Below are positions 1 through 51,795 of a stretch of DNA of 51,795 nt, one piece after another. Position numbers and translations under genes: made by a program. Source of the DNA: a virus (taxonomy: Duplodnaviria > Caudoviricetes); the IMG/VR virus record IMGVR_UViG_3300047201_000017, positions 1 to 51,795 of that record; one strand, 5' to 3'. Every line of letters begins with the position of its first letter. Position 1 is the stretch's first letter. The notes beneath the pieces were generated by a model. It had not been told where the DNA came from. It saw only the letters and a list, made by a program, of their open reading frames with translations, and did no database searches.

Positions 1-101
1 TGACTGAGTTACGTACGCATTTGAAGGAGTACGGTAGCAAAGCCAAGAAGGGCAAGAAGTTTCCTAAGAAAGTCAATAAGACTAAAAAGTCTAAAAAGTA
101 A
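1..101 (+). CDS. 3' part of an 80-aa Lys-rich basic protein that starts at 51654 and crosses the window junction
   Basis: Frame TELRTHLKEYGSKAKKGKKFPKKVNKTKKSKK* ends at TAA 99-101; joins in frame with 51654-51795. Confidence 0.75.
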   Translation, partial: TELRTHLKEYGSKAKKGKKFPKKVNKTKKSKK

Positions 102-126
102 TCATATATAGTATTGGAGGTACACA

Positions 127-741
127 ATGTTAGTTCTTGAATATTGGGGTGAGCATCTTACCAGTCAGAAGATAGTCCCTGGGAATGTCGCCATTGGAAC
201 TTTGCCGAATTGCTACTATTACACCGAATGGACGGTAGCATTCACGAGTGGGGGGAACACCACGGAGACTAAGGTGGGAGACTGGATCGTCGGAGCAACG
301 AGTGGAGTGGTATCCCAAGTGGTTTCCATCACCGCAACTGGAACTTCGTGGGCGGCCGGGGACATGGTGGGTACGATGAGGTTGAGAAGCAAGTTTCATC
401 CTGTCGCCGGTACGACTAACTGGACGAGTGGTGAGAACTGGAAAGTGGGGGCTGGTACTAACGATGGAACATTTACTTTGCTTCCGACAATCGCTCCAGC
501 TTCGGACTTGTATGCATTCCCAAAAGGGTCTCCCGCAAAATGCGCTTTGGTTTCGGTTCTGACGAACACTGTGTTGGTGGATTACGGGGGAGGCACTCCA
601 GACCAGACCTCTTTGGTCGGACTTCCTATGAAAGACGGCAGTTCCATTCTTTTACTGAACATTGGAGACATTTCTAGGTTTAAGGTAATTGACTATGTTG
701 CCAGTTCGGCTGGAGTGGTCAATATTCAATACTTCTTCTAA
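127..741 (+). CDS. Putative virion structural/decoration protein containing an FTSGG...GxWAAG beta-module also found in the nozzle
   Basis: SD GGAGG upstream; Thr/Gly-rich; module similar to two segments of ORF 19076-22780. Confidence 0.6.
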   Translation: MLVLEYWGEHLTSQKIVPGNVAIGTLPNCYYYTEWTVAFTSGGNTTETKVGDWIVGATSGVVSQVVSITATGTSWAAGDMVGTMRLRSKFHPVAGTTNWTSGENWKVGAGTNDGTFTLLPTIAPASDLYAFPKGSPAKCALVSVLTNTVLVDYGGGTPDQTSLVGLPMKDGSSILLLNIGDISRFKVIDYVASSAGVVNIQYFF

Positions 742-802
742 TTTTGTTTAGTGATATTTTTAAATGAAATCCTAGAGGTCTTTGGTAGAATACTAGATAT
801 AT

Positions 803-1822
803 ATGGCAGATACAAAGGTAATTCCAAATATGCCAAAAATTACTTCTATCCCTGGACTTAATTCGTCATCTGGATTTGTATCTCAGTGGAAGACTAACAA
901 TACTGGTTATTCAAATTCAAATCAGATTATGTTGCCTCTTGTTGCAAGTGGAACGTATGATTTCATAGTGAATTGGGGTGACGAGACATCTAGCCATATC
1001 ACAGCGTGGAATGACCCGGCAGTAACCCACACCTATCCTACTGCTGGAACATATACGGTGCAAATAACAGGTACGATCACTGGATGGATGTTTGACGGTA
1101 CATGGGATTGTTTAAAGATACTAAATATTAGTAATTGGGGACCGCTTAGACTGGGTAATGTAGGGTCTTATTTTTACGGTTGCACAAATCTGACCATTAC
1201 TGCTGCTGATTTATTGGATATTTCTGGAATGACCACTTTTCATGAATTTTTTGGTTATTGCTCTTCTCTTACAACAATTCCTCGTATGAACGAATGGGAT
1301 GTATCAAATATAACAGTCATGTCTATTATGTTCTGTGATGCTACTTTACTTAATCAGGATATTACAGCTTGGGATGTATCGAATGTAACGGTTATGTCGC
1401 AGATGTTTTGTAATGCCACTGCATTTAATCCAAATATTGGTTTGTGGGATACATCAAGTCTACAACTTATGGATAGAATGTTTGAGGGCGATACTGCATT
1501 TAACCAAAATATAGGAAGTTGGAACACATCAAATGTAATAGACATGTCACAATCTTTCTATAACGCTTCCATATTTAATCAAGATCTCAGTTTATGGAAT
1601 GTATCAAAGGTACGTACTATGGATTGGATACTTGTTGGTGCTGCGCTTTCCACAATTAACTATGATGCTATGTTGATTGCGTGGAGTGCTCAGGCAGTAC
1701 AAAGTAGTGTTTGGTTTCGTGCCGGAAACAGTAAATACACTGCTGGTGGTGCAGCCGAAGCAGGAAGGACTCATCTTATTAGCACACATAGTTGGTCAAT
1801 AACAGATGGAGGATCTGTTTAA
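803..1822 (+). CDS. PKD-like domain plus DUF285/BspA-type 25-aa repeat surface protein
   Basis: VNWGD...THTYPTAGTYTVQITG (PKD-like), repeats WDVSNVTxMxxMFxxAxxFNQxIxxW, C-terminal WSITDGG. Confidence 0.85.
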   Translation: MADTKVIPNMPKITSIPGLNSSSGFVSQWKTNNTGYSNSNQIMLPLVASGTYDFIVNWGDETSSHITAWNDPAVTHTYPTAGTYTVQITGTITGWMFDGTWDCLKILNISNWGPLRLGNVGSYFYGCTNLTITAADLLDISGMTTFHEFFGYCSSLTTIPRMNEWDVSNITVMSIMFCDATLLNQDITAWDVSNVTVMSQMFCNATAFNPNIGLWDTSSLQLMDRMFEGDTAFNQNIGSWNTSNVIDMSQSFYNASIFNQDLSLWNVSKVRTMDWILVGAALSTINYDAMLIAWSAQAVQSSVWFRAGNSKYTAGGAAEAGRTHLISTHSWSITDGGSV

Positions 1823-1830
1823 GAAGAAGG

Positions 1831-2037
1831 ATGGAACCAAAGTTGTTAAATTTAATTCTCGGAACACTCTTCCTAGTCTCCTATATAGCTGGAAGTCCAA
1901 CTGTCCCAAGTATTCCCACAATACGAGGAGTGACTCCAAGTGAAGGAGGAGATCTACACCCTGGGAATAATCTTTTACTAAATACTGGGGACAATCTATT
2001 ACTAAATACAGGGGATGCACTGCTTTTGAATGGGTAA
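1831..2037 (+). CDS. Small protein with N-terminal hydrophobic segment and 3x (N/A)LLLN(TGD) repeat
   Basis: More likely start ATG 1831 (MEPKLL); repeat NLLLNTGDNLLLNTGDALLLNG. Confidence 0.55.
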   Translation: MEPKLLNLILGTLFLVSYIAGSPTVPSIPTIRGVTPSEGGDLHPGNNLLLNTGDNLLLNTGDALLLNG

Positions 2038-2040
2038 AAT

Positions 2041-2778
2041 ATGCCAGATACCAAACTTATAGACTTAACAGAAGACACTGCTCCAGCATCAGATAGTTTA
2101 GTTTATACTACAGATGCTCCTGCTACGGCTCCGGTTGATCGAAAAGTGAGTCTTGCCAACTTTGGCAAAGGTCTTACTACTGTAAGTAACATTACTGGAC
2201 TTTACAAAGGTACGAGTGGAACAATAAGTGCAGCGGTGGCAGGGACGGATTATGTTCCAGTTTCAATTAAAGAAACCGAGAATATCGAAGTTGAATTCAT
2301 GTTAGAAGGGGCAGCACCTCCCCAGGCTACAACCATTTTAACTAGTACCAATAAGGTACCAGTTAGGAATTTTGATAGTACAACTGATGAGGATTTGCTT
2401 ATTAATTGGGAAGTCCCAGTTGATTTGAGTGGAACTACAATTTCATTCAGAGTAATTGGTTTCATAATAAATGCAACTGGACCGTCGAATGAAGGATGGG
2501 CATTTTTCCTTCAGGGTGCTTCTATTGGTGATGGAGACGGATTGGGTGCGAGTCTTGGAACAGCGGTTAAATCCAGCATTACAGCGAGAACCGATGCCCA
2601 GTACGATAGAGTAGCAACGGCTTGGTCTGCCGATGTTACCATAACCAGCCTTCTAGCTGGTGAGACAGCATTGCTGAAGTTGTATCGAGATGTTAGTGAT
2701 GCTGACGATACCTATGCTCAGGATGTAGGAGTAGCAAGGGTTGAAATTAAATATACGAGAGCAATTTCAACAACATGA
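2041..2778 (+). CDS. Putative tail/head fiber protein
   Basis: N-terminal MPDTKLIDLTEDTAP motif typical of phage fiber attachment segments; beta-rich C-terminal domain. Confidence 0.55.
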   Translation: MPDTKLIDLTEDTAPASDSLVYTTDAPATAPVDRKVSLANFGKGLTTVSNITGLYKGTSGTISAAVAGTDYVPVSIKETENIEVEFMLEGAAPPQATTILTSTNKVPVRNFDSTTDEDLLINWEVPVDLSGTTISFRVIGFIINATGPSNEGWAFFLQGASIGDGDGLGASLGTAVKSSITARTDAQYDRVATAWSADVTITSLLAGETALLKLYRDVSDADDTYAQDVGVARVEIKYTRAISTT

Positions 2779-3470
2779 AAAGACTTTGGAAACCTAGATT
2801 CTTGAGAGTTGGGTCTGATTGTGTATTATATCATGATTACACATTAGACCCATTAGCATTTGATCATTCAGGCAATGGAAACAATGGCACTATCTATGGT
2901 GCTACTCCACAGACCATTGGAATGTTTTTCCAGACAGATGACTACATAGATGTCCCATTTGCATCAAATCTTAGTCCAGGTACGAACGATTATGCAGCTA
3001 TGGCGTGGATAAATCCAACTTATGTTTCGCAAACTCTATATATGATCCTTTCAATGGGTGGAGCTATTCTTATTTTTAGTGCCTACCAACTTGCTGAGGA
3101 TGCATACGGTACTTGGTCTGACTATGTTCAAACTGCTCCTGGGGGATCAAATTATTACTACGATATTTTTAGTCTCCCCCATGTGGATTGTGACGGATCT
3201 TGGCACTTTTTATCCTATGAAATAGATCGGAATGTAGGAGCTTATATTCGTTTAGATGGTAATGCTCTTATTGGACCTTTTGGCGATACTTATGAAACTG
3301 CTATAACCTTTTCAACTTACTGCAATATTGGAGTGTATAATAATCATACATCAGCCTTCTTTAGTGGACTTATTGACTTTTTACAGGTTTACAATGGAAC
3401 ATTCAACAATTATTCGGGCAAAACAAGTCTTGAAATCTATAATGCCACAAAAGCGAGGTATGGATTATGA
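2775..3470 (+). CDS. LamG/concanavalin A-like lectin domain protein
   Basis: DHSGNGNNGTIYGA, AWINP, DGSWHF, FSGLID motifs of LamG-like jelly rolls. Confidence 0.75.
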   Translation: MKRLWKPRFLRVGSDCVLYHDYTLDPLAFDHSGNGNNGTIYGATPQTIGMFFQTDDYIDVPFASNLSPGTNDYAAMAWINPTYVSQTLYMILSMGGAILIFSAYQLAEDAYGTWSDYVQTAPGGSNYYYDIFSLPHVDCDGSWHFLSYEIDRNVGAYIRLDGNALIGPFGDTYETAITFSTYCNIGVYNNHTSAFFSGLIDFLQVYNGTFNNYSGKTSLEIYNATKARYGL

Positions 3471-3811
3471 GTATGCTTCGGATTTTCGACAATCCATTGA
3501 CTGTCCCGATAGATGCCAAGACCGGACAAGTTCCAAAAGAGTTGCACGACGCAATAATCACTGTTCGAGATTCGGCAATTTTAATTCAAAAATATGCCCA
3601 AAAAATAAAACCTGGGAAGAAAGAGGAAGAGCCAACCGACAAAGCCACATGGCACATATGTTACCATGATGAAGATCCATTGAAACCATGTGGTGCAAAG
3701 CAACCTATTGAAACCTTGTTAGATTATACTAAGGCTAAAATTAGCAAGGTTGAAGGGGATAAGAAGAAGAACTTACTTTCAAAAATATGGGAAACTATTA
3801 CTGGTAGATAA
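3467..3811 (+). CDS. Hypothetical protein
   Basis: ATGA overlap with upstream gene; HICYHDE..C motif. Confidence 0.6.
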   Translation: MSMLRIFDNPLTVPIDAKTGQVPKELHDAIITVRDSAILIQKYAQKIKPGKKEEEPTDKATWHICYHDEDPLKPCGAKQPIETLLDYTKAKISKVEGDKKKNLLSKIWETITGR

Positions 3812-3828
3812 TTTAAGGAAATAGGTAT

Positions 3829-3972
3829 ATGGTACATCCAATTAAAAAGATTAAAACTTGGCTAAAGATTAGAAAACTCAAGGGTAAAGAAATAGAATAC
3901 GACCACATCCCAATTTGGGATGGCGCTAAATTCAAAATTAGGAGAGTTCCCAAGAACGAGGAGAAGAAATGA
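3829..3972 (+). CDS. Small basic hypothetical protein (47 aa, not in ORF track)
   Basis: MVHPIKKIKTWLKIRK...NEEKK*; fills the gap and overlaps the next ATG. Confidence 0.5.
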   Translation: MVHPIKKIKTWLKIRKLKGKEIEYDHIPIWDGAKFKIRRVPKNEEKK

Positions 3973-4295
3973 AAAAGTTAATTGTCATTGGATTGATTTT
4001 ACTATTTCCAACTTCATGTTTTGCAGCAGATGTAGTTTTAAGATGGGATGCATCAATTGGTGCTACTGGATACAAGATTTACAAATCTGAAGATAATGGA
4101 GTCACTTGGGGAACGGGATTAGATGTAGGAAACGTCACAACCCATACCTATACCAATGTGATTGAAACAAAGTTAGTTCTATTTCGCATTAGTGCTTATA
4201 ACGCATCCGTAGAGTCAATTAGGTTATGGTCTGGTGCCTGGTATGATCACAGACTTAAACCAGTTATGGCTCCAACTGGGGCAGGTATTCAATAA
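3969..4295 (+). CDS. Secreted fibronectin type III-like protein
   Basis: Signal peptide MKKLIVIGLILLFPTSCFA; VVLRWDA..GATGYKIY...FRISAYN pattern. Confidence 0.65.
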   Translation: MKKLIVIGLILLFPTSCFAADVVLRWDASIGATGYKIYKSEDNGVTWGTGLDVGNVTTHTYTNVIETKLVLFRISAYNASVESIRLWSGAWYDHRLKPVMAPTGAGIQ

Positions 4296-4753
4296 TGAAA
4301 AAGTTATTTTGTATTTTATTTCTATCTTGTTTGATTTTGATTCCATCTTCAATAATGGCTCAATCAAAACCATTCGTTGAAGCCAAGAACTTCGCTTTGA
4401 AATTTGGTACAGTAAACTCCAACGGTGATCATGAGTTTATCCATACCAACCAGTTTCCTTTGCAACTTACAGAGTTTGGTATCTACTATGGATTTCTTTA
4501 CCGATATGACCAAGGAGACTACATAGTCATAGGCAAAACTCTGGATTTGGAGAATATCTTTTACGTTTACTATGATGGTGTTCAAAAGATTTACTATTCT
4601 TATATACACGACTACGGTTATGCGACAATGCCAATACGTGATTATAAGGAGTACACTGAAGAAGAGGCGACTAAACTGGCAGAAGGGATTTGGGTTGAAT
4701 TTAGTAACCTCCTTGTAAAGGAGGATCTTATCTGGAAAGGAGCAATTAAATGA
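4295..4753 (+). CDS. Hypothetical exported protein
   Basis: N-terminal signal peptide; operon packing. Confidence 0.55.
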   Translation: MKKLFCILFLSCLILIPSSIMAQSKPFVEAKNFALKFGTVNSNGDHEFIHTNQFPLQLTEFGIYYGFLYRYDQGDYIVIGKTLDLENIFYVYYDGVQKIYYSYIHDYGYATMPIRDYKEYTEEEATKLAEGIWVEFSNLLVKEDLIWKGAIK

Positions 4754-5013
4754 TTCGTTTTTGTACAAAGAATCTTAACTCCTCCTATAAATGTGGTGTT
4801 GGATGGGGACAAATAAGTTGTCTTTCAAACGGTGAGAATGAATTTAAAGGTTGTTTCGATGAACCAAAAGAAGTAAATTGTAAAAATTTAGTAGATGAAA
4901 ACCCACAAGTAAGTTATTGTCATTTTTGTGGAACTGCTTTAGGTATAGAAAAAGATGAACCTCTATTCGGAGTACATATAAAAGAACTTATTAATGTGTT
5001 AAAAAACAAATGA
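4750..5013 (+). CDS. Cys-rich hypothetical protein
   Basis: Multiple Cys including CHFC; ATGA overlaps. Confidence 0.5.
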   Translation: MIRFCTKNLNSSYKCGVGWGQISCLSNGENEFKGCFDEPKEVNCKNLVDENPQVSYCHFCGTALGIEKDEPLFGVHIKELINVLKNK

Positions 5014-5024
5014 AAGGAGACAAT

Positions 5025-5435
5025 ATGTACAGAAGGTTAATTAATCCACTGTCATTCATGTTGGGATTCTGTGCGGTTTTCGCACTACTGACATCTTGTG
5101 CAACCCTAGGACTTCCCGATGTGGGATTTACTAGTGCAAGTTATCAGACATTAGGGACGATGGCATCTACCTACAATATGGCATGGCTGTCATTTAAGCA
5201 GGCATACAACGACAAAGTTGTTAATGAGGCTGATTTCCAAAAAGGCAAAGGCTATGCAAATACCTTCTATACTAACTATCAAAAGGCAGTAGATGTTCTC
5301 GCCAAGTACAAAAAAGGTGAAGGGACCAAGATAGAAGTTGAAAGATCTTTGGAATTAGCCCAGGGTGTAGCTAATATTCTGCGAGATTTCATACTATCAA
5401 AGGGAATCAAGATTCCCGAAACGGTTAAACCTTAA
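5025..5435 (+). CDS. Putative lipoprotein (possible lysis/spanin-associated)
   Basis: SD AAGGAG before ATG 5025; hydrophobic stretch then lipobox-like LTSC. Confidence 0.6.
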   Translation: MYRRLINPLSFMLGFCAVFALLTSCATLGLPDVGFTSASYQTLGTMASTYNMAWLSFKQAYNDKVVNEADFQKGKGYANTFYTNYQKAVDVLAKYKKGEGTKIEVERSLELAQGVANILRDFILSKGIKIPETVKP

Positions 5436-5447
5436 GGGAGGTGAAAC

Positions 5448-5606
5448 ATGGATAAGAATTGGAAACTGGTAATTTACATTATCACCATAATAGTCAATTA
5501 CGGCGTACCAGAACTGATTCGCCTTCTGAATCAGTGGGCGACTAAAGATCCGACATTGGAAGACATCGAAGCGTTGAAGTCAATTCCAATTGATCCTAAT
5601 TTGTAA
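5448..5606 (+). CDS. Small membrane-associated protein (52 aa, not in ORF track)
   Basis: SD GGGAGGT; MDKNWKLVIYIITIIVNYGVPELIRLL...PNL*. Confidence 0.6.
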   Translation: MDKNWKLVIYIITIIVNYGVPELIRLLNQWATKDPTLEDIEALKSIPIDPNL

Positions 5607-5617
5607 AGGAGAATTAC

Positions 5618-5824
5618 ATGATTGCTGGAAGTTCATTGTTAAGCGTTTTAATCACCCTTGTTATTGTTGGCCTGATATTCTGGCTATTGTGGTGGTTTAT
5701 CGGGTACGTGGGTCTTCCCGAACCATTTAACAAGGTTGCAAAGGTTATAATCGGTCTTATCGCATTAATCTTTCTGATAAACCTGCTATTGGGTTTTTCA
5801 GGTCATCCACTCATACGGTGGTAA
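5618..5824 (+). CDS. Two-TM small membrane protein (Thivi_2564-like)
   Basis: Two hydrophobic helices around LPEPFNKV. Confidence 0.6.
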   Translation: MIAGSSLLSVLITLVIVGLIFWLLWWFIGYVGLPEPFNKVAKVIIGLIALIFLINLLLGFSGHPLIRW

Positions 5825-5834
5825 GGAGTATAAT

Positions 5835-6056
5835 ATGTTTACAAAACTTGGAACCTTGAAGTTAAGTGACTTCTGGAGAGGTCTAATTATTGCAATTCTT
5901 ACAGCTCCCCTAACGATTATCTATCAATCAATTCAGGCAGGAAGTCTTGATTTTGATTGGAAGACTATCTTATTGGTGGGTGTTGCTGGAGCTATTTCAT
6001 ACTTACTGAAGAATCTTGGTACGGGCAGTAATGGTAATATTCTGTCTAATAAGTGA
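5835..6056 (+). CDS. Putative holin
   Basis: 73 aa, two hydrophobic segments, DFWRGLIIA...DWK...YLLKNL pattern seen in small phage holin-like proteins. Confidence 0.55.
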   Translation: MFTKLGTLKLSDFWRGLIIAILTAPLTIIYQSIQAGSLDFDWKTILLVGVAGAISYLLKNLGTGSNGNILSNK

Positions 6057-6063
6057 GGAATAA

Positions 6064-8718
6064 GTGGATCTTAGCAACATACCATTAAGTGAGACAGACA
6101 AGAAGTTTTTCAACGACTGGGCTGGTTTCTTCAACCACCAGATGACGTGGTTCTACAAGCAGTTCCTCGCTCGCCAGGAGAAGATAATCTGTCTGTTCAC
6201 CGGCAACCAAAAAGGAAAGTGTTTTTCAATAAATTCAGTAGTCTATACCCCATCTGGAATTAAGTTTGCAGAAGATATTAAAACTGGAGACTTAATTCTG
6301 GGTGGGGAAGCATTAGTTGGCGAACCATTTGAGGATGATGTCTATGAAGTAAAATTTTCAAATGGAGTAAGCATTAAATGTAATAAAGAACATCCATTTT
6401 GGTGTAAAGATTACGGAAATGTCAATGATAAAACAGCAAGGTTTATCCCATTAGAAAATCTTACTGTTGGTAAGTATGTTTTATTTTCTCCTTCTAGTAG
6501 TTTTGATTTGGAAAGTATTTCTATCCAAGGGGCAAAGTTACTTGGTTATTTATGTTCCGATGGTTATTTAGGAAATGACAAACAGTCTCCTAAGTTTACT
6601 AATGGTAATTTAGTGTTTCTAAAGGAAGTATGGAAAGAAGCAAGAGAACTTTTTCCAGAATTAAAAGTATCTTGGAGAAAAAAAGGTAATGGATATGATT
6701 TATACTTAACAGATAGAAATCACCATACAAATAATAGACTAAAAGAATATATATTGTCGTTAGGAGTATCGAAAGAAAGTTTTGGTTCTATTGTTAATGG
6801 TGATACTCATTCTTTAGAAGAGTTTATAAAGGGATACTTTAATGGTGATGGATACTTACTTCTAAGAAAAAGAAAGAACGGTTGGTCGTCTTTACCATCT
6901 GTGGAAATTGGATTTTGTATTGGTAAAAGTAAAATAAAGGCATACGAGTTACAGTATATACTTTGGAAACTTGGTATTCAATCGTGGATTATTTCTGAAC
7001 GAATGAAGTTAAGTAAGTATGATTTTTGGAGAGTAAAAGTAACAGGAATTGGATTGGAAAAACTAATATCCATTTTGGATTGGACTAAGTATCCAAGTAA
7101 ATTTAAGGATGCTATTGATACACTTAGTCATAATAGGTTTAGGAAAAACTTTGCTGGTAATTGGGTTAGGATTAAATCAATAGAAAAAGGCGGGCAAGAT
7201 TTATTTGTTCCAATAACCACAACTAATGGTGAAATATATTCATCATGTGGTTTAAAAACACATAATACTGAGGATGTGGCACATCACTATTGGATGCGAC
7301 TATGGGGCAGACACCCTATTGCAAGCAAGAATATGCGTCCCGACAATCCATATAGGATCATAAGATGCGCATCTGCGGTTTTGCCTGCTGAACCTGAAGG
7401 TGGTGAAGTTAAGAACACTCAGTATCCTGCACTTAAACGAGTAATACCTCTTGGATATATTAAGAAAGACATTACTATTCGTAAACCCGTATTAACTGTC
7501 CGTGATCCTCAAGGTGGACCCGATGTGTATTTCGAGTTTGTTTCTTACAAGCAAGAAACGGGAGACATGGCAGGTGTACAGCGGTTTTCAGTATGGCTTG
7601 ATGAGAAGAGTGACAGATCGTTCTTTGAGGAACAGATACCAAGGTTGTTCTCTGCAAGTGGAGATTTGATCTACACACTTACGCCAGCAGATTATGGTAT
7701 CGGTTGGGAACACCATGACTTGTTCAGTAGAGCAAAAACAATCATTCGCAGTGATCCAGTATTACAGCGGTACAAAGACCGGTTCAATAAGATATATCCT
7801 AATACTTATTTGAATCCAGATGGTGACTTGGATTGTTGTATACTGATGGGGGCTACCGATGACAATCCTATTTATACTCCAGAGAAGATTTCTAAGGACA
7901 TGGAGATATATACCGAGGACATTATTGACATTCGCAGGTATGGCATATCTCGCCAGGCTACGGGTCAGATCTTTGAGGACTTCGATGTAGATGTGCATCA
8001 GATAGATGGAAACCAGTACTTCGATAGAGGTATGCACTCTGAATGGGTACATGCAAGGGGTATAGATTTTCACGAACATGTACCTTGGGCATGCGGGTTT
8101 ATTGCATTATCACCGCAGAATGAGGCGTTTATCTACGATGAGTTCAATCCCTCACCAGACAAGATGGTGACGTTGCAAATATGCAGAGAATTGGCTTATA
8201 AGTCTCAGATGTTCAATTACAAGTTATCGTTAATAGATCCGTGGTCATCCAAGAAGCAACCCAATACTGGATTATCGCCATTAGATGACATTAATAGAGC
8301 GTTCTACGAGTTCAGGCGTGAAGGTATATGTTCAGGTGGCTACTGGCAGACGTGGGACACCAAATCTGCTAAGGGTAGGAATGAGATTAAGTTGCGGTTG
8401 AAGAATGCAAGGTTGTGTGGTAAACCATTCAATAATAGAATTGTAAAGAACAATGGCAAGGAGGAGTATTTACCTACATTATGGATATTCCGAAGGTGTC
8501 ATGAGACAATCAATAGTTTTAAGAATTGGCGGTGGGAACAGTGGACTAATCGTGAGATGTTAGTGTCTAAGGACGAGAAAGATAAGCCGGAACAGAAATG
8601 GAGTCATTTCCCAATGGTCTATGAAGCCATATTCAAACATCCCGGGTTTAGCATTGGCAGGTTTAGCGAACCGTTTATTAAAAGACGTGAACCATACTAT
8701 CGAAGCATGAGTGTATAA
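6064..8718 (+). CDS. terL: Terminase large subunit, interrupted by an intein
   Basis: Walker A GNQKGK|T, Walker B VWLDE, DNP motif, RNase H-like nuclease ARGIDF; upstream of portal. Confidence 0.9.
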   Translation: MDLSNIPLSETDKKFFNDWAGFFNHQMTWFYKQFLARQEKIICLFTGNQKGKCFSINSVVYTPSGIKFAEDIKTGDLILGGEALVGEPFEDDVYEVKFSNGVSIKCNKEHPFWCKDYGNVNDKTARFIPLENLTVGKYVLFSPSSSFDLESISIQGAKLLGYLCSDGYLGNDKQSPKFTNGNLVFLKEVWKEARELFPELKVSWRKKGNGYDLYLTDRNHHTNNRLKEYILSLGVSKESFGSIVNGDTHSLEEFIKGYFNGDGYLLLRKRKNGWSSLPSVEIGFCIGKSKIKAYELQYILWKLGIQSWIISERMKLSKYDFWRVKVTGIGLEKLISILDWTKYPSKFKDAIDTLSHNRFRKNFAGNWVRIKSIEKGGQDLFVPITTTNGEIYSSCGLKTHNTEDVAHHYWMRLWGRHPIASKNMRPDNPYRIIRCASAVLPAEPEGGEVKNTQYPALKRVIPLGYIKKDITIRKPVLTVRDPQGGPDVYFEFVSYKQETGDMAGVQRFSVWLDEKSDRSFFEEQIPRLFSASGDLIYTLTPADYGIGWEHHDLFSRAKTIIRSDPVLQRYKDRFNKIYPNTYLNPDGDLDCCILMGATDDNPIYTPEKISKDMEIYTEDIIDIRRYGISRQATGQIFEDFDVDVHQIDGNQYFDRGMHSEWVHARGIDFHEHVPWACGFIALSPQNEAFIYDEFNPSPDKMVTLQICRELAYKSQMFNYKLSLIDPWSSKKQPNTGLSPLDDINRAFYEFRREGICSGGYWQTWDTKSAKGRNEIKLRLKNARLCGKPFNNRIVKNNGKEEYLPTLWIFRRCHETINSFKNWRWEQWTNREMLVSKDEKDKPEQKWSHFPMVYEAIFKHPGFSIGRFSEPFIKRREPYYRSMSV
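6220..7266 (+). mobile_element. Intein (349 aa) with LAGLIDADG homing endonuclease, inserted in the TerL Walker A motif
   Basis: Starts CFSINS, block B CNKEHPF, LAGLIDADG motifs LLGYLCSDG and FIKGYFNGDG, ends THN followed by +1 Thr. Confidence 0.92.
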
Positions 8719-8774
8719 CGCCATAAATAACCGGCGGGGTTTATTTCACCGTCTGGTTGATTGACTTGTTGTGT
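8713..8774 (-). mobile_element. attC: Integron attC site (62 bp) of the cassette
   Basis: Minus strand: R'' ACACAAC, 5 nt, L'' AATCAACC, hairpin, L' GGTTATT, 6 nt, R' GTTATAC; extrahelical G (8759) and T (8754) on the folding strand. Confidence 0.82.
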
Positions 8775-9125
8775 GGTTTTTTATTTTTCAGGAGATTTAT
8801 TATGTGTAGGATTTTTTATTCTTTCAAGATATTCATTAACCATTTTTTCTACCACAGGGTTAAGAACCAGAGGTGTTATCTCTTTGGGTTGTATCAATTT
8901 TTCATTCTCCGTTTGAAGTTTGATTATTTTTTGTTCTTGTTTCAACGTCTTATTCTCAAGTTTGAGTACTTTATTCTTAAGACCATCAATCTGTATTTGA
9001 AGTTTTATAATTTTTTGTTGAAGCGTTATTACCGTCTCTGGTTTGGGATTCGTGCTTTTTATTGGTTTGCTTTTCATGGTGTCCTCCTTGATCAAGATTT
9101 GGATTATTTAAATGATGATACACAA
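8719..9125 (-). mobile_element. Integron-type gene cassette (407 bp)
   Basis: Begins with TTGTGT after the upstream attC crossover G; its own R'' ACACAAC is the exact complement of GTTGTGT; a single SD-preceded ORF points toward its attC. Confidence 0.8.
8781..9077 (-). CDS. Cassette-borne 98-aa coiled-coil protein of unknown function
   Basis: SD AGGAGG (9088-9083), ATG 9077; heptad-rich QQKIIKLQ...KLENK; stop 6 nt before attC R''. Confidence 0.75.
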   Translation of the reverse strand: MKSKPIKSTNPKPETVITLQQKIIKLQIQIDGLKNKVLKLENKTLKQEQKIIKLQTENEKLIQPKEITPLVLNPVVEKMVNEYLERIKNPTHNKSPEK

Positions 9126-9176
9126 CGTAGAAATTAACCGTGGCTGTAAGCCATCGGTTGGATTGACTTGTTAGCA
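9120..9176 (-). mobile_element. attC: Second attC site (57 bp), orphan
   Basis: Minus strand: TGCTAAC AAGTC AATCCAACC GATGGCTTACAGCCAC GGTTAAT TTCTAC GTTGTGT; same AACAAGTCAATC arm as the first site; left arm one base longer than canonical. Confidence 0.75.
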
Positions 9177-9220
9177 GTTTTTAATAGAAAATTCTTATTT
9201 AGAATAATTTAGGAATTAAA

Positions 9221-11149
9221 ATGGAAGAACACAAATTCAAAGAAGACATTGAAAATGCAGTCGCAAGTATTGTTACTAACGAGTACAGTACTTCTAAGAC
9301 AAACCAGAACGCATCTAACTTAGAGTTTGAGTCTATTATAGACATCTTGGAATGCAAACGATCTGATAAAGATTATGATTGGATGGCGGATTACAAACTC
9401 AATGAATTGCCGTCTATAATTCTTACAGATGCGAGTGGGTGGGCAAACCAATACTTTCAGACAAGGGAATTTGTCAAGGCCAAATTAGAAGGTAATAACC
9501 CTGAAGATAAAGTAAAATGCCGTTCAGCCGAAAAGTTAATCAATACCATGCTTAACAATAGGGATATTCATCATTATCAAAAGTACATTCGTGGTCGAAC
9601 TATTAATTCTACATTTGGGCAGGTATATGCCGTATGTGAATGGAATCAGAAAACCAAACAGGTTATTGCAGGATATAAGGACGAATACGAAGCATTGAAT
9701 GTCGATACTGAAGGAAGGCCATTGGTTGATATGCAGAATCAGATTCCTGCGTATCGTACTAATAAGATTCCTGTTTACGAAACCGAACCAATCTATGATT
9801 TTTTCAATTATGATATTGTCGATCCAAGGAATGTGTTCACTGATGACAGGTATGTCTATTCCCTGCAAGATAAACGATACATAATAATTCGTAGTGAACG
9901 AACTTATGATGATTTAGTTGAGAACCAGGAGAAGTGTGGGTACATTAATCTCGATCTAGTAAAAGAAGCTATTAAGAACATTGGCGGGACGGAAACGTCT
10001 AAGGAAACGGTAAAAAAGAACGAGGATACTAGCGATGCGAACAAGACTCCTATTAAACCATTTGACACTATTGAACGGTGGGGAAAGTTTCCTTGTATAT
10101 CGAACAAGAACGAAATATCTCCTGGATATGACGCTTTTGGAGATAGGTTAGACAAATCGGAATTGAAAGAGTGCATTATTACTTTTGTTATTACTGGAAA
10201 CACTAAAATACTTATTAGGTTTCAGTTGAATCCGTACATAGACAGTAAGGGAAGAACATATAGACCAATAGTAAGAGGTCTTTGCTACATCCATCCAACC
10301 AAAGATACTGGTATTGGCGATGGCAAGTACCTTCGTGAGTCTGAGAAAGCCATTAACGATATGTTCAATATGGCTATGGATAGAACTAAACTAGCTACTT
10401 TGCCTACTCTTAAAGCCAGAAAGTTTTCCTTAGAAGGTAATACTTCTATTTTCTTTGCACCAGAAAACGTCATGGAAGTTGAGAATCCTGACGATATACA
10501 GGAGTTCAAGATAAGCGACGATATCCAAGGCGCATTGGAAATGATCAATATGCTCATGGGTAAGGGACATCAAGTAACGAGTGTTTATCCCGCATCTATG
10601 GGAGACATACCCGAAAAGGCATCTACGACAGCTACGGCATTCGCCGGTGCTCAAAGCAGTAGCAATATTCGTAGTAATTACAAGTCGCTTACGTACGAGT
10701 ACACATTCCATTCCGAGTTCTATTGGATGATGTTGCAGATGACGTACCAGTTCTGCCATCCCAAGACGGCATACGAACTGATGGGCGATGATGCACCTGA
10801 CTTCGATCCAAATCAGGACTACAATTATACTCCTGTATCGTCCAATATTGAGACTGAGTACAATAAGTACAACAAACTCAAGATGATAGACCAGTTTGTT
10901 GGCAGAGTAGTCAATGTTCCTAATCCTAATACTCCAAAGCTATTGAACTATCTGTTGAAGATGGCATTTGAGTTGTTTGACAAGGAATTTCCCGACTATA
11001 AAGAACATCTATTAGACGAGACTGTTCCGCCACCGATGGAAGGTCAGCAGGCAACGAGTAATCAGCCTAAGAATATAGGACAACCTCCGGTCAGCAACCA
11101 GAATATGCAACCAATGGGGTTACTTGAACAGTCTGTTAGGGGTATGTAG
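9221..11149 (+). CDS. Portal protein (P22/T7-like podovirus type)
   Basis: 642 aa after TerL; DPRNVFTD, GIGDGKYLRE..KAINDMFN, TATA motif, Gln/Pro-rich tail. Confidence 0.85.
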   Translation: MEEHKFKEDIENAVASIVTNEYSTSKTNQNASNLEFESIIDILECKRSDKDYDWMADYKLNELPSIILTDASGWANQYFQTREFVKAKLEGNNPEDKVKCRSAEKLINTMLNNRDIHHYQKYIRGRTINSTFGQVYAVCEWNQKTKQVIAGYKDEYEALNVDTEGRPLVDMQNQIPAYRTNKIPVYETEPIYDFFNYDIVDPRNVFTDDRYVYSLQDKRYIIIRSERTYDDLVENQEKCGYINLDLVKEAIKNIGGTETSKETVKKNEDTSDANKTPIKPFDTIERWGKFPCISNKNEISPGYDAFGDRLDKSELKECIITFVITGNTKILIRFQLNPYIDSKGRTYRPIVRGLCYIHPTKDTGIGDGKYLRESEKAINDMFNMAMDRTKLATLPTLKARKFSLEGNTSIFFAPENVMEVENPDDIQEFKISDDIQGALEMINMLMGKGHQVTSVYPASMGDIPEKASTTATAFAGAQSSSNIRSNYKSLTYEYTFHSEFYWMMLQMTYQFCHPKTAYELMGDDAPDFDPNQDYNYTPVSSNIETEYNKYNKLKMIDQFVGRVVNVPNPNTPKLLNYLLKMAFELFDKEFPDYKEHLLDETVPPPMEGQQATSNQPKNIGQPPVSNQNMQPMGLLEQSVRGM

Positions 11150-11478
11150 TGGATACATTTAATTTTAATATAACCTTATCTGAAGTAGAAAGGTATAAAG
11201 ACATTGCAGGTAAACGTGGTGCAATGATTTTATCTACACTTGGCAAACTCCATCCTCAAATTAATGTTATTCTTAACCATGATATCGGTAAGCAATTGTT
11301 AAGTGATGACATTGACAGAATGGACGACTTATTAACTAAAATCTACAAACAGAAAGCAAACGATATGGAGATGGCAGAGTTTCGATATCTTAAAGACAAG
11401 CGTATACCAGATGTGTTAAAGAAGTTGAAGACATATTTGGAAAAGATCAAGGAAATCAAGGATACCCTTAGCAAGTGA
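11149..11478 (+). CDS. Hypothetical protein between portal and scaffold
   Basis: Helical 109-aa ORF, coupled to portal stop. Confidence 0.65.
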   Translation: MDTFNFNITLSEVERYKDIAGKRGAMILSTLGKLHPQINVILNHDIGKQLLSDDIDRMDDLLTKIYKQKANDMEMAEFRYLKDKRIPDVLKKLKTYLEKIKEIKDTLSK

Positions 11479-11600
11479 TTAATAAGTTATTTGACTTAAT
11501 AAAGAAACTGTGTGAAAGTAAATTTTATGGCAGTCTTGAAATCAAGTTCGAGGCAGGCAATATTGTAATATGCAAGAAGACAGAGACTATTAAGTTTTAG
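11475..11600 (+). CDS. Small YezD/DUF2292-like protein (41 aa, not in ORF track)
   Basis: MINKLFDLIKKLCESKFYGSLEIKFEAGNIVICKKTETIKF*; FYGSLEIKFEAG..V...KTE pattern. Confidence 0.6.
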   Translation: MINKLFDLIKKLCESKFYGSLEIKFEAGNIVICKKTETIKF

Positions 11601-11626
11601 TTTAATATAAGGCTATTAGAACAACT

Positions 11627-11668
11627 AAGGTCGTAGGTACTACAAGTTAGTATCACGGCCTTTTTTAT
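11627..11668 (+). terminator. Intrinsic terminator-like hairpin before the scaffold gene
   Basis: AAGGTCGT...ACGGCCTT stem followed by a T-run. Confidence 0.6.
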
Positions 11669-11694
11669 TATCAAAACGAAAGGAGTATTACACA

Positions 11695-12513
11695 ATGGCA
11701 GATCCTGTGGACAGCAAAGCATCTGAACAGCCGGATAAGAAGCAATCCGTTTCCGATTCTGAGATTGATGCCGCTTATCAGGACTTAATCAAAGGTGAAG
11801 GTTCCCCTGCGGAATCTGAAAAGGTCGAAACTAAAGTTGAAGGAGAAGTGAAACTAGATGTTCAACCTACTATACCTGAGGATCAAGCTGAACGGACACG
11901 CCTTGGTCGTAGAGTTAAGAAGGTTGAAGAATCTCTTGACACTATTCTTCATAAGTTAGATCAAATTGGTCAAGTACGAATGCCGAGTCAACAGCAAGTC
12001 GATACTACGGATAGTGGTGAACTTCCTGAATTTGTATCTACTCCTGCTGATGTAGAACGTGTCTTGGATGTGAGGGATCGCAAAAGACAATCGGCAATAG
12101 AATTGTATCAGACCAACTACGCTAAGGCAATTGGCAAGATGGAGAACGAGATAGAAGATCCTAAACTTGCCGAAGAGGTTATTACTGAGATATTTAGTAA
12201 CCCTCAAGCATTTAATAAGATTCTGTCTGAGAATCCATCTTTCGATGCGGAAGTCAACTTTAACAAGGCTATGGCATCGGTACTTAGGAAAAAACTGGCT
12301 GTGCCACTTAAACCTAAACCGAACGTCAAAGGCGAGACTCCAATTGCACCTACTGGTACTACAGTAGGATCTACTTCTAAGGGTGCCGTTGAGGCACCAA
12401 TAGAACTGGATGAATTTGCAAAAGAGTTTGTTAAAGCAACAGGGATGTCTCCTGAAAGTGTCAAAACTGCATTATCCGGCGAAATTCCATTAGGACTTGT
12501 TCGAGGTAAATAA
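11695..12513 (+). CDS. Capsid scaffolding protein
   Basis: Acidic, low-complexity N-terminus, coiled coil, position between portal and capsid genes. Confidence 0.7.
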   Translation: MADPVDSKASEQPDKKQSVSDSEIDAAYQDLIKGEGSPAESEKVETKVEGEVKLDVQPTIPEDQAERTRLGRRVKKVEESLDTILHKLDQIGQVRMPSQQQVDTTDSGELPEFVSTPADVERVLDVRDRKRQSAIELYQTNYAKAIGKMENEIEDPKLAEEVITEIFSNPQAFNKILSENPSFDAEVNFNKAMASVLRKKLAVPLKPKPNVKGETPIAPTGTTVGSTSKGAVEAPIELDEFAKEFVKATGMSPESVKTALSGEIPLGLVRGK

Positions 12514-12794
12514 TGCCTTCTGACTGGTCAAGACATTCCGTTTATTCCGAACGCAAATTGCCAAGGCAAAAACGTTCTCTCCCTATTTATGGCGAGAGAG
12601 AGGATGCCAACAAGTATTGGCATTGTTGGAATTGCGGGTTCGTATGCAACATCCAGCGTGACACACTAGACACTGGTGCTCATGCGACTGCAGGTGTGTC
12701 GGTAGGAACGTTTACCGATACGGATGGTTCAACACATTACGTTACCACAATTACGGGTGGTTGCCCGTTTTGTGGAACACGAAACTGGAAATAA
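12513..12794 (+). CDS. Small zinc-ribbon protein
   Basis: CWNC and CPFC pairs. Confidence 0.65.
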   Translation: MPSDWSRHSVYSERKLPRQKRSLPIYGEREDANKYWHCWNCGFVCNIQRDTLDTGAHATAGVSVGTFTDTDGSTHYVTTITGGCPFCGTRNWK

Positions 12795-12807
12795 ACGGAG
12801 GTTTAAC

Positions 12808-13632
12808 ATGTTTCAAGTAATTCGAGGGTCTCCGGCTAGAATGTGGTATCACGTTGACTGTGCCGACCGCTCTACCTATGAGACTCTTTATATCGGCCAG
12901 CTTGTCACTCCTGGTTATGACGGTGCGTTTTGCGATGCTGTCATGAACCTTGGACAGGCTACGGGTATCAATGCTACAACTTACAAGAAACAACCATTTG
13001 GAGTTGTCATTGGTACTAATTTAAGAACACCGGGATTTTCTACAACTTCTAATAGCGACTATATTACTGCGGTTGATCCTCACTCTTCTACTACCGAGTT
13101 TGCTGGTGGTGAAGGTCCGTATGCCGTAAGGGGAGATCATTCCGCAATGGTAGAAGTCGCTTTGATTGATCCATGCACCGTTCTCAAAGGCGATTTGAGA
13201 AATGCAGCCATCGGGACTGGTCCTACTGTTAGAACCGTATCGACTGCTTCTACTACTGGTGCAGGGTTTACGGTATCGGCAGCATTTGACTTTACTACTC
13301 CAGTAGCCAATTTAACTACAGTATATTGTCGTAGTGGAGCCAATATGGGTATCTACAGAGATACAACCGATACCAGTTCTACGGTTGTAACGACAGATCA
13401 GTATTTCCCCTATGATATTGCAGTTGGTGACACTTTTGTTCGTGTTCCTCTACGTATGGTAGGAAATTCCTATGTCCAGACGGATGCAGAAGCGTTGTAT
13501 TTCAACACAGCGGCGAATCCTGCAACTAACTACTGGACAATCCAGGTGATTCATCTGGATCTATCTACTGCCAATCAGGAGTATGTCGTATTCAGATTTG
13601 ACGGCGACCACTTCTGTGCGGTCAGAGCTTAG
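12808..13632 (+). CDS. Putative capsid cement/decoration protein
   Basis: SD GGAGG before ATG 12808; beta-rich; immediately upstream of the major capsid gene. Confidence 0.6.
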   Translation: MFQVIRGSPARMWYHVDCADRSTYETLYIGQLVTPGYDGAFCDAVMNLGQATGINATTYKKQPFGVVIGTNLRTPGFSTTSNSDYITAVDPHSSTTEFAGGEGPYAVRGDHSAMVEVALIDPCTVLKGDLRNAAIGTGPTVRTVSTASTTGAGFTVSAAFDFTTPVANLTTVYCRSGANMGIYRDTTDTSSTVVTTDQYFPYDIAVGDTFVRVPLRMVGNSYVQTDAEALYFNTAANPATNYWTIQVIHLDLSTANQEYVVFRFDGDHFCAVRA

Positions 13633-13647
13633 GGGAGGTGATATAAC

Positions 13648-14574
13648 ATGAACCCAATGACATCAACTCAATTCATGCGTTTGCTGGACAAACGCCTGCG
13701 TGAAGTCACCGAAGGTCGATATGCTGACCTTCATAAGAAGTATTCTATGATAGACACTCTTTACCGCAAAGTTCAGTCAGACAGTGCGTTTGAAGAGTTC
13801 TATGATATTGGATCACTGCCTGACATTCCTGAGTTCACTGGCAAACTGGAGTACCTCTCGGTTGCTCCTGGATACCATATCAAGGTAGAACCCAAGGAAT
13901 ATGCTGGTGCGACCCAGTATGAACGTAAACTTCTGGACGACAAGAAGTATCCGGCGTTAGATTCTAGGGCAGAAGCACTTGCCGAGTCGTACCATCGTGT
14001 CGAAGAGAAGTTTGCCGCTAGACCGTTTGCGTATGCTTTTAGTAACTCGTTTGACTTTATGACGAGTGAGGAGAACCTTAGTCTATGCAATACGGCACAT
14101 ACAACCAAGTCTGGAACGTCTACTGCAAACGGGTTTTCTAATGCTGGTACTTCGGCATTGAGCAAGACTTCAGTAGCCGCAACTAGAATCCTGATGCGTA
14201 AGTTCAGGAACGACGTTTCCGAACGCATTATCATCAATCCTGACACTTTGATTGTGCCAGACAATCTTGTTTATACTGCAACGGAAATTGTAGGGACTGA
14301 AAAGGGACTGAACTCCGCTGAAGGTACGATTAACGTACATTACAAACAGTTCAAGGTTATTCCTTATCTTCGTTTGGATGACTATGACACTAACAACTGG
14401 TTCATGGTTGATATGGAACTGATGAAGAAACTCTTGATCTGGATTAATCGAATTTCTCCTGAGACAAATAACACTATAGATTGGGAAACCTTTATGATTA
14501 AGGAATCCATCTATGGTAGGTTCGGTAATGGGTTTTTAGATTGGCGTTTCGTCTATGGCCACAATGTTTCATAA
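13648..14574 (+). CDS. Major capsid protein (Mu gpT-like, HK97 fold)
   Basis: 308 aa; PDTLIVPDNL, PYL...NNWF, RFGNGFLDWRFVYG end typical of gpT-like capsids. Confidence 0.85.
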   Translation: MNPMTSTQFMRLLDKRLREVTEGRYADLHKKYSMIDTLYRKVQSDSAFEEFYDIGSLPDIPEFTGKLEYLSVAPGYHIKVEPKEYAGATQYERKLLDDKKYPALDSRAEALAESYHRVEEKFAARPFAYAFSNSFDFMTSEENLSLCNTAHTTKSGTSTANGFSNAGTSALSKTSVAATRILMRKFRNDVSERIIINPDTLIVPDNLVYTATEIVGTEKGLNSAEGTINVHYKQFKVIPYLRLDDYDTNNWFMVDMELMKKLLIWINRISPETNNTIDWETFMIKESIYGRFGNGFLDWRFVYGHNVS

Positions 14575-14599
14575 TATCAAGGACTTACATTAACTAACG

Positions 14600-14690
14600 G
14601 GAGAGGGTATCCTGACGAGGGAACTCTCTCCAACAATGGGTAAGTGGAGGGTGCGATTCCCCTAACCATATCATAAGACAGGGATATGGT
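14600..14690 (+). ncRNA. Structured intergenic element downstream of the capsid gene
   Basis: Hairpins GGAGAG...CTCTCC, GGG-TGCGATT-CCC (T-loop-like) and ACCATATC...GATATGGT. Confidence 0.4.
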
Positions 14691-14710
14691 CCTAATATAA
14701 GGAGTTCAAG

Positions 14711-15670
14711 ATGAGTATTACAAGATTTCCACATGGAGTTTCAAGTTTTGGTGTTCCCTTAGTTGGGAGTAGGTTTTCAAATCCTTGGACAACCCATTAC
14801 TTTGTGGATGGTGATAGTGGAAGTGATGGTAGTGTAGGGACTACTCCAGAAGATGCATTTAAAACCATTCAGAAAGCAATAACTATATCATCTGCTGGAG
14901 ATGTTATCTACATTCGTCCGAAGACATACACTATAGGAACTGGCTTCGCACGTTACAGCGAAGATGTATCAGTTACTCTTGGTGGTGGTGGTGGAAGTGG
15001 GGTTACTGCTACGAATGCAAACAAGTCCCTTATAGGTGTAACACAGCGCACTAGACCATCGGACTTTCTTGGTGTGCGATGGACATTTGCAACCGCAACA
15101 CAACTTACCGTTGATGCTCCCGCTCTTCATATAGAGAACATTGGTTTCTTTTCTGAACTAGGCACCTATACGATTAACCTGCGTAACAATGGAGCTACTT
15201 GGACACAACAAGGATCTGCTGGATTTTCAATCTATAACTGTGAAGTAAAAGGCGAAGCAAAACTCTATTCTGATGGTGGAGATGGCATCCAGATTGTGAA
15301 TTGCAGATTCCAGTCGAAGTATGATGGTACTACTGGTGGAATACAGTTAGTCGGTTCATCCAATCAGGTTAAAAGAGCAGTTATTCAGGCTTGTGAATTT
15401 ATTGGTGGCAACTCCTACAATATGGCTACTGCGCCAATAAACACTGCCGCTCCTTGTTGGGACCTGATAATTCGGGATTGCTACTTCAGTGTTGACACCG
15501 ATACCGTTTACATGGTGATTGCAGGAACATCCAATACCGGGATGGTAGCGAACTGCTACTTCGGTTCGGCTGATATTAATGCCCTATGTACTGGTCTTGT
15601 TGCTGGCACATCTGGTGTATTTGGTACTGCTTTGTATGACGAAGCTGGAATTGATAGTTTTGCTTCGTAA
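14711..15670 (+). CDS. Pectin-lyase-like beta-helix virion protein (head spike/fiber)
   Basis: MSITRFPHGVSSFG N-terminus; YFVDGDSGSDG..GTTPEDAFKTIQKAI...GDVIYI; periodic NC/F repeats. Confidence 0.75.
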   Translation: MSITRFPHGVSSFGVPLVGSRFSNPWTTHYFVDGDSGSDGSVGTTPEDAFKTIQKAITISSAGDVIYIRPKTYTIGTGFARYSEDVSVTLGGGGGSGVTATNANKSLIGVTQRTRPSDFLGVRWTFATATQLTVDAPALHIENIGFFSELGTYTINLRNNGATWTQQGSAGFSIYNCEVKGEAKLYSDGGDGIQIVNCRFQSKYDGTTGGIQLVGSSNQVKRAVIQACEFIGGNSYNMATAPINTAAPCWDLIIRDCYFSVDTDTVYMVIAGTSNTGMVANCYFGSADINALCTGLVAGTSGVFGTALYDEAGIDSFAS

Positions 15671-15685
15671 CAATTTAGCAAAAAC

Positions 15686-15713
15686 AAGGGACGGGGAAAC
15701 TCGTCCCTTATTT
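15686..15713 (+). terminator. Hairpin/terminator
   Basis: AAGGGACG-GGGAAACT-CGTCCCTT followed by ATTT. Confidence 0.5.
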
Positions 15714-15729
15714 GAAAGGGAGAAGAAAA

Positions 15730-15867
15730 ATGTTAAAGAAAGAAATAAAAAAAGTAAAAACCCGTGAGGAAATTTTGGAATCTCTAAAGACTGCCGAAAT
15801 GGAAGAGGGTAGAGTTGGTCTTGTTGAAAAGTTTTTAGAAGAGGAAAAGAATGCAAAGAAAAGGTGA
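15730..15867 (+). CDS. Small charged hypothetical protein (45 aa)
   Basis: SD GGGAG; MLKKEIKKVKTREEILESLK... Confidence 0.45.
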   Translation: MLKKEIKKVKTREEILESLKTAEMEEGRVGLVEKFLEEEKNAKKR

Positions 15868-15991
15868 AGAAAAGAAGGTTCAGCCGAAAAAAGATAAATC
15901 CTTAGAGAAATTTAAAGAAGTTAGAAAGTACATAAATAGGATTGACTTCTTGCGATTCAGGAATGGCAATCTAATTATCAAGGGGGGATAA
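15851..15991 (+). CDS. Small hypothetical protein (46 aa)
   Basis: SD GAGGA; MQRKGEEKK...IIKGG*. Confidence 0.4.
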   Translation: MQRKGEEKKVQPKKDKSLEKFKEVRKYINRIDFLRFRNGNLIIKGG

Positions 15992-15995
15992 TCTT

Positions 15996-16196
15996 ATTCA
16001 CATTATAATTAAGGGCAAGCACGATCACTTTGGCAAAACCCGTTCTGAGCAAGAAGAGAATATGCGGAAAGAATGGGGAACGACTATCACTGACGAACAG
16101 TTAGATAAGTTGAAATATCTTGAACGCAAAATAAAGGATTCGAGTGGGCAGACTAAAAACTTTATTCGAGGACAGGATATAGACAAGATTAAATAA
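15996..16196 (+). CDS. Hypothetical protein, probable non-AUG start (ATT; first ATG only at 16062)
   Basis: SD-like AGGGGGGA 15981-15988; open frame IHIIIKGKHDHFGK...IDKIK*. Confidence 0.4.
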   Translation: MHIIIKGKHDHFGKTRSEQEENMRKEWGTTITDEQLDKLKYLERKIKDSSGQTKNFIRGQDIDKIK

Positions 16197-16228
16197 TTAC
16201 TAAGAACTAAAAGGATAAAAATAGGTAA

Positions 16229-16627
16229 ATGTCTAACCAAAACACAGTTACTGGCAAAGTAGTAAGTTCCATTTCTGTTGTTAGCAAAAGTGTGCCACCT
16301 GTCAAAAAGGCATCTCGTGTAACTGTGATAGTAAACCCAGCATCGACTGTTGCTTCTTCAACTTCGTTTGGTGCATCCGCAGACGTGGGTACTTCTACTT
16401 CTTATGCAAGAGAAGATCATACACATGGCACTCCAACTGATCCCGTGCCTGAACATGCGTTATTGGATACTGGCATACATGGAGTTGGCGATAGCACAGT
16501 AGACAGCGTTGAAGCGAGAGATGAAGAACTTGAGGAATTGGCCTTAATACAAGAAGAACATAATATCCAGGACATGTTAGCTCATGAGCGACACAGTTCT
16601 GGCATTAGAGGTTATGAAAATCGTTAA
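16229..16627 (+). CDS. Putative fiber-associated structural protein
   Basis: GTSTSYAREDHTHG motif typical of phage fiber repeats. Confidence 0.55.
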   Translation: MSNQNTVTGKVVSSISVVSKSVPPVKKASRVTVIVNPASTVASSTSFGASADVGTSTSYAREDHTHGTPTDPVPEHALLDTGIHGVGDSTVDSVEARDEELEELALIQEEHNIQDMLAHERHSSGIRGYENR

Positions 16628-16647
16628 TACGAAAGGAGTGATTTAAA

Positions 16648-17274
16648 ATGTTAAGTGAAGGAAGGACTGGATTAATAAGTGCTTCGGATGGAACAGTAAA
16701 TCCACTACGATTGGACAACACTGGAGCGATAACTATCGTTTCTGCTCATCCACTGTATTCAGAAGCAAGTATTCGTGGAAAGATGTTTACAGCATCTATT
16801 GCCGTTGCAGGAGTAGCCCCAGGAACAGCACTAAGCACGACTCCACCAATGGCAGTATTGAATCCATTAAACTCAGGATACAACCTTGCTGTTCTTAAAA
16901 CCTCAATTGGATATGTTTCCGGTACTTTAGGTGCAGGAAGTATTGTGTATGCTTTTGTTACTCCACAGGCAACCGTACCTACTGGTGGAACGGAACTGAC
17001 TCCAGTAAGTGATCTGATAGGCCAAATAAGGGGAGCTGGCAGGGCATTTTCTGGTTCCACACTTTCCGGTACTCCACTCATTATTAGACCAGCATACAAC
17101 ATGGGTGCTGCCCTCGCAACGACTGCACTTGGGGTTTCTGTTTGTCAGGACTTAGTAGAAGGCGAAATAATGATTCCCCCAGCGACCTGTTTCGTTATGC
17201 AGGGAGTGGCGGCAGCAGGAACTACACCATTAGTAATATTATCAGTAGTTTGGGAAGAGATGCTAATAGCATAG
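16648..17274 (+). CDS. Putative virion structural protein
   Basis: Strong SD; Ala/Gly/Thr-rich beta-sandwich ending in VVWEE. Confidence 0.55.
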   Translation: MLSEGRTGLISASDGTVNPLRLDNTGAITIVSAHPLYSEASIRGKMFTASIAVAGVAPGTALSTTPPMAVLNPLNSGYNLAVLKTSIGYVSGTLGAGSIVYAFVTPQATVPTGGTELTPVSDLIGQIRGAGRAFSGSTLSGTPLIIRPAYNMGAALATTALGVSVCQDLVEGEIMIPPATCFVMQGVAAAGTTPLVILSVVWEEMLIA

Positions 17275-17314
17275 AATAAAATAGCATAAACTAAGAAAGG
17301 AAAGGGATAACCTA

Positions 17315-17845
17315 ATGAAAGTATTTGGTGATGTAGACAGGACTGATAAGGGCAAAATCAAGTCAGAGTTTCCAGCATGGTACTATCCACAGCAAATAGA
17401 CGAACTCAAAGAATCTATTCGCCACAAGGAACGACTGATCGAACAGGACATGGTTCCTGCTAGCGAGAAGCAAATTACCAAGTCTAGATTGGCACAAGAG
17501 AAAGAACGATTAACCAAAATAGAAGAACACATGCCTAAATTGACTGCAACTGAGCAGGATTCTGTTCATAAGATGACTAAGGAACTAGGCAATAAGATTG
17601 GCATATCCATGTTTAGTCGATCTGAGATGGAACGTGGTACTGCGGACGCACATGAAGAAGCACGAAGGATGTCTGAGCCGTGTATTGAGATTAAGACTGA
17701 GGCGGAAGTCGAACTTGCCAAAGAGTGTAACATAAGTATCAAGAATGGCAAAGTCAGTCGTGATGAAGCATCTAAGATGTGGAAACTTAGTCGAAGGATG
17801 TTAGGTGAGATGTCCAATGTAGAAATACTAAGACGGGATAAATAA
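17315..17845 (+). CDS. Hypothetical helical protein
   Basis: 176-aa ORF in late operon. Confidence 0.6.
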   Translation: MKVFGDVDRTDKGKIKSEFPAWYYPQQIDELKESIRHKERLIEQDMVPASEKQITKSRLAQEKERLTKIEEHMPKLTATEQDSVHKMTKELGNKIGISMFSRSEMERGTADAHEEARRMSEPCIEIKTEAEVELAKECNISIKNGKVSRDEASKMWKLSRRMLGEMSNVEILRRDK

Positions 17846-17846
17846 C

Positions 17847-18167
17847 ATGAAGATACCTATAAAGGTTAAAATAGCAGGATATGATTATCGTGTTAAATAT
17901 CCATACACGTTTAAGAATTATAAATTAGCAGCTGAGGTTAATCATGATAAACATGAGATTATGATTGCGAGTCATAGTTCTAAAACCGAAAAAAAGGCAC
18001 GTTCTGAAATAGAACAAAGTCTTCTACATGAGATTGTGCATGCAGTAAATACTCGATACTTACCAAGAAAAAATAGGTTATATGAAGGTCAAGTTGAACA
18101 GATTTCTGAAGGTTTGTATCAAGTTTTAAAAGATAATAAATTAACATTCGGTAATAGGAAAAAGTGA
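17847..18167 (+). CDS. HEXXH zinc-metallopeptidase-like small protein
   Basis: SLLHEIVHAV...E..VEQISEGLYQVLKDN. Confidence 0.7.
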   Translation: MKIPIKVKIAGYDYRVKYPYTFKNYKLAAEVNHDKHEIMIASHSSKTEKKARSEIEQSLLHEIVHAVNTRYLPRKNRLYEGQVEQISEGLYQVLKDNKLTFGNRKK

Positions 18168-18168
18168 A

Positions 18169-19074
18169 ATGGATGGCAAGACTCTTACTAGGGAGTTAAG
18201 ACAAGCACTTGCAGAACAGTCCGATTCTGTATATCTTGATGATAAATCCAGTTATGACTATATTTACGAAGCGGCAGTCGCTACGACTATGCGGACGGAT
18301 TGTTTTACTACTTCATCTACGATTGCAACTTTGGCATCCACTACAACATACAGGTTGCCATACGATTTCCTTAAACTATACTTGAAAGACAGTAATGGCA
18401 GTTTCTTTATTAAGTATTACAATGGAACCAACTATTATTTTATCTATCCTGACACTTACGACAATATGGTGTTGGCAAATAATACTACCACACAGTCAAT
18501 TCCAAACAGTTTTGCGATAATTCCGTATACTCCCGTGTCTACTGTAAGTGGATTGGCAGCCATAAATGGTGCCACTACTGGTTTAGGAGGGAAATGTTTA
18601 CTTACTGGTTCAGGATCGCTTGCAAATGTATATCCTGGAGATACAGTTCAAAACCCAACGGACGGAAGTAATGGGTATGTTGTTTTAACTGATACTGCAA
18701 GCACTGTTTACACGGCATTGTTTGATGGAACAAATAACGATTGGAGTACTAGCGATATTTATACTATTGCTCCCCAAGGACGGTTTGCTTTAGTATTAGA
18801 TCCTCCTCCTACAACTGCAGGTCATATAGTTACTGTATACTATATAAGAAAACCCGATCCGGTATATGCTCTATACGAGAGTTACCAGTTTGCACCGCAT
18901 TTCAAACCAATCATAATTGCCTATGCTGCATGGCGGTACAAGTATCGAGATCGTGAACCTAATTACGGTGATGCTTGGTACAAGACGTGGGACATGGGAT
19001 GTAGGATGTATGGTACGGCATTCAATGATGCTATTGACAGGAAAGGATTTAAGGTAAGTTTTATAAAGAAGTAA
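18169..19074 (+). CDS. Head-tail adaptor (tail tubular protein A-like) with inserted beta domain
   Basis: YRLPYDFLK, LDPPP, VYYIRKP, FKPIIIAYAAW motifs; precedes nozzle. Confidence 0.7.
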   Translation: MDGKTLTRELRQALAEQSDSVYLDDKSSYDYIYEAAVATTMRTDCFTTSSTIATLASTTTYRLPYDFLKLYLKDSNGSFFIKYYNGTNYYFIYPDTYDNMVLANNTTTQSIPNSFAIIPYTPVSTVSGLAAINGATTGLGGKCLLTGSGSLANVYPGDTVQNPTDGSNGYVVLTDTASTVYTALFDGTNNDWSTSDIYTIAPQGRFALVLDPPPTTAGHIVTVYYIRKPDPVYALYESYQFAPHFKPIIIAYAAWRYKYRDREPNYGDAWYKTWDMGCRMYGTAFNDAIDRKGFKVSFIKK

Positions 19075-19075
19075 T

Positions 19076-22000
19076 ATGCCTAAGGATGCTCCTCTACAGT
19101 ATGTAGCATTACCATTGACAGGCAGATGGCGACCTTGTGTGCCTAGATGCACTCTTGGCGAAGGGGACTTCTCTATTCTTACCAATATGAGATATACCGA
19201 TACGGGAATCAAGAGCGTATCGGGTATGACTAAAATCAACTCTAACGTAATAAATGCCACTTATCTTAAAACAAGAAGTGCGATTCATTACAAGAAAGAC
19301 AAGCCAGTGGAAACCCATGTTCTTGTGCAGGCATACAATTCTGCTGAAACCGCATCACAAGTTCTGGAGAACACAACTGCAATAGGCAATACAGGACAGT
19401 TTAGTGCAACTGCATTATGGACAGATTCTTCTGGTGCAGGTATTGGAAAGTTTAGTCAAGCACCGGATGGTTGTGTTGCTTATACTAACGGAGTGGATTC
19501 CTGTATTTGGGGCGGTGTGGAATACCGATGTGCTGGTTTTATTAACTTCAACCCTGATGATGCAAACATCAAGTATGACTATACTGACAGGATCACAAAC
19601 GATTTACAGGACACTAACAATGTTGCCATATTGAAACGGTTTGGTGGAATAGATTCACATTCAATTGCATTACTGCATTTTGAGAATGCTTCTGATATAG
19701 GATTAGACTCTACAACTTATTCACATAGTTTTACCAATACCAATGTAGCAACTAATACTACTTACTATGTGTTTGGGTCAAGATCGGCATCGTTCAACGG
19801 TACGACTGCATACTTATCATTGGCAGATGATGAGCATTTCAATTTTACTGGCGGCACTTTCACTATTGAGACTAGAGTAAGGGCAGATGATGTTGCTGCG
19901 GTTAGACCTTTATACTTTCAATATACATCTGTTATTTCATTTACTAATGGTGGAAAAGGTGGATATGAAACTCATCAGGGTGATTCTATTAATGGTATAA
20001 CAAGCAGTGCGACTGCCAACATAGTAAGAATAACAGTGGATACTGGTACATGGGGTGGCGGCAATGCTGCTGGTCATTTCTATATTACCAGTCAGAGTGG
20101 AACGTTTGTAGCAGAAGAATGGCGAGAAGGTATATCCGCAGCCAATGGCAACTTTGCCGGCAATTCTGTTGTTGGCGACTATGCGATATTCTATATCAAC
20201 GCTACTGGCGGGCTTACATTTAGAATATACGATTACGATACGAGTTCTAATTTAGTGAATTTCAGTACCGCAGATAACAGTATCGCAATTAATACCTGGT
20301 ATCATATTGAATTGGACGAAAGTGGGGATGCTTTTTATATCTATATTGACGGAATTCAAAGAGCGGTTACGAGTAGCACATCGAGAATGAGAAATTATTC
20401 AAATTCAATTTATATCGGATATGATGGGACGAACTATTTTGATGGTCTGCTGGACGAGTATAGAATTTGCGATAACTCACAGCATTCTAGTGGAAGTGCA
20501 TTTACTATCCCAGTCGTTGCGTATAGTTTATCTACTGGCATTAATGTGTATTTAGGTACAACTAGACCTATTACGGGTGTAAAGTTCTATGTTTTAGAAG
20601 CTAGTAAGAATACCCAGGCTAGCACTTCTGCAGTTAATTATTGGAACGGTTCTGTATGGACGGCAGTAACCAGTTCGACTGATGGTACGGTTACGTCTGG
20701 CGTTACACTTGCCAAAACAGGGACTATTTCGTTCTTAATAGGAGCCACTACTTCTACTACCGTGGCGGCAGCCAAGACTAAAGTATTGTTTAAGAAAATG
20801 GCATATTGGTATTATTTCACATTTACTGGCACGGATAACAACATTGGTGTTTATTATGTAACTGTAGATGCACCATTTCAACAAATCGTTGATTTGTGGG
20901 ATGGTGTTCCAAGAACTACTTATAAGTTCCTTATTTACAATGCTACTCTAGCTGAATATACCGATCTTACTACCAATATTCTAGCGGAAGAGTACAATCC
21001 AGATGACTATACGAGTTATGCAGACGTAGGACCGTGGAATATTTTGTCGTTCACTAGCGGTGGGACTTACGAGATGAAGGTTGGTGATACGGTTACTGGA
21101 GCAGTAAGTGGCGCAAGTGCGTATGTTGAAAAGGTTATTATAACTTCAGGCACGTGGGCAGCGGGGACTGCGGTTGGTACTTTATTAATATCAAGTCAGC
21201 ACGGTACATTTCAAGCTGAAAGTCTCAAGATTGGGTTGCTTACGGACATTGCCACAATTTCAGGAGATTCTTCTAAGTCTGACAATTACGTACTTATGGG
21301 ATTCTATGATAGGTTGACTGCTATTGAAGTAATACTTGGGAGTACCAATGTCAATACTAATAATGCCTATTGCACTATATACTATTGGTCTGGTGCGGCA
21401 TGGGTTAATGTAGGAACGTTAGATGATGGAACGTTTCAAAGCAATAAGACATTCAATCATAGTGGAGTCATATCGTGGAATGCTCCTAGCGAATCTTCTG
21501 AATTGCAGACTTCATTTTCCAACTCGGATCAGTTGTACTTTTATAAATTGGTATTCAGCAGTTCTCTTAGTCCAACCGTTCATGTGGATTCGATTACAGG
21601 CATACCAGCACAAATAAGTGTAAGTGGATACAAGTTCCCTGTAATGTGGCAGAACAGGTTGTTTCTATGTTCTGAAGGTTCGGATAAAGTAAATAAAGTA
21701 ATATATTCTGCAAGGAATACAGTATGTGTGTGGAATGGTCAGGACTCAGGCGAAATCCAGATTGGGGATGCACCTTCGCTTACTGCCGGAACTACTCTAT
21801 TCACTAGATACGGTGGAACGATATTCGATAACTTGATTTTAACTAAGAATAACGAAACATGGTTAATAGACGGTAACGCCCCACCCAATTATTTTGCTTA
21901 CAAAATATCCGATACGTTAGGATGCGTGGCTCCGCATACATTAATATCGTGCAGTTTGGGATATGAAATAGCCCAAGGTTTAAGTAAGCATGTCGCTATT

Positions 22001-22780
22001 TGGCAAGCTGGCGCTGGTATAGTTATGTTTGATGGCAATACTATCACTCCCATTGATGTGGATATTAACGAAATATTTACTGACGGGTTTAAGTTATGGT
22101 CTAACCTATCTGCTGAGTTCTCAACTACTCAAATATATTCTCTCTCCATAAACAAGTCTACAGCATTTTATGATGAGAATCGTAAAGAGTACCATTTCCT
22201 GTATTGTAAAAGTTATGCTACAGGAGAATACTTAAATGACGAGTTCGTCTATGATCTTATTAGAAGGAAATGGTTTAGAATGGAGAGATCAAGTCTGTCT
22301 AGTCGCAATCCATTAACGTATGGAATAACCGTCACTAAAACGACTGGTGAAAAATTAAACTATGGATTTCTGGAAACAGGATACATGGAATACCTTGAGG
22401 CCGTTTCTACTGCATTTGATGGTTTAAGTATAATCGCAGTATGTCAGACTGGTGATGCTCCTCTTGCAGGTTGGATGAATAAAACGTCTATACGATTCAT
22501 TAAACCTATATCATATTCCGGAAGCGGAACGGTTACACTTACCCACTATGGCGAGGGTGAATATACTGGTGATACGGCATTGACATATAGTTTGACTTTA
22601 TCTACACACAGTTACGTTTCTCCAATAAAACCAGTCGGGTATGGACCACATATATTTCATGGATTTAGAATGGTAGTTACTGGAGTGTCTCTATTTAGAC
22701 CTGTAGGACTAGGATTATTATATAAAGTAATTGGGCCAGAGGTTTATAAAGTACTTCCCTCAGCCGTAACGCCACGATAG
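19076..22780 (+). CDS. Tail nozzle/stabilisation protein with inserted LamG and other beta domains
   Basis: 1234 aa; LTNMRY N-terminus, WQNRLF, LGCVAPHT, FYDENRKEY, VYDL...W beta-propeller motifs; internal LamG. Confidence 0.75.
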   Translation: MPKDAPLQYVALPLTGRWRPCVPRCTLGEGDFSILTNMRYTDTGIKSVSGMTKINSNVINATYLKTRSAIHYKKDKPVETHVLVQAYNSAETASQVLENTTAIGNTGQFSATALWTDSSGAGIGKFSQAPDGCVAYTNGVDSCIWGGVEYRCAGFINFNPDDANIKYDYTDRITNDLQDTNNVAILKRFGGIDSHSIALLHFENASDIGLDSTTYSHSFTNTNVATNTTYYVFGSRSASFNGTTAYLSLADDEHFNFTGGTFTIETRVRADDVAAVRPLYFQYTSVISFTNGGKGGYETHQGDSINGITSSATANIVRITVDTGTWGGGNAAGHFYITSQSGTFVAEEWREGISAANGNFAGNSVVGDYAIFYINATGGLTFRIYDYDTSSNLVNFSTADNSIAINTWYHIELDESGDAFYIYIDGIQRAVTSSTSRMRNYSNSIYIGYDGTNYFDGLLDEYRICDNSQHSSGSAFTIPVVAYSLSTGINVYLGTTRPITGVKFYVLEASKNTQASTSAVNYWNGSVWTAVTSSTDGTVTSGVTLAKTGTISFLIGATTSTTVAAAKTKVLFKKMAYWYYFTFTGTDNNIGVYYVTVDAPFQQIVDLWDGVPRTTYKFLIYNATLAEYTDLTTNILAEEYNPDDYTSYADVGPWNILSFTSGGTYEMKVGDTVTGAVSGASAYVEKVIITSGTWAAGTAVGTLLISSQHGTFQAESLKIGLLTDIATISGDSSKSDNYVLMGFYDRLTAIEVILGSTNVNTNNAYCTIYYWSGAAWVNVGTLDDGTFQSNKTFNHSGVISWNAPSESSELQTSFSNSDQLYFYKLVFSSSLSPTVHVDSITGIPAQISVSGYKFPVMWQNRLFLCSEGSDKVNKVIYSARNTVCVWNGQDSGEIQIGDAPSLTAGTTLFTRYGGTIFDNLILTKNNETWLIDGNAPPNYFAYKISDTLGCVAPHTLISCSLGYEIAQGLSKHVAIWQAGAGIVMFDGNTITPIDVDINEIFTDGFKLWSNLSAEFSTTQIYSLSINKSTAFYDENRKEYHFLYCKSYATGEYLNDEFVYDLIRRKWFRMERSSLSSRNPLTYGITVTKTTGEKLNYGFLETGYMEYLEAVSTAFDGLSIIAVCQTGDAPLAGWMNKTSIRFIKPISYSGSGTVTLTHYGEGEYTGDTALTYSLTLSTHSYVSPIKPVGYGPHIFHGFRMVVTGVSLFRPVGLGLLYKVIGPEVYKVLPSAVTPR

Positions 22781-22790
22781 GAGAACTGAT

Positions 22791-23483
22791 ATGAACGGGT
22801 ACGCTTTAGATCCATTTTGGGCAGGTCGCACTAGGACTTTTGCTGGTCAGACTGGCGTAACTACTGGTCAGCCAGCTGATTGGGAAGGTATTGCATCCGC
22901 AGAGTTGCGAGAGCGATATTCAGGCGCACAACAGGCTAGAAACTATGCTTTGCAACGATCGCAGTTTGAACAGCAAACAGCATTGCAACAACAACAACTT
23001 GGATTGCAACGAGAAGAACTTGGAATGAAACGAGAGGGAATACAGGCAGAAACTGAAGCGGCTAGAATGGCTGGATATGGGCAAATCGCTACTACTGCTG
23101 GCCAACTTTATTTAGCAAAATCTATGTATGGTGCTGGTCAAACCGGAGGGGGATTGCTAACCAAAAGTGCTGCTACTGGAGTCACAGGTCAAGTTGGTGG
23201 CACAGGTTTTATGTCAAGTCAAATTGGGAACACTGGTCTAACCGGTGGAACTGCCATGAGTGCAGCGGGATGGGGTGCTGCTGGTGGAACCACAGGTGCA
23301 TGGTTAGGTCGTGAGTATGGTCAAAACCTTCCTTATACTGGTGGCAAAAAAGAACGAAGTGTAATGGGTGGAGTGTTGGGAGGAGCATTGGCTGGTGCGG
23401 CAGCTACTTCATGGTCTGGTCCAGGTGCAATCGTTGGCGCAATTGTAGGTGGAGTCATAGGTGCAATAGGTGGTGGAAAATAA
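22791..23483 (+). CDS. Ejection/internal virion protein (Gln-rich, Gly-rich hydrophobic C-terminus)
   Basis: Glycine-zipper GAIVGAIVGGVIGAIG; position after nozzle. Confidence 0.65.
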   Translation: MNGYALDPFWAGRTRTFAGQTGVTTGQPADWEGIASAELRERYSGAQQARNYALQRSQFEQQTALQQQQLGLQREELGMKREGIQAETEAARMAGYGQIATTAGQLYLAKSMYGAGQTGGGLLTKSAATGVTGQVGGTGFMSSQIGNTGLTGGTAMSAAGWGAAGGTTGAWLGREYGQNLPYTGGKKERSVMGGVLGGALAGAAATSWSGPGAIVGAIVGGVIGAIGGGK

Positions 23484-23898
23484 CTTTAGATTAGAACTAC
23501 GAACAATATTTGAATTGTGTAATGATTATCCAGAGATATACAAGTCAGTATTTAATGATTTTGCAACCGAAGGCAATTGCCCTTCGGAAGTGTACCTTGG
23601 CTATAAGGATGATAAACTAATTGGCTTTATGGCTGGATATATTCAAAGCAATAACACATGGTACTTGCAACGTGGCGGATTTAAAGTAGAAAATCAAAGG
23701 AAAGTAGATAATTTGCACTTATTTAATAAGGCACTAGACATAATACATGATAAGTGGTTACATATTATAGCAATGATACAAAACAATGATACTACGGCAC
23801 TTAAAATGGCTTTAATGGGCAAGTTTAAGATAATAGGTACACGAATGGATACTGCGAACAATTTATGGGTTGAGATGATCCATACTAGGGAGGTTTGA
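23470..23898 (+). CDS. GNAT-fold acetyltransferase-like protein
   Basis: IGFMAG...NxxALKMA..GKFKIIG motif; typical location among podovirus internal protein genes. Confidence 0.6.
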   Translation: MVENNFRLELRTIFELCNDYPEIYKSVFNDFATEGNCPSEVYLGYKDDKLIGFMAGYIQSNNTWYLQRGGFKVENQRKVDNLHLFNKALDIIHDKWLHIIAMIQNNDTTALKMALMGKFKIIGTRMDTANNLWVEMIHTREV

Positions 23899-23899
23899 T

Positions 23900-25129
23900 A
23901 TGCCGGACTATATGGCAGCGTTAGGACGATCAGGGGCGTTGACTAATACTTGGAAGGACTTGCTTGGGACTTACAAGGACATCCAAACTATGAAGTTGCA
24001 ACAGCAACAGTTTGGTTTGCAGCAAGAACAACTTGGTATGGAGAAACAGGAGTCCGCTCAAAGACAAGCACTTACTGCACAAACACTAAAAATGGGTGAG
24101 TTACAATATAACCAAGCCAAACAAGCAGAAGCTGATGCACAACGTAAAAAGGAGTTGGGTCAAAGGCATTGGTCGTTGGACATGTTCAAAAACCAACCTT
24201 TCTTTAACCAGTTGTATCCGGTCGCAAAAGAAATGGGGTTGATATATTCCAATACCGAAACGGGGCAGGAATCCATAAGTGGTGAGAATTGGGACTATCT
24301 CCAGGAAACTCTTGGCAAGAATCCAACCTTAACTAAAGATGTAGTTAATGGTAGACTTGCAGAATTGGCTATGCAACGCAAAGGACTAGAACAGCAAACA
24401 GCAGATCCAAAGATTAAAGAAAAAGATGCACAACAGGTAAACGAACAATTGAAGAATATTGATTCGGAAGTAGGAAGATGGATGGAAGCGGCAAAGCAAC
24501 TTGATACACAAATTGTTACTCAAAAAGAATATGAACCACAGAAGTTTGTTGACCAAAGTGGAAATATTTTTTGGGTTCAGCCAGGTCAAGAAATACCTCA
24601 AGGAGCGAGACCTTATGAAAAAGAAACTCAAGCAACATCTGCCTATAAAGTAGGTCAGTTCATAGAAAGAGATGAAGGTGCAAATAAGGTTACATATCAA
24701 GTTACTGGATTTGACGCTAACGGAATACCAACAACTAAAAAAGTAGCTACTTCTCCTAGGTATAAGGAAACCAAACCTGGTCCAGCATATGAATCTTGGG
24801 AAAAGACTGTTGATAGAAGAATCAAACAAAAGATTCAAGAGTATGGTTTAACAGATGTTGAAGCAAATGCAATTGCTACTGGTGATATTGCTTCTGCACT
24901 TGCTAGTTTAACATCTGGAAAGAGATTAACTCCTGCTGGTGCAGCAAAGTTAAAAACAGAAATACAGAAATTAGAACAAATTCGAGAGAAGGGTTTGTCT
25001 CTAATAGAACAAGGCAAAGATCCATATTCTGTATGGACGACATTGAAACCTGAAGTTATTCCTAAAAAAGAAACTAAAGCAGAAGATTATATTAAAAAAG
25101 CTATTACAGGTGCACCTAAAACAAAATGA
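23900..25129 (+). CDS. Ejection/internal virion protein
   Basis: Gln-rich coiled-coil N-terminus; position. Confidence 0.6.
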   Translation: MPDYMAALGRSGALTNTWKDLLGTYKDIQTMKLQQQQFGLQQEQLGMEKQESAQRQALTAQTLKMGELQYNQAKQAEADAQRKKELGQRHWSLDMFKNQPFFNQLYPVAKEMGLIYSNTETGQESISGENWDYLQETLGKNPTLTKDVVNGRLAELAMQRKGLEQQTADPKIKEKDAQQVNEQLKNIDSEVGRWMEAAKQLDTQIVTQKEYEPQKFVDQSGNIFWVQPGQEIPQGARPYEKETQATSAYKVGQFIERDEGANKVTYQVTGFDANGIPTTKKVATSPRYKETKPGPAYESWEKTVDRRIKQKIQEYGLTDVEANAIATGDIASALASLTSGKRLTPAGAAKLKTEIQKLEQIREKGLSLIEQGKDPYSVWTTLKPEVIPKKETKAEDYIKKAITGAPKTK

Positions 25130-28100
25130 ATGAATTACCAGCCTGGGATGAGATAACTATTAGTCCATCTTTTACTAAGTTAGATCAAAAACAGAAAAGG
25201 TCTGTGTACCAGAACTATCTTAAAGATCTTGGGCAATTAAATGTTTGGAAGGGTTTGGCTCCAAATCAGAAGGTTCAAGTTGCTAGACAGATGGAAATTG
25301 ATTCTGGTTTATATAAAGAAGAACCTAGACCATCTATTATAGAGCCGATAAAAGAAACTGCAAAGGAAGTTTGGCAACGTACTAAGGCTGCACCAGAAGT
25401 AGCCTTGACATTAGCAACTGGGCTGTTAGCATATCCTATAAGTGCTGTTGGAGAACTTGGTGCGCTTGCTGTTACTACTCCTGAGACAGCAAAACAGTAT
25501 GGGGAGTATTTAACTGAGCATTATACTTGGCAACCAAGAGGTAAAGAAGCACAAGAAGCAGTACAGACAGCAGGTCCGATTATTAGTGCTCCATTTATTC
25601 CTGCTGAGAAAGTAGGAGAAACTGTTGAGAAGAAGTATGGAACCTATTGGGGAATTATAGCTAAAAGAGGAACGGAAGCATTAACAATGGCATTAATGTC
25701 TTATGTTGGTACTGCTATTAAAACATTAAAGTCAGTAACGGAAGCAAACAAGTTTAAATCTGAATTGAAAAGTGTTATTGACCAAAAACCTACACCAGAA
25801 GCAAAGATTGAGACCGTAAGAACGATTGTAGAGAAAGTAAATAAGGAGAAAGTTAAATCTCCGATGAAAGTTATTGCAGAAGAAAAAGTAGTTAAACCAA
25901 CGCCAAAGGTTGAGTCTATTGCAAAAGAAATCCCCAAACCTCCCATGGAACCTGGGAAGTTAGAAGGAACTATAGTATATCGTGGTGGGGAAACTACATT
26001 AGATTATTTAAAAGGAACTAAAGAAGGAATTTCCGTATCAACAAAAAAGGAAATTGCAGAAATCTTTATGTCTCCCGAAGGTGGTATTGTTAGTGAGGCA
26101 CTTTTACCAAAAGGTGCAAAAATATTAAAAGAATCAGAGATACCAAAGAATATGCAGAATGCCTACATAAATGAAGCTCAAAAATTGGCTAGTATGGGCA
26201 TGGATTTATCTATAAGTGATGTTGCCTTTGAAAATTTAAGAAAATCAGTTTTATCTAAACAGCGAACAATTGTAAATTATGCTCGTAGCAAAGGATACGA
26301 TGCGGTAGATTTTCCTTTTGAAAATGAAATCAGAATTATTAAACCTGGGGTGTTGAAAGAAGTCCCCAAACCCCCCGTGCAACCTGGCAAGGTAGTCCCC
26401 AAAGAACCCTGGGAGATGACAAGGGAAGAATTTAATAAAAGTTTACCTGTAGAAAAAGAAAATTTATATGTTTATTTTTCAAATCACCTTCCTTCTCGCA
26501 ATTTACGTTCTGATAAACCTGTAACAGGTGGAAAAGAACCTGGATTAAGTGTTTTTGATGTGAGTGAAAATGTTGAGGGAGAATTTCGTATTGGAGGAGG
26601 ATATGCAGAGGAATATTTACCTGCTTTTATAAAGAATAGAAAAGCATGGTTAGTAAAAGGGGATTTCGCTGGCATAGGAAGCGATGGAGAAACAACATTA
26701 AAAAATACAAAGATTATTGCTCAAATACATCCCATTGAAGGAGAAAGAGATTGGTTTCGATTAGGAGAACACAAAGATGTTATAGAACAAGCCATCTCCG
26801 AAGGCAAATCTGTTCCTCCTGAAGTGTTAAAGGATTATCCTGATTTAATTCCCAACTCTCCCCTAGAACCTGGCAAGATTGGGGAACTTGGAAAAATTGA
26901 TGAAGTAATTGCCAAGAATAAGGATGAAGTTGTTCAGTCAAGAATCCAAGAATCACAAAAAGGACAATTAACAATTGGTCGTAAACCAAAAGAACCTTCT
27001 ATTAAAACTGGTGTATTGGAAGTAGATGCAGTTTTGAATACTACTAAAGGTTCTTTTATAGCGAATCAAAAAGACAAAATACTTAATTCGGTTAATAAGT
27101 TTAATAAGACTACACAGTTTGAATATGTAATAAAAGATTTTCCTGGATTGGTGGATGACTTCAGGTTATTCCAAACAGAAAGAAGGGCATCTATTGGCAA
27201 GGCATTTGATGCCCTAGATGGTGTGTTGGGTAAACTAAAAACAAGGAATGAGTACAAAGTATTTAATCAAGCGGTAGTATTGGAAGATTTTGCAGAACGA
27301 TCATCAAAAGGCCTTACTGTTCCTGGTAATCTTACATTAGATCAAATTAATATTGCTAAATCTGGAATAGCTAAACAGATAACACCAGAAATCCAAAATG
27401 CAGTAAATAAACATTTAGAACTTGTAGGTGCTATGAGAGATGATCTTGTATCGCATGGCAAGATTGGTGAAGATCAAGGATTCACAAATTATTATCCTCA
27501 TGTTGTACTTGATTATTTATGGAATAAAGAAGCCCAAATAGTAACTCCCAAAAAAGGTAAAGTTCCCTATCGTGGATATACAAAAGAAGCGTATGGTAGT
27601 GCTAGAGAAATACAGACAGACTATCTTGATGCTATGACTAAAAGACTATCACAGTATTTCTATGATAATGCTAAAGAGGACTTTATACGAAATACTGTTG
27701 CTAAATATGACCAGACTGAGAAGTTATTTAGTCAAATAAAGACTAAGTATAAATTTTCTGAAGACAGAAAACTAATGCCAGGAGAAGTTTTTGAAATAAA
27801 TAATAAACGATACAAGACCTTTCAGCCAGAAACCGGAAACTATGTATATCCAGCAACTACGATTACTGAAAAAGCAATTGGAAAAGTAGTTAGTGGACAA
27901 GTAGATATTGAAGATATTAAACTTGGTGAAGCACTAGCAATTGGTAGAAAAAAACCTATTTACCTTCTTGATGAAGCAATAGCCAATCGTTTAGAAAAGT
28001 TCAGTTCTTCTCCAAGTGAATTAGAGATTCTAAGAACTTTAAATAAACTTACTAGCAAATGGAAAGGACTAACAATTGATTTTGGAGGTACAGCATGGAA

Positions 28101-29466
28101 TCTTATTAACCTTAGTGGTGACTTTATCAACTTGTATCGAGTTGATCCTGCAGCCTTTTCCAAACTTCCAAAAGCACTTATTGAGTTGTCTAAACAGAAA
28201 TGGTTTGGTGGATCTGATCTTATAAGGTTAGCTGATAAGTTAGATGTTACTACTTCTGGATATATTAAGTCTGATGCTCCACTAAGCCAACAGGAGTTTT
28301 TAAGATTTTCTAGCGATCTTCAACAGTTGTATGGTGGTACGATAGGTAAAACAAGAGAGTTCTGGCGTGACGTCCTTGATCTTCGTGAATCTACTCCTAG
28401 AGTAGCGGCGTTCTTCCAAAATTTAGAAAGAATTCAAAAGGGTGAAACATTAAAGACAATAGACTTTCCTCCAGAAGTAATAAAGGCATTATCCAAAGAA
28501 AGACTTTCTGCTAAGTCAGCTAGAGAGTTTACTGTTGACTATGGTAAATTTACACCAGAAGAAAACTCTATGATGCGTGGATTATTATTTCCATTTTATT
28601 CATGGACTCGTCAGAATGTACCAAACTGGGCAAAATATGCTATTAAACATCCACTTGGTCTCGCCATAAAGTTTGGTATTTTTTACGAAGCAATTGAGGT
28701 TTGGAATAACTCAATGTATTCAGATATAGAGAAAAATCTTACCAAGTATCAAAGAAATACTACTCATATTATTACTGGATACAAGGATAAAGATGGTAAA
28801 GATATTATATTAAGTATTAAGGGAGATCCACTTAAAGATGCTATGGAAGTAGTTGGATTGGGAGGAACGATTTCTAGACTATCCGACTTGATAACACAAA
28901 GAATTAATTTATCAACTGCTACCAAAGATCAATTAACAGATATTGTTATGTCATTGCCTACTAGAACTGGTCAACTATTAACTCCGTTTATTAAAGCACC
29001 CATTGAAGCAGTGGGTGATGTAAGTATGCTTACAGGTACTCCGCTTTATCCAGAAGAGTTTAGAGGTACAACCGAGGCAACTAAAGAAGGTATAAAAAAC
29101 ATTATTGAATCTCTAATACGTCCACTTAGAGAATATGAAACAATTACCGATACATTAAAAAGGGGAGAATTTGATCCATTAACATTTAGGTATCTTGGTG
29201 GTTTGCCATTAACTAAAGTTGATTTAGAGGGAAACAAATTTAAAAAACTTGAATCTGATTATTATAGTCTATTGAATAAATTAATTAATCAAGGAATGAT
29301 CGAACTAGAAGAATTAGACTTTTATAAAAAACTTCCAAAAATAGAACAGAATAGGTGGAAAGGGTATACTATTAACAAAATTAAAACTAATTTTATGTCT
29401 AAATATCCACCTCCTGCATCCAGAAAGGAAAAGATGGTTAAAGGATTGATTGAATCGATAAAATAG
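25126..29466 (+). CDS. Large ejection/polyvalent protein with inserted ART-like modules
   Basis: 1446 aa; C-terminal AREFTVDYGKFT..E...RGLLFPFYSW motif of large polyvalent/DNA-transfer proteins; internal modules at 25960-26850. Confidence 0.7.
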   Translation: MNELPAWDEITISPSFTKLDQKQKRSVYQNYLKDLGQLNVWKGLAPNQKVQVARQMEIDSGLYKEEPRPSIIEPIKETAKEVWQRTKAAPEVALTLATGLLAYPISAVGELGALAVTTPETAKQYGEYLTEHYTWQPRGKEAQEAVQTAGPIISAPFIPAEKVGETVEKKYGTYWGIIAKRGTEALTMALMSYVGTAIKTLKSVTEANKFKSELKSVIDQKPTPEAKIETVRTIVEKVNKEKVKSPMKVIAEEKVVKPTPKVESIAKEIPKPPMEPGKLEGTIVYRGGETTLDYLKGTKEGISVSTKKEIAEIFMSPEGGIVSEALLPKGAKILKESEIPKNMQNAYINEAQKLASMGMDLSISDVAFENLRKSVLSKQRTIVNYARSKGYDAVDFPFENEIRIIKPGVLKEVPKPPVQPGKVVPKEPWEMTREEFNKSLPVEKENLYVYFSNHLPSRNLRSDKPVTGGKEPGLSVFDVSENVEGEFRIGGGYAEEYLPAFIKNRKAWLVKGDFAGIGSDGETTLKNTKIIAQIHPIEGERDWFRLGEHKDVIEQAISEGKSVPPEVLKDYPDLIPNSPLEPGKIGELGKIDEVIAKNKDEVVQSRIQESQKGQLTIGRKPKEPSIKTGVLEVDAVLNTTKGSFIANQKDKILNSVNKFNKTTQFEYVIKDFPGLVDDFRLFQTERRASIGKAFDALDGVLGKLKTRNEYKVFNQAVVLEDFAERSSKGLTVPGNLTLDQINIAKSGIAKQITPEIQNAVNKHLELVGAMRDDLVSHGKIGEDQGFTNYYPHVVLDYLWNKEAQIVTPKKGKVPYRGYTKEAYGSAREIQTDYLDAMTKRLSQYFYDNAKEDFIRNTVAKYDQTEKLFSQIKTKYKFSEDRKLMPGEVFEINNKRYKTFQPETGNYVYPATTITEKAIGKVVSGQVDIEDIKLGEALAIGRKKPIYLLDEAIANRLEKFSSSPSELEILRTLNKLTSKWKGLTIDFGGTAWNLINLSGDFINLYRVDPAAFSKLPKALIELSKQKWFGGSDLIRLADKLDVTTSGYIKSDAPLSQQEFLRFSSDLQQLYGGTIGKTREFWRDVLDLRESTPRVAAFFQNLERIQKGETLKTIDFPPEVIKALSKERLSAKSAREFTVDYGKFTPEENSMMRGLLFPFYSWTRQNVPNWAKYAIKHPLGLAIKFGIFYEAIEVWNNSMYSDIEKNLTKYQRNTTHIITGYKDKDGKDIILSIKGDPLKDAMEVVGLGGTISRLSDLITQRINLSTATKDQLTDIVMSLPTRTGQLLTPFIKAPIEAVGDVSMLTGTPLYPEEFRGTTEATKEGIKNIIESLIRPLREYETITDTLKRGEFDPLTFRYLGGLPLTKVDLEGNKFKKLESDYYSLLNKLINQGMIELEELDFYKKLPKIEQNRWKGYTINKIKTNFMSKYPPPASRKEKMVKGLIESIK
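25924..26877 (+). repeat. Three imperfect ~30-36 bp direct repeats encoding (I/V)PxxPx(E/Q)PGK linkers
   Basis: 25924-25959, 26356-26391 and 26848-26877 share TCCC(C)AA...CCC...AACCTGGSAAG. Confidence 0.75.
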
Positions 29467-29474
29467 GAGTCATT

Positions 29475-29726
29475 ATGGGACCGACATGGAAAGTAATAGC
29501 AATCGCATCATTTGGTGCTTTAGTAGGAATTATTGTATGGGTATTTACTTCATTTAGTGCAGACCTTAGAAGTTTGGATATTAAGAAGGTTGATCGGGTA
29601 GAGTATTATCAAGACATAGAAGACATTAAAAGCAGGTTGGATGTACTGTTAGCATTGCATTTAAAGAATAATACGACACCCACAACACCTAAGAAAACTC
29701 CAGACGATCTTTCATATTATAAATAA
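29475..29726 (+). CDS. Single-TM holin-like/lysis protein
   Basis: One N-terminal TM helix plus coiled coil; directly upstream of endolysin. Confidence 0.5.
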   Translation: MGPTWKVIAIASFGALVGIIVWVFTSFSADLRSLDIKKVDRVEYYQDIEDIKSRLDVLLALHLKNNTTPTTPKKTPDDLSYYK

Positions 29727-29732
29727 AGTTGG

Positions 29733-30080
29733 GTGAAAGATAGGATTGAATTTCTAATGAGTAAACGAACAGATTTCAGTATAGCATTAGCAAGATTGAT
29801 AATTCATGCCGATGAACTTGGTTACTTATCTATGATTGATTATGTTAAGAGATCAACAGAAGAACAACAGAGATTGTTTAAACTGAAACTGTCTAAATGC
29901 GATGGCATAAAGAATCGGAGTTACCATCAAAATGCCCAAGCGGGAGATGTTTATTTTTCTAAGAAGGATACTCCAGGAGTAATTAACTACAATATTTGTG
30001 CAGAGATGCACGAATACTGGATATCGCTTGGCGGTGAACCAATGATAGACTGGGACAAGTCTCATTTTGAATTAAGATAA
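29733..30080 (+). CDS. Endolysin, peptidase M15C (L-Ala-D-Glu peptidase) type
   Basis: RSTEEQ, SYH...AGD, WISLGG, WDKSHFEL zinc-binding motifs. Confidence 0.85.
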   Translation: MKDRIEFLMSKRTDFSIALARLIIHADELGYLSMIDYVKRSTEEQQRLFKLKLSKCDGIKNRSYHQNAQAGDVYFSKKDTPGVINYNICAEMHEYWISLGGEPMIDWDKSHFELR

Positions 30081-30112
30081 TACATCGGAATGTCCCATTT
30101 TAAGGTAGATGA

Positions 30113-30141
30113 ATTATATCTCAACATTTGGGATTTGTCAA
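30113..30141 (-). promoter_or_regulatory. Perfect-consensus sigma70 promoter firing antisense into the endolysin gene
   Basis: TTGACA (30141-30136), 17 nt, TATAAT (30118-30113). Confidence 0.75.
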
Positions 30142-30144
30142 ATT

Positions 30145-30729
30145 TTATGATTCTATTCCGTTCCCCCATTGATTCCATCCCTCTCTTTTGTGGCGTGCGA
30201 AAACTTCAAGATAAGGACCTGGGCTACATGCTTCAATAATTGGATAGAGTTCGTCAGGTTTATGCGAATGTTCTCTTTTGCGTGATGATATGATGTTGAC
30301 CTGCCTTCTTCCGGGTTGGAAAGTTCTAAGGTGACCCCTGACTCCAAATAAGACAACCTCTGTTACGTTACGGAAATAAAATCCTACACCTCTTCCGTCA
30401 GGCCCTCCATCCTTACGGATTTTATACCAGATAATATTTGTCTTGTAAGTGAATCCCCATCGCTTCATTACCTCCAAACCTTCCAGGATGAGAGCATTAG
30501 GAATCCAAAGGTAAAGATGGCTTTGGGGTAATACAAGCTGTGCAATAGGAAGTTCATTAATCTCCTGGAAAGTCATGGTAGGGTATCTTGATAGTCTTTT
30601 ATGTTCTGGTGCCATTTTCCCAGTCCGGTTGGCAAAACGCCATGGCGGATCGGCAAGGATAGTTCCGAATTTTCCAAAACCTTGAGACAACAAATCTTCT
30701 GTTGCGGATTTTTCAGGATTCTTCGTCAT
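30145..30729 (-). CDS. MT-A70 family N6-adenine DNA methyltransferase
   Basis: ILADPPW, HLYLW, KREHSHKPDE, YLEVFAR; probable start ATG 30729 overlapping the REase remnant. Confidence 0.9.
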   Translation of the reverse strand: MTKNPEKSATEDLLSQGFGKFGTILADPPWRFANRTGKMAPEHKRLSRYPTMTFQEINELPIAQLVLPQSHLYLWIPNALILEGLEVMKRWGFTYKTNIIWYKIRKDGGPDGRGVGFYFRNVTEVVLFGVRGHLRTFQPGRRQVNIISSRKREHSHKPDELYPIIEACSPGPYLEVFARHKREGWNQWGNGIES

Positions 30730-30892
30730 ATAATGCTTTTGAGATTCCAAACACAAGGATTGGGCATCCTCCGCCTCCACCGCCTTCAATACGGGGCAAA
30801 AGTTTTCCCATCCATGTTGTTGACATTCCGAATTTGTCCCATATTTCTTTTCCAAGGTTTTTAAACACTGGAATTAAGTCATCGGAATACAT
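30713..30892 (-). pseudogene. C-terminal remnant (59 aa) of a BglII/BstYI-family type II restriction endonuclease
   Basis: MYSDDLIPVFKNLGKEIWDKFGMSTTWMGKLLPRIEGGGGGGCPILVFGISKALYDEES*; STT.M.KLLPRIEGGGGGGCPILVFGI recalled as the C-terminus of REases paired with MT-A70 genes. Confidence 0.75.
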
Positions 30893-30944
30893 TTATCCAT
30901 GTTGATATTGACGATTCACTTCCCCAAGATGTGTGTTGGTATTA

Positions 30945-31151
30945 TTAACAATATCCAATTGTTTTATAAAATTTATTAACCTCTTCAACTATTTCTCTTC
31001 TTACTTTTTTACATCTTTTGCATAGATATGTATGTATATACCTTTTATTAGATAACTCAAAAGCTGAGTCTTTAACAAACCGATAATCATGTCCTATTAA
31101 CTTACATAATATTTTCATAATCTCTATACCTCTTTTCAAAATACTTTTCAC
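30945..31151 (-). CDS. Small Cys/His protein (CxxxGH...CxxC)
   Basis: ILCKLIGHDY...CKRC; start may be the internal ATG. Confidence 0.55.
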   Translation of the reverse strand: MKSILKRGIEIMKILCKLIGHDYRFVKDSAFELSNKRYIHTYLCKRCKKVRREIVEEVNKFYKTIGYC

Positions 31152-31440
31152 GTTCTCTTGTCTTTTGCCTATTGATACTGCATTCCTCTGAGCATGTCAC
31201 CTGGTTGTGACTGTTGCCAAACTCAAAGAATTTACCACATACAACACAGTTTATCCCACGATAATACTGCTTTTGTGGTCTAATACTTATGTCGATATTG
31301 TATGACGGCGTTCCAATAGGCTTGTAGTCCCATAAGGAATATCCACATATAGGACAGTAGTTTCTTCCTACCATAAATCCATAATTGTATACTGGTAAAT
31401 CAGTGAATGTTATTTGACTATTACATTTTGGGCATGGCAT
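31102..31440 (-). CDS. Multi zinc-finger protein
   Basis: CPKC, CPIC, CVVC, CSEEC; SD GGAG before ATG 31440. Confidence 0.6.
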   Translation of the reverse strand: MPCPKCNSQITFTDLPVYNYGFMVGRNYCPICGYSLWDYKPIGTPSYNIDISIRPQKQYYRGINCVVCGKFFEFGNSHNQVTCSEECSINRQKTREREKYFEKRYRDYENIM

Positions 31441-31450
31441 ATTATTCTCC

Positions 31451-32664
31451 TTATTCCCAAGTAAATGTGATTCTATGTTCGTCTTCATTAACTATTACTT
31501 TCTTAGTAATCCATCGTTCTCCATTCCAATATTTGACTTTTTCTTTGGATACAACGTACCAATACAAATTATCCATTGGCCTGTCGCCCATGACTTTTTT
31601 CCATCTTTTGTTAATTAGGAATTGTTTTATCCAATTACTTAACATTTAGGTTATCTTCTCCTTGTTTAAGAAATTCATAAACAGCATTGGCAAAACGGTC
31701 TGGATTAATAAATTCTGTTTCAATATTGCATTCATATCCAGTATAAAAATGCCCAACAACATCTAAAAAATCATTCAACCACTTCTGTCTAATTACAAAT
31801 TCCCAAAGTTCCCCAAACCTTTGCCAAGTGGAGAAATCAATAAATTCTTTGTTTGATATTTGGAATTCAGCCGTATTCTTTGGTGTAACTACCCAATATC
31901 CATCTAGAAATTTATTACATTTAAAACACCTTATTGAAGTATGTTTATCTTCCTTATCTACTCCATGCCAACACTTTTCCATTGCTTCGGTTAGAAATTT
32001 GTCTCTTACATTTTTATCTACCATTTATATCACTCCTTAATTGTAGTAAAATCCATCGTAGGCATCACCATTACATTCGTCAATTATTTCATGGGGTATA
32101 TTTTTTAATGCTTCCAATAGATCTTTTCCTGTATCTGTAATCCAAGGACAGCGAATAGATGTTCCATGTTCACAAAGATTAGCATTCTCTAACAATTGAA
32201 TTAATAGATAATATACACCAACATTACCATTAAATAATGTATCGTATCTATTTCGTATTTCCATATTATTTAACCATTCTAGTAATTCACGAATAACTCC
32301 AATTTCTAAATCATGTTCTGAACAACCACAAGAATGAAATTCATTGAAAAGAAATGCCTTTATATTAATTGGTTTTTTAAAATCAATATTATCTACCATT
32401 TGCATGTCTCCTTTTTTTAAGTTCTTGTTGTAATTTCTTAGGACTATATTTTACCCCCCATAAATTCTTAGTTACCCAAAATACAAATTCTTGAACATCA
32501 TCCAAATCTTTACCAGTTGCTTTGTCAACTAGGAGATTAATAGGAGAAGTAGGAATTAAGAATTGTCTTTTGGTTTCTTTATTAAATTGTGTAACTACTT
32601 CCTTATTTCTTGAAGCCCAATTAATAAAATCTCTCCATGCTATTTCCATATTAATATCTACCAT
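31451..32664 (-). CDS. Run of four small hypothetical early genes (31451-31645, 31635-32024, 32037-32405, 32389-32664)
   Basis: Tightly packed, SD-preceded minus-strand ORFs; no recognisable domain. Confidence 0.55.
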
Positions 32665-32868
32665 TCATCTACCTCCTTCTTATTCCCAAATTCCAGCATC
32701 TTTAAAATTACCATTATCATCAAAATTAAACTTAACACAAAAACCAGAATAACCATCAACTTTAGTAAAACCTACTTCCAAATTTATTTGTTGTTTGTTT
32801 TCGCTAAATCCTAAACCAAATTCCATAAAAAGATTTTCTAATTTCTCTTTATCCGTCATTTTTCCTTC

Positions 32869-34074
32869 TTACCACTCATCAGTTTCTTTCTCATGCTTCT
32901 TCTCTTTGAGTTTGTACGCTTCCGACTTTACGATCATGTCAACGAGGTTTTCCTCCATTCGCCATTCCAATCCACCGTTCTCCATTCTGCGTTCCATCAT
33001 GGATAATGCTTCCATCTCTTCTAAGTAATACGTGGCTGTACTATGTGGCAGACATAACCGTTGACATATATTGGTGTGCTTTGACCACTGGTTATCAAAA
33101 TAGTCACCATCCCACATCATTTGTATAATGGTTCCTCGAATAGGATGGATACTATCATGGGCAATCTTGGCAAGTATTCTATATATATCCGTATCAATTG
33201 TCTTCTTGTCTTGCACAAGAGCAATTCCACATGCAAGGTTCTTTAGTTGTTGTGCTAACCTCGCAGGTGACTCTATCTCTGGCATATAGTCCATGACCCT
33301 TGTGAACCTGTTTCTCGACACGTTGGATCGGCACATGGAAACGTAATCGCATAGGTTAATGAACTTGTCTTTGATGACATTGGAAACGGTAACTACATTG
33401 TTGGCGGGTTGGTCTTCAAATGGGTCTATGAATTGTGACAGGAACTCAGTTACGCAATCCTCTAATTCTTTGCGTATAGTTTCAATCGTTGATGCATTCT
33501 CTTCAGACTTGGCAGCAACCTTCTTCCTGTCCTTGCAGAATATTCTAAAATATACGAACCGTTCACCAATTTCGTGGTTTACAGCGGACTCCTTATAGAT
33601 AGCAGATGTGGTTCCGATAATAAATCCCAAATGTCCTTTCCAGGAGAACCGTACTTTGTTGCCAAACGAACTGTCTACCCGACCATCTGCTATTTCCCGT
33701 ATCTTCTTGATAATCTCCATACGTTTTTCATGTCGTAACCCAAGTATTCCAGAGAACTCCTTGATAGCAATGACTCTAACTCCAGTGTTACTTAGTTCAT
33801 TCAAGAGCGAGTCTTCCCCTTTGGTGTATTTGCCTCCATATCCACTTACAAACGTATTGGGAGTCAGATCTGACAATGGAAATATCTTATTGAATCCAAA
33901 CATGGACTGGATTAACTCGGTCTTGCCACTACCCGAAGGGCCAATGATATATAAGTTGACAGGATTTTGGTCAAGCAAGTTAGATACAACACATCCAAAC
34001 ATTGCATCTAGTACCTCATCATTAGACAGTATGAAATGCTTATTGAATAGTTTCTTTACTTCTTGGAGTTTGAT
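32869..34074 (-). CDS. MCM-like AAA+ ATPase/helicase with C-terminal winged helix; probable ATC start
   Basis: GPSGSGKT Walker A, IAIKEF Walker B, IREIADG, GERF arginine finger, ESPAR; frame open 24 codons upstream of ATG 34002 to an ATC after SD AAGGGGG. Confidence 0.75.
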   Translation of the reverse strand: MKLQEVKKLFNKHFILSNDEVLDAMFGCVVSNLLDQNPVNLYIIGPSGSGKTELIQSMFGFNKIFPLSDLTPNTFVSGYGGKYTKGEDSLLNELSNTGVRVIAIKEFSGILGLRHEKRMEIIKKIREIADGRVDSSFGNKVRFSWKGHLGFIIGTTSAIYKESAVNHEIGERFVYFRIFCKDRKKVAAKSEENASTIETIRKELEDCVTEFLSQFIDPFEDQPANNVVTVSNVIKDKFINLCDYVSMCRSNVSRNRFTRVMDYMPEIESPARLAQQLKNLACGIALVQDKKTIDTDIYRILAKIAHDSIHPIRGTIIQMMWDGDYFDNQWSKHTNICQRLCLPHSTATYYLEEMEALSMMERRMENGGLEWRMEENLVDMIVKSEAYKLKEKKHEKETDEW

Positions 34075-34203
34075 TGTTTCCCCCTTTTAAGTTATTAATA
34101 ATTTCAATCAATTCCAATACCACACGTTTGTCATAGTCACACTCTGAATGGTCTTTGACAAACTGCTTGAATTGGTCTATTTTCTCTAGGCTAATTTTTG
34201 GTT

Positions 34204-34458
34204 TCATGCTCCTCCAAAATGGTTTCTGCTAATGAAGTTTGCGTATTGGGGGCACAACTTCATTTCGGGCACGGGTAGTTTATTTCCGTTATATTTACGA
34301 CTCGACTCGTTTCCAAATCGCCCTATTGACTCCATAACTCCCGAAGAGCATTTACTCCGGCCTAATTGCTGCTTACCGTTCATGGATAGGGATGCTCCCA
34401 AATTGTTTTCAATTGGGTTTGTGGTTCTAACGGATTTTATCTTATCCTCCCAATGCAT
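34204..34458 (-). CDS. Hypothetical protein
   Basis: Fills the gap in the early operon; no motif. Confidence 0.35.
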   Translation of the reverse strand: MHWEDKIKSVRTTNPIENNLGASLSMNGKQQLGRSKCSSGVMESIGRFGNESSRKYNGNKLPVPEMKLCPQYANFISRNHFGGA

Positions 34459-34518
34459 AGCCTAATCGCCCCAAATTTCCGAGAAGGATGTCCTTCAACA
34501 GAAACCATTTCAAAAAAG

Positions 34519-35658
34519 TTATTTAACCATGCAAATGACATCCTCAAAATCAATTCTTGGAGATCCTTTCTTTTCGGCTAGTCGCCTAAAGAAAGACTTT
34601 CTTTCAGTGATTATCTTCTCATCTTCTCCAAACAGATTCCCTTTTGTGCCGTGATCCTGTATCAATGAGGCTTGATGCCAACAGACAATCTTAAATCCTA
34701 CCGATTCGCATAGGGTTGCCCAACGATCGGAAAATGGAACAATTTGTTTATTATTTATATAATTTTTCGTTACCCATATCGCATGACCTCCTGGTTTCAA
34801 TAGGTCATAGCATCCCTGCACTATTTCTTTGCTTGCCTGCCAGAAGGTATCACCGGAAGTGTTGCCGAGGTTGTTTAAATCATCAGAATAACTTCCAGAT
34901 AGACCGTCAAGGCTAATATTTTTATGTTTAAGACGATCATGCTTACAGTTAGATTTTGAAAGGTCCAATCCGTGACCAGAGGATGATATCGCATTTTCAT
35001 ACGGCGGACTACTCACCACGGCATCAAATTGACCCTCCTTCATGGAACCGAGTTGTCCGGGTGATTGACCATAAGGTCTTTTTATATTTGCATAACCCTC
35101 ATCTAATTTTTTCTTCCAGGAAGGTCTGTAGTTTGGGTTATCGGGATTCCCTCGATCATTACTTGTCATGTGGGTTTGCTCTACTGGAGTTTGAGCATAA
35201 GGCGGACTTGATACAATTAACCCCGCTTCCGAGCGCCTTTTGCCCATATTTTCTGCCTTAAAAGAGTCATTCCTATTTATTTCCAATAACTTAGAAAGAG
35301 CGCCTTTTAGATTTCTTGAATCCCCCTGAATAATCCTTGCCGTCCCCAAATTCGGCCAATCCCTGAACTTGCGATTCCAAAGGTCAATGTTCTGCTGGCC
35401 TAACTTTACGAATTTAGGCTCCAACTCTATCCCGATCCAATTTAGGCCATTGATAAGGCTATGGAGGGCACCAAGGGCAACCCCCCCAAATGGATCAATT
35501 ACTGTATCTCCAGCTTTCACCCACCCCATTTTTAAGACGTGGTCATAGATTTTGCCTATTAAAGCACAAGAAAATTTGGCTGGATGGCAAAACGCCTCTG
35601 GTACTATGTTCCCTTGCCAACCGCTGGTATAACATCCATTCCAAATGTCTTTATTCAT
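34519..35658 (-). CDS. Amino (N4-C/N6-A) DNA methyltransferase with duplicated SPPY motif
   Basis: HPAKF, DPFGG (motif I), GIELE, QGDSR, IVSSPPY and VVSSPPY, LLKPGG. Confidence 0.85.
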   Translation of the reverse strand: MNKDIWNGCYTSGWQGNIVPEAFCHPAKFSCALIGKIYDHVLKMGWVKAGDTVIDPFGGVALGALHSLINGLNWIGIELEPKFVKLGQQNIDLWNRKFRDWPNLGTARIIQGDSRNLKGALSKLLEINRNDSFKAENMGKRRSEAGLIVSSPPYAQTPVEQTHMTSNDRGNPDNPNYRPSWKKKLDEGYANIKRPYGQSPGQLGSMKEGQFDAVVSSPPYENAISSSGHGLDLSKSNCKHDRLKHKNISLDGLSGSYSDDLNNLGNTSGDTFWQASKEIVQGCYDLLKPGGHAIWVTKNYINNKQIVPFSDRWATLCESVGFKIVCWHQASLIQDHGTKGNLFGEDEKIITERKSFFRRLAEKKGSPRIDFEDVICMVK

Positions 35659-35676
35659 CTTTAGTCTCTAAATAGG

Positions 35677-35761
35677 TAGCAAGCACAGAGCCTAGTTGGT
35701 AAGGAGGATGAACCAACTTTGGCTAAAGGATAGCCAGGTGGGAATTGCTCTATGCTTGCTA
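35677..35761 (-). ncRNA. Three-way-junction structured element upstream of the methyltransferase
   Basis: 15-bp outer stem TAGCAAGCATAGAGC/GCTCTGTGCTTGCTA enclosing two hairpins. Confidence 0.5.
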
Positions 35762-35764
35762 TAG

Positions 35765-35956
35765 TTAATATTCATTAACTTCTCTACGTTGAACATAATT
35801 ACACTTTAAACAGTATCGTTTTTGCCAATATCTTTCATCTTTAATTGGATTTTCGTATTTGGTAAATAATTCGGTTGTATAAATATATCTTACTAAGGCA
35901 TATTCTTCCCACTTACTCCACTTATGAAATATACACATTGGTTTCCTCCTATACAT
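35765..35956 (-). CDS. Small Cys/His hypothetical protein
   Basis: CIFHKWSKW...QKRYCLKC. Confidence 0.55.
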   Translation of the reverse strand: MYRRKPMCIFHKWSKWEEYALVRYIYTTELFTKYENPIKDERYWQKRYCLKCNYVQRREVNEY

Positions 35957-36031
35957 GCCTTGATATTATTAACTATTTTATTATGCCTAATACAATTACC
36001 CTACTTTATAATAAAGTCTTGAATTTAAGTC

Positions 36032-36271
36032 CTATGGTACATGAGATTTTGTCATCTTTTTAAGATAGTCATGGTCATTTTTCTTCCATACACCATTTTT
36101 AAGAAACATGTCACAATCATCTGGGTCTTTGCATTTGCCAAAAGCTCTATGCCTGTCAAAATTGCCAACAGTAGAGAAAGTACGATGGCAAATCGTACAA
36201 TGAGCATAGTGTAAACTTCTCCACTTTTCTTTACATTTAATGCAATATCCCATTATTATTAGCCTTTTCAA
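36032..36271 (-). CDS. Phage FDXHR-type zinc-binding protein
   Basis: HCTICHRTFSTVGNFDRHR..GKC.DP. Confidence 0.7.
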   Translation of the reverse strand: MKRLIIMGYCIKCKEKWRSLHYAHCTICHRTFSTVGNFDRHRAFGKCKDPDDCDMFLKNGVWKKNDHDYLKKMTKSHVP

Positions 36272-36434
36272 ATATGTATTTCGTATATCTCCCCTTCTTC
36301 ATAGGATCTACGATGGTCACAAATTGCCACACATGTTGTACCATCAGATAAATCAAACACATCAAGAATCTCTATTTCATGGTTGTCAATTAACTGTTTT
36401 AACTCTTCAATATTCTTAGGTTTTTCTGGTGTCA

Positions 36435-36938
36435 CTAATTTCCTTCCCTTTTGATTTGGAAAAACTTAACAAAACGTGAAAGTATCCAATCCTCCAACTC
36501 ACTCCTTTTAGGCTGGTAATAAACAGGTATTCCTAAACGAACTTCAATACTTACAAGTGATGCTCTAACTGCAACGGGGTTCATGTCGCTGAACTCCTGC
36601 CAGCATTGGGACTCGTATTCGGTACCCTCAACCACTAACCACTTCCTTTCGTACCCTTGTAACCTCTCCAGTTCCTTCTTAAATCGCTCTCTTTCTACTC
36701 CTAATGATAAGTACAGGTCAGACAAAGACTTTCTTTCTATGGCTATTTGGTGCTCGAATCCACGTATAGAATAATCACCGCTTTCCAACTTATCTCTTGT
36801 AATAAGTAATCCTTTTGGCGGCTTCTTAAACAACCGATCATTCTCACGAGTGTCTATTACCAAAACAAAGTCCTCTGGATACTTTAGTTTTAAGTCTGGT
36901 CTGGTTCCAATTAACTCGTTCTTGGTTTTAATCCTCAG
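36435..36938 (-). CDS. ERCC4/XPF-domain nuclease; probable CTG start
   Basis: VIDTRE, L.SGDYS, ERKS..DL, LVVEG; SD AAGGAG 6 nt before in-frame CTG at 36938. Confidence 0.85.
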   Translation of the reverse strand: MRIKTKNELIGTRPDLKLKYPEDFVLVIDTRENDRLFKKPPKGLLITRDKLESGDYSIRGFEHQIAIERKSLSDLYLSLGVERERFKKELERLQGYERKWLVVEGTEYESQCWQEFSDMNPVAVRASLVSIEVRLGIPVYYQPKRSELEDWILSRFVKFFQIKREGN

Positions 36939-38079
36939 TTATATCTCCTTTAATTTAACAGTTTCCATTAGATAAATACAACCATCTCTATCTATTTTAA
37001 ATTTAAAGAGATAACCATCATTTACTTGGATATATGTTGTTTTAAACCACAAGAAAGGATACATCCACCACTTAATTTTACGACGGTTAATATCTTCTTT
37101 GCTAAAAAGATAGTTATAGTAAAATGGATTATCATGTTTCATATTATATCTCCTTTATCCAATCTTCCCCGTTCCATTTCTTATGGAATTTTTTGTGATA
37201 CACGAAGATAAGCCAGAGTTGTTCCATTGATTTTGGTATGTATTTATTGATTTTAAAAAAGTTATAACAAAATTGACGTAAGACGACTACTTCTTGAAAC
37301 ACATTTATAAATGGACCAAGAATCTCTTGTAACTGGTCCTGACGAGGAAGCCAAATGTCTTTATCGTTTATATATCTACCTGTGACTACTTTGTAATTGT
37401 GCCTACTTGTAGTCTTTGTTCCACAGTCTGAACAATACGCTCCCCTATCATATTCACTAAGGCAATTCTGGCAATAAGGACAAAATACTTCAATCTCAAT
37501 GTAAGCAGCGAAATTCTCACATTGATAATCCATTTTATAATAAAGTTCTTGAATTTCCTTTGCTTTGTGGCACATCTTTATGTAATCATTTCCACAATCC
37601 ATATCAAATCTCCTTTAGTGCCTTTACAACAAACTCCTTGAACTTGTCTTTGGATATGGAGTTATCGTGAATTCTTACATCCTCACATAAATCAATAAGA
37701 CAAGATGTAATGTAATATAGGTATGCATCTTCTTTGTCTTTTTGTTTGTTACAATAATAATCTTCACCTGCAACTTCTAGACCATTGTTTTCCATTACTT
37801 TGCCTCCTTTCCATAAACCTTTTGGATGTAGTCTTTCAATGCCTCTTTAGTTGGTTCGACCTCGGATTTAGTTATCCCATATTTTAATTCATATTTATCC
37901 CAAACCTCCTTAATTGGATCAACCTCAAGGTCAACTCGACGATAGATGGGGTAATGAGTTAATATACAGTCATGTTCTTTTACTATACAAAAATCATTAA
38001 ACCCCATATACCATTCATTAACATTTGGTTTCCTTACTACTTCCTTCCCATCCTCAATTACTGGCAGAAAAATAATCAC
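36939..38079 (-). CDS. Run of four small hypothetical genes (36939-37142, 37144-37602, 37604-37795, 37795-38079)
   Basis: Abutting SD-preceded ORFs; 37144-37602 has WLPRQDQLQE and CxxC pairs. Confidence 0.55.
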
Positions 38080-38636
38080 GATTGACCTCCTTCAATCTGT
38101 CTTTTAATTTCCATCACTTTAAACTCAATCACCCATACCCAAGGATTCGATTCCCACGCTCCTTTTCCATTTAATTTATCCCAATATTGTGCAAGTCTAT
38201 ACAGTGGATCTTCCTCGCCATCTGAGTGACCTATCCAACCAAACCCTTCCTTTTTAGCATCTTCTTCGCTGATCTCCTGCAATCTCTCTATTCCAATTCT
38301 AATGATTTCCAAGGTAATTCGAGAATATTTTCGAGGCATAAGGATGGAGGGTTTCCATGGTTCCCCGTTCATATCGGGCTCTGTTGCTCGATAGGCCACT
38401 CCTTCGCCCTGGGTTCCATTCCATGTTTCTTTTACCCGAAGTCGATTACCTGGTTGACCGTAAGGACATTTAATCTCAGTACCAACAATTAATTCACCTG
38501 GATCTCTCCATAGTCCTCTATTGAAATATGGATTTCCTTTTGGTTGTGGTTTCAATATCCTCCTGGTCATCGTTTTCTGGCCTTCTAGGATTGCTCTTAC
38601 CATTGGTCCGCTAAAAATGATTGGTCTTTCTTTCAT
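38076..38636 (-). CDS. ASCH/PUA-like phage protein
   Basis: MKERPIIFSGPMVRAILEGQKTMTRR...WKPSILMPR...NPWVWVIEF. Confidence 0.8.
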   Translation of the reverse strand: MKERPIIFSGPMVRAILEGQKTMTRRILKPQPKGNPYFNRGLWRDPGELIVGTEIKCPYGQPGNRLRVKETWNGTQGEGVAYRATEPDMNGEPWKPSILMPRKYSRITLEIIRIGIERLQEISEEDAKKEGFGWIGHSDGEEDPLYRLAQYWDKLNGKGAWESNPWVWVIEFKVMEIKRQIEGGQS

Positions 38637-38872
38637 GTCTCTAAATCCTTTTTAATTCTTTCCATTCTTTCTACATCAATCCCGCCTAAAAGCCAGCCGG
38701 TCAATGGAGGAGGAACAACATTCAATTCAAATACCCTGCATCCTTTCCAAATATATTCGTCCACGGTTCCTTCACCTTTTCTCATTATATTTAGATTTGG
38801 GTTATGGTGCATTCGATGATAATAAATTGATCGAATCTTTTTTATATGTAATCTCTTTTCTTCTTTGGTCAT
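38633..38872 (-). CDS. Hypothetical protein
   Basis: Packed minus-strand ORF. Confidence 0.5.
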   Translation of the reverse strand: MTKEEKRLHIKKIRSIYYHRMHHNPNLNIMRKGEGTVDEYIWKGCRVFELNVVPPPLTGWLLGGIDVERMERIKKDLET

Positions 38873-38898
38873 TTTATGTCTCCAAAATAACTATCTTC

Positions 38899-39210
38899 TT
38901 AATATTTGAAAAAGTTTATTGCTTCGTCTAAACTGGTTAACCAAATATAAATACCTCCAAACATTTGAATGTCCTCTTTGAATTTTATTTGATATGGAGA
39001 TAATTTTCCCCCAGGTCTTTTAATTTCTATCCAAATAACCTTTCCATTTTTGATAGCAGTCAAATCCGATAATCCTTTATGGCTTCCCATGGATTGTTGA
39101 TTTCGAATGATGAACCATCCTGTCATTTTAAGATAATCCCGGACTTGTTTTAAAATGTCCGATTCTTTCAATTTGATAGGTTTTGATCTATATTTAGAAT
39201 ATGGTTTCAT
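38899..39210 (-). CDS. VRR-NUC domain nuclease
   Basis: ESDI...GLSDL...IEIKRPGGKLSPYQ. Confidence 0.85.
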   Translation of the reverse strand: MKPYSKYRSKPIKLKESDILKQVRDYLKMTGWFIIRNQQSMGSHKGLSDLTAIKNGKVIWIEIKRPGGKLSPYQIKFKEDIQMFGGIYIWLTSLDEAINFFKY

Positions 39211-39355
39211 TTCATTTCCTTTAATAAAACACTCGGTATAATAATCACCTTTTTTAAATATTCTTCATAGTGCATTAGACAATACCAATGATGATTTATT
39301 CCCACGATGGCTTGCTTTTTACATTTTTTTCTTTCACATTTGTGATCTTCTGGTT

Positions 39356-40652
39356 TCATTTTTCTTTTTTAATCCTAAATCCTTTCACGCTGAGAAAGGA
39401 ATAAGTTTGAGATTTACACAACACTTTCATATTTGGTATCCAAACGCTAACCATTGGATATTCCCCAGTAGTGTGAAATTTAAAATCCAACACTTCTAAC
39501 CAATGTGGACTTTTCCAAAGATTTGGATCTTCGATAAGTGCTTCCATTTGAAATGTAGATAGTTTTCTCATTTTTTTATAGGAACTCCATAGCTCTTCTC
39601 AACCCAATTTTGTTTTTGGTTTATTACATTCCTGGCATCTTCGGCTTTTTGAAGTTCATTTACTTGCGCATTAGTTTTCCTTTGTTCCTCTACAATATTC
39701 CCTCTATCCCACCATTGATAGGTGATTAAAGAAGCCGTTAATAAAATACAGCAGGCAATAAGAATGTAATTAAGTAACGTAAATCTCCTTGCCGGGCATT
39801 GAGTTTGAAGGATTTGACATTTCATTTATCTACCTCTTGTATGATCACCTTGACTACTTTATCTTTTATATGATTGGACTTTATAAGTTTTTGTTTTAAA
39901 CTTTCCGCTTCATATCTAGATGAAAATACTACCTCTGCCAGAAAACCATTCTCCTGTTTAAATGCAGCAAACCAGGAAAAATTATCTCCTTTATCAGTTC
40001 TTTTGACGGCCCATCCTTTAGATTTCATTTTTCACCTCAAATTAAATCCCAAAAGTTTTCATTAATAAGTTTTTGGAACTTTGGTTCTAAATCCTTATTC
40101 ATTGTTTTTTTCAATAGTTCTGAGCCCTTTTTGCATAAATCAAATGGATTATTCATACATTGAGGGCATTCATCAAGATGGTCGTGGAAATTTTTAATTA
40201 GATCTGTCATTTTCTATCCTTTCTCAATCGCATTGGAAGAAATTATCAATTTTTTAATACCCCACACGGTTTAGACAAATCTATTACTGTTCCCCCGAAT
40301 GTTTCTGCCATTTCTATGGCTACTTTAATAGCCAATATTTTACAGTTCAGGCAGACAACATATTTCCCTTGGCGTTCTAAAGGGAAATTTGAGGGGCTTG
40401 ACCCACACTGTCTTGCTCCACAAATATCACATCCTTCGTGTCCACATTGGTATTTCATTTTCCATCCAAGTATTTATCATGAATTTGTATTTCGAACCAA
40501 AGAAAATTGATTACTATCGCCCAAGTATGCCCATAATATTCTGCTTCTTCTTTGTTAAAACTACCTTTTTCCAATCTCCATATATAAGGAGGAAAAGTAA
40601 ATCTACCTAAATAAAACTCTATTTTCATTTTCCTTCCAAGTATTGCCCCCAT
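39356..40652 (-). CDS. Run of small hypothetical genes (39356-39571, 39568-39825 single-TM, 39822-40028, 40246-40458 Cys-rich, 40455-40652)
   Basis: Overlapping ATGA junctions; no assignable function. Confidence 0.5.
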
Positions 40653-40759
40653 CCTATCTCACCCCTTGATGCAATCTCCGGTAATTCTTGAATTGGATGG
40701 GGACAAATCATTTATTATTCCTTTATGCGTTTGTTTTATAGCCACACTCGCTCCCGGCT

Positions 40760-40933
40760 TCACCTACCAGGTGGGTTTGGGTGATCGGGTGGACCGATTC
40801 CCTGAGCTGGGAGAACAGGAAGAGTTTCCCTGTCCGCCATGCTTCGGAGAAGCTTCCCTTGCTGGCAACACGCTACAGGATATATCGCTATCCCTATCGT
40901 AAGTAGGTAAACCAGGAAGTTCTTTAGCTTCAA
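40760..40933 (-). CDS. 57-aa hydrophobic/lipobox-like peptide inside a GC-rich structured region (not in ORF track)
   Basis: SD AAGGAGGTG then TTG; MKLKNFLVYLLTIGIAIYPVACCQQGK...PPDHPNPPGR*. Confidence 0.5.
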   Translation of the reverse strand: MKLKNFLVYLLTIGIAIYPVACCQQGKLLRSMADRETLPVLPAQGIGPPDHPNPPGR

Positions 40934-41256
40934 AGTGGCATCACCTCCTTTATATTGGATTTAATTTTCTCCTTTTGGTTAATGGTTAATATTTGCCTGA
41001 TTGACCAGGGCTTTTGTTCGCTCACCATGAGCGACACATGTACCATGCTTTATTTTTTGCACCTCCTTTAAATTATCCAATACCAAAGCTGGATGAGTCC
41101 ATAAAAAGCGATAGTCCCACAAATTACTCCAATGATTAAGAACCAGACATTGTTATCTTTTTTACAATTTGTCATAAATTCTCCTTTAGTCCTTTGGATT
41201 TAATAGAGTTGGGTGGGCAGGTGATGTTTCAGCTTATCGCTTCTGCCATCGCTTTC

Positions 41257-41610
41257 CTACGGGCTGGCTACCGTCTCCCACCCTGGTAGGTTGGGCGGGG
41301 AAAAAGCCTGGAGATTTTTTTTATCAAGGAAGTCTCCAAGGGGAAAATCCCCGCCCAGTAAATTTTTCTTTGATTTAGAACTCAAAATTATATCCTTGTC
41401 CCTCACCATATGTTTAAATACCCTCGTAATATAACAATAGGCATTATTTCCATGTAGTTTTCCAGGGAAAAGTAATTTAGTAATAGCAGTAAAACTAACT
41501 TCCTCGTTTGCCCATGCCCAAACTAATTCTTTATCTTCCTGCGACGACTGATGGTATTTCATACTCATTTTAATTTCTTTTGCTTTTTCTAACAGAGTCT
41601 TTTCTGGCAT
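41257..41610 (-). CDS. Hypothetical protein
   Basis: SD GAGGA; C-terminal third runs through a hairpin cluster. Confidence 0.55.
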   Translation of the reverse strand: MPEKTLLEKAKEIKMSMKYHQSSQEDKELVWAWANEEVSFTAITKLLFPGKLHGNNAYCYITRVFKHMVRDKDIILSSKSKKNLLGGDFPLGDFLDKKNLQAFSPPNLPGWETVASP

Positions 41611-41611
41611 C

Positions 41612-41809
41612 TTATTCCTCCTTTTTACTGTCCCATGCAGGGCATTTGTTCCAGTCTGGACATCTGTTTTGTTTTAGCCCTTGATTCTGATTAACCCCTG
41701 AAGATCCAAGGCAAAAGCTAATTTTCATTTTTGTATTGATCCTTTTTGGGCAATCAACCATTTGCTCTTTGGTTTCCTTTTCTCGTTTTGGATCTTTTTT
41801 CCGTGTCAT
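41612..41809 (-). CDS. Small Cys-containing hypothetical protein
   Basis: SD GAGGA; CP...C...CPDWNKCP. Confidence 0.5.
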   Translation of the reverse strand: MTRKKDPKREKETKEQMVDCPKRINTKMKISFCLGSSGVNQNQGLKQNRCPDWNKCPAWDSKKEE

Positions 41810-41923
41810 TCTTTCCTCCTAATTTTGAATTGCCCCCGTACTAGATTCAGTTTGAATCTAATTTTGGATTTCCCTTCCATAAAAGAACGGATTCACCGAC
41901 GGAGGCAAAATCTATATTTCCTT

Positions 41924-42475
41924 TTAATCCCAACCCTCGTCTGCCGATCTTGTTTGCCTCGGTGCAGTCTGTGGTTGTGATTTTGCAGGTTCCTTGGTTG
42001 CACTTGGCACACTTGGACCAACCATTTCTTTTTTGGCTTCCTCTGCTGTACGGTACTTCTTAGTCTTAGTCATTGTGTTGCCTTTGGCTGTTATTTCTCC
42101 CTGTAAATATGCACCATAGGATTTATTAATTGCGTTACTATTAAACCATTTAACAAACTCCGGTGTCTCAAGTTTGCTTGAATCCATACCTTCAATTTGG
42201 TCCTGTTTACGCATACCAGTTTTTATAAGGAAGGCAACCAGGGCTTTAATGCCAACCGGATTCTCATCTCCGGCATTGGTTTTGGTGGAGAAATTCTCAA
42301 AGTGTTTTCTGCCGTCAAACGAACCACCTTCGACAACTGATTCTGCTTTTGCTTTCAACCCCCCATTGGCATCCAACTTTGAATCTGCCGATGTAGTCTT
42401 AAGAATGTACCACCCATCTTCTAAAGGGTCAAACGAATCCATGTCAAACTGTACTCCCAACTTACTCATTTGCAC
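41924..42475 (-). CDS. Putative single-stranded DNA-binding protein (DUF669-like)
   Basis: FDPLEDGWY...GRKHFENF, flexible tail ending ADEGWD; follows Sak4-like ATPase. Confidence 0.65.
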   Translation of the reverse strand: MQMSKLGVQFDMDSFDPLEDGWYILKTTSADSKLDANGGLKAKAESVVEGGSFDGRKHFENFSTKTNAGDENPVGIKALVAFLIKTGMRKQDQIEGMDSSKLETPEFVKWFNSNAINKSYGAYLQGEITAKGNTMTKTKKYRTAEEAKKEMVGPSVPSATKEPAKSQPQTAPRQTRSADEGWD

Positions 42476-42657
42476 TCTCCTTTCTTCTTGTTTTTGACTT
42501 CATATTGTATTGTGCATTTTGTTACAATATCCATTTCATTGGTCGCCATCTTTTTACTTACATAAGTGAAATAGTAATTACTATCTTTAACGGCACCTCC
42601 TTTTTCATTAATACCAATCCATGCTTTAATTGTTTTGATCATAACATCTCCTTTTTG

Positions 42658-43494
42658 TTATTTCCGGAACCCTTCTAAAATGTAGTTCCAGTCTAGTTTA
42701 ATACTTCCATGTTTCTTGATGTATCTTGTTATGGTATCCGAGGAACACCGTGCCAGGAACGAAGTGCTAGTCAAAGGATCGTCTTTGTCATCTTGGCTAA
42801 TAAAACTAATCTGCGGTAGTATAGGATTCATTCCCTCATCATACTTGAACGGCTCCTTAATATATCCAATAAAATCAAATAAGCCATGAAGATGCTGAGG
42901 ATAGATTTTGCCCTGAAGGAATGGACCGATGGTGATCCCCCCACCATACCGCTTGCCGGCATTGCTATCCTCAATACTCGTACAAATAACCAACACTTCA
43001 TATTTAGAAAACTGAGTCAGTAGTTGAGTTATCCGAACCATTAGTTCTCCTAATGATCCGTAATCCGTCTGCTCTGTTCTTGTGAAATCAATCAATCCAC
43101 GATATTTACTTATACCATCTTTGTCTTTGGTTTCCTTTAACACCTCCCTTCTGGAGTCCTGTAACTCCTTCATGACGTCCGTCTGACCAAATGTTAGATC
43201 ATCAAAGAATACCGTCTTGTACTTAAACTCTCCTTTCTTGCAGTTTTCTAATTCATCATTCAAAGTTCCTTGCAAATCCTCAAAGTCATTGGCAGATGAA
43301 TACCTAAAGTCCTCTGGTTTCCATAACGGACTTTGAGAATGGATAATACGAGGATCTTTCTGTTGGGTGTTGATAAACCATACTGGCTTTGGGCAATAGA
43401 GGCCAGACATGGTTTTGCCACATCCCGTCTTGCCATATTCTAATGCACTAAAAACCAATTCACTTCTGTCAATATTGCTTTCGTACTCGTTCAT
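42658..43494 (-). CDS. AAA_24/Sak4-like ATPase (ssDNA annealing protein)
   Basis: YGKTGCGKT, YKTVFFDDLT, DYG, P.LQGK, FDFIGY. Confidence 0.75.
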   Translation of the reverse strand: MNEYESNIDRSELVFSALEYGKTGCGKTMSGLYCPKPVWFINTQQKDPRIIHSQSPLWKPEDFRYSSANDFEDLQGTLNDELENCKKGEFKYKTVFFDDLTFGQTDVMKELQDSRREVLKETKDKDGISKYRGLIDFTRTEQTDYGSLGELMVRITQLLTQFSKYEVLVICTSIEDSNAGKRYGGGITIGPFLQGKIYPQHLHGLFDFIGYIKEPFKYDEGMNPILPQISFISQDDKDDPLTSTSFLARCSSDTITRYIKKHGSIKLDWNYILEGFRK

Positions 43495-43710
43495 TTATTC
43501 TATCCTCCATATTCTAATTCCACCTTTTATTTTTCTGCTTGTTAATTTTTTACCAAAATGTCTTCTGTTCCATTGATAAAGGGCACAGTGTACTCTATTA
43601 AAGTAATTTTTTATTCCTTCGCTTTCCATTACTTCAAAGTGTTCATTAATTTTTAATTTATCAAATGGATAATGTATTCTTTCTGTGGTTTCTCTTTCTA
43701 TTTTTAACAT
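43495..43710 (-). CDS. Small DNA-binding-like protein
   Basis: YPFDKLKINEHF...GIRIWRIE pattern. Confidence 0.6.
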   Translation of the reverse strand: MLKIERETTERIHYPFDKLKINEHFEVMESEGIKNYFNRVHCALYQWNRRHFGKKLTSRKIKGGIRIWRIE

Positions 43711-43907
43711 ATTACCTCCTTTTTATTATAAATGTAATAATCTCTATTGTTAATGCTCCTACTAAACCACCAATGGCTCCCCAAATAATTAATTCATTCA
43801 TTTAGTTCTTCCTTCTTACTATAAGAATATATGTTAATATACCTAAACCCCATCCAACTATAACTAGTATAATATTTGTTAAATCGTTCATTTAACCCTC
43901 CTTTTAG

Positions 43908-45172
43908 TTAGAAATCACCACATATTTCAACTGCACGTTTGCATATTCCCAGTTTACACCCAGGTCGAATTTGTTCACAGTTAACGCCTGGGCAATCTAC
44001 TGGTAGTGGATACCCATTTTCTCTTAAATAGTAAGTTAGGTCTTCCCAACAAGTCTCATCGGCATTTACTTTTTCAAATCTTGCGTCTTCAAGTTTCCAT
44101 TGGGTAAGCATGTTAATCCTCCTATTTTGTAATTAAATAGTTTAATGCCCACATAAAAGCACAAAACCAAGCCAAAAACGTAGTGTTTTGCAAAAATGTT
44201 TTAGATTTGTCATAGCTTGTAATCATAGAAACAAAAATTATTATTATACAGAATATAGTTAAGAATTTAAGCATGTTAACCCTCCTTTTCTATTATTGTA
44301 CATCCTGCATGTCCACCACTCCAAGAATCTAAAAACTTTTGTGCTTCATCTTTAGTATTAAACGCAACTGGTTTTTCATAAGGTGAACAGTCAACACCTT
44401 TGCTACATTCAAAGAATCCAAGTCCAAGACATTCTCCTATAAATAATCCTTCTTCGTCATAACCCTTAATATACCATTTCATGTTAACCCTCCTTTTTGC
44501 GAGTCATTACTTCATCAATTTTACTTCCCCAATAATTCTGTTCTGCCCTACAAATCGTTTCCCAAGATTTAGGATTGTCTCTAATAAAAATCCTAACTAC
44601 CTCTCCAAAATCTTCACAATCTTCATTTGCCAATCCTTCTGCAACCATTTGTTTGAAAATGATCTCATCGTACAATTCGGGATTATGACTCCAATATGAC
44701 ATAATTCAATCCTTCTTTTTGTTATTGACTATTCCAAAGGTGGTAATAGTTTACTTGCTATTTCTTCTGCTCTATGTCCTTCCGTTCCTAACATTTTTCT
44801 AAACTCTTCTATGTTTATATCAGTAGTACTTCTCACCGTTAAAAAATCACTCCACCAAAATCCTGATTTGATTACTATTATTCCAACCTTATCAAAAGCA
44901 CAGCAAATTAAACATTCTTGGAAGCTCAAAACTCCTTTTGGAACCCTCATTCCAAGACTTATTTTGGGAACTTTCTTTTCTTCTTCAACAAGTCCTTTTT
45001 CTAAAAGCCATTTATACCAGATAGGATAAATACTTTTAATCTCTTTAATACAATCACTGGTAACTGGTTGACTCCAATTATACCTACGACCTGAAAGAAA
45101 TTTATTAAACTTACTCCACTCTTCTTCACATGGATCACAAGCATAAACATCCTTCAAACTAAATGTCTTCAT
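43908..45172 (-). CDS. Run of small early genes (43908-44111, 44276-44482, 44484-44702, 44729-45172)
   Basis: Each with an SD; several share an AAAAGGAGGGTTAA(C)ATG junction. Confidence 0.55.
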
Positions 45173-45230
45173 TTTTCGTTCCTCCTTTTTATAGCTATAC
45201 TTTTGACAATCTATTAATCTGAGATAATCT

Positions 45231-46205
45231 TTACTTAAAATCTTGCGTGGAAACATTCTTGAATTCCCTTTTCTTGTAAATCGTTTTGCTTACTACACCC
45301 GAAGAACAAACGTCAATGAATTGGCACTTGAAACAGTTATCTCTATTGGAAGTCTGATAGTATTTCTCTTTGTCTGAGCCAAGAGAATACATCTCTTGTG
45401 CTGTCAATCGCAACTTCTCTTTTAATAGTTCCAAGTCAAATTCATTCCTCCAGAATGACATTTCCATAATATAATGATTGGGTTGCCTAAGAACATCCTT
45501 TTTCACCCTTGATACAAAATCTTCCTTCGTTTCCTCTTTTCCCTTTTTGAAGTTGGGAACTCTCAATGCTCTGACCGTTATCCGTTGCAGTTCAGGGTTA
45601 CCGAGGAAATAAATTCCTAACTGTGGTTCCATAATGAACTTCTTCATATAGAATTCCGGTGATGCAGAATACTTGAACTCATAACCCGCAGTGCCATCTA
45701 AACAAACCAAGTCCGTGAATCCGTGTACTCTTGGGTATTCTGGTTCTTGGAAAATAAACTCCTTCTCCGTTTCACCCTTGAGTTCAGCATACACCAAAGT
45801 GCAGTAAGCCAAGAAGAAACCCTCCATGAGCAATAATTCACGAGGGATCTCACTTTTATCAAACGATAAGTCTTTGAATTTGTCTTGATATGCTTTGATG
45901 ATGTCGAACGCTTCATTGATACTGCCCTCCTTTTTATGCACTTCCCCCAAAACTTGAGAGGCGATCTTGCCCATAATCAATCGTACAGTAGGATCAATCA
46001 ACTTCAATCCTTCGATCCAACTCATCCAATATTTGTATCGGCAAACGTAATAATCCTTTAGAGCGGAATGCGAAAGAGAAGGTTCGTGACAAGCAATGTA
46101 TTCCAAACATCGGAATTGGGATTTTAAAGTGCAAAATCCACTTTTCAGATAGTAGGAACAAGGTAGTTTAGATCGGTTAATGTTTGGGCAAGTCAAATGA
46201 TACAA
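45231..46205 (-). CDS. PD-(D/E)XK exonuclease (Cas4/RecB-like)
   Basis: LSHSAL..Y..C..KY, HGFTDL, YEFKY, QLGIY, CFKCQFIDVC. Confidence 0.8.
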   Translation of the reverse strand: MYHLTCPNINRSKLPCSYYLKSGFCTLKSQFRCLEYIACHEPSLSHSALKDYYVCRYKYWMSWIEGLKLIDPTVRLIMGKIASQVLGEVHKKEGSINEAFDIIKAYQDKFKDLSFDKSEIPRELLLMEGFFLAYCTLVYAELKGETEKEFIFQEPEYPRVHGFTDLVCLDGTAGYEFKYSASPEFYMKKFIMEPQLGIYFLGNPELQRITVRALRVPNFKKGKEETKEDFVSRVKKDVLRQPNHYIMEMSFWRNEFDLELLKEKLRLTAQEMYSLGSDKEKYYQTSNRDNCFKCQFIDVCSSGVVSKTIYKKREFKNVSTQDFK

Positions 46206-46223
46206 TCCTCCTTTTGACTATTT

Positions 46224-46433
46224 CTACTTCCAAATCCTTTTAATGTCTATACCAAGCATTTTGGCAATGGCAAACCGGAGTAAATACGATTCACTCTTTC
46301 CGGTGATGACTGCCCAAATTGCCTGCCGGGACACTCCGCACTCCAGGGCAATCTTCGCCATATTTAAGTCCTTGTCGATCATTAGTTTGCGGATTATCTT
46401 TGCCGTTTGTATTTCTTCCTTGCCCATACTCAA
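46224..46433 (-). CDS. Cro/Ner-like HTH transcriptional regulator
   Basis: LNMAKIALECGVSRQAIWAVITG...IAKMLG...IW. Confidence 0.8.
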   Translation of the reverse strand: MSMGKEEIQTAKIIRKLMIDKDLNMAKIALECGVSRQAIWAVITGKSESYLLRFAIAKMLGIDIKRIWK

Positions 46434-46502
46434 GCTCCTTCACAACCAAATATCCATAGAATTTTATTGAATCCAAATTGAATCTTCCTTTTAATGTACT
46501 CT

Positions 46503-46531
46503 ATCCTAACAAAGTCAAATAACAATGTCAA
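46503..46531 (-). promoter_or_regulatory. Sigma70-type promoter upstream of the HTH gene
   Basis: TTGACA, 17 nt, TAGGAT with TG extension. Confidence 0.6.
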
Positions 46532-46816
46532 TAGTTAGAGCAAGAAATTTTAGAGTTTATTTTCCTTTTTCTACATCCTCATAAAGTTTAATCAATTCAA
46601 TTACATAGTTTAAAGCTAAGAGATATCCTATTAAAAACGGAGAATCACCTTTGGTTTTTTCCTCATTCCAGTAATTATAATCCTTTTTTAACTTTTCCTT
46701 GAGCTGCTCAATGGTCATTCCAAACCTCCTTTTACTGTACTAGGATAAGTGCAACAACAATCGAAATGGCCAAAATGCCTACACAAATGATGAATACATT
46801 TAACAAGTCCATAAAA

Positions 46817-47065
46817 TTATTCCTCCTTTGTCTCCTTAAATATTCTAACTACTTCTGGACTCCAATAAGCATGACCACTAGGTTTATGGTCTGGCAAGGG
46901 ATATGCCTCTTTTACTTCAAAATGTAGCAAAATAGTTCTTCCTGTCTTCTTTCCCCAATTTATAGCACTCTTTTTGTAAATCCAAAATCTTATTGGCGGA
47001 AGAATTGCTTTTGTAGCGATGTATCTTTTTAACTTTTTAGGAGTGGTACAATGATAACCAATCAT
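46817..47065 (-). CDS. Small protein, possible ADP-ribosyltransferase-like fold
   Basis: YHCTT..KL..Y N-terminal H-x-T strand; weak. Confidence 0.45.
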   Translation of the reverse strand: MIGYHCTTPKKLKRYIATKAILPPIRFWIYKKSAINWGKKTGRTILLHFEVKEAYPLPDHKPSGHAYWSPEVVRIFKETKEE

Positions 47066-47086
47066 AAGTTACCTTTCCTTACCTTA

Positions 47087-47269
47087 CTATTTGACCGAGG
47101 ACAAGACTTTGGCGTCCTGTCCTTGTCTTTGTACTACCTCAAATGTTACCTTGCATTTTGGGCAGTAGAAACCAGACTTTACTAGCCTACATTTAAGCCA
47201 TAGTTCAGTGAAACATTGTGATAATGTTTCACATTTAATGCATAAGGTATATTTGTTTGATATCCCCAT
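47087..47269 (-). CDS. Small zinc-ribbon protein
   Basis: CIKC, CPKC; likely ATG 47269. Confidence 0.5.
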   Translation of the reverse strand: MGISNKYTLCIKCETLSQCFTELWLKCRLVKSGFYCPKCKVTFEVVQRQGQDAKVLSSVK

Positions 47270-47297
47270 TTTATTTAATCCTTCTTTTAATTTGGTT

Positions 47298-47437
47298 GCA
47301 CCCGCCACCACGGGTACCCTCGGATGTCGGTCTCCCTCCGACCTTGTCTCTTATTCACTCCCCGTTTAGCCGATAGGTCAGCTTTTAATTAGATAGGCGG
47401 AGGGGACGCTGGCCTTTGGTTGGCCCCGTCCCTCCGC
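47298..47437 (-). ncRNA. GC-rich cluster of four hairpins including a possible pseudoknot
   Basis: GCGGAGGGACG/CGTCCCCTCCGC, AGCTGA-CCTA-TCGGCT-AAAC-GGGGAG, GTCGG/CCGAC, ACCCG/CGGGT. Confidence 0.45.
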
Positions 47438-47445
47438 TCCTGGGT

Positions 47446-48009
47446 TTATAAAGTCTTTAATAAGTCAAATACCTTTATGGCATTTTCAATTGAAAGATCC
47501 AGTTCAAATTTGGCGTTTTCATTAGTGACTTCGATTGAATAAGGCATAAAACTATTTTCTTTGTAATGGGGGTAAATCTTTTCATTCTTATTTGCTTGCA
47601 TTCCGAAATATTCAGTTAATATGTCCAAATTTCCTGTTTTCTTGGTATCGTATTCGTCGTTATTATTTTTAATCTTTATAGCTTCTTGGTATTTAGGCAA
47701 ATATGCTAGCATAAATCGCTTTTTAATGGCTGATACAATCTTGTCGATAGTAGAGTTTTGATCTACCGTAATCGCTAACTTCTCCCTGTCATAAGGCATA
47801 CACGTATGTCCACTATTATCTATAGGCCACGCCGGAGAAATAAAAATCCTATTTTCTTGTTTCCAACCTCCATTTGAAACCCAAAAGTTAGCTGGCTCAC
47901 CTTTTATCTCTCCTAAGTTATTTTTAAACTCCGTATCAAAAGGTTCAAACACCATTCCCAACTTCTGAGCAACTTCATTCATTTTGTTAATAAACTCTTG
48001 ATGTTCCAT
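47446..48009 (-). CDS. Hypothetical early protein
   Basis: SD AAGGAGG; 187 aa. Confidence 0.65.
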   Translation of the reverse strand: MEHQEFINKMNEVAQKLGMVFEPFDTEFKNNLGEIKGEPANFWVSNGGWKQENRIFISPAWPIDNSGHTCMPYDREKLAITVDQNSTIDKIVSAIKKRFMLAYLPKYQEAIKIKNNNDEYDTKKTGNLDILTEYFGMQANKNEKIYPHYKENSFMPYSIEVTNENAKFELDLSIENAIKVFDLLKTL

Positions 48010-48426
48010 TTTAGCATTCCTCCTTGTTTGGTTGAATTGTTAGAATATCCACCTTATTAAAAGCAATATCCCGATCCACATTAAAATTGAAATTGGTATG
48101 GCAATTATTATTCCTTTCATTTGTTATCCTCCTTGTTTAAACATAGTCCCATCCTCTTTTTGTCTTTTACTTTATAGTCGCGATAGACACATATGACAGA
48201 CACTTTGGGAATAAAACCCTTAAACATTTTACAGGTTCCTGATTTTGGGCAAATCATTATGCCCTTCATTTTGGTACCTCCTTTAATATTCTAAATATCT
48301 GTTCCGAGCACTCAACCCACATACTACCCTGTAGCCTTTGACAATACGTCGGCCAAAGGCGATAGGTGGTCTTTCCATAAGTGATGATTATAGGCTTTGT
48401 CATTTTCCTTTTCCTCCCTTTTGATT

Positions 48427-48594
48427 TTATTCTGGTGTTTCCTCTGGTGTTTCCTCTGGGTAATCCTCACCGGTATATGCGTTTTTTAGCCCTCCGCCAC
48501 AGTTGGGGCAGATATTTGGATTGGTTTCGCTTGTCTCTTCGATGTCAGTGATCCAGCCACAGGATTTTTTTCTTCTGCATTCTATTGTGATCAT
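48427..48594 (-). CDS. 55-aa zinc-ribbon protein with PEET repeats (not in ORF track)
   Basis: SD GGGAGG; MITIECRRKKSCGW...CPNCGG...YPEETPEETPE*. Confidence 0.55.
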   Translation of the reverse strand: MITIECRRKKSCGWITDIEETSETNPNICPNCGGGLKNAYTGEDYPEETPEETPE

Positions 48595-48605
48595 TTTTTT
48601 CCTCC

Positions 48606-48854
48606 CTAATTTTTATTAAGTTCATAAAAATAGGTATTATATCCAAAATTACCCAAATAATTAATAATCCCCTGTAGTTTTAGATTCTGAAGTTCTAATA
48701 GGGTAACATAAAACATATCCCATTTATCTTTACCCCAAACATATTGATGAATGTTACCATCATCATTTTTCCCTTTAGTCAAACATTCTTTTATTTTAGT
48801 TCTAATTTCTATACCAGTCATTTTCCCTTCCTCCTTGATTTTGGTTTTGGTCAA
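48606..48854 (-). CDS. Hypothetical protein
   Basis: SD AAGGAGG before the internal ATG (MTGIEIR). Confidence 0.5.
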   Translation of the reverse strand: MTKTKIKEEGKMTGIEIRTKIKECLTKGKNDDGNIHQYVWGKDKWDMFYVTLLELQNLKLQGIINYLGNFGYNTYFYELNKN

Positions 48855-49120
48855 TAATTATTATAAATAATCAAATATGATTCCAATTTTGATAATAATT
48901 TTTGGGTATCTATTTTCCTTCCCCAATTTTCTGAAATAGAAGCGTGGTATGACATGTGATCTTCAAAGCACATTAATCTTAAATTGTCTGTATTATTATT
49001 AAAGGGATCTAAGTCTCGATGGTGAACAACAATGTTCCTCGGTAAATCAGGAATAAGTTTTTTAATTATCTTCCTTGCTTTCATTCTTGAATAGGTTTTC
49101 TTATTATTTTCTGTTGGCAT
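48851..49120 (-). CDS. HNH endonuclease
   Basis: VVHHRDLDPFNNNTDNL.L....H...H. Confidence 0.75.
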   Translation of the reverse strand: MPTENNKKTYSRMKARKIIKKLIPDLPRNIVVHHRDLDPFNNNTDNLRLMCFEDHMSYHASISENWGRKIDTQKLLSKLESYLIIYNNY

Positions 49121-50265
49121 GGTAAAAAAGTATACTGCATGTGGTATGCCAACAATGCCATATTGATTTTATTGGTGTTTTTACTCCAAAGTTTACATAA
49201 TAAATGCAAGTATTTTTATACCGAGGTTGATAACTTTGGATTATATAATAATATCGTAAAGATATGTCCTAATTAAAAATAATAGGGGGGTATTAACCAA
49301 TTTAATAGGGAGTTATCCACAGTTTTGAGGTAAATTAGTGAAATTATTCAATTCGGGTTGTGAATAACTTTTTAGTATGCAAGTAATCACTTTTTGGAGT
49401 ATAAAAATAATTTGAAAAAATATTAAATCGAAGGAAAGGGGAAAATCGGGACGCTACCGCAAGTCAGCGATTTTTCCCCCCAGCAAATCAAAGGGAAAAC
49501 CATGGACAGAGAGAAACCAATAATATCAATATGTTAACTGTTGTTTTTGACTTAACTATATAATATTATTAACTATCTCAGTATAACATAATACTATAGG
49601 GATTAAGGCAATTTGAGACTGTAATGATTTCAATATGTTAAGTGCCATTTTTAACCTAAGTATATGATATTATTAGATAACGCAGTATAGCATAATCGTA
49701 CAGGTGTATTAACTAGCTATTGCTAATATACTATAACTATATAATATTATTATATAAAAAAAAAAAAATACAATACTAAATTCGTAGAGTAAGTTAGTAT
49801 TATTGTTAGTGTTTATTTGTATATATATACCTGTACTATTTTGTTATACTGGCTTATTGAATAGTTTCGTATACTTAACTCAAAAACGACCTCGAAATTA
49901 TAGGTCTATGATAGGTAGTTATAAGATATTATGCGATATTATGAGATATTATATGTTTTGCTATTTTGCACTCAATAATATCAAGGGGTTATATGGTGCT
50001 TTTGTAAGTGTTTGTTATTATTATGTATTGTATTATTGATATTATATAACGATATCATAGTGTTATACTATTTCATATTATAAAATATTGTAATTATTCA
50101 CTTTAACAAAATACTATAGGCAATAAAACTATTATATATATAAATAAACACTAACAATTGTCTTGCTCAAAAATAGGCTTAGCCAAACGCCTTAGGTTGA
50201 GACTTTATGACTTAGGCAATATGATTGTATCTCTAACCAATTACGATTTTACTTGACATTTTAAT
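49121..50265. promoter_or_regulatory. AT-rich divergent control region with DnaA boxes, IHF consensus sites and a 104-bp-period imperfect repeat (candidate origin)
   Basis: TTATCCACA 49313-49321, TGTGAATAA 49359-49367; WATCAAN4TTR at 49524 and 49979, near-match at 49628. Confidence 0.55.
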
Positions 50266-50280
50266 ATGCATGTAAATAAT
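50253..50280 (+). promoter_or_regulatory. Candidate sigma70 promoter for terS (possibly leaderless mRNA)
   Basis: TTGACA, 16 nt, AATAAT; ATG 50287 lies 7 nt downstream with no SD. Confidence 0.4.
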
Positions 50281-50799
50281 GGTATTATGCCTGGACGAAG
50301 ACTTAAGAAAAATCCTGACATTATAAATAAGGTTTTATCATTGCAAGCTTCGGGACTCCCATATAAAGACATTGCAAAAGAAACTAATATTTCACTAAAA
50401 ACAGCCTGGCGAATCGCTACCGATGAAGACAATAAGAAAAAGGTCGATGAGTATAGAAAAGGATTTTATTATTCATTCTTAGACCAGGCAATTAAAAACT
50501 GGGAATCGTTTCTTCTCCTGCCTCATACCACCGCAAACCTTCCAATAGTCTTAAAAGCTACCGAGCGGACCTTAGAAGGCGCTACTATTCTCTCCAATCG
50601 CGATGGAACTAGCTATATAACCAATATTTATAATCAGCAAAACAATCTAACGCTAACTCCACTTGCCACTAGCGTGATCGAAAAATATATGCCGGAGTAT
50701 ATATCAACCTCTTCCACTCATTCGCTTGCAGATCCAGGTCCAGATGCACCAAACAATAATGCCCCAGTTGATAATGAGCATTCAGACAGTGATCCATAA
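50266..50799 (+). CDS. terS: Putative terminase small subunit (N-terminal HTH); start may be 50287
   Basis: GLPYKDIAKETNISLKTAWRI HTH, helical core, NIYNQQNN strand; first gene of the late arm. Confidence 0.6.
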   Translation: MHVNNGIMPGRRLKKNPDIINKVLSLQASGLPYKDIAKETNISLKTAWRIATDEDNKKKVDEYRKGFYYSFLDQAIKNWESFLLLPHTTANLPIVLKATERTLEGATILSNRDGTSYITNIYNQQNNLTLTPLATSVIEKYMPEYISTSSTHSLADPGPDAPNNNAPVDNEHSDSDP

Positions 50800-50944
50800 T
50801 ACATTATTTGCTATGTATAATTCTTGTGTATATCTCAAATTGCATAATAGTATTGCAAGGTTGACAAGATTGTCGAAGTTAACATAATAGTCTTTATCGG
50901 ACTAGTATATAACAATAGTTAATAGTATTATGGAGATAGTAGGT

Positions 50945-50982
50945 TGTGAATAAAGATGTGGATAAGTGCCAAGTTATCAACA
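50945..50982. promoter_or_regulatory. Cluster of three DnaA-box-like 9-mers
   Basis: TGTGAATAA 50945, TGTGGATAA 50957, TTATCAACA 50974. Confidence 0.5.
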
Positions 50983-51109
50983 ATATGGTAAATTGCAATG
51001 AGGTGGGGGGAGACCGGGACGGATTCCGAATTGCCAACGCTATTGCGTTAATAACCTCCCCACACACATTCGCATTCGCAAACACACACACATTCACGCA
51101 TGGAGAACA

Positions 51110-51169
51110 ATGCCTAACATAACCCAACTGCCGAAGATATACATGGATGGTATAATGGCCAATGAGTAA
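51110..51169 (+). CDS. 19-aa peptide duplicating the N-terminus of the next gene
   Basis: SD GGAG; MPNITQLPKIYMDGIMANE* versus MSNIAQLPKIYMDNIMTK. Confidence 0.45.
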   Translation: MPNITQLPKIYMDGIMANE

Positions 51170-51389
51170 TATTGCACAATTACCTAAGATATACATGGAT
51201 AACATAATGACTAAGCGGCTACAGAGTGGCTATAGGGAGCGACCGTGGGACGTGTTGGACGAGGATGATTGTTATTCGTGCAAGTACATGCAGGGGGTTA
51301 ATGTGGGGTGGGTATGTGGGGTATGGAAGATGTTGGTAACGGCGCATGGGTATTGCAAGTCGTATCGGAGGAGGATGGGGATAAAGTAA
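51162..51389 (+). CDS. Small Cys-rich (metal-binding) protein
   Basis: CYSCKY...C...V...GYC..Y. Confidence 0.6.
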   Translation: MSNIAQLPKIYMDNIMTKRLQSGYRERPWDVLDEDDCYSCKYMQGVNVGWVCGVWKMLVTAHGYCKSYRRRMGIK

Positions 51390-51399
51390 AGTATTAGGT

Positions 51400-51642
51400 A
51401 TGGAGGAAAACATGCCAAAGGGTGAGGCTCCTGTTTGTGATAAGTGTAAACAGAAAATGACTTGGGGTGGTGCTCGTGGGTGGCAGTTCTTAACTACTGG
51501 ATGTGAAAAAGAGTTGCAGTATATAAAGCCAAAGGCTGAGGAAAAGGCTAAGAAGAACAGCAAAAGCACTATAGATAAGTTAAACGAAGCAATAAGAAAC
51601 GTATGGAAGAGCGATATGAGTATACCTTATAGTAGGAAGTAG
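51400..51642 (+). CDS. Small zinc-binding hypothetical protein
   Basis: CDKC...C; start may be the internal MPKG after SD GGAGG. Confidence 0.55.
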   Translation: MEENMPKGEAPVCDKCKQKMTWGGARGWQFLTTGCEKELQYIKPKAEEKAKKNSKSTIDKLNEAIRNVWKSDMSIPYSRK

Positions 51643-51653
51643 GGAGGTTTATT

Positions 51654-51795
51654 ATGCCTTGTGGTAAAACTAAGAAGGGTAAGGGTAGAAAACATACGCC
51701 AATAACCTCAAAGTCACAGATGGGAGCGTTTGGCTCGTCTTACGGTGCTAAGAAAGCAGGCAAAGGCAAACCTTCTAAGACTCCTGCATCGGTAT
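51654..51795 (+). CDS. 5' part of the 80-aa Lys-rich basic protein crossing the junction
   Basis: SD GGGAGG; MPCGKTKKGKGRKHTPITSKSQMGAFG...; no stop before the window end. Confidence 0.75.
   Translation, partial: MPCGKTKKGKGRKHTPITSKSQMGAFGSSYGAKKAGKGKPSKTPASV

Follow-up and report, generated by a model that had tools for sequence, protein, structure and literature searches.

Integrons and 17 CALINs have already been described in phage genomes (Qi et al., 2023; PMC9892861). The term CALIN denotes at least two nearby attC sites that are not accompanied by an integrase (Qi et al., 2023; Loot et al., preprint, 10.1101/2022.09.11.507474), and two attC is the commonest size reported for such clusters (Loot et al., preprint). 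With sites taken from three virulent phages, five of the six attC tested were recombined by IntI1, two from phage TJE1 being among the five, and illegitimate or off-target homologous recombination was proposed as the origin of the phage CALINs (Qi et al., 2023). IntI-driven insertion at GWT sites of genomes has also been documented, in connection with the SALINs and small CALINs, isolated cassettes of bacterial genomes that IntI generates at attG (Loot et al., preprint).

The locus described here belongs to an uncultured freshwater-sediment phage, in which a small gene between two attC sites is placed antisense in the gap between the genes of the large terminase (terL) and the portal protein. 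The window, that is, the whole 51.8-kb stretch of DNA analyzed, is a virus record of 97% completeness, and it is marked as phage by its portal, its major head protein, and a terL split by an intein. Eight freshwater-sediment sequencing runs contain the stretch, with no RNA run among those listed. The features of the locus are as follows, a slash within a sequence marking the crossover point:

6064..8718, plus strand: probable large terminase gene terL, 884 aa (P-loop, relatives, weak phrog_19299 match)
6220..7266, plus strand: LAGLIDADG intein in terL, C53-N401, 349 aa (PF14528)
8713..8774, minus strand: attC_B, the cassette's own attC, R'' ACACAAC ... R' G/TTATAC (model R1, full length)
8719..9125, minus strand: gene cassette, 407 nt between G/TT crossover points (ends of similarity and R'' complement)
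8781..9077, minus strand: cassette ORF, 98 aa (Shine-Dalgarno sequence, homologs, open frame)
9120..9176, minus strand: attC_A, upstream attC of an absent cassette, R'' TGCTAAC ... R' G/TTGTGT (model R1, full length)
9177..9220, no strand: AT-rich spacer, 44 nt, 13.6% GC, containing the portal ribosome-binding site (composition, no GTT or TTAGCA)
9221..11149, plus strand: portal protein gene, 642 aa (PF23899 SU10_portal, phrog_1216)

With a probability of approximately 0.9, the terL–portal interval is a two-attC CALIN in a tailed phage, composed of attC_A and one complete cassette (5' leader, ORF, and attC_B). Two attC sites are present and the 51.8-kb record holds no integrase; as the preliminary description of this DNA had maintained, a search of all six frames for PF00589 and TIGR02249 gave no match at E≤1, and no tyrosine recombinase or IntI gene accompanies the sites as intI accompanies the array of a complete integron. 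The source of the cassette is a bacterial integron array of a type frequent in those same freshwater sediments. Such an overlap of phage and integron is of the type already reported by Qi et al. (2023), to which this locus adds one more case, and the claim of a new phage-integron route is consequently overstated.

With the phage CALINs of Qi et al. (2023), such as that of Tetrasphaera phage TJE1, the locus shares at least two co-oriented attC sites, cassette ORFs, and an integrase-less phage. However, the window has a single cassette lying antisense between terL and portal, in the head-packaging block, whereas the TJE1 matches to our attC model R1 (below) are located approximately 12 kb from the TJE1 terL. 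The cargo is a coiled-coil protein here and a methyltransferase in the TJE1 CALIN, and the present phage, unlike TJE1, is uncultured. The SALINs and small CALINs at attG (Loot et al., preprint) resemble the locus in that their cassettes are distant from an integrase and that one G/TT junction here fits the GWT core of attG, but the target in the window is a phage genome, CACT stands in place of the right-hand CRGM, and the second junction is non-canonical. Chromosomal integron arrays (loci L019-L033 and a Syntrophales MAG) have in common with the window the attC family, the cassette family, and, in five of the seven arrays with an upstream match, the spacing from R' to the ATG; the window differs from them in having no intI, no recognized attI or Pc, and two sites only, and in its position inside viral structural genes.

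Recognition of the sites was based on R1, a covariance model for which 23 attC sites were taken from cassette arrays in metagenomes and none from the window, and which replaced a crude regular-expression finder that proved too noisy in the window. Both minus-strand sites were recovered with the coordinates and geometry originally proposed for them, attC_A at 53.2 bits (E 3e-12) and attC_B at 37.7 bits (E 5.5e-8), these E-values being rough because the calibration was short; the next-best of the 21 matches listed for the window reached 12 bits (E 0.71). Since the reference sites were taken near homologs of the same cassette, the match of attC_B is partly plain homology. The L-box pairs of the reference sites covary, with 88.6% of the cells paired (72.2% in shuffles) and double changes in 45 cells (14.7 in shuffles); none of 500 shuffles reached the observed value, and slid controls gave at most 41%. 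Across 17 loci, R1 found 43 plus-strand sites and one minus-strand site, array-like and oriented as the ORF homolog. In the Syntrophales MAG, R1 matches adjoin each of the three IntI genes (409-434 bits against a TIGR02249 cut-off of 265), their side and strand being those that cassette arrays would have, and with phage TJE1 the model gave three matches (E<0.01; 30.8-36 bits), all at the record start after an annotated terminator, where they coincide with the described position of the published CALIN (Qi et al., 2023).

On the minus strand, attC_A (9176-9120) consists of R'' TGCTAAC, 5 nt, L'' AATCCAACCG, the loop, L' CGGTTAATT, 5 nt, and R' GTTGTGT, its L'–R' spacer being 5-6 nt by the register chosen; attC_B (8774-8713), at an inter-site distance of 345 nt, consists of R'' ACACAAC, 5 nt, L'', the loop, L', 6 nt, and R' GTTATAC. 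Both sites contain AAC and GTT, and the full 7-mers deviate at one or two positions from the consensus RYYYAAC and GTTRRRY given for R'' and R' (Qi et al., 2023). Model alignment and folds reveal imperfect L''/L' repeats, spacers of about 5-6 nt, and extrahelical bases, more weakly in attC_B; in both sites, the top-strand C (bottom-strand G) of the L-box bulge is left without a partner, as is a T in the stem of the bottom strand. The extrahelical G and T formerly ascribed to both sites hold for attC_A, the fold of which on the plus (bottom) strand leaves a T of the 3' arm unpaired and has a G facing the unpaired top-strand C. With attC_B, the T is present in the bottom-strand fold, but the G appears as an A/G mismatch or a G bulge, and the model alignment contains two non-standard pairs.

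As bare hairpins, the two sites are weak. Their bottom-strand minimum free energies are -8.8 (attC_A) and -6.0 kcal/mol (attC_B), the mean of the 23 reference sites being -11.9; 5 and 2 of these 23, respectively, fold equally weakly or more so, and the shuffle z-scores are -2.2 and -0.5. A single terminator-like call (chance expectation, 0.6) falls on the minus-strand core of attC_A, upstream of the cassette ORF, and none on attC_B. A TTGACT box is found on the plus strand beside each attC hairpin. When 8400-9500 was compared with Rfam at E≤10, only two chance-level matches were returned, with no attC family among them.

The unit between the sites has the organization of a cassette. The G/TT crossover points, between 9126 and 9125 and between 8719 and 8718, delimit the 407 nt claimed at the outset, and the one ORF within, preceded by a Shine-Dalgarno sequence (AAGGAGG, 9089-9083), starts with the ATG at 9077, ends at 8781, and points at its own attC_B on the same strand. 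The cassette start, TTGTGT, is complementary to the cassette's own R'' ACACAAC at all four variable positions, a relationship that had been recognized from the outset; among consecutive attC pairs in arrays, the start complements the next R'' at four of four positions in 15 of 20, compared to 19 of 380 mismatched combinations. When the window was aligned with four metagenome cassettes, similarity extended from an invariant GTTGTGT to an invariant ACACAAC and the sequences upstream were unrelated; the same cassette thus occurs in different arrays, with similarity stopping at the crossover point. The 43 nt from the R' end of attC_A to the ATG recur in five of the seven arrays with an upstream match (40 and 49 nt in the others). 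Twenty-six homologs of the ORF were found and the family is present in unrelated arrays; of the 13 distinct metagenome loci, 10 have an R1 match at most 165 nt after the homolog stop, two of the three misses being contig ends. Besides the cassette ORF and its antisense frame, no protein of the window was found in the homolog loci.

The placement between terL and portal was likewise borne out. The Walker A motif (P-loop) of the probable terL, GNQKGK/C...HN/T, where the slashes mark the splice points, is interrupted by the 349-aa LAGLIDADG intein (PF14528, 26.6-29.8 bits, above the cut-off); relatives align to terL residues 18-52 and then 403-869, and the intein is missing in relatives L003, L004, L008, and L014. 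The intein is not part of the cassette. The match of the 6064..8718 product to the terL family phrog_19299 is weak, and that of the portal to SU10_portal reaches 38.3 bits (cut-off 30). The terL stop, TAA (8716-8718), falls within the R' box of attC_B, and the terL C-terminus is of native length compared to 10 relatives, so the G/TT of attC_B abuts an intact terL stop and this junction is compatible with G/TT. On the other side, the 44-nt spacer from attC_A to portal contains neither GTT nor TTAGCA, the complement of the attC_A R'', and the portal-side junction is therefore not a canonical crossover.

Two readings would deny the locus an integron origin or the phage its cassette, and both are very improbable. 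Phage morons and the mobile promoter/stem-loop cassettes of T4-type phages likewise place a small accessory ORF, with repeated hairpins at its borders, between conserved genes. A moron bordered by ordinary paired hairpins or terminators, or a repeat specific to the phage, would account for the terminator-like minus strand of attC_A, the plus-strand TTGACT boxes, and the lack of an Rfam match. However, the hairpins here fit an attC model by which IntI-adjacent arrays and the TJE1 CALIN region are likewise recovered, the window has no more than two copies of the element, the ends of the unit coincide with the integron crossover point G/TT, and the count of promoter-like sites is not above chance. 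An assembly artefact or bacterial contamination, with a cassette foreign to the phage genome, might be suspected from attC k-mers that are repeated in these metagenomes and from the contigs of run X1, which break near 8706-8718, most simply because of these k-mers. Against this, contigs of run X3 span both junctions and extend at least 31 nt to either side (one X3 contig at terL/attC_B, and one contig each of X3 and X1 at attC_A/portal, with 0-1 differences), an X1 contig covers 8718-10000 with zero differences, and the 460-nt insert has phage genes to its left and right. Base composition was rejected as a marker of foreignness, with GC contents of 30% for the cassette ORF, 38% for the phage, and 30-37% for the ORF homologs. 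One joint in X3, at attC_A, "goes back 51".

For a CALIN acquired from a host array, delivery by a host IntI followed by trimming without IntI would be the most likely route, at roughly even odds. A phage replicating in an integron-bearing host would have had a folded attC bottom strand joined by the host IntI to the GTT right after the terL stop, or to a pre-existing attC, and a later deletion not involving IntI would have trimmed the portal side. The delivery by host IntI that was suggested earlier thus fits the terL-side junction but not the portal side. Somewhat less probable is acquisition free of IntI, in which a fragment of a host array, beginning with attC_A and ending a few bases into the following cassette, would have entered by illegitimate or microhomology recombination in the manner of a moron, the G/TT at the terL stop being accidental. 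The non-canonical portal-side junction and the origin proposed for phage CALINs by Qi et al. (2023) agree with such an event. Moreover, GTTATAC is a normal R' box of the attC family, with its cognate GTATAAC cassette after it in array L028; TTATAC is thus a cassette start there, and the last terL codons and stop could therefore be donor-derived and the terL-side G/TT junction illusory. The native length of terL, with its stop exactly at the crossover, and the documented IntI insertion at GWT sites (Loot et al., preprint) argue for IntI delivery instead. As to activity, the R/L-box architecture is kept in both sites, and recombination in a host expressing a compatible IntI is therefore predicted, with fair probability; the action of IntI1 on five of six phage attC (Qi et al., 2023) offers an analogy. 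Recombination of attC_A with attC_B would release a 407-nt circle, leaving a single hybrid attC, and incoming cassettes could also insert. That the two sites are instead decaying relics unusable by integrases, with the cassette fixed as inert cargo or domesticated as a phage gene, appears unlikely, although the folds are at the low end of the 23 references, attC_B has non-standard pairs, the phage lacks an integrase, and the excised form was not seen in the contigs of four runs; the AAC/GTT cores, spacers, and extrahelical positions are intact, and both sites score above the three TJE1 sites (30.8-36 bits), two TJE1 sites having been recombined by IntI1 (Qi et al., 2023).

The landing pad for host cassettes envisaged in the preliminary description found no support: contigs of the four runs, which are blind to rare variants and thus do not bear on excision, contained no cassette-skipping joint and no excised, empty, or alternative form, and attC was absent from all 17 relatives (portal 37-49% identical). 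No close relative in which the slot is empty or filled differently was found among GenBank phages or genome contigs; the GenBank phage collection, queried with the interval and the portal at the DNA and protein levels, gave no match, and neither did a portal search of genome contigs. A working two-attC platform in the packaging/head operon, at which the integrases of successive hosts would swap cassettes, the terL–portal gap serving as a hypervariable cargo slot and the integrase-less phage, which is probably virulent, as a vehicle for cassettes between bacterial lineages, is speculative and quite improbable.

The 98-aa product of the cassette ORF is a leucine-zipper-like coiled coil, the C-terminus of which carries an H-[DN]-x-[PS]-P motif common to its homologs, and its AF2 model has helices at 13-62 and 74-88 (mean pLDDT 81). 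It is probably a dimeric leucine zipper without an enzymatic domain. Pfam and PHROGs gave sub-threshold coiled-coil matches only, and the Protein Atlas only generic coiled-coil neighbors, all below 0.9. A search of viral contigs with the ORF gave no match. All 12 copies keep this frame open, and its synonymous share is the highest; the overlapping plus-strand ORF (8757-9137, 126 aa) was rejected as a real gene because 5 of the 12 homologous copies interrupt it and its synonymous share is lower. A promoter scan found no promoter-like site upstream of the ORF (four overall, 4.5 expected), and with no recognizable promoter in the phage, it may be silent cargo.

The locus is a clean sequence-level addition to the short list of phages with integron components and demonstrates that, in an environmental phage, integron cargo can occupy the core block of packaging/head genes. 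It opens no new category, phage CALINs and their recognition by IntI1 having been published (Qi et al., 2023), but the bacterial relatives, exact boundaries, and attC family of this cassette can be traced. If its sites were active, the phage could carry cassettes between hosts, and excision of 407 nt would be a simple event to assay.

An exact pattern of the attC type was found in three MAG contigs labelled Nocardioides, Nitrospira, and "archaeon", R1 matching in two of them, and host naming from attC type was rejected given labels this scattered. The same attC type was also found beside packaging genes in two other IMG/VR contigs (L081 and L082), a hint that the packaging-gene neighborhood may be a recurrent landing zone.

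The DNA between the probable large terminase gene (terL) and the portal gene of this phage holds, at a probability of about 0.88, an integron gene cassette with two attC sites. The features concerned are:

6064-8718, plus strand: terL, 884 aa, recognized by its P-loop, the alignment of relatives and a weak PHROGs terL match
6220-7266, plus strand: intein within terL, 349 aa (aa 53-401), with a LAGLIDADG homing-endonuclease domain
8774-8713, minus strand: attC_B
9077-8781, minus strand: cassette ORF, 98 aa, ATG at 9077, with AAGGAGG 5 nt before the ATG
9176-9120, minus strand: attC_A
9221-11149, plus strand: portal protein (SU10_portal, 38.3 bits against a cut-off of 30; phrog_1216)
13648-14574, downstream of the portal gene: major-head-protein match

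attC_A and attC_B share AACAAGTCAATC, exact copies of which occur in the window at these two places only. Around homologs of the cassette ORF in metagenome loci, elements have the form ...YAAC, 5 nt, stem-loop-stem, 5 or 6 nt, GTT.... An alignment of 23 of them, with no window site included, gave the covariance model R1. Covariation supports the proposed attC structure, an AAC/GTT helix with a bulged L-box helix: 88.6% of cells in the alignment are paired (72.2% in shuffles), 45 are changed on both sides (14.7 in shuffles, with none of 500 as high), and slid controls reached 17-41% only. When R1 was searched over the entire window with filters off, full-length matches were obtained at 9176-9120 (minus strand; 53.2 bits, E 3e-12) and 8774-8713 (minus strand; 37.7 bits, E 5.5e-8), followed by a third-best match of 12 bits (E 0.71), these E-values being rough because calibration was short. 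The preliminary description of two minus-strand attC sites around a single SD-preceded ORF was thus confirmed.

R1 is an integron attC model, since three controls agree: loci with ORF homologs, arrays beside integron integrases (IntI), and the Tetrasphaera phage TJE1. The 17 control loci (L036, from a Syntrophales MAG, and 16 of 17 metagenome loci, the duplicate L024 being excluded) contain 44 R1 sites at E<=0.01, and the 43 that share the strand of the ORF homolog are spaced by a few hundred nt in the manner of cassette arrays. The same MAG, a genome match for the ORF family, encodes three full integron integrases (C1:55260-56210, 738775-739716 and 936440-937381; 433.6, 433.4 and 409.2 bits against the TIGR02249 cut-off of 265). 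In 14-kb stretches beside each integrase there are two or three R1 sites at E<=0.1, every one with the position and strand that cassettes reading away from intI should have. Its L036 cluster, with a cassette-ORF homolog, is separate and on another contig. TJE1 was published as carrying a three-attC CALIN, a cluster of attC sites without integrase, downstream of its terminator (Qi et al., 2023; PMC9892861); the three matches that R1 gave in this phage below E 0.01 (30.8-36 bits) all fall where the record begins, immediately past the annotated terminator, and the remaining match below E 1 (11.5 bits, E 0.92) lies in the same region. This agreement is with the published description of the CALIN rather than with site coordinates.

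The boundaries of the cassette follow integron logic. In an array, the six bases past G|TT are expected to be the start of the next cassette, complementary to its own R''. Among 20 consecutive site pairs from eight distinct loci, 15 match at four of four variable positions and 18 at three or more, compared with 19 of 380 mismatched combinations at four of four. The window pair, GTTGTGT and ACACAAC, is complementary at all four, which bears out the earlier claim that the cassette start complements its own R''. A five-way DNA alignment (window, L019, L020, L022, L025) is unrelated upstream, then shows an invariant GTTGTGT, a conserved leader, the SD, the ORF, its stop and an invariant ACACAAC, beyond which the sequences gradually lose their resemblance. 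An R1 match lies within 165 nt past the ORF stop in 10 of the 13 distinct loci; two of the others are contig ends no more than 45 nt from the stop, and L032 has none. An upstream match ends 40-49 nt before the ATG in seven of the 13, at 43 nt in five, and that distance is also 43 nt in the window.

The minus-strand ORF is the sole well-supported gene of the terL-portal interval. Metagenome protein sets yielded 26 homologs, and 17 metagenome loci were fetched, of which L024 and L028 duplicate L023 and L027 around the ORF, while L034 and L035 match weakly, over 37 residues. Apart from the ORF and the frame antisense to it, no window protein of at least 60 aa was matched in these loci. That plus-strand frame (8757-9137, 126 aa) is likewise similar across loci; as a gene it was rejected, being interrupted by stops in 5 of 12 homologous copies and open in 7; all 12 copies keep the minus-strand ORF open. 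Over the 55-codon ungapped core, synonymous differences are highest in the minus-strand frame (570 versus 473), whose third codon position is the most variable. The antisense frame is probably a by-product of K/Q/E/L-rich coiled-coil codons. Leucines of the cassette protein stand at 7-residue spacing (L19, L26, L33, L40, L54, L61), and AlphaFold2, given the family alignment, predicted a long helix at 13-62 (pLDDT 93-98 at 21-60) and a second at 74-88; family and structure searches gave no functional lead. Expression of the ORF in the phage is doubtful, because no promoter-like site was seen upstream and attC_A looks terminator-like on the ORF strand.

The ORF family is present in metagenome arrays and the Syntrophales MAG. 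None of the 17 nearest relatives found (IMG/VR loci, portal identity 37-49%) has an attC cassette. In the 16 that show the gap, it holds a plus-strand gene of about 50 aa with two CxxC pairs, zinc-ribbon-like, in 11 (L001-L008, L014, L015, L017; L003 and L014 have an additional ~110 nt ahead of it), a 91-nt repeat-rich spacer in two, and nothing in three, where terL directly adjoins the portal gene. As neither the ORF nor an R1 match at E<=1 was found in the 17 loci (152 kb), the slot is variable and the cassette, as far as can be seen, lineage-specific. Elsewhere in IMG/VR, the 16-kb contig L082 has two R1 matches (69-130 and 857-946, minus strand; 36 and 34 bits) directly upstream of terL (phrog_2, E 3e-30) and of a portal gene that is P22-like (496 bits), so that in a second phage, too, this attC type adjoins packaging genes. 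The 75-kb contig L081 has matches at 682-739 and 1591-1648 (plus strand; 51.8 and 39.2 bits) on either side of a PAPS-reductase-like ORF (phrog_424) that runs in the opposite direction; some 0.5 kb from these sites ends an 872-aa protein that contains an intein and matches terL weakly. L094 has one further match (31.7 bits). The 1.1-kb scaffold L107 has sites among the family's best (533-588 and 849-905, minus strand; 53.5 and 65.1 bits) and is binned as an archaeon MAG, a doubtful binning for so short a contig.

The stretch was contained in eight freshwater-sediment sequencing runs, possibly from one campaign, and contigs of four (X1-X4, X1 possibly being the source sample) were aligned. An X3 contig (8640-8830) bridges the terL/attC_B junction with one difference; the attC_A/portal junction is bridged without differences by contigs of X3 (9064-9366) and X1 (8718-10000). 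Many other contigs match only the attC_A core (35-43 nt, 4-6 differences) amid unrelated flanks, and contig depth in the 9107-9177 bin consequently rises several-fold, to 215, 81, 337 and 22 in the four runs; this attC type is therefore common in other cassettes of these communities. One X3 contig has a joint that goes back 51, from 9174 to 9124.

Delivery by an IntI and a landing-pad function for the sites, both proposed earlier, are plausible. IntI-driven insertion at GWT 'attG' genome sites has been documented (Loot et al., preprint, 10.1101/2022.09.11.507474), and a crossover at a GTT directly past the terL stop would leave the observed terL-side junction: terL has its native length, ending five residues past the conserved P-x-Y-Y (L001-L007 and L015, the closer relatives, have 5-6), and its stop TAA (8716-8718) is complementary to the TTA after the G of the attC_B R'. 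This fit may be coincidental, since array L028, too, has GTTATAC as a normal R' box, with unrelated sequence past it. attC_A's own cassette would be expected to begin with TTAGCA, but the 44 nt separating attC_A from the portal start have neither this sequence nor a GTT, which opposes a simple IntI story and favors illegitimate recombination as the means by which an array fragment was captured; under IntI entry, a later deletion would have had to trim the portal side. Entry through IntI followed by such trimming is given about an even chance, and illegitimate capture is a possible but less probable route, with a smaller share of the odds falling to neither.

attC_A and attC_B may still be usable by an IntI. 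In R1 they (53.2 and 37.7 bits) outscore the TJE1 sites (30.8-36 bits), and IntI1 was reported to integrate five of six attC sites from three virulent phages into attI1, two TJE1 sites being among those tested (Qi et al., 2023; PMC9892861). Against this, they fold weakly (-8.8 and -6.0 kcal/mol, versus a family mean of -11.9). Since the same authors reported parts of integrons from 21 phages, among them 17 CALINs of two or more attC sites each, and proposed that phages can disseminate cassettes, a phage-borne two-attC cassette is an already published kind of element to which the present case adds one member. A literature search of titles and abstracts found no other publication with phage-borne attC sites as its subject, and a terL-portal placement was described neither in these nor in the text passages of Qi et al. 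that were compared. Particular to the present case are the antisense position in the packaging/head block, the junction at the terL stop and a traceable cassette family.

The virus record (51,795 bases) is an estimated 97% complete; its genes between about 0.1 and 30 kb are plus-strand, those between 30 and 51 kb minus-strand. The earlier statement that no IntI is visible stands, and extends to tyrosine recombinases of any kind in the window. The terL intein interrupts the Walker A motif between its K and its T (GNQKGK|C...HN|T), GNQKGK being followed by the Cys-started insert ending ...THN and then T; it is missing from relatives L003, L004, L008 and L014, and the relatives' terL aligns to aa 18-52 and then 403-869. 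Apparent inserts elsewhere in terL were seen in L001 and in L015/L017. The phage also encodes two DNA methyltransferases (30145-30855 and 34519-35658, minus strand; MT-A70, 106 bits, and N6_N4_Mtase, 45.5 bits), a PD-(D/E)XK nuclease (45231-46205) and an AAA_24 protein (42658-43494), and attC matches flank none of these genes. At the left end of the record (803-1822, plus strand) is a 339-aa protein with two DUF285 repeats (169 bits) and a PKD domain.
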